From the NCBI GenBank assembly GCA_037137395.1, contig JBAXKK010000046.1, positions 1 through 19,943 on the forward strand: a stretch of 19,943 nt of DNA, read 5' to 3'. Below are positions 1-19,943 of this stretch, piece after piece. How positions within the stretch are numbered: the first letter of the stretch is position 1; each line of letters begins with the position of its first letter. The notes beneath the pieces are model-generated. The model saw only the letters and a program-made list of their open reading frames with translations. It was not told where the DNA came from and searched no databases. Source of the stretch: Elusimicrobiota bacterium (GTDB lineage: Bacteria; Elusimicrobiota; Elusimicrobia; Elusimicrobiales; UBA9959). The translations under genes were made by a program, and so were the position numbers.

Positions 1-362
1 TCGCAAGATAACAATACACCGCCCGCGCCTTAACCGCTTTTCGTGCCTTACCACCGCCGGTAATCGCCTCTTTCTTTGCTCACTCCGGTTATTTCGCACA
101 CCTGCCGCATTATTTCTTCAGACGAGATATGCAATTCCGGCAATTCACCAGCTTCTTTTAATACCGATTCAACAAAATCTCCGCCCCCCAAAATAAAGAA
201 AATCCTCGTAATCCTCCTTTTCCAGGAAGATTGATCTCCGCTCATTTCCACGAGCGATTACATGGTACATATATCCGGCTAAATCTATTCGTGCTTGTCT
301 TGGCATAACAATACTTCACAAAAATTAGAGTTAAATATTCAATATTTCAACAGCGTCCCCTA
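1..362 (-). mobile_element. Internally deleted copy of the RAYT element (one TIR plus fused 5' and 3' transposase remnants); runs off the window edge
   Basis: 1-195 matches the 3' part of the RAYT gene (~5650-5843) and 195-306 matches its 5' part (6397-6508), so ~555 bp including the HUH and catalytic Tyr motifs are missing. The TIR CAATATTTCAACAGCGTCCCCTA ends at 362. Confidence 0.92.
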
Positions 363-691
363 ATTCCCCTAGAATTCCGTGGAAGTGTTCCATCACTAAA
401 GAGATGTATGTATGCCCAGTGCCCGTGTTCACCATCAACTGATATGTACCATCCGCCGCTAAAACCAATCCCTGCGATTGTCCCGTCTTCTACTGGATTG
501 ATGCTCTCCCCTGCGGTCGCAAGATAGTCAACACCCTCATGGTAATCCCACGTGCCACTGAGTACTCGTGGGCCAAAATCTGAATTAATGGACCATGACC
601 AAGGTGGAACAATCGTCTGAGCCACCACATCTGTTAAAAAGATTGGCAGAATGCCGATGACACAAAACAAATGTCTAATTTTTAATCGCAT
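347..691 (-). pseudogene. Truncated secreted M23-family metallopeptidase (N-terminal stub)
   Basis: Signal peptide, then INSDFGPR...HEGVD (HxxxD) and AYIHL. The frame runs into the TIR (…RGIRGRC*) directly after. ATG abuts the upstream stop (TAGATG at 694-689). Confidence 0.8.
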
Positions 692-1741
692 CTATTCCTC
701 AAAACGCTGCTTCAAGTCAATTTCCAAATTCTCGCGCCCAAAGGCAAGTTTCATTTGCCCATTGTCGTTTAATTCAAAAACTGCATATGGTTTTTCTGCC
801 TTCCACCGCTTGCCAGTGGTGAGATCAAAAACAACAAGACGCATCCCCTCGCCCAAATATCCCGCTTTAACCGCGAGAAACTTTCCATTGGGAGATATGT
901 TTATATCTCCCTCGGGGTGGACTTTAACATCCTTATCAGAGTCAGGGAAAGTTAACAACGACCTCCCCTCCCTGTCATATGCATATAAAACTTCTTTGCC
1001 TGGTCCCTCTCCTTTGCTTGTCATGAAAGCAACGGATCCATTATTCGAAACAACCATATCTGGTCGCGGACCGCCAGCGATACTTCCCTGCTCAATTTTT
1101 TTTTGAAACAGCTCTTTCCCAGTATTATTTAAGAGCACAAGTTTTGCTTCTTGTGGCGGTGGCGCATAAGCCCCTTCTCCGTAAGTCTTTACATAATCGC
1201 CGCTCTCCTTGGGATCGTTGATGTTGTGCCGCACCCAGACAAGATGGTCGATAATTAAGCAATACTCTTGATTCTCTGAAATTGTGGCGCTTTTGGAATT
1301 TACTTGATACCCATTCCATTCTTTGCTGATCGTTGCATCCTTGAATTTTTTTGAAGTGGTTTTTTCACCAAGCTCTATGCGTTTAACGATATTGCCATTC
1401 GCAGCAATAAATTTTAATTTTGGTTGTCTAATCTCCTCTACTCTGACTAATTTGTGGTTCTCTTCGTTATACTTCTGCATCAATCCTTTTTCTTTTTTTA
1501 TTTCATCAATGGAGTTGACCCCCAGTTTTCGCAAGGTTTTTTCTTTTACTTGAGTTAATATCCGTTGTTTTTCCTTTCCATTTCGAGACACATATAATTT
1601 CTCTGACTCTTTCCCATAGTCATCAAAAAGAGTTATTTCTTCTTCCTCAAGAACCACTCGCCCTTGAGGGCTTTTTTCTTGACCATGTGCCATTAATGGG
1701 GTCAAGGTAAGTGCCAGCATGATGGTTAAAGTTAATTTCAT
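692..1741 (-). CDS. Secreted protein (349 aa) with beta-propeller-like blades
   Basis: Likely start ATG 1741 (MKLTLTIMLALTLTPLMAHG, signal peptide) after AAGGAAGGGTG. WD40/TolB-like motifs VVSNNGSVAF, ISPNGKFLAV, LVVFDLTTGK. The longer ORF call reads through repeat DNA. Confidence 0.8.
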   Translation of the reverse strand: MKLTLTIMLALTLTPLMAHGQEKSPQGRVVLEEEEITLFDDYGKESEKLYVSRNGKEKQRILTQVKEKTLRKLGVNSIDEIKKEKGLMQKYNEENHKLVRVEEIRQPKLKFIAANGNIVKRIELGEKTTSKKFKDATISKEWNGYQVNSKSATISENQEYCLIIDHLVWVRHNINDPKESGDYVKTYGEGAYAPPPQEAKLVLLNNTGKELFQKKIEQGSIAGGPRPDMVVSNNGSVAFMTSKGEGPGKEVLYAYDREGRSLLTFPDSDKDVKVHPEGDINISPNGKFLAVKAGYLGEGMRLVVFDLTTGKRWKAEKPYAVFELNDNGQMKLAFGRENLEIDLKQRFEE

Positions 1742-1774
1742 AGTTAAGTCACCCTTCCTTATTCTTGTTGTTCG

Positions 1775-1933
1775 GCGAAGCCGGGAGCCAGCCGGGCTTT
1801 GGCGGCTGGCGCAGAGGAGGTGATGAATATGACCGATACTCCTCACCTCGGGGCGAGCGAGCGGAGTGCTTGCCAGCCGCGTTAGCGGCTGGCAAAGGAC
1901 GACGCCGCAAGCGTAAGATGCAGTATACCGCTT
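1775..1933 (-). repeat. GC-rich structured repeat, copy A
   Basis: Reverse complement aligns to 2310-2482. Contains the core GGTATACTGCATCTTACG (1929-1912) and the perfect hairpin TTGCCAGCCGC-GTTA-GCGGCTGGCAA (1870-1895). Confidence 0.88.
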
Positions 1934-2309
1934 GTTTTTCGGCCTTCCCACTTTCGGATACGGCGGGCGTGTCGGGGAAAGCCAGAATGGGTTCCCCTTC
2001 TATTCTTCCTTTGGGGGAGCCACCGGGATTCAGCCTGTTAGTCTTGGCCATGATAATTTTATTTTTCGCCAGAATTTGACCGCTCTGAATCTGCCGGACG
2101 GGCAGCATAAATTTGTTGTTAAAATTAAAGATGTTAATGGGCATGAATCCGCAGAAGCAGATGCCGCAAAAGTTGATTTTATAAGAAATTTCCTTTTTTC
2201 TCTCGTCGTAGCTGTTCATAACAGGATTATCCAAAGTCCTTCCATCAACTCCGTAAAATCTATGACCGCTGGAATATCCACCAGGCTGCATGAGGCCGTC
2301 CTCCTGGCG
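1934..2309 (+). pseudogene. Probable internal fragment of a large secreted protein lying between the inverted repeats
   Basis: Open frame with NLTALNLPDGQHKFVVKIKDVNGHES, resembling an Ig-like strand motif (PDGxHxxxVxxxDxxG). No convincing start codon/RBS and no stop of its own. Confidence 0.4.
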
Positions 2310-2482
2310 AAGCGGTATACCGCATCTTATGCTCGCGGCGTCGCCCTTTGCCCGCCGCTGGCGCGGCTGGCAAGCGCTCCGCCCGCTCGCTCCCGCGCTG
2401 TTGTTGCTCGCCCGGCTCGCGGGGACGGGGAAAAGCACCTCCTGTACGCGTCCCGCCAAAGCGCGGGCCGCTCCCGCTTCGC
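2310..2482 (+). repeat. GC-rich structured repeat, copy B (inverted relative to A)
   Basis: AAGCGGTATACCGCATCTTATGCTCGCGGCGTCG... has about 10 mismatches to copy A over the first ~80 bp (hand count). A variable middle follows, then the shared block CACCTCCT...CCGCCAAAGC...GCTCCC...CTTCGC. Confidence 0.88.
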
Positions 2483-2502
2483 TATCGCTGCGCGTACACC
2501 AA

Positions 2503-2520
2503 GGTATACTGCATCTTACG
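2503..2520 (+). repeat. Third copy of the 18-bp core GGTATACTGCATCTTACG, followed by a different hairpin
   Basis: Identical to the reverse complement of 1912-1929. Followed by GATAG...CTATC (2531-2555) and then the RAYT TIR at 2563. Confidence 0.8.
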
Positions 2521-2562
2521 GGGACCGCACGATAGCCGCCCGCGCTGGCACTATCACGAGAG

Positions 2563-2881
2563 TAGGGGACGGTGTTGAAATATTGCTTATTCAGGCATCA
2601 CAATATTTTCACACAAGTCTTTTCCCCGCTCAATAAGTCTTGAAACTGCCCCGCAAGTCAGCCCTAACTCCCTCGTTAGCTCTACTCCTCGCATTTTGGT
2701 CTTTTCTCTCGCAAGATAACAATACACCGCCCGCGCCTTAACCGCTTTTCGTGCCTTACCACCACCTGTAATCTCCTCTTTGCTCACTCCGGTTATTTCG
2801 CACACCTGCCGCATTATTTCTTCCGGCGAGATATGCAATTGCGGCAATTCACCAGCTTCTTTCAATGCCGACTCAACAAAA
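2563..2881 (-). mobile_element. Truncated copy of the RAYT element (TIR plus 3' end of the transposase)
   Basis: TIR TAGGGGACGGTGTTGAAATATTG at 2563-2585. 2587-2880 encodes the RAYT C-terminal HTH region (KEAGELPQLH...ELGLTCGAVSRLIERGKDL). Cut off where the miniature element begins. Confidence 0.92.
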
Positions 2882-2892
2882 TAGGGGAGTCA

Positions 2893-3088
2893 TAGGGGAC
2901 GTTGTTGACTTGTCGACTAACTATTTTTCTTGTGCACATAACAGCCTCCGCTCCTTCTCCACAAGCCGCGATATCCCGCTCCGGGTTAACCCAAGCTGAC
3001 TATTCTTCCCAGATTACTCTGAACCTGTAAAACAAAATTCTCACAATCCTCTTTCTTAACTTAGTCAATTAATCAACAACGTCCCCTA
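2893..3088. mobile_element. Miniature non-autonomous RAYT-derived element (MITE-like), copy 1
   Basis: 16-bp perfect TIRs TAGGGGACGTTGTTGA / TCAACAACGTCCCCTA. The minus-strand interior reads QLGLTRSGISRLVEKERRLL, similar to the RAYT C-terminus. Repeated at 4167-4361. Confidence 0.9.
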
Positions 3089-3095
3089 TTGCACC

Positions 3096-3194
3096 CTACA
3101 ACCCATCGGCGACCACTTCAGAGCGGGTTTTCGCATAAAGATTCCCGCTTAAAATGGCAAGGCAAATAAATGATAACAAGAATTTAGTGCGCAT
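3096..3194 (-). pseudogene. 32-aa stub of a secreted protein (MRTKFLLSFICLAILSGNLYAKTRSEVVADGL), possibly NlpC/P60-like
   Basis: Hand-translated, below the ORF-track cutoff. Starts 9 bp after the upstream stop and has a clear signal peptide. Its TAG lies in the partial TIR duplication. TRSEVV resembles the first helix of some NlpC/P60 domains (weak evidence). Confidence 0.6.
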
Positions 3195-3203
3195 ATGGTT
3201 TTG

Positions 3204-4106
3204 CTATTTTTTTAAAATAATTTTTTTTACGCTTATTCCTTCCCAATAACCTTCAAAATCCCACTTCTCCTGATCTTCACTAGGCTTTGTTGAATACAAC
3301 CCCAATAAATAGAGATTCGCTTGTGTAGAAATAATCATTGTTTCCATATTTTTAAGGATTTCAAAGAGCATGTTGCCATTCGGACCATACGCCCGAATTA
3401 CCCTGCCGTTTGAAAACCATTTATGTTTGCTTTGATCCTCAAAAGCAAAGCTAGCATCAAACCCGTCATAGGTTAAGCGTTCACTGACTGTATTATTGCG
3501 TTTCTGGCTTTCAGCTTTAAACTTGCTATCGGCTTTGAGTTTTTCCTTTATTTCCGCAATCCTGAAAGAACGGGACATTTTATTCCTGACTTTTGTTTCT
3601 TCATCAGCCGCAGCAACCTTTGAAAAACGCCCTTTACTGAATTTATGGAGGGTTTCACTCCTTTTGGTGCCGCTGCGCTCATCTTTTACGGCATAAATTG
3701 CACCATCAATATACTTAATTTCGCGGATTGAGGTTGCAGGATACTCAAGTCCGTTATTTCTTTTAATATCCTCATTGCTGGCAAGCTTATAAGAGTCAAT
3801 AGGAATTACACCAAGGAATTTCCCGTTCTTATCGTAATGCTGGACACGATTATTAAGGTGATCGAGAATATATATCTCCTCATTATCATCCACGACCATA
3901 CTTCTTGGCCAATCCAAATCACCTTCCCACATTCTATACTTATATTCTCCAGGTTTCTCTCCCCATTTACCAACAATTAAAACCTGCTCTTCATAGGCTT
4001 TCCCTTTTTGTGCAGGAGAAGACACTCCTTGTTCTTCCGTCGCATCAAGAGATGAAGCCACACAGGCCATCAACATCACAAGTATAAGCAGTTTAGAGAA
4101 TTTCAT
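3204..4106 (-). CDS. Secreted NHL-repeat-like protein (300 aa)
   Basis: ATG 4106 with RBS AAGGAG and signal peptide MKFSKLLILVMLMACVASSLDA. NHL-like motif WPRSMVVDDNEEIYILDHLNNRVQHYDKNGKFL. Confidence 0.82.
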   Translation of the reverse strand: MKFSKLLILVMLMACVASSLDATEEQGVSSPAQKGKAYEEQVLIVGKWGEKPGEYKYRMWEGDLDWPRSMVVDDNEEIYILDHLNNRVQHYDKNGKFLGVIPIDSYKLASNEDIKRNNGLEYPATSIREIKYIDGAIYAVKDERSGTKRSETLHKFSKGRFSKVAAADEETKVRNKMSRSFRIAEIKEKLKADSKFKAESQKRNNTVSERLTYDGFDASFAFEDQSKHKWFSNGRVIRAYGPNGNMLFEILKNMETMIISTQANLYLLGLYSTKPSEDQEKWDFEGYWEGISVKKIILKK

Positions 4107-4166
4107 TTTATGCTCCTTACTATCCCATTTTGGAACCATTAAAATATGAGCCTATAAGCCAAGTAA

Positions 4167-4361
4167 TGGGGTACGCTGTTGACCAGTTGACTGACTATTT
4201 TTCCTATGGCATAACAGCTTCCGCCCCTTCTCCACACGTCGCAATATGCCACTCCGGGGTAACCCAAGTTGATTATTCTTTCCAGATTACTCTGAACCTG
4301 TAAAACAAAATTCTCATAATCCTCTTTCTTAACTTAGTCAATTAATCAACAACGTCCCCTA
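4167..4361. mobile_element. Miniature non-autonomous RAYT-derived element (MITE-like), copy 2
   Basis: Direct repeat of 2893-3088. Left TIR degenerate (TGGGGTACGCTGTTGA), right TIR TCAACAACGTCCCCTA at 4346-4361. The right half is nearly identical to copy 1. Confidence 0.9.
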
Positions 4362-4559
4362 TTGCACTCCACTGTAATCAATAGCCTTGTGAAAGTCATA
4401 CTTTAGAGAACCATTCTGTAAGATTACACGTGGCCCGAAATCCGATGATATTGAAAATCCTGGGTCGCTAGCTGTGATATGAGCGAATAAAACAGAAGCG
4501 TTGCTCAGAAAGACCATAAGCAAGAACAAAAGAAGTTGGAATTTCGTTTTATTATTCAT
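4359..4559 (-). pseudogene. Truncated secreted M23-family metallopeptidase (N-terminal stub)
   Basis: Signal peptide, then ISSDFGPR...DFHKAIDY (HxxxD), homologous to 347-691. The stop codon is the TAG of the TIR. Starts 5 bp after the upstream stop. Confidence 0.8.
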
Positions 4560-4564
4560 AGATA

Positions 4565-5473
4565 TTAATCTTCTTCTTTCTGAACGCCAGTGCTCTTGAA
4601 GTCATTCATGTCAGGCACCCATTCGTATTCTTCCCATATTTGACTGCCGACATACCCTTCCGCACCACCATGAAATTTAACTTTCCGCCCCCCGCCCCCA
4701 TCTTTAACAAATTTCCTTCCCAATAATTTCCCCTCATCAGTAATCCCTTTTAGCTTAATCCCCTTACCCCATTCAGCATAAAAAACCTTCTTATTTGCGA
4801 TATCGACTACCGTAAGCAAATTCTTTGAAGAATAGTTTCCACGCTCTTGCAAAGCGAGCCATTTCCCAAGCGGGGAGACCATTGCTATTCTCCATCCGCC
4901 TCGCCTTGACATTGTTGAAAATAGTGTTTCCCATTTATCATTCATCACCGCTAAATAGGTCGTTTTTAATCGTCTGTCTTGCTTAAGTGGCTCGGTAGTC
5001 GATTGCCCTGCGACATAGTACTTTTCAAACTCCACATCTTCGAAACCTTCGTCAATAAGAATAATGACGTTTCCGTTATCGGATATTTTCTCAACATAAG
5101 AACGACCGCCCAATAGTTTTTGGGATATTTCCGTGCCAGCCTCGTCATACCATGTTATAATTGTCCCGCTAGAAAAACGTATTTTATAAGGGTCCACTTC
5201 ATTTACATCGCGCGTCTCGTCTTGAACCACGGTAAATTTAGTGTCTTTGCTACGCAGAGCTTTCATTTTTTGCCTTATCGTTTTACCGCTTTCGGTGAAT
5301 TCTCGGTTCTCAAGGCGGATTTCCTTTTTTATTTTGGCTGCTTTATCTTTGAAGACAATTTTATCGGCAGATTTTTCAGCTTTTCCATCTTTGCCTATTT
5401 CCTGCGCCGCAAATGCCGCTCCTGTCAGGCAAAATATCGCTGCCGTTATAAAAAAACCCTTCAGTGTTTTCAT
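4565..5473 (-). CDS. Secreted protein (302 aa), beta-propeller-like, distant homologue of 692-1741
   Basis: Signal peptide MKTLKGFFITAAIFCLTGAAFA. Motifs KISDNGNVII, VSPLGKWLAL, LTVVDIANKK and ITDEGKL are collinear with those of 692-1741. Confidence 0.8.
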   Translation of the reverse strand: MKTLKGFFITAAIFCLTGAAFAAQEIGKDGKAEKSADKIVFKDKAAKIKKEIRLENREFTESGKTIRQKMKALRSKDTKFTVVQDETRDVNEVDPYKIRFSSGTIITWYDEAGTEISQKLLGGRSYVEKISDNGNVIILIDEGFEDVEFEKYYVAGQSTTEPLKQDRRLKTTYLAVMNDKWETLFSTMSRRGGWRIAMVSPLGKWLALQERGNYSSKNLLTVVDIANKKVFYAEWGKGIKLKGITDEGKLLGRKFVKDGGGGRKVKFHGGAEGYVGSQIWEEYEWVPDMNDFKSTGVQKEED

Positions 5474-5477
5474 GGTA

Positions 5478-5527
5478 GGCATAGGGGACGCTGTTGAAAT
5501 ATGGCATAGGGGACGCTGTTGAAATAT
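5478..5527 (+). repeat. Exact 25-bp tandem duplication of the RAYT TIR and its flank
   Basis: GGCATAGGGGACGCTGTTGAAATAT occurs at 5478-5502 and 5503-5527. Confidence 0.97.
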
Positions 5528-6564
5528 TGCTTATTCAAGCACCACAATATCTCCAGACAAGTCTTTTCCACGCTCAATAAGTCTTGAAACTGCCCCGCAA
5601 GTCAGCCCTAACTCCCTCGCGAGTTCTACTCCTAGAATTTTGGTCTTTTCTTTCACAAGATAACAATACACCGCTCGCGCCTTAACCACTTTTCGTGCCT
5701 TACCACCGCCGATAATCGCCTCTTTGCTCACTCCCGTCATTTCGCACACCTGCCGCATTATTTCTTCAGGCAAGATATGCAATTCCGGCAATTCACCAGC
5801 TTCTTTCAATACCGACTCAACAAAATCCCCGCACCCTAAAATACGGTCATCAAATATTTCTCTTCCCCCGCTTCTCCTGCAACTTAAAACATTTCCAAGC
5901 CCGCCCATACTCTTAATCAATCCACCACCGGAATATTCTCCGCCTTTATATTTATCCTGTCGCTCTTTTAGGAAGGCTTCATATCCTTGCATGGCTTTTT
6001 GCTCTTTCCCACCAAAATGGCCTAAGACATAATCTCTTTCCAAAAATCCGGTTTTACACATTCCGATCAAAGCACCGTGCCCACACCATCTATATTTTCC
6101 CAATTCCTTAAAATCATTAACCAGTTTTGCTCTCAACGGGTTCAGATGAATATACGCTACGAGCTCCCTAAAATATTCTTCCTCGTCGCATATTATTCCT
6201 TTATACCGATTCTGGAACAAATGTCCGCAACGCTTGTGCCTTATATTAAACCCAATAGCATAGCCGGTCATTAACCGGCTCATAAGTTCAGCCAAAGGTT
6301 TTTTGCCGCGCAATATCAACAGGTGGAAATGATTAGGAATAAGACACCAAGCCAGACATTTCCCTCCAGTTTTATCCAGGGCAATTTTAAATCGTGAAAG
6401 AAAATCCTCGTAATCCTCCTTTTCCAGAAAGATTGATCTCCGCTCATTTCCACGAGCGATTACATGGTACATATATCCGGCTAAATCTATTCGTGCTTGT
6501 CTTGGCATACCAATATTTTATAAAAATTAGCGTTCAATATTCAATATTTCAACAACGTCCCCTA
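5507..6564 (-). mobile_element. Intact TIR-bounded RAYT element (1058 bp)
   Basis: TAGGGGACGCTGTTGAAATATTG (5507-5529) and CAATATTTCAACAACGTCCCCTA (6542-6564) are 22/23 inverted repeats enclosing only the transposase gene. No target-site duplication seen. Confidence 0.9.
5531..6508 (-). CDS. rayT: REP-associated tyrosine transposase (HUH Y1, RAYT) with C-terminal DnaA_C-like HTH
   Basis: MPRQAR...YHVIARGNERRSIF, HUH motif CLIPNHFHLL, HLFQNRYK, catalytic YIHLNPLRA, YRWCGH, and a C-terminal helical HTH-like region. Confidence 0.95.
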   Translation of the reverse strand: MPRQARIDLAGYMYHVIARGNERRSIFLEKEDYEDFLSRFKIALDKTGGKCLAWCLIPNHFHLLILRGKKPLAELMSRLMTGYAIGFNIRHKRCGHLFQNRYKGIICDEEEYFRELVAYIHLNPLRAKLVNDFKELGKYRWCGHGALIGMCKTGFLERDYVLGHFGGKEQKAMQGYEAFLKERQDKYKGGEYSGGGLIKSMGGLGNVLSCRRSGGREIFDDRILGCGDFVESVLKEAGELPELHILPEEIMRQVCEMTGVSKEAIIGGGKARKVVKARAVYCYLVKEKTKILGVELARELGLTCGAVSRLIERGKDLSGDIVVLE

Positions 6565-6587
6565 TTATCCAGTCCCCTATTATCCTA

Positions 6588-7436
6588 TTATCCAGGCTCG
6601 TAATTCTTTATTATTTCCAACGCACTACGATGCTTGAATCCCAAATTTTCCAACTTCTTCAGTAGTTCTTTCCGGCCCAGACTTTCGTCTTTCATGGCCT
6701 CATCAAACTGCATTTTTGTTTCGGAGGATAGAGTTGTGTTGCTGCCGTCATAACCAAAAAACAGTGATTTCCCCTCTTCCAGACTTTTCTGCAGCGTTTT
6801 GGAATAGAACTCCGAATTCCGTCGCAGATTATTCTCTGCGATCAGCTTTATACCACTGTCGGAGCCCACGCCGGAATATTTCCGGCATGCACCCGCACTG
6901 AAACGCACTCCGGGCTCTCTTGCATTTCCTCTCCAGTGAACCAAAAGGACGCCTTTTGGAGGAACCCCGGCTTTATCCCATTTTGCGCTTATCACCGTGC
7001 CGGTAGACCTTTCAAACAGCGCCAGTATCTCGCCGGCAGCCACTGTATAATTGCCGGTTTTCCTGCGTTCGCAGAATATCTTGTTGGCTTCTTCCAGCAA
7101 ATCTCCGGCTCGCGAGGAAATAATGTCTTTTTCCGTTGTACCAGGCCCTACAGGCACGCCGTTTATTGAGGTCTTTCCATTCTCAACCTGAACCTTATAC
7201 GGAGGCTTTATAATATGCCCGTAAACCACAACAAGCCCGGTAGTTATGCCGGTGGTCTGGACTACAGGCTTTATGTCCGTCTTGCCAGGCTTGCCGCCTT
7301 TCCGTACGGCTCTTTTAAAATGCCTGGGGAACTGCTGTCCGGCCAGGCTCGCAGTAGACTTTACAACGCCATATTCGCCGGCCGGACAATTCCCGCACGT
7401 GAACAAAACAACGAATGCCGTAATAAATAACTTCAT
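6588..7436 (-). CDS. Secreted hypothetical protein (282 aa)
   Basis: ATG 7436 preceded by GGAG, with a hydrophobic N-terminus MKLFITAFVVLFTCGNCPA. The stop lies in the duplicated TIR-flank sequence, so the C-terminus may be clipped. Confidence 0.72.
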   Translation of the reverse strand: MKLFITAFVVLFTCGNCPAGEYGVVKSTASLAGQQFPRHFKRAVRKGGKPGKTDIKPVVQTTGITTGLVVVYGHIIKPPYKVQVENGKTSINGVPVGPGTTEKDIISSRAGDLLEEANKIFCERRKTGNYTVAAGEILALFERSTGTVISAKWDKAGVPPKGVLLVHWRGNAREPGVRFSAGACRKYSGVGSDSGIKLIAENNLRRNSEFYSKTLQKSLEEGKSLFFGYDGSNTTLSSETKMQFDEAMKDESLGRKELLKKLENLGFKHRSALEIIKNYEPG

Positions 7437-7659
7437 TTTTTTGCTCCAGGGTTTAATGTGAATTTGCAATTGGAAATACGCGCCATTCATTATGGCGCCA
7501 GTTCATCCTGACTTTCCCGCCTGGTTTCCCTGCGGTCACATATCAAAACGTGCTGCGCAAAACCGGCGCAACAATAAATTTTTAATTTTGATCCTTACCA
7601 GAGGTCCCCCATTAAACTAATACGGAAAAACTTCCCGCCACCTATATAGTGTCCAACCC

Positions 7660-8292
7660 CTACACTATGTACGCCGGATCGTTATTTTTAAGACCGGCGG
7701 CGTTGGCTTCTTCCACATCCAGATGAAGCTCCAGCGCGAATTTATCCGACACGCGGCACAGGACCCGCTCATAAACGGTCTCCCTTTCGGTACCGGCGCC
7801 GCAGCGCACCCGCACCTCGGTCCCATCCTTTATTTTCATCAGCTCGGCGTCCTTGGGATGAAAATGGATATGCCTCTTGGAGAGTATCACGCCTTTTTTT
7901 ATCTCCACGGAACCTTTGGGCCCGATTATTTTGATACCGGGCGTGTTCTCAAGTTTGCCCGAATCCCGTATCGGGGGTTCAATTCCGAGCGCCCTGGCGT
8001 CGCCCAGGCTGACCTCGATCTGCGTATAGGTCCGGTAAGGGCCGATCATCCGAACATTCTTAAGCGTCCCTTTAGGGCCTTCCACGCTGACAAGCTCGTT
8101 GCAGGCAAAAAAGCCGGGCTGGCGGAGCTGCCTGTATAGGACCGGCTCGGCGTCCGCGCCAAAGACCGCCTTAAAATCCTCTTTCGTAAAATGCACATGC
8201 CTGTTTGAAATACCCACGGGCACCGGCGTCTTTGAACGCTCGGCGCGGAGTTTAAGTTCTTCCACTATTTCCCTGGTTAATCCTTCTTCCAT
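7660..8292 (-). CDS. pduL: PduL-type phosphate acyltransferase (phosphotransacylase)
   Basis: VPVGISNRHVH, LRQPGFFA, TQIEVSLGDARALG..PIRDSG, SKRHIH, LELHLDVEEANAAGL. Confidence 0.95.
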   Translation of the reverse strand: MEEGLTREIVEELKLRAERSKTPVPVGISNRHVHFTKEDFKAVFGADAEPVLYRQLRQPGFFACNELVSVEGPKGTLKNVRMIGPYRTYTQIEVSLGDARALGIEPPIRDSGKLENTPGIKIIGPKGSVEIKKGVILSKRHIHFHPKDAELMKIKDGTEVRVRCGAGTERETVYERVLCRVSDKFALELHLDVEEANAAGLKNNDPAYIV

Positions 8293-8320
8293 GTGATTTG
8301 TCCTCGATGTTGTTTATATT

Positions 8321-9091
8321 TTAAAGCACTTCCTCGAAATGGATGACCCGCAGGAACTTATCGGCTTTGAGGCTTTCCCCTCCGACCAGAGCTCCGTCTA
8401 TGTCAGGCTTAGCCATGAGCGTGTCGATATTGTCGGCTTTCACCGAGCCGCCGTAAAGGATGCGGACTCCGGCCGCGTAATCCCCGCCGTAGAGCCTCTC
8501 CATCTGCTTCCTGACGAAGGTATGAGCGTCCTGAGCCTGCTCGGGCGTCGCGGTCTTGCCGGTGCCGATAGCCCACACCGGCTCATAAGCTATAACCACC
8601 CGCGCTATCTCCCCAACCTTAAGGCCGGCGAAAGCTCCGGCGAGCTGCGTTTCCAGCACGCGGTAGGTCTGCTGCGCTTCCCTCTCTTCAAGGGTTTCGC
8701 CGATGCACAGGACGGGCATGATATTATGCGCTAAAGCGGCTTTCATTTTTTTATTTACCACTTCGTCGCTCTCGCCGAATATCTTGCGGCGCTCGGAGTG
8801 TCCTATAATCGCGTGGGTGCAGCCGGCGTCCAGGATCTGGGCTGGCGACACCGCGCCTGTGAAAGCGCCTTTCTCTTCCCAATGCACATCCTGCGATGAA
8901 AGTATAATCTTTGAACCGGACAGGGCTTCGCGCACCGCCGCCAGGTTTGTGTAGGACGGGGCTATCAGCACCTCGTGGCGCAGATCGGGATTAAGACCTT
9001 TTTTGAGGGCCAAGGCCAGCTCACCCGCTTCTTTGGCGTTAAGGTGCATCTTCCAATTACCTGCTATCATGGGTATCCTGTTTTTGTTCAT
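8321..9091 (-). CDS. tpiA: Triosephosphate isomerase
   Basis: AGNWKMH, IIGHSERR, IAYEPVWAIGTG, LYGGSVK, GALVGGESL. Confidence 0.99.
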   Translation of the reverse strand: MNKNRIPMIAGNWKMHLNAKEAGELALALKKGLNPDLRHEVLIAPSYTNLAAVREALSGSKIILSSQDVHWEEKGAFTGAVSPAQILDAGCTHAIIGHSERRKIFGESDEVVNKKMKAALAHNIMPVLCIGETLEEREAQQTYRVLETQLAGAFAGLKVGEIARVVIAYEPVWAIGTGKTATPEQAQDAHTFVRKQMERLYGGDYAAGVRILYGGSVKADNIDTLMAKPDIDGALVGGESLKADKFLRVIHFEEVL

Positions 9092-9110
9092 ATGGTATAT
9101 TTTCCTATTT

Positions 9111-9659
9111 TTATATCATCTCCCTCAAGAGTTCTTTTCTAGGTTGGGGAATTACGACTTTTTCCACCAACAGGCCTTTTTTGGCCGCGACGGCGGCTCC
9201 GGCCGCGACAGCTGTTTCAGCCGCGGCCACGCTGCCGGTCATCGTCACGAAGGCCTTGCCGCCCAGCGCCATTGCCAGACGTATCTCTACAAGCTTGACC
9301 GAGCCGGCTTTTACGGCGGCGTCGGCGGCCTCTATCAGGGCCGAAACCGAGAACGATTCTATCACGCCCAGCGCTTCCAGCTCTTCCACCACGACTGTCC
9401 CCTCTATCGCTGGGAAAACTTCCGGGTGTATATTAGCAATAACAAAACTATCAACCAGCGCGTGGGCGGCCTTATTGGCGCCCGCTTCCACGGCGGAGTT
9501 CACGGCCCCCACTTCGCCCGATATCAATATTATGTACTTGCCGGGACAGACTGATCTGGAAAGCAGCAGCTTCACGTCCGAGTTTTTAAGCATAGCGTCA
9601 GCGGCCTCAAAGCCCCTGGCTATGCTGGAAAGCTCCACTCCGCCGATAGCGTTGTTCAT
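9111..9659 (-). CDS. pduT: Tandem-domain bacterial microcompartment shell protein (BMC-T), PduT-like
   Basis: AIGGVELSSIARG..AADAMLK, SVCPGKY (Fe-S ligand Cys as in PduT), and a second BMC domain ALGVIE...AADAAVKA...ALGGKAFVTMTG. Confidence 0.9.
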   Translation of the reverse strand: MNNAIGGVELSSIARGFEAADAMLKNSDVKLLLSRSVCPGKYIILISGEVGAVNSAVEAGANKAAHALVDSFVIANIHPEVFPAIEGTVVVEELEALGVIESFSVSALIEAADAAVKAGSVKLVEIRLAMALGGKAFVTMTGSVAAAETAVAAGAAVAAKKGLLVEKVVIPQPRKELLREMI

Positions 9660-9663
9660 AAGT

Positions 9664-11010
9664 TTAACCTGCGATTATCTCAATATACTTTTCGTTCACC
9701 TTTAAAACTTGGCCGTCGATACTGGCATGCACCGGCGCGCCCATTTTATCCGCCGGCACCGAGCCTACCACACAGCCTTTCTTCACGCGGTCGCCAACGC
9801 TCACCGCGGGAGAGCAGGGGACGCCGATGTGCTGGCTGAGCGCTATCCTGACGCGCTCGGGTTTATAATTGTGTTCAAGATAGGGGGCGTCGGTATTATA
9901 ATCCGCCAAACCGAGGCGTTTAATAAGTTTGGAAACCGGCACCTTGCGTTCCTCACGCACCGGATGGGGCACGGAGGACCGACCATTATTAAGGGGTGAA
10001 TTTTTAAATCCGACTTTAATCTCCCGCAAATCCGCCTTGGACGCCGCGCACACCTCGCGCGGGTTAAGACCCTCGGGACAGGCGTAAAGGCTGCAGAGCG
10101 AACACTCGCAGCAGAGGAGAGCGTATTCGCTGTGCAATTTCCGCCCTCCGCCGGCGAACATGAGCGAACGCATGGCGCGATGCGGCTGAATGGTATGCCC
10201 CAGAAGATAACGCGGACAGAGCTCGGTGCAAAAAGAGCACTGGTCGCAAACGGACCGGCCTATCCTGGAAAAACCTGGTCTGGATTGGGCTTTTTTGACT
10301 ATCAGGGAATGGTCCCTGGGCAGAACGATTATCCCCCCTGAAGACTTGTTGATCAGCGTGCCAAAATCGGTTATAACGCGTCCCATCATGGGGCCGCCGT
10401 CTATGCCCGCGGCATACCGTATCTTAAGGCCGCCGGCTATTTCCACGGCTTCGGCGTAAGTGATGCCGACCGGCACCTTGATAGTGCAGGGCCTCTTCAC
10501 GGCGCCGGCGACGGTAATATACTTATCGGTGACAGGAGTTTTGTCGGAGAGGGCGGAGTTATAAAGCGTTTCGACATTGCATACCACGCAGCCGATATCT
10601 ATGGGGAGGCCGCCCATGGGGACCACGCGGCCGGTGATATCATAGACCAGGCACTGCTCGTCTCCGGCGGGGTAATAATCTCCCAGCGGTGCAACGGAGA
10701 TATTCTTCCGGGTTTCGGCGATACCATTAAGTCGTTTTATCAGATGCTCGTGTTTTTTCTTTATCCCTATAATGCCGGCGGACGCGCCGACAGAGCGCAT
10801 CATAAGTTCCAGACCGTCAAAGATTTTTTCCGGAAAAAGCTCAAAAAGCTTCTGATCTTTTTTAAGCAGAGGCTCGCATTCCGCGGCGTTCACCAAAACA
10901 TATTCCGCCCGGCTTTGGGCCTTGATATAAGTCGGGAAGCCGGCACCGCCGGCGCCGACTACGCCTGCATCTTTTAGCCTGGCTGAAAATTCTGGGGTAA
11001 AATCGTTCAT
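9664..11010 (-). CDS. pduS: PduS-like flavin/Fe-S oxidoreductase (RnfC-related, SLBB domain)
   Basis: GVVGAGGAGFPT, NAAECEPLL, YPAGDEQ, GGPMMG, two CxxCxxCxxxCP clusters, PVHASIDG; adjacent to pduT. Confidence 0.9.
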   Translation of the reverse strand: MNDFTPEFSARLKDAGVVGAGGAGFPTYIKAQSRAEYVLVNAAECEPLLKKDQKLFELFPEKIFDGLELMMRSVGASAGIIGIKKKHEHLIKRLNGIAETRKNISVAPLGDYYPAGDEQCLVYDITGRVVPMGGLPIDIGCVVCNVETLYNSALSDKTPVTDKYITVAGAVKRPCTIKVPVGITYAEAVEIAGGLKIRYAAGIDGGPMMGRVITDFGTLINKSSGGIIVLPRDHSLIVKKAQSRPGFSRIGRSVCDQCSFCTELCPRYLLGHTIQPHRAMRSLMFAGGGRKLHSEYALLCCECSLCSLYACPEGLNPREVCAASKADLREIKVGFKNSPLNNGRSSVPHPVREERKVPVSKLIKRLGLADYNTDAPYLEHNYKPERVRIALSQHIGVPCSPAVSVGDRVKKGCVVGSVPADKMGAPVHASIDGQVLKVNEKYIEIIAG

Positions 11011-11069
11011 GTTCTGTAAAGCAGCGGACTAAATGACCGAAGGAACGGCAATCTCAAAAATATTCCTCT

Positions 11070-12296
11070 TTATTTCGCAACCAGTCTTTTCTTTACGGCG
11101 ACAGCCAGACGCTTTATGCCTTCCGCGATCTCGTCCGGGGTCGCGTAAGAAAAGTTCAGGCGCATCGTGTTTTTACCGGAACCGTCGCAGTGAAAAGCCG
11201 AGCCGATAACATAAGCCACGTTCTCTTTAATGGCGTCCTCAAACATATCGTCGGCGCTCATGCTCTCAGGGAGCTTTACCCAGAGAAAAAGCCCCCCTTC
11301 GGGTTTGGTCCAGGTGACGCCCTCCGGCATGTGCTCCGCAAGGGCGTTGAGCATGGTGTCTTTCTTCGTCTTATAGACCTTATTAACCCGGGCTATATGC
11401 TTTTCGAAATATCCTGACCGCAGGAACTCCGCGGCGATGAGCTGGTTCAGGCTGGAGGAGCAGAGATCCAGCGACTGCTTAAGTATCTCCATCTTCTTGA
11501 TTATCTGCTCATGCGCCACTATAACTCCGATCCTGAGCCCGGGCGCGAAGGTTTTGGAGAATGTAAACAGCGATATAATGTTGTCCGTATTCCTGGTCTC
11601 TTTGTCCAGACGGTAGATCATTTTGGGAGCGACACCTTCAAACCGAACCTGGCGGTAAGGGGAGTCTTCTATAACTGCGATATTGTATTTTTCAGAAAGT
11701 TCTATAACCTTTCTTCTTCTTTCTTCGGAGAGGGTCACGCCGCTCGGATTCTGAAAATCCGGAACCAGGTACAGAAATTTATAATGCTCGTCCTGGGTCC
11801 GCAGCCAGTTAAGCCGCTCTTCCAGATTGTCCGTCATTATGCCGTCTTCATCCATTTTCACGCCCACAAAATCAGCGCCGTAGGACTTAAACACCTGCAG
11901 GCCGCCCATATAACTGGGCATTTCAACCAGCACGGGGTCTGACGCGTCAATAAACAGGCGGCCCACAATATCAAGCGCCTGCTGTGACGCGGTAGTGACG
12001 ATAATATTTGCGGGCTTAACGGTCAGGCCTTCATGCTTCTGAAGAAACTTAATAAATTCCTCTTTAAACTCGGGCAGGCCGTCGGTGGGGCCGTACTGAA
12101 GGGCGACCCTGCCTTGTTTTGCCATGATATTTTTTACCGCGTCGGCTACAAAATCATAGGGGAACAGTTCGGGGTCCGGAAGACCGCCGGCGAAAGAGAT
12201 TATACCGGGCTTGTTGGTTATTTTCAGGAGTTCCCTGATCACGGAAGCTTTGGTGCGTCTGGGAGCGGCAGCGATGTTCTTTGCTATATCAATCAT
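11070..12296 (-). CDS. PLP-dependent aminotransferase, class I/II (LysN / 2-aminoadipate-aromatic type)
   Basis: IISFAGGLP, ALQYGPT, PDFQNPSG, IEDSPY, TFSKTFAPGLRIG (PLP lysine), EGGLFLW, MRLNFS. Confidence 0.93.
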   Translation of the reverse strand: MIDIAKNIAAAPRRTKASVIRELLKITNKPGIISFAGGLPDPELFPYDFVADAVKNIMAKQGRVALQYGPTDGLPEFKEEFIKFLQKHEGLTVKPANIIVTTASQQALDIVGRLFIDASDPVLVEMPSYMGGLQVFKSYGADFVGVKMDEDGIMTDNLEERLNWLRTQDEHYKFLYLVPDFQNPSGVTLSEERRRKVIELSEKYNIAVIEDSPYRQVRFEGVAPKMIYRLDKETRNTDNIISLFTFSKTFAPGLRIGVIVAHEQIIKKMEILKQSLDLCSSSLNQLIAAEFLRSGYFEKHIARVNKVYKTKKDTMLNALAEHMPEGVTWTKPEGGLFLWVKLPESMSADDMFEDAIKENVAYVIGSAFHCDGSGKNTMRLNFSYATPDEIAEGIKRLAVAVKKRLVAK

Positions 12297-12469
12297 GACG
12301 ACCTCCGGCAGATTACTTGACGGCTTATGGATAATCTACTCTATTAAGATATCTATTTCAAGAAGAAAATTATTAAGCGGCACGGGTCCGCCGGTCATTA
12401 ACAGGCGTATGGAAAATAAACGCTGTTTTTTTCGTCATAAAGCGGATAAGCGCATCTCTTCCGCCCCCC

Positions 12470-12498
12470 TTGACTTTCACGCTATCGCCCCTTATACT
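12470..12498 (+). promoter_or_regulatory. Sigma70-type promoter
   Basis: TTGACT (12470-12475), 17-bp spacer, TATACT (12493-12498), then AGGAGG and ATG 12517. Confidence 0.75.
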
Positions 12499-12516
12499 CT
12501 TAGTATAGGAGGGCGT

Positions 12517-13260
12517 ATGCGGACAACTATCCTTGTGTTTATACTGGCGGGAGTTTTTCACAACCCGGCTAACGCGCAGATAAACTTTGATTCCTGGTCA
12601 GATTTCAAGCTGACCGATAGTATTGCCGCGCAGGATCTGGATATCCCCACCCCTGAACCTGAAATAGCGCCCAAAGATTCTTCCGCTTCCTGCGAAGGCT
12701 ACCCGCTCACAATGGAACTGCGCGATCGCTCCGTAACGCTTCCGGCCACGGGCGTATGGACTCTTGAGTCCCATCTGGCCACTGACGAAGACTCTTTCGC
12801 AAATGGCCGCGCCTTCCCCCGCACTATACGCGAGAACATTTCCGAGCACATCAGCAACGCCTGCACCATGCTTGCCAAGGTTGCCTCCGGCGCCAACTGT
12901 GGCGAAGTTTATGACACAGAGTATGCCAAAGAGTGGACGCCTCCCGAAAATGGAAAAGCCGGACAAGGCTCCGTGGGGAATGTGAGGCCTTCAAAAGCGG
13001 AGGAGATGTGGATATTTAATATGATGTGGGCGGGCAATTCCATACCTAAAGCTGGCACCAAATTCCTCGCCACCTACAACGACATAAGCGTGGTGGTGGT
13101 AGGCGGCTACGAACGCGGGCCCTCATCGGAGCACTTCCTGGGCGGCTTCCAGAGAGAAGTTTTGTGGGCCCTTGGCGCCGAGGAGGACTCAAGCGAAATA
13201 ACCCTCTCCGCGCTTATAGATCAGACGCTCCCCCCCGGCCCCGTCAACTGCCCGAAGTAA
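12517..13260 (+). CDS. Secreted protein (247 aa) with a possible divergent double-psi beta-barrel (RlpA-like) C-terminus
   Basis: RBS AGGAGG, signal peptide MRTTILVFILAGVFHNPANA, Pro-rich linker, four Cys. GTKFLATY...SVVVVGGYERGP...REVLWALG resembles the DPBB pattern GT.v.v...svvv.v.DRGP...AA..LG. Confidence 0.8.
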   Translation: MRTTILVFILAGVFHNPANAQINFDSWSDFKLTDSIAAQDLDIPTPEPEIAPKDSSASCEGYPLTMELRDRSVTLPATGVWTLESHLATDEDSFANGRAFPRTIRENISEHISNACTMLAKVASGANCGEVYDTEYAKEWTPPENGKAGQGSVGNVRPSKAEEMWIFNMMWAGNSIPKAGTKFLATYNDISVVVVGGYERGPSSEHFLGGFQREVLWALGAEEDSSEITLSALIDQTLPPGPVNCPK

Positions 13261-13270
13261 AACCGCAGGA

Positions 13271-13299
13271 TTGACAACTTCGCGACAATGTATCAGAAT
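13271..13299 (+). promoter_or_regulatory. Possible sigma70-type promoter for the YtxH gene
   Basis: TTGACA (13271-13276), 17 bp, CAGAAT (13294-13299). Confidence 0.45.
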
Positions 13300-13345
13300 T
13301 GATGTATCGGGATTTTGCAATGCTAATTTAGATACAGGAGGCATC

Positions 13346-13564
13346 ATGTCAGAAAACAGAAGCGGAGAGATAGTATCGGCTTTCGTGATAGGCGGCCTTA
13401 TCGGCGCCGCCCTGGGCATCCTTTTCGCCCCGGCAAAGGGCAAAGATACCCGCGAGAAGATCAATGAATGGATTGACGACAATACTGAAAAAGCCAAGGA
13501 AAAACTGGAAAAGCTGGAAGAAGAGATAATAAAGAGAAAAGACCAGCTCCTTAAACACAGCTAA
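13346..13564 (+). CDS. YtxH-like protein
   Basis: RBS AGGAGG; FVIGGLIGAALGILFAPAKGKDTREKI followed by a coiled coil. Confidence 0.92.
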   Translation: MSENRSGEIVSAFVIGGLIGAALGILFAPAKGKDTREKINEWIDDNTEKAKEKLEKLEEEIIKRKDQLLKHS

Positions 13565-13620
13565 AACAGCAGTGGCTAGTGAACAGTGACTAGTGTAGTG
13601 TCTCGCAAATCTGGACTTTG

Positions 13621-13655
13621 AACCCCTGTGGCTTTATAGCCGCGGGGGTTTTTTT
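13621..13655 (+). terminator. Rho-independent terminator between convergent genes
   Basis: AACCCCTGTGGCT-TTAT-AGCCGCGGGGGTT hairpin followed by a T tract. Confidence 0.8.
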
Positions 13656-15150
13656 AGTGCGGCGCTGTCGTACTGTCTTGCTGTCGTACTGTCGCGCTAT
13701 CCCCCAACAGCCAGCCCAGGGAGAAGGTCAGCACTGTGCCGATCACGATCATCCAGCTCCAGCCCACCGCTAGACGGCCGGTTTCCGAAAGGTAAAGCAT
13801 AAGACCGGCTACCCCCGCGCTAAAGAACATAGCTATAACATTTCCGACATTGGATTTGCGCGAGGTCAAGAGGCCCAGCAGGAATACGCCGAGCAGGCTG
13901 CCCGCCGTCACGCCGTTGACCTTGTAGGCCAGCCAAAGCATTCCCTGGGCGCTGCGACAACTATAGGCGATGAACGCCAGCACGATGCCGAACGCCGCCA
14001 CGCTCAGGCGAGAGACCAGAAGATAATGCTTCTCCGTCCCGTCCCTCTTGAGCAGCGGCCGGTAAATATCCGTGATGAAAGAAGAGGAGAGCGAGCTGAG
14101 CGGGGAATCTATGCTCGCCATGATTATAGCCATCAGAATTATGCCTTTCATTCCCACAGGCAGAACATGCACGGTGAAGTGTGAAAGGATCTTGTCGGCG
14201 TTATCCGGCACCGGCAGCGACGGATTCTGGGCGTAGAACACGAACAGCAGCGTGCCTATGGCGAGGTACAGAACCAATAAAGGTACTGTCGCGAAAATGG
14301 TGGCTATTATAGTCCTTTGGCTGGCCTCTCTCGTCTTGAGCGTCAGGAGACGCTGCATGAGTTCCTGATCGGTGCCGAAAGCGGCCATGGAGCCGAAGAT
14401 GCCGTTAAGTATGGCTATCCACAAGACATTGGGATCTTTCATGCCCCACCCTAAATTAAACAGCGAAAGTTTCCCGGCTTTGCCCGCTATTTCCGTTATC
14501 GCTCCCATACCTCCGTCGATATGAAAGTAAAGATATCCAAGAATGGCGAACCCGGCCAGAAAAAAAGTGAGAGCTTCAAAAGCTCCGGTCCAAACCACTG
14601 CCTTTATGCCACCGAAGCCGATGAAAACAATGCTTATACATGTAAAAAATGCCAATGTGCCCGCCAGCGGCCAGCCCATGATAACCGACACGGCCAGCGA
14701 AGCGGCGTAAAGTCTCAGGCCAGAGGCGAAAAGCCGCGTGGCGAAAAAAAAGAACGAGCCCGCGTACTGGGTTTTGGCGCCGAAGCGATGTTTTAGGAAT
14801 TCATAGATCGTAGTGCAGTTGTATTTATAGAAAGCCGGTATGAAGAGGTAAGCGATGATAATCCTGGCCGAAGCTGAACCGATAAAAAACTGCAGGTACT
14901 GCCAGTTCTCTTTAAAACCGGTCGCTGGCACCCCCACAATGGTCATGGCGCTGATCTCGGTGGCGACAAAGGAAAGCGTGGCCGCCCAGACCGGGATCTT
15001 GCGGCGGGCGACGAAGTAATCCTGCGTATCAGCTTCGTTTCTGCCCTTGAAATACGAGATGACAAGAAGCACCGTCACAGCCAAGGCGACCCAGGTGTAA
15101 TCGGCAAAACCAAGGGTGCTTATGCGTTCAAGAGCTGTAGTCTCATTCAT
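13654..15150 (-). CDS. Sodium:solute symporter (SSS family)
   Basis: DYFVARRKIPVWA..LSFVATEISAMT, TIYEFLKHRFG, GGIKAVVWT, GTDQELMQR; many transmembrane segments. Confidence 0.93.
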   Translation of the reverse strand: MNETTALERISTLGFADYTWVALAVTVLLVISYFKGRNEADTQDYFVARRKIPVWAATLSFVATEISAMTIVGVPATGFKENWQYLQFFIGSASARIIIAYLFIPAFYKYNCTTIYEFLKHRFGAKTQYAGSFFFFATRLFASGLRLYAASLAVSVIMGWPLAGTLAFFTCISIVFIGFGGIKAVVWTGAFEALTFFLAGFAILGYLYFHIDGGMGAITEIAGKAGKLSLFNLGWGMKDPNVLWIAILNGIFGSMAAFGTDQELMQRLLTLKTREASQRTIIATIFATVPLLVLYLAIGTLLFVFYAQNPSLPVPDNADKILSHFTVHVLPVGMKGIILMAIIMASIDSPLSSLSSSFITDIYRPLLKRDGTEKHYLLVSRLSVAAFGIVLAFIAYSCRSAQGMLWLAYKVNGVTAGSLLGVFLLGLLTSRKSNVGNVIAMFFSAGVAGLMLYLSETGRLAVGWSWMIVIGTVLTFSLGWLLGDSATVRQQDSTTAPH

Positions 15151-15228
15151 TATAAATCCGCTCGCAGAGTAAAATTGTCATTTGCCATCAGCCGTTTGCC
15201 ATTCGCAGATTAAAACGCTATTTAGCCT

Positions 15229-15267
15229 GAAAGTTGCAGTTGCAACTTTCCGCCCGCACTGCGGGCG
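15229..15267. repeat. Two abutting perfect palindromes
   Basis: GAAAGTTGCA-GT-TGCAACTTTC (15229-15250) and CGCCCGCA-C-TGCGGGCG (15251-15267). Confidence 0.8.
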
Positions 15268-15411
15268 CCCACATTCGGGAGGCATACACCTTCTCGGATA
15301 CATCGCGCATAGCGCTTGATCCTCGACCCGCTGCTGCGTGGAAACCTGCAGAATAATTCTGGTCTCTGATTTTACCAATGAGATACACCTTGAACTGCAG
15401 GATTCAGGTTA

Positions 15412-16887
15412 CTATTTCAGTTTCAAATCCACTGGCATAGTGCCGCCGGCGGCCGCGGCTCCGGTCAGGATTGCGGCCGCGCTCCGCTGAAGATCTCCGA
15501 GACCTCCGAAGGCGCAAAGACCCGCGGACAGACGCCGGTGAAACCCGTCAAAAACAAACGGACTGCCGAAAGCAACCATCAGTATCTCGCCGCCTCCCGA
15601 CACTACCATTTCTATTTCAGCCGCCGCGGCACCGCTCAAATTAATAGCTCCGCTGAAAGCCCTGGGTCTGGAGAAAGAGCCGATTATCGTTTTCCCTTTG
15701 ACGCCGTCTTTAAAAGGCTCGACCCGGACGCCCAGCCTCAGAAGCTCTTCAACGAAAGCCCCCCCATGCCATTCTTTCTGCGGCGTGAGCGGTTCCATGT
15801 AGAAGACGGTTTCCCCCGCCTTGACGGTAAAAGGTTTGTTTTGAAAAGCCCAGGCCAGGCACTTAGCTGAAATTTCGCGCACGAAAGCCCTGTGCCCCGC
15901 GCAGCCGACAAGAGAAAGACCCTCCGGCTTCAAAGGGACCAATGAAAGCATTTTGGCCAGCCGGTCCTGGCGGGACAAGGCGCAGTCCACCATCTGCCCG
16001 GTTATTACGCCTTCGCCTGCGGCCCGGATCAGAATCTCGTAAAGCTGCATTGCGTCCTCAGGCGCCAGCAGGATGTCCGCGCCCGCCAGCAAGGCCTTCA
16101 GCCCCGCGGCACCGCCGTCGGAAACGGCTTTCATATTGAGGGCGTCTGTGATAACGCAGCCGTCGTATCGCAGAGAACCGCGCAGCAGACCGGTAATAAT
16201 ATTGCCGGAAAGCGAAGCCGGTAAATCCGGGTCCAGCGCCGGGATTTTCAAATGCCCCACCATCACCGAATCGGATTGAGCGAGGAGCGCGCGGTAAGGC
16301 CTAAGCTCGGATCCTTCCAGGTCTTCCAGCGTCCGCTCCAGCACCGGCAGGACCAGGTGGGAGTCCACGGAGGTTTCGCCATGGCCGGGGAAATGCTTTA
16401 AGGTCGAAATTGTATTACGGGAGTGAAGCCCGGAAATGTAAGCGGATGCGAGCGCGGATGCGAGCGCGGGGTCGGCCCCATAGGAGCGCAAGTTGACTAT
16501 GGGGTTGGCGGGATTGACAGCCAGGTCTGTCACCGGGGCGAAGATCCAGTCCACTCCAAGAGCTTTTGCCTCGACCGCGGTAATCTCACCCTTGCGGCGT
16601 GCGATGTCAGGCGAGCCGGACGCGCCGACTGCCATATTGGACGGCAACTCCGTGGCGCCGGAGAGCATCTGACCCGCGCCGTTCTCGTAATCGGAAGAAA
16701 TGAGGAGCGGCGTACGCGAAGCGGCCCTGAGAATCCCTACGGTCTCAAAGACCTCATCCACTGAACCGCCATAAATGCAAAATCCGCCAACACCAAGATT
16801 CACCAGCTTGAGCGCCTGCTCCAGTTTGGTTGAACCGAACCGGAATTCGGGATGTATCAGCCGCGCAATTTTTTTAACATCAATCAT
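15412..16887 (-). CDS. nagZ: Glycoside hydrolase family 3 beta-N-acetylhexosaminidase
   Basis: LISSDYENG, FAPVTDL, TLKHFPGHGETSVDSH (NagZ signature), MVGHL, PASLS, VITDALNM. No signal peptide. Confidence 0.88.
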   Translation of the reverse strand: MIDVKKIARLIHPEFRFGSTKLEQALKLVNLGVGGFCIYGGSVDEVFETVGILRAASRTPLLISSDYENGAGQMLSGATELPSNMAVGASGSPDIARRKGEITAVEAKALGVDWIFAPVTDLAVNPANPIVNLRSYGADPALASALASAYISGLHSRNTISTLKHFPGHGETSVDSHLVLPVLERTLEDLEGSELRPYRALLAQSDSVMVGHLKIPALDPDLPASLSGNIITGLLRGSLRYDGCVITDALNMKAVSDGGAAGLKALLAGADILLAPEDAMQLYEILIRAAGEGVITGQMVDCALSRQDRLAKMLSLVPLKPEGLSLVGCAGHRAFVREISAKCLAWAFQNKPFTVKAGETVFYMEPLTPQKEWHGGAFVEELLRLGVRVEPFKDGVKGKTIIGSFSRPRAFSGAINLSGAAAAEIEMVVSGGGEILMVAFGSPFVFDGFHRRLSAGLCAFGGLGDLQRSAAAILTGAAAAGGTMPVDLKLK

Positions 16888-17318
16888 AAATTCTTCATCT
16901 TTTTATGGCTTTTTTCCAGTTTTTTTATCCGCTTCCACTCAACCAGAACCTGCGCGGGGGTCTTTAGTTTATGCCCGCCGAAAACATGCGGATGGCGCCT
17001 GACCAATTTAGCGTTTATCGTCTCTATCACGTCGTCAATGGAAAACCGCCCAGCCTTCCTGGCAAGCGCGCTGTGAAAAACAACCTGAAGAAGAACATCG
17101 CCGAGTTCTTCTTTAAGGTTTTCCCAGTCTTTTTTTCTTACGGCTAATGCCACTTCTCCAGCCTCTTCCCTCAGATATTTCAAAAGCGTATTATGAGTCT
17201 GTTTGCGGTCCCAGGGACAGCCGTTCCCACCCAAAAGAAGTTCCATAATCTTCACAAGATCGGCAAACCGGCGGCTTTTTTTAAGCCTGGAAGTTTCACG
17301 GAGTTTATCTGGCATCAC
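16884..17318 (-). CDS. mazG: MazG nucleotide pyrophosphohydrolase (single domain)
   Basis: GCPWDRKQTH, LREEAGE, LKEELGDVLLQVVFH, KLVRRHPHVFG. ATGA overlap with nagZ. Confidence 0.93.
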   Translation of the reverse strand: MMPDKLRETSRLKKSRRFADLVKIMELLLGGNGCPWDRKQTHNTLLKYLREEAGEVALAVRKKDWENLKEELGDVLLQVVFHSALARKAGRFSIDDVIETINAKLVRRHPHVFGGHKLKTPAQVLVEWKRIKKLEKSHKKMKNL

Positions 17319-17347
17319 TCATCCTTGCAGAGTTGTATTTGTAATGA

Positions 17348-17376
17348 TAGACTTCAAAGAGTTTAAAGTATATAAT
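17348..17376 (+). promoter_or_regulatory. Sigma70-type promoter for the thyX operon
   Basis: TAGACT (17348-17353), 17 bp, TATAAT (17371-17376). Confidence 0.65.
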
Positions 17377-17421
17377 TTTAAAGTACCTCAACCAAATTTT
17401 TTATATTCGAGTGGAGGAGTC

Positions 17422-18120
17422 ATGGCCGTTGCGGCGGAAAAACAGACCGGGGATGTATATAATGTTCTGGACAAGGGCTTCGTCAGGCTCGTGGATTTTA
17501 TGGGCGGCGACCAGCGGGCGGTGGAATCCGCCAGGGTCACCTTCGGCTCCGAGTCAAAGGGCGAGGAAAAAGATAAAAAACTTGTTGAATATCTGCTGGC
17601 CCACGCCCACCATTCCCCCTTCGAACACAGCGTTTTCCAGTTTCATATCAAGCTCCCTATTTTCGTGGCCAGGCAGTGGATGAGGCACCGCATGGCCTCT
17701 TATAACGAGGTAAGCGCCCGCTATACCGAGGTCCGGGAAGAATTTTATATACCTGCCGAATTCCGCGTTCAGGACAAGATAAACCGACAGGGCTCGGTGA
17801 AGTCCGGAGCATTAGACAACCGGCAGTTGCTGGAGATCTATAAAAAATCCCTTGACGCATCCTACGCGGCTTATCGCAGCCTCTTGGAGAACGGCGTGGC
17901 GCGCGAGATGGCACGCATGGCGCTCCCCGTGGCCCAATACACCCAATTTCACTGGACCGTTAATGCGCGCAGCCTGATGAATTTTCTCTCTCTGAGGATG
18001 GACGCGCACGCGCAAATGGAAATACAGGAGTACGCAAACGCCATAGCTAAAATATTCAAAGCCAGGATGCCATGGACCTGGGAAGCCTTTATAAAAACCA
18101 ATGCTAAACAAACATCATAA
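17422..18120 (+). CDS. thyX: FAD-dependent thymidylate synthase
   Basis: RBS GGAGGAG before ATG 17422; HHSPFEH, ARQWMRHRMASYNEVSARY (RHRx7S), AREMAR, NARSLMNFLSLR...HAQMEI. Confidence 0.98.
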   Translation: MAVAAEKQTGDVYNVLDKGFVRLVDFMGGDQRAVESARVTFGSESKGEEKDKKLVEYLLAHAHHSPFEHSVFQFHIKLPIFVARQWMRHRMASYNEVSARYTEVREEFYIPAEFRVQDKINRQGSVKSGALDNRQLLEIYKKSLDASYAAYRSLLENGVAREMARMALPVAQYTQFHWTVNARSLMNFLSLRMDAHAQMEIQEYANAIAKIFKARMPWTWEAFIKTNAKQTS

Positions 18121-19003
18121 AACTGTGACGCTTATCGCCGCGCTATTCATGGCGGTTCCGCTCTCCCGGGCGGCCGAACCCGCCCCGCCCGTGACGGTGG
18201 GCCAAACAGAACAGGTTATTAAAAAGGACGACTTGGAAGTTTACACCAAGGTGACGGGGCTGTCCACCGCCCAGGACACCTATGATATCTACTCGCCTTT
18301 CGACGGCCGCGTAGAAGAGGTCATGGTGGAACTACTGAGCCTGGTAAGCGTGGACACCGTGCTTGCCCGCGTGGTCTCCACAGAGATGGCGGCCCTTCTG
18401 GATTCCTCCGGAGAGGACTCCAAGGAACAGACAAAAAAACGCTGGCAGGGAATCTACGATTATCACCCTATAAAGCCTGAATTCCAGGGCATAGTGACCA
18501 ATATTTATGTGGAGCCTAAGACCAAAATAAATAGAGGCGATAGATTGTTCACCGTGGCTAAAAAAGTGGCCATCGTAGGCAAAAATACGGAAAAACTTTA
18601 TTCAAAACTAGCCCCCGGTATGACCGCCGAACTGGTATATGGAAAGGATAGCGATATAAAACTTAAAGCGACGCTGGTAAACTTTATGCGCCTGAAGGAA
18701 AGCCCCTACTTCAACCGTCTCTGGCTGGAGGTAACCGCTCTCCGAAGCGGCATCAGAATCGGAGAGCAGTTCGACGGATACCTGTTAGTCGGGAAAAGCG
18801 AAAACACGCTTTTGGTGCCAAGGACGGCGCTGATGGAAAAATCCGGCAGAAAGTACCTCATCATGGAAGTGGAGACGGGTCTCTCCACAGAGTCCCAGAT
18901 CGAAGTTCTAAAGCCCGGCATGCGTTTTATAAGTTTTCAACATCCCAAAGCCGAAAAAGCCGCGGAGAAAAAAACAGATGGACCGATCAAAAAAAGTAAA
19001 TAA
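18101..19003 (+). CDS. Secreted periplasmic adaptor (HlyD/RND membrane fusion)-like protein
   Basis: Signal peptide; lipoyl-like halves IYSPFDGRVEEV and IKPEFQGIVTNI..GDRLFTV; C-terminal LLVPRTAL...VETGLST..QIEVL. Confidence 0.7.
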   Translation: MLNKHHKTVTLIAALFMAVPLSRAAEPAPPVTVGQTEQVIKKDDLEVYTKVTGLSTAQDTYDIYSPFDGRVEEVMVELLSLVSVDTVLARVVSTEMAALLDSSGEDSKEQTKKRWQGIYDYHPIKPEFQGIVTNIYVEPKTKINRGDRLFTVAKKVAIVGKNTEKLYSKLAPGMTAELVYGKDSDIKLKATLVNFMRLKESPYFNRLWLEVTALRSGIRIGEQFDGYLLVGKSENTLLVPRTALMEKSGRKYLIMEVETGLSTESQIEVLKPGMRFISFQHPKAEKAAEKKTDGPIKKSK

Positions 19004-19676
19004 TATTTTTTCCAGCTTCCTATTCCTGCGGCTGGACCCGGAGTTTAGGCGTCTCATTTCCAATGAAAAGATCGCGGCCAAGCAGGAATTTGAGAACATG
19101 GTGGGCGCCTGCCAGGAAAAAGTTTTCCTTCGGACCTACATGACCACCGGCCTCCGGGCGGACGCCGACATCCTCTTCTGGCGTATTTCCGACAACCTGG
19201 AATATCTGCAGGATATCTGCGCCAAGACTTTCTCGGTGGGCGTAGGCCGGTATTTCCACGCCACCCACTCCTACCTGGGCGTCTATCACCCTGACGAGGC
19301 AGCCGCGCTGAAAAGGGAACTTGAGTTCGGCTTCCTGCCCAAGGACACTTTTGGCCGCCACAAATTCATGCTCCTCCACCCGGTGGTAAAATCGCACCTG
19401 TGGTACGAACTATCCGAGGATGAGCGGCAGAAACTGCTGGCCGGACGGTCGGCGGTCATAACCAAGTACAAAGAAATACAGGAAAATTTCTTCCAGTCCT
19501 ACGGGCTTGATGAGCAGGAAATGATAGTCACCCGGGAAGCCCGACATCTGGACGAGTTGGTTTCGGCCACCCGGGAGCTCCGGGAACAGCGTATCAAAAA
19601 TTACACGGCGGTGGATAAACCCGTGTTCCTGTGCATAGGCCGGGACCTCAGGGAAATCCTGGACGCGCTTAGTTGA
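18978..19676 (+). CDS. Chlorite dismutase / coproheme decarboxylase family protein, divergent
   Basis: YMTTGLRADADILFW, HPVVKSHLWYELSEDERQKLL, SYGLDEQE, LVSATRELRE, PVFLCI. Confidence 0.8.
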   Translation: MDRSKKVNNIFSSFLFLRLDPEFRRLISNEKIAAKQEFENMVGACQEKVFLRTYMTTGLRADADILFWRISDNLEYLQDICAKTFSVGVGRYFHATHSYLGVYHPDEAAALKRELEFGFLPKDTFGRHKFMLLHPVVKSHLWYELSEDERQKLLAGRSAVITKYKEIQENFFQSYGLDEQEMIVTREARHLDELVSATRELREQRIKNYTAVDKPVFLCIGRDLREILDALS

Positions 19677-19773
19677 GCGTAAAGCTGAAGCGGAGCCTGA
19701 GTAGAGCAATTTTGTTTTTTCAGCCCGCGTCTTTACGCTTTCTGTTTTACGTTTTACGATAAATGGAGAACTT

Positions 19774-19943
<170 letters not shown>

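Follow-up and report, generated by a model that had tools for sequence, protein, structure and literature searches.

A TIRtron-punctuated array of intact secreted partner genes and truncated giant-enzyme heads in an uncultured freshwater Elusimicrobiota bacterium

Introduction

How does a genome come to hold a row of intact secreted genes whose giant enzyme neighbors have been reduced to stumps? The question is raised by an uncultured freshwater Elusimicrobiota bacterium (genome G000), in which such a row of "partner" genes is interspersed with the ends of HUH transposons, and it is addressed here for a contig stretch of 19,943 nucleotides (the window). The transposons are of the TIRtron kind, described together with their TIRYT transposases in 2013 (Di Nocera et al., PMC3733652). 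A Y1 core with a C-terminal Bac_DnaA_C/HTH characterizes TnpA-Y1 subclass 2.1.2 in the classification of Quentin et al. (2018, PMC6006769), the closing part of which left the roles of subclass 2.1 as unknown.

Results

Organization of the array

The window locus is a real TIRtron-punctuated orphan-partner array. Four secreted genes (A-D) are kept apart by one full TIRtron (E1) and four deletion derivatives:

1..362, minus strand: E4, an internally deleted E1 copy that runs off the contig end
347..691, minus strand: stub D, N-terminal half of an M23 head, 114 aa, reading into the TIR with its stop inside the TIR
692..1741, minus strand: gene D, 349-aa secreted partner with weak beta-propeller leads, whose homologues precede M23-headed giants
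1742..2562, no strand: 821-nt spacer preceding gene D, in which nested inverted arms enclose an inverted segment (1939-2140) of the body of an M23-giant gene
2563..2888, minus strand: 3' 320 nt of an E1-type element with right TIR, 92% to E1
2893..3088, minus strand: E3, a 196-nt derivative, 88% identity to E2
3096..3194, minus strand: stub C, 32 aa, signal peptide and first helix (AKTR..VV) of an NlpC/P60 head, stop 7 nt before the TIR
3204..4106, minus strand: gene C, a secreted partner (300 aa, NHL-type beta-propeller-like) of giants with NlpC/P60 heads
4167..4361, minus strand: E2, a 195-nt internally deleted derivative of a second TIRtron
4359..4559, minus strand: stub B, 66 aa, signal peptide and M23 HxxxD, its stop being the TIR's own TAG
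4565..5473, minus strand: gene B, 302-aa secreted partner, the sole homologue found lying directly upstream of a 3776-aa M23-headed giant
5482..5522, plus strand: right TIR of E1, with a perfect 25-nt tandem duplication
5531..6508, minus strand: intact TIRYT transposase, 325 aa, Y1_Tnp (HFH 60-62, Tyr119) and Bac_DnaA_C HTH
6549..6564, minus strand: left TIR core of E1, with an imperfect 8-bp direct repeat inward and a partial duplication just outside
6588..7436, minus strand: gene A, 282-aa secreted orphan partner, of a family usually found ahead of large proteins whose N-terminal head is of "PP.IP" type
7437..7659, no strand: island boundary; homology to the relative G001 stops at 7655, 5 nt beyond the pduL stop

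An earlier note on this DNA had described three units of a secreted gene, a coupled stub and a TIR, and these are present as it gave them (5473-4565 with 4559-4359, 4106-3204 with 3194-3096, and 1741-692 with 691-347). Its fourth secreted gene, gene A (7436-6588), likewise stands at a TIR junction, ending 23 nt before the TIR and without a stub, and the units are co-oriented with the transposase as it had stated, the full element and the four derivatives all running in the same direction. Two details required amendment: the junctions lie where the note placed them, but the separators are whole two-ended elements rather than single TIRs, and unit D has its partner, stub and TIR but is preceded by the 821-nt spacer instead of directly by a TIR. 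The arrangement of this spacer recurs (73% nt) upstream of an intact locus, G068:C6.

The stubs run for 66, 32, and about 110 codons to the left end of the adjoining element, with cuts that fall exactly at TIRs, and catalytic residues are missing from all of the cut heads. The HxxxD that had been noted in two stubs is present in B and D, but the distal HxH, found at residues 187-209 in full-length relatives, is absent from both, and stub C is of NlpC/P60 type by homology only (53% to a full-length head). Searches across G000 by tblastn and blastn found none of the remaining parts of the cut genes, and stub D had no scoring match among the longer proteins of a large protein collection. A promoter and terminator scan performed no better than shuffles, there were no Rfam family matches, and among the data sets listed as containing the sequence none was of RNA.

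Could the mosaic be a repeat-induced misassembly? It stands at the end of a MAG contig, the contamination estimate is 7.7% and the array is spanned by no record, so that for the unit order across the repeats (about 2660-3065) one depends on the assembly. However, every stub-TIR and TIR-gene junction lies inside a single contig without differences: run X1, which may be the source sample, has contigs that bridge 278-2656, 3065-4311, 4338-5600, and 6480-8205 with zero differences and a flat depth of 10-13, and the metagenome contig L307, possibly from the same sample, agrees with 4270-13436 over 9.2 kb (99.9% match). We consider a misassembly extremely improbable. Genes B and C were barely covered, if at all, in runs X3 and X5, and in one X5 contig (depth 2.1) an E2/E3-type end is joined to stub D at 371, which we treat as a hint only. 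A loose contig end in X1 was considered as a continuation past the left end of the window and set aside, the motif being absent from G000.

The transposase and its TIRs

The earlier note had read the transposase as a RAYT. The HUH/Y1 assignment is correct, but the Bac_DnaA_C HTH, and TIRs in place of REP hairpins, refine the label to TIRYT (Y1 core, PF01797, 39 bits against a cut-off of 23; Bac_DnaA_C, PF08299, 35 bits against a cut-off of 31.5). With up to 2 mismatches allowed, TAGGGGACGYTGTTGA has 9 matches, all within 347-6564, vs. 0.01 expected, and the 2.70 Mb genome has 7 exact copies, every one of them within the array; a looser TIR pattern located 3 further TAGGGGACGYTGTTGA-type sites and 2 of GGGGTCAG type on other contigs of the genome. 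The TIRs at 6564 and 5522 are GGGGACG, one base off the published GGGGWSAS, and the GGGGTCAG type of relatives is an exact fit.

Insertion site and resident giant

The array interrupts a microcompartment operon, pduL being directly beside BMC-H in all three mapped relatives. The other half of the operon is on G000 contig C66, where a giant of at least 1991 aa and a PorV-family gene (over cut-off) precede it. A possible C-terminal T9SS-like sorting tail scores 21 bits, under the TIGR04183 cut-off of 23. Judging by synteny, the array would lie upstream of the resident giant and PorV gene, across the C46-C66 assembly gap.

Partner genes and giant heads in relatives

Elsewhere the families of genes A-D are found immediately before a giant secreted protein whose N-terminal head is variable: an M23 head goes with B and D, an NlpC/P60 head with C, and an unnamed head with A. 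Because the compared genomes are related, the following tallies are not independent: a coupled signal-peptide gene with an NlpC/P60-type head at 18 of the 22 C-family loci (7 of 29 having been dropped beforehand as generic NHL proteins), with the catalytic GxDC in 16 of the 18 pairs; M23 giants (4591 aa and more than 2147 aa) directly downstream of two of the ten D loci; and, with L307 and L308 excluded, a PP.IP head at 25 of the 29 A-family loci having a coupled gene. Also left out before the counts were G029 from the D loci (weak, stops inside) and L331 (no ORF called). The C-family head profile matches Spr/MepS (E 3.5e-6). The claim that the upstream genes are partners of wall hydrolases is sustained for B, C, and D, but not for A, the head of which is not a recognized wall hydrolase. 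Partner and head co-diverge (rho 0.82), as would be expected from linkage alone.

Among the matches listed in a fold search with gene C, the best were to NHL propellers (Z 11.2, rmsd 4.4, 190 aligned) and none were immunity proteins, consistent with a generic propeller; the gene C alignment in the profile search was swamped by NHL-repeat proteins. Gene A had no match in Pfam and no confirmed relative in the genome contig collection. The single-sequence model of gene D (pLDDT 42) was unusable, and the Atlas matches for genes A and D, being below 0.9, are leads only.

Recurrence of the units and distribution of TIRs

The partner (with or without stub) and TIR, in some cases with a Y1 transposase, recur elsewhere among Elusimicrobiota and on metagenome contigs unrelated to them, and these units involve three different TIR/transposase types. 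Where at least 1 kb of downstream sequence was available, a co-oriented Y1 gene starts within 1.1 kb downstream of 3 of the 16 C loci and 4 of the 28 A loci (3 distinct, one a transposase fragment only); taking 5 Y1 genes per 2.8 Mb (matches ranged from 0 to 14), we roughly estimate the chance of such adjacency at about 0.1%. A TIR directly follows two of nine D loci. Recurrence in distant bacteria suggests that TIRtron ends likely collect and swap genes in the fashion of integrons, in the window probably retaining genes that are predicted to guard against the enzymes of rivals. In the close strain L308 (93% nt) the cargo differs at the same junction: pduL, gene A and the TIRtron are conserved, homology stops at the right TIR, and other cargo follows with another TIR and a transposase start.

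TIRs were found in 71 of 80 family genomes, in up to 73 copies. The TIRs are not specific to partner-enzyme pairs: of 59 sites sampled, 45 are short dimers that lie between ordinary genes, which argues against a dedicated system. From the ORF lists, none of the 59 sites had a partner gene beside the TIR, and a homologue of genes A-D was present in one of 20 mapped transposase neighborhoods. The C family includes six closed ORFs of 116-509 aa without a TIR vs. two cut at a TIR, five D orphans are without a TIR, and several genomes have TIR-free tandem arrays of partners and heads. The left end of the element marks the cut in the window, but arrays of partners with truncated heads also form without TIRs. 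At G016:C6 a partner and a 164-aa M23 stub lie between direct repeats, which carry what we take to be a dif-like motif.

Cassette arrays after rpsJ

In a sister genus, long cassette arrays (25-75 kb) delimited by TIRtron left ends are located after rpsJ. Across seven genomes their TIRs number 48 forward vs. 11 reverse, and each array has 9-31 hairpin separators at a median spacing of 0.9-1.7 kb. The separator is the left end of full TIRtrons and its hairpin is terminator-like; many separators retain the hairpin only. None of the five array genomes searched had an IntI over the TIGR02249 cut-off, all five had Y1_Tnp in trans, and XerC/D-like genes are present in array genomes. That these separators are single left ends, vs. 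two-ended elements in the window, counts against the explanation favored below.

Discussion

We favor, at slightly better than an even chance, an explanation in which the array consists of intact partners and cut-off giant heads between co-oriented TIRtrons, the units are likely both assembled and exchanged by the transposase, and a role as periplasmic immunity proteins is predicted for the partners. The proposed substrate of TIRYT is single-stranded DNA, which would be nicked at the GGGGAC core, and the two 8-bp inner repeats are the probable target of the enzyme's HTH. One element just inside a giant gene and one upstream of its partner would then define a unit of 1-2 kb that could be moved, or joined end-to-end at another TIR, while the enzyme body would stay behind. 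Such a process may be general, given the heterogeneous cargo elsewhere, with partner modules as one enriched cargo, and the window array, if upstream of the resident giant and PorV gene on C66, would be the mirror image of Rhs/CDI orphan arrays. That the stubs are short may be due to a limit on cassette size and not to selection against the enzyme.

An unlikely alternative starts from a multi-effector island of foreign origin that decayed at this site or within a donor: ordinary TIRtrons would have inserted into the island as an accessory hotspot, adjacent deletions would have removed the giant bodies, and partners would have survived by selection or chance without cassette mobilization. TIR-free loci with several tandem partner and giant pairs do exist (L131 and L142), TIRtrons mostly act as dispersed insertion elements, and E2-E4 are deletion derivatives; yet three relatives are without such a locus at the site, L308 has other cargo right after the same element, and the rpsJ arrays, with their co-oriented left ends, have reshuffled content among seven genomes. 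Less probable still, the units may be moved by the elements while the partners serve the giants as chaperones or secretion helpers instead of conferring immunity, the stubs being short since only 1-2 kb is mobilized and the orphans being passengers. The generic fold of gene C and the match between rpsJ-array spacing and window unit size would suit helpers, as would a partner-upstream order opposite to the usual toxin-immunity order (PMC3482391). Against helpers, the partner family tracks head type and not the giant body, partners persist intact as orphans in many genomes, and all four cargo genes of the window array are partners.

We assign very little probability to arrays built by another recombinase or by homologous recombination, with TIRs as hitch-hikers that prefer gene ends. 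The direct repeats at G016:C6, the XerC/D-like genes of the array genomes and the many hairpin-only separators point that way, but the hairpin belongs to TIRtron left ends and the window cuts are exactly at TIRs.

Returning to the element-built array, the earlier note had proposed integron-like collection by an HUH element that keeps the protective partner. Cuts at left ends, distant recurrence, the cargo change in L308 and the integrase-free rpsJ arrays speak for collection, but a specificity of TIRs for such pairs does not emerge; overall the evidence that an HUH element collects genes in an integron-like manner is credible. A broader proposal is offered tentatively, as falling somewhat short of an even chance: TIRYT may act in trans as an integrase-free integron analogue, the left end serving as recombination site, and may build both the superintegron-sized rpsJ arrays and orphan-immunity stockpiles for undescribed, N-terminally polymorphic, T9SS-like giant effectors in Elusimicrobiota and other uncultured lineages.

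The role of domesticated RAYT/TIRYT transposases is an open question, and these loci offer a concrete and testable candidate, the capture and exchange of cassettes at a defined short site. If confirmed, this would represent a second enzymatic route to integron-like gene libraries, missed by IntI/attC-based searches, and possibly a tool for single-strand recombination. In addition, the cargo brings to light a polymorphic effector system in mirror image, in which an upstream partner and PorV accompany N-terminal heads of M23, NlpC/P60, or other types, and it provides native partner-enzyme pairs to assay.

Comparison with known systems

In the literature covered, with subscription journals outside it, we found no description of TIRYT-bounded cassettes or of the giant-effector family. 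Integrons and superintegrons are polarized arrays of 1-2 kb cassettes with a repeated site per cassette and variable content. The rpsJ arrays share the polarity, the variable 1-2 kb cassettes and the one repeated site each, variability in the window being seen only via L308. They differ in that IntI was not found (nor was it among the window ORFs inside 1-7655), a TIRtron left end, with its terminator-like hairpin, forms each site, and the transposase is in trans. Gene capture by HUH enzymes is known from ISCR/IS91 and Helitron elements, which likewise move adjacent DNA and gene fragments, whereas here the enzyme is of Y1 TnpA-REP type, the TIRs are symmetric, a helicase is lacking, and multiple cassettes stand in tandem.

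With published TIRtrons the elements share a Y1 HUH enzyme with a Bac_DnaA_C tail, TIRs of the GGGG-A-C type, and scattered TIR dimers in the host family (PMC3733652; PMC6006769). In the window, however, the cargo is punctuated by left ends, and the available text of these papers describes no cargo capture, gene truncation, or cassette arrays, although their supplements may list flanking cargo. The rAID-1 and polyimmunity loci resemble the window in their co-oriented orphan partners, intervening repeats and recombination enzyme (10.1101/471110; PMC3482391). The enzyme of rAID-1 is a 5' XerD-like recombinase (10.1101/471110), whereas in the window array no XerD-like gene was found and the Y1 transposase is the only recombination gene; residual enzyme stubs and a probable link to a resident giant gene further set the window apart, and for its cargo immunity is a prediction. 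Finally, polymorphic toxins and Rhs/CDI orphan cassettes have, as here, a variable enzymatic module with a cognate partner and orphan modules beside a full-length gene (PMC3482391). Their usual order, a C-terminal toxin with the immunity gene downstream (PMC3482391), is reversed in the system described here, in which the variable domain is N-terminal, the partner and, by synteny, the orphans are upstream, and the giant is accompanied by a PorV gene and a possible T9SS-like tail.

Layout of the array and its junctions

The window begins contig C46 of its own 2.70-Mb genome (G000), and all seven exact 16-mer copies of the TIR (the conserved terminal repeat) in that genome fall in 347-6564. At two or fewer mismatches the window has nine matches, vs. 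0.01 expected.

Transposase and order of the array
6508-5531, minus strand: transposase with Y1_Tnp and Bac_DnaA_C domains, HFH motif and Tyr119
Minus strand, first half: secreted gene A, full element E1, gene B with a 66-aa stub, 195-nt element E2, gene C with a 32-aa stub
Minus strand, second half: 196-nt element E3 with the 3' portion of an E1-type element, 821-nt spacer, gene D with its stub, E1 copy with an internal deletion, cut by the contig end

The description in the earlier note of three units of partner gene and cut enzyme head, with gene A, at TIR junctions was borne out. Contigs of sequencing run X1 bridged every stub-TIR and TIR-gene junction with no differences and at flat depth, and record L307 matches window 4270-13436 at 99.9%; the source sample may have yielded both, and the full array is covered by no single record. 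This agreement argues against a mosaic made by repeat-induced misassembly, an explanation we consider negligible.

The combination of Y1_Tnp and Bac_DnaA_C domains is that of the TIRYT transposase of TIRtrons (PMC3733652), subclass 2.1.2 of PMC6006769, and by the features tested the window element is a member of this family. E2 and E3 preserve the opening and closing codons of a second TIRtron, which runs in the same direction. Each element end consists of GGGGACG and, inward, an imperfect direct repeat of ~8 bp whose sequence varies with element type and which the transposase HTH may bind. Short tandem duplications occur at several element ends, and in relatives at 12 of 90 ends vs. a 4% background.

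Partner genes, heads and stubs

Each of the gene A-D families precedes a large secreted protein ("giant") with a particular N-terminal head, and the closest homologues of the partner genes are from Elusimicrobiota. The earlier note had proposed searching for homologues upstream of full-length M23 or NlpC/P60 genes, and these were found for B, C, and D. Among 300 genomes gene B has one homologue, which immediately precedes a 3776-aa M23-headed protein whose start is 50% identical to stub B; M23-headed giants follow at 2/10 D-family loci; and at 18/22 C-family loci a signal-peptide gene with an NlpC/P60-type head is coupled to the partner (profile match to Spr/MepS, GxDC in 16 of 18 pairs tested). 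The gene A family did not prove to be a wall-hydrolase partner, as it pairs with a PP.IP head, matched by no Pfam family, in 25 of the 29 loci with a coupled gene. Ig-like, NHL and TIG repeats are found in the giants, along with weak Por_Secre_tail matches, and a PorV-like gene is located downstream. Stubs B and D are without the distal HxH and stub C is without any catalytic residue. Based on the head-specific linkage, the signal peptides and the persistence of the partners as orphans, we predict that they are immunity proteins. The predicted fold of gene C is NHL-type propeller-like (pLDDT 92), and a fold search with this model returned no specific match.

Metagenome contigs L316-L353, from outside Elusimicrobiaceae-like lineages, have dense tandem partner/giant pairs (heads PP.IP, M23, NlpC/P60 and alpha/beta-hydrolase-like) together with GGGGTCAG-type TIRtrons.

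Genomic site of the island

BMC-H directly follows pduL in the three relatives mapped (G001, 91% nucleotide identity; G002; G004), and homology to the window stops at 7655. Window 7660-12296 is half of a microcompartment operon (pduL, tpiA, shell protein, PduS-like, aminotransferase), parted from the other half by the island; the remainder is on contig C66. C66 1-6940 (L277) holds a PorV-family gene and a giant secreted reading frame, truncated by the contig start, that extends for at least 1991 aa and contains TIG and Big_13 repeats. The head of this giant has no Pfam match and contains an H..ED...H motif which we take to be zinc phospholipase C/S1-P1-like. Synteny would join C46 to C66, placing this giant and the PorV-family gene at the far side of the island. 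The ends of C46 and C66 are oriented toward one another as this join requires, so the array probably forms the orphan part, on the upstream side, of a giant-effector locus that was imported.

TIR-free equivalents (partner and partial head, then partner and giant) were found in G170, G026, G017, G121 and G080. In G170 (L123 14726-15127) a break seems to lie close to the start of the resident 4145-aa NlpC/P60 giant, next to a second partner and 509-aa head, and may reflect phase variation or decay. Upstream of the partner in G068:C6 (L068 597-844 and 2725-2972) part of the M23 giant recurs as a 248-bp inverted copy of 100% identity that brackets partner and head, a possible footprint of inversion or head swapping. 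Window 1742-2562 retains the upstream arm of this arrangement plus nested palindromic arms, which occurred only at this locus in the five genomes searched. A second route to partner-and-stub orphan units is seen in G016:C6 (L066 10206-11662), where a partner and 164-aa M23 stub are flanked by direct repeats with a presumably dif-like motif.

TIRs and cassette arrays beyond the window

Of 80 family genomes, 71 contain the TIR; control matches did not exceed three per genome. The suggested specificity of TIRs for wall-hydrolase gene pairs did not hold: of 59 sites sampled (two genomes, the first 30 listed for each), 45 were intergenic dimers among ordinary genes. Since most copies are of this kind, the element is not specific to effector loci. 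Other TIR-type sites in G000 (C8 near 8800, C13 near 38830, C75 near 8120) adjoin small accessory genes, which in our reading include nucleotidyltransferase/HEPN-like pairs. At L021 6615-7347 a TIR directly precedes an Rhs-tip-like ORF (PLA2 family match) and a small membrane protein, a predicted toxin-tip/immunity cassette.

Single co-oriented TIRtron ends punctuate arrays directly after rpsJ in seven genomes of genus g4; that of G071 extends 46 kb inside the S10 operon, reaching rplC.

Array sites in relatives
rpsJ-type: G071:C43 (L225, L226, L241), G070:C13, G087:C49, G093:C3, G065:C20, G029:C15, G079:C76
Further sites: G067:C55, G079:C68, G085:C83, G028:C112

The separators are a TIR, GC hairpin and T-run, the same form as the left end of full TIRtrons, or keep the hairpin only; TIRs number 48 forward vs. 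11 reverse. Intact TIRs are somewhat closer to rpsJ (p 0.03), the order of shared cassettes is conserved distally in one genome pair (rho 0.77; weaker or absent in others), and the cargo is heterogeneous. In all five array genomes tested no IntI scored above the cut-off and Y1 transposases were present elsewhere in the genome, with none found within the rpsJ arrays. No rpsJ-type array was seen in G000, and its assembly yielded no rpsJ. This family has a split S10 operon; on G000:C3, near 13000, pilus-type genes precede rplC. The rpsJ arrays merit separate study.

Origin of the array

Comparison of the locus between close relatives, as the earlier note advised, did reveal variation: in L308 (93% identical) the pduL, gene A and element of the window recur, with unrelated cargo from the right TIR onward and then a further TIR and transposase start. 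Three end types occur among further examples of the unit of partner (with or without stub) and TIR (with or without Y1 gene).

Recurrent partner units
L133: C partner + 43 aa, TIR dimer upstream
L297: C partner + 284 aa
L027: C partner, no stub
L135: D partner + 45 aa
L141: D partner
L316/L317: A partner + 52 aa (gene cut in L316 is 139 aa in L321; relative of >664 aa in L352)
L322: A partner + 353 aa

We lean slightly toward the array having been built by TIRYT through trimming and accretion at the ends of elements. Each unit, 1-2 kb long, would have its 3' limit set by a nick at the left-end core and would then be joined at another element end; in effector islands the partner would be kept and the enzyme body dropped. 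The units number 3/16 for C, 4/28 (three distinct) for A and 2/9 (TIR only) for D, far above a rough 0.1% expectation, but islands attract elements and the genomes compared are kin. An imported island altered by insertion and deletion, with no cassette movement, is a rather unlikely alternative that we nonetheless take seriously. That the partners are non-immunity passengers, their capture limited by size, seems improbable to us. We give very little credence to another recombinase.

Comparison with known systems

Our literature search returned no account of TIRYT-bounded cassettes or of an N-terminally variable giant-effector family; one candidate for related work (10.1101/2025.01.14.632903) was, in the portion available, not relevant. 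Tentatively, and with more doubt than confidence, we propose that TIRYT transposases run an integrase-free analogue of the integron, including the rpsJ arrays and orphan-immunity stockpiles for N-terminally polymorphic giants. The window system resembles polymorphic toxin loci, as far as the accessible accounts describe them, with the polarity reversed. The array works like an integron and, judging from the text available, like the rAID-1/polyimmunity arrays (10.1101/471110, PMC3482391), but differs from both in its recombinase.
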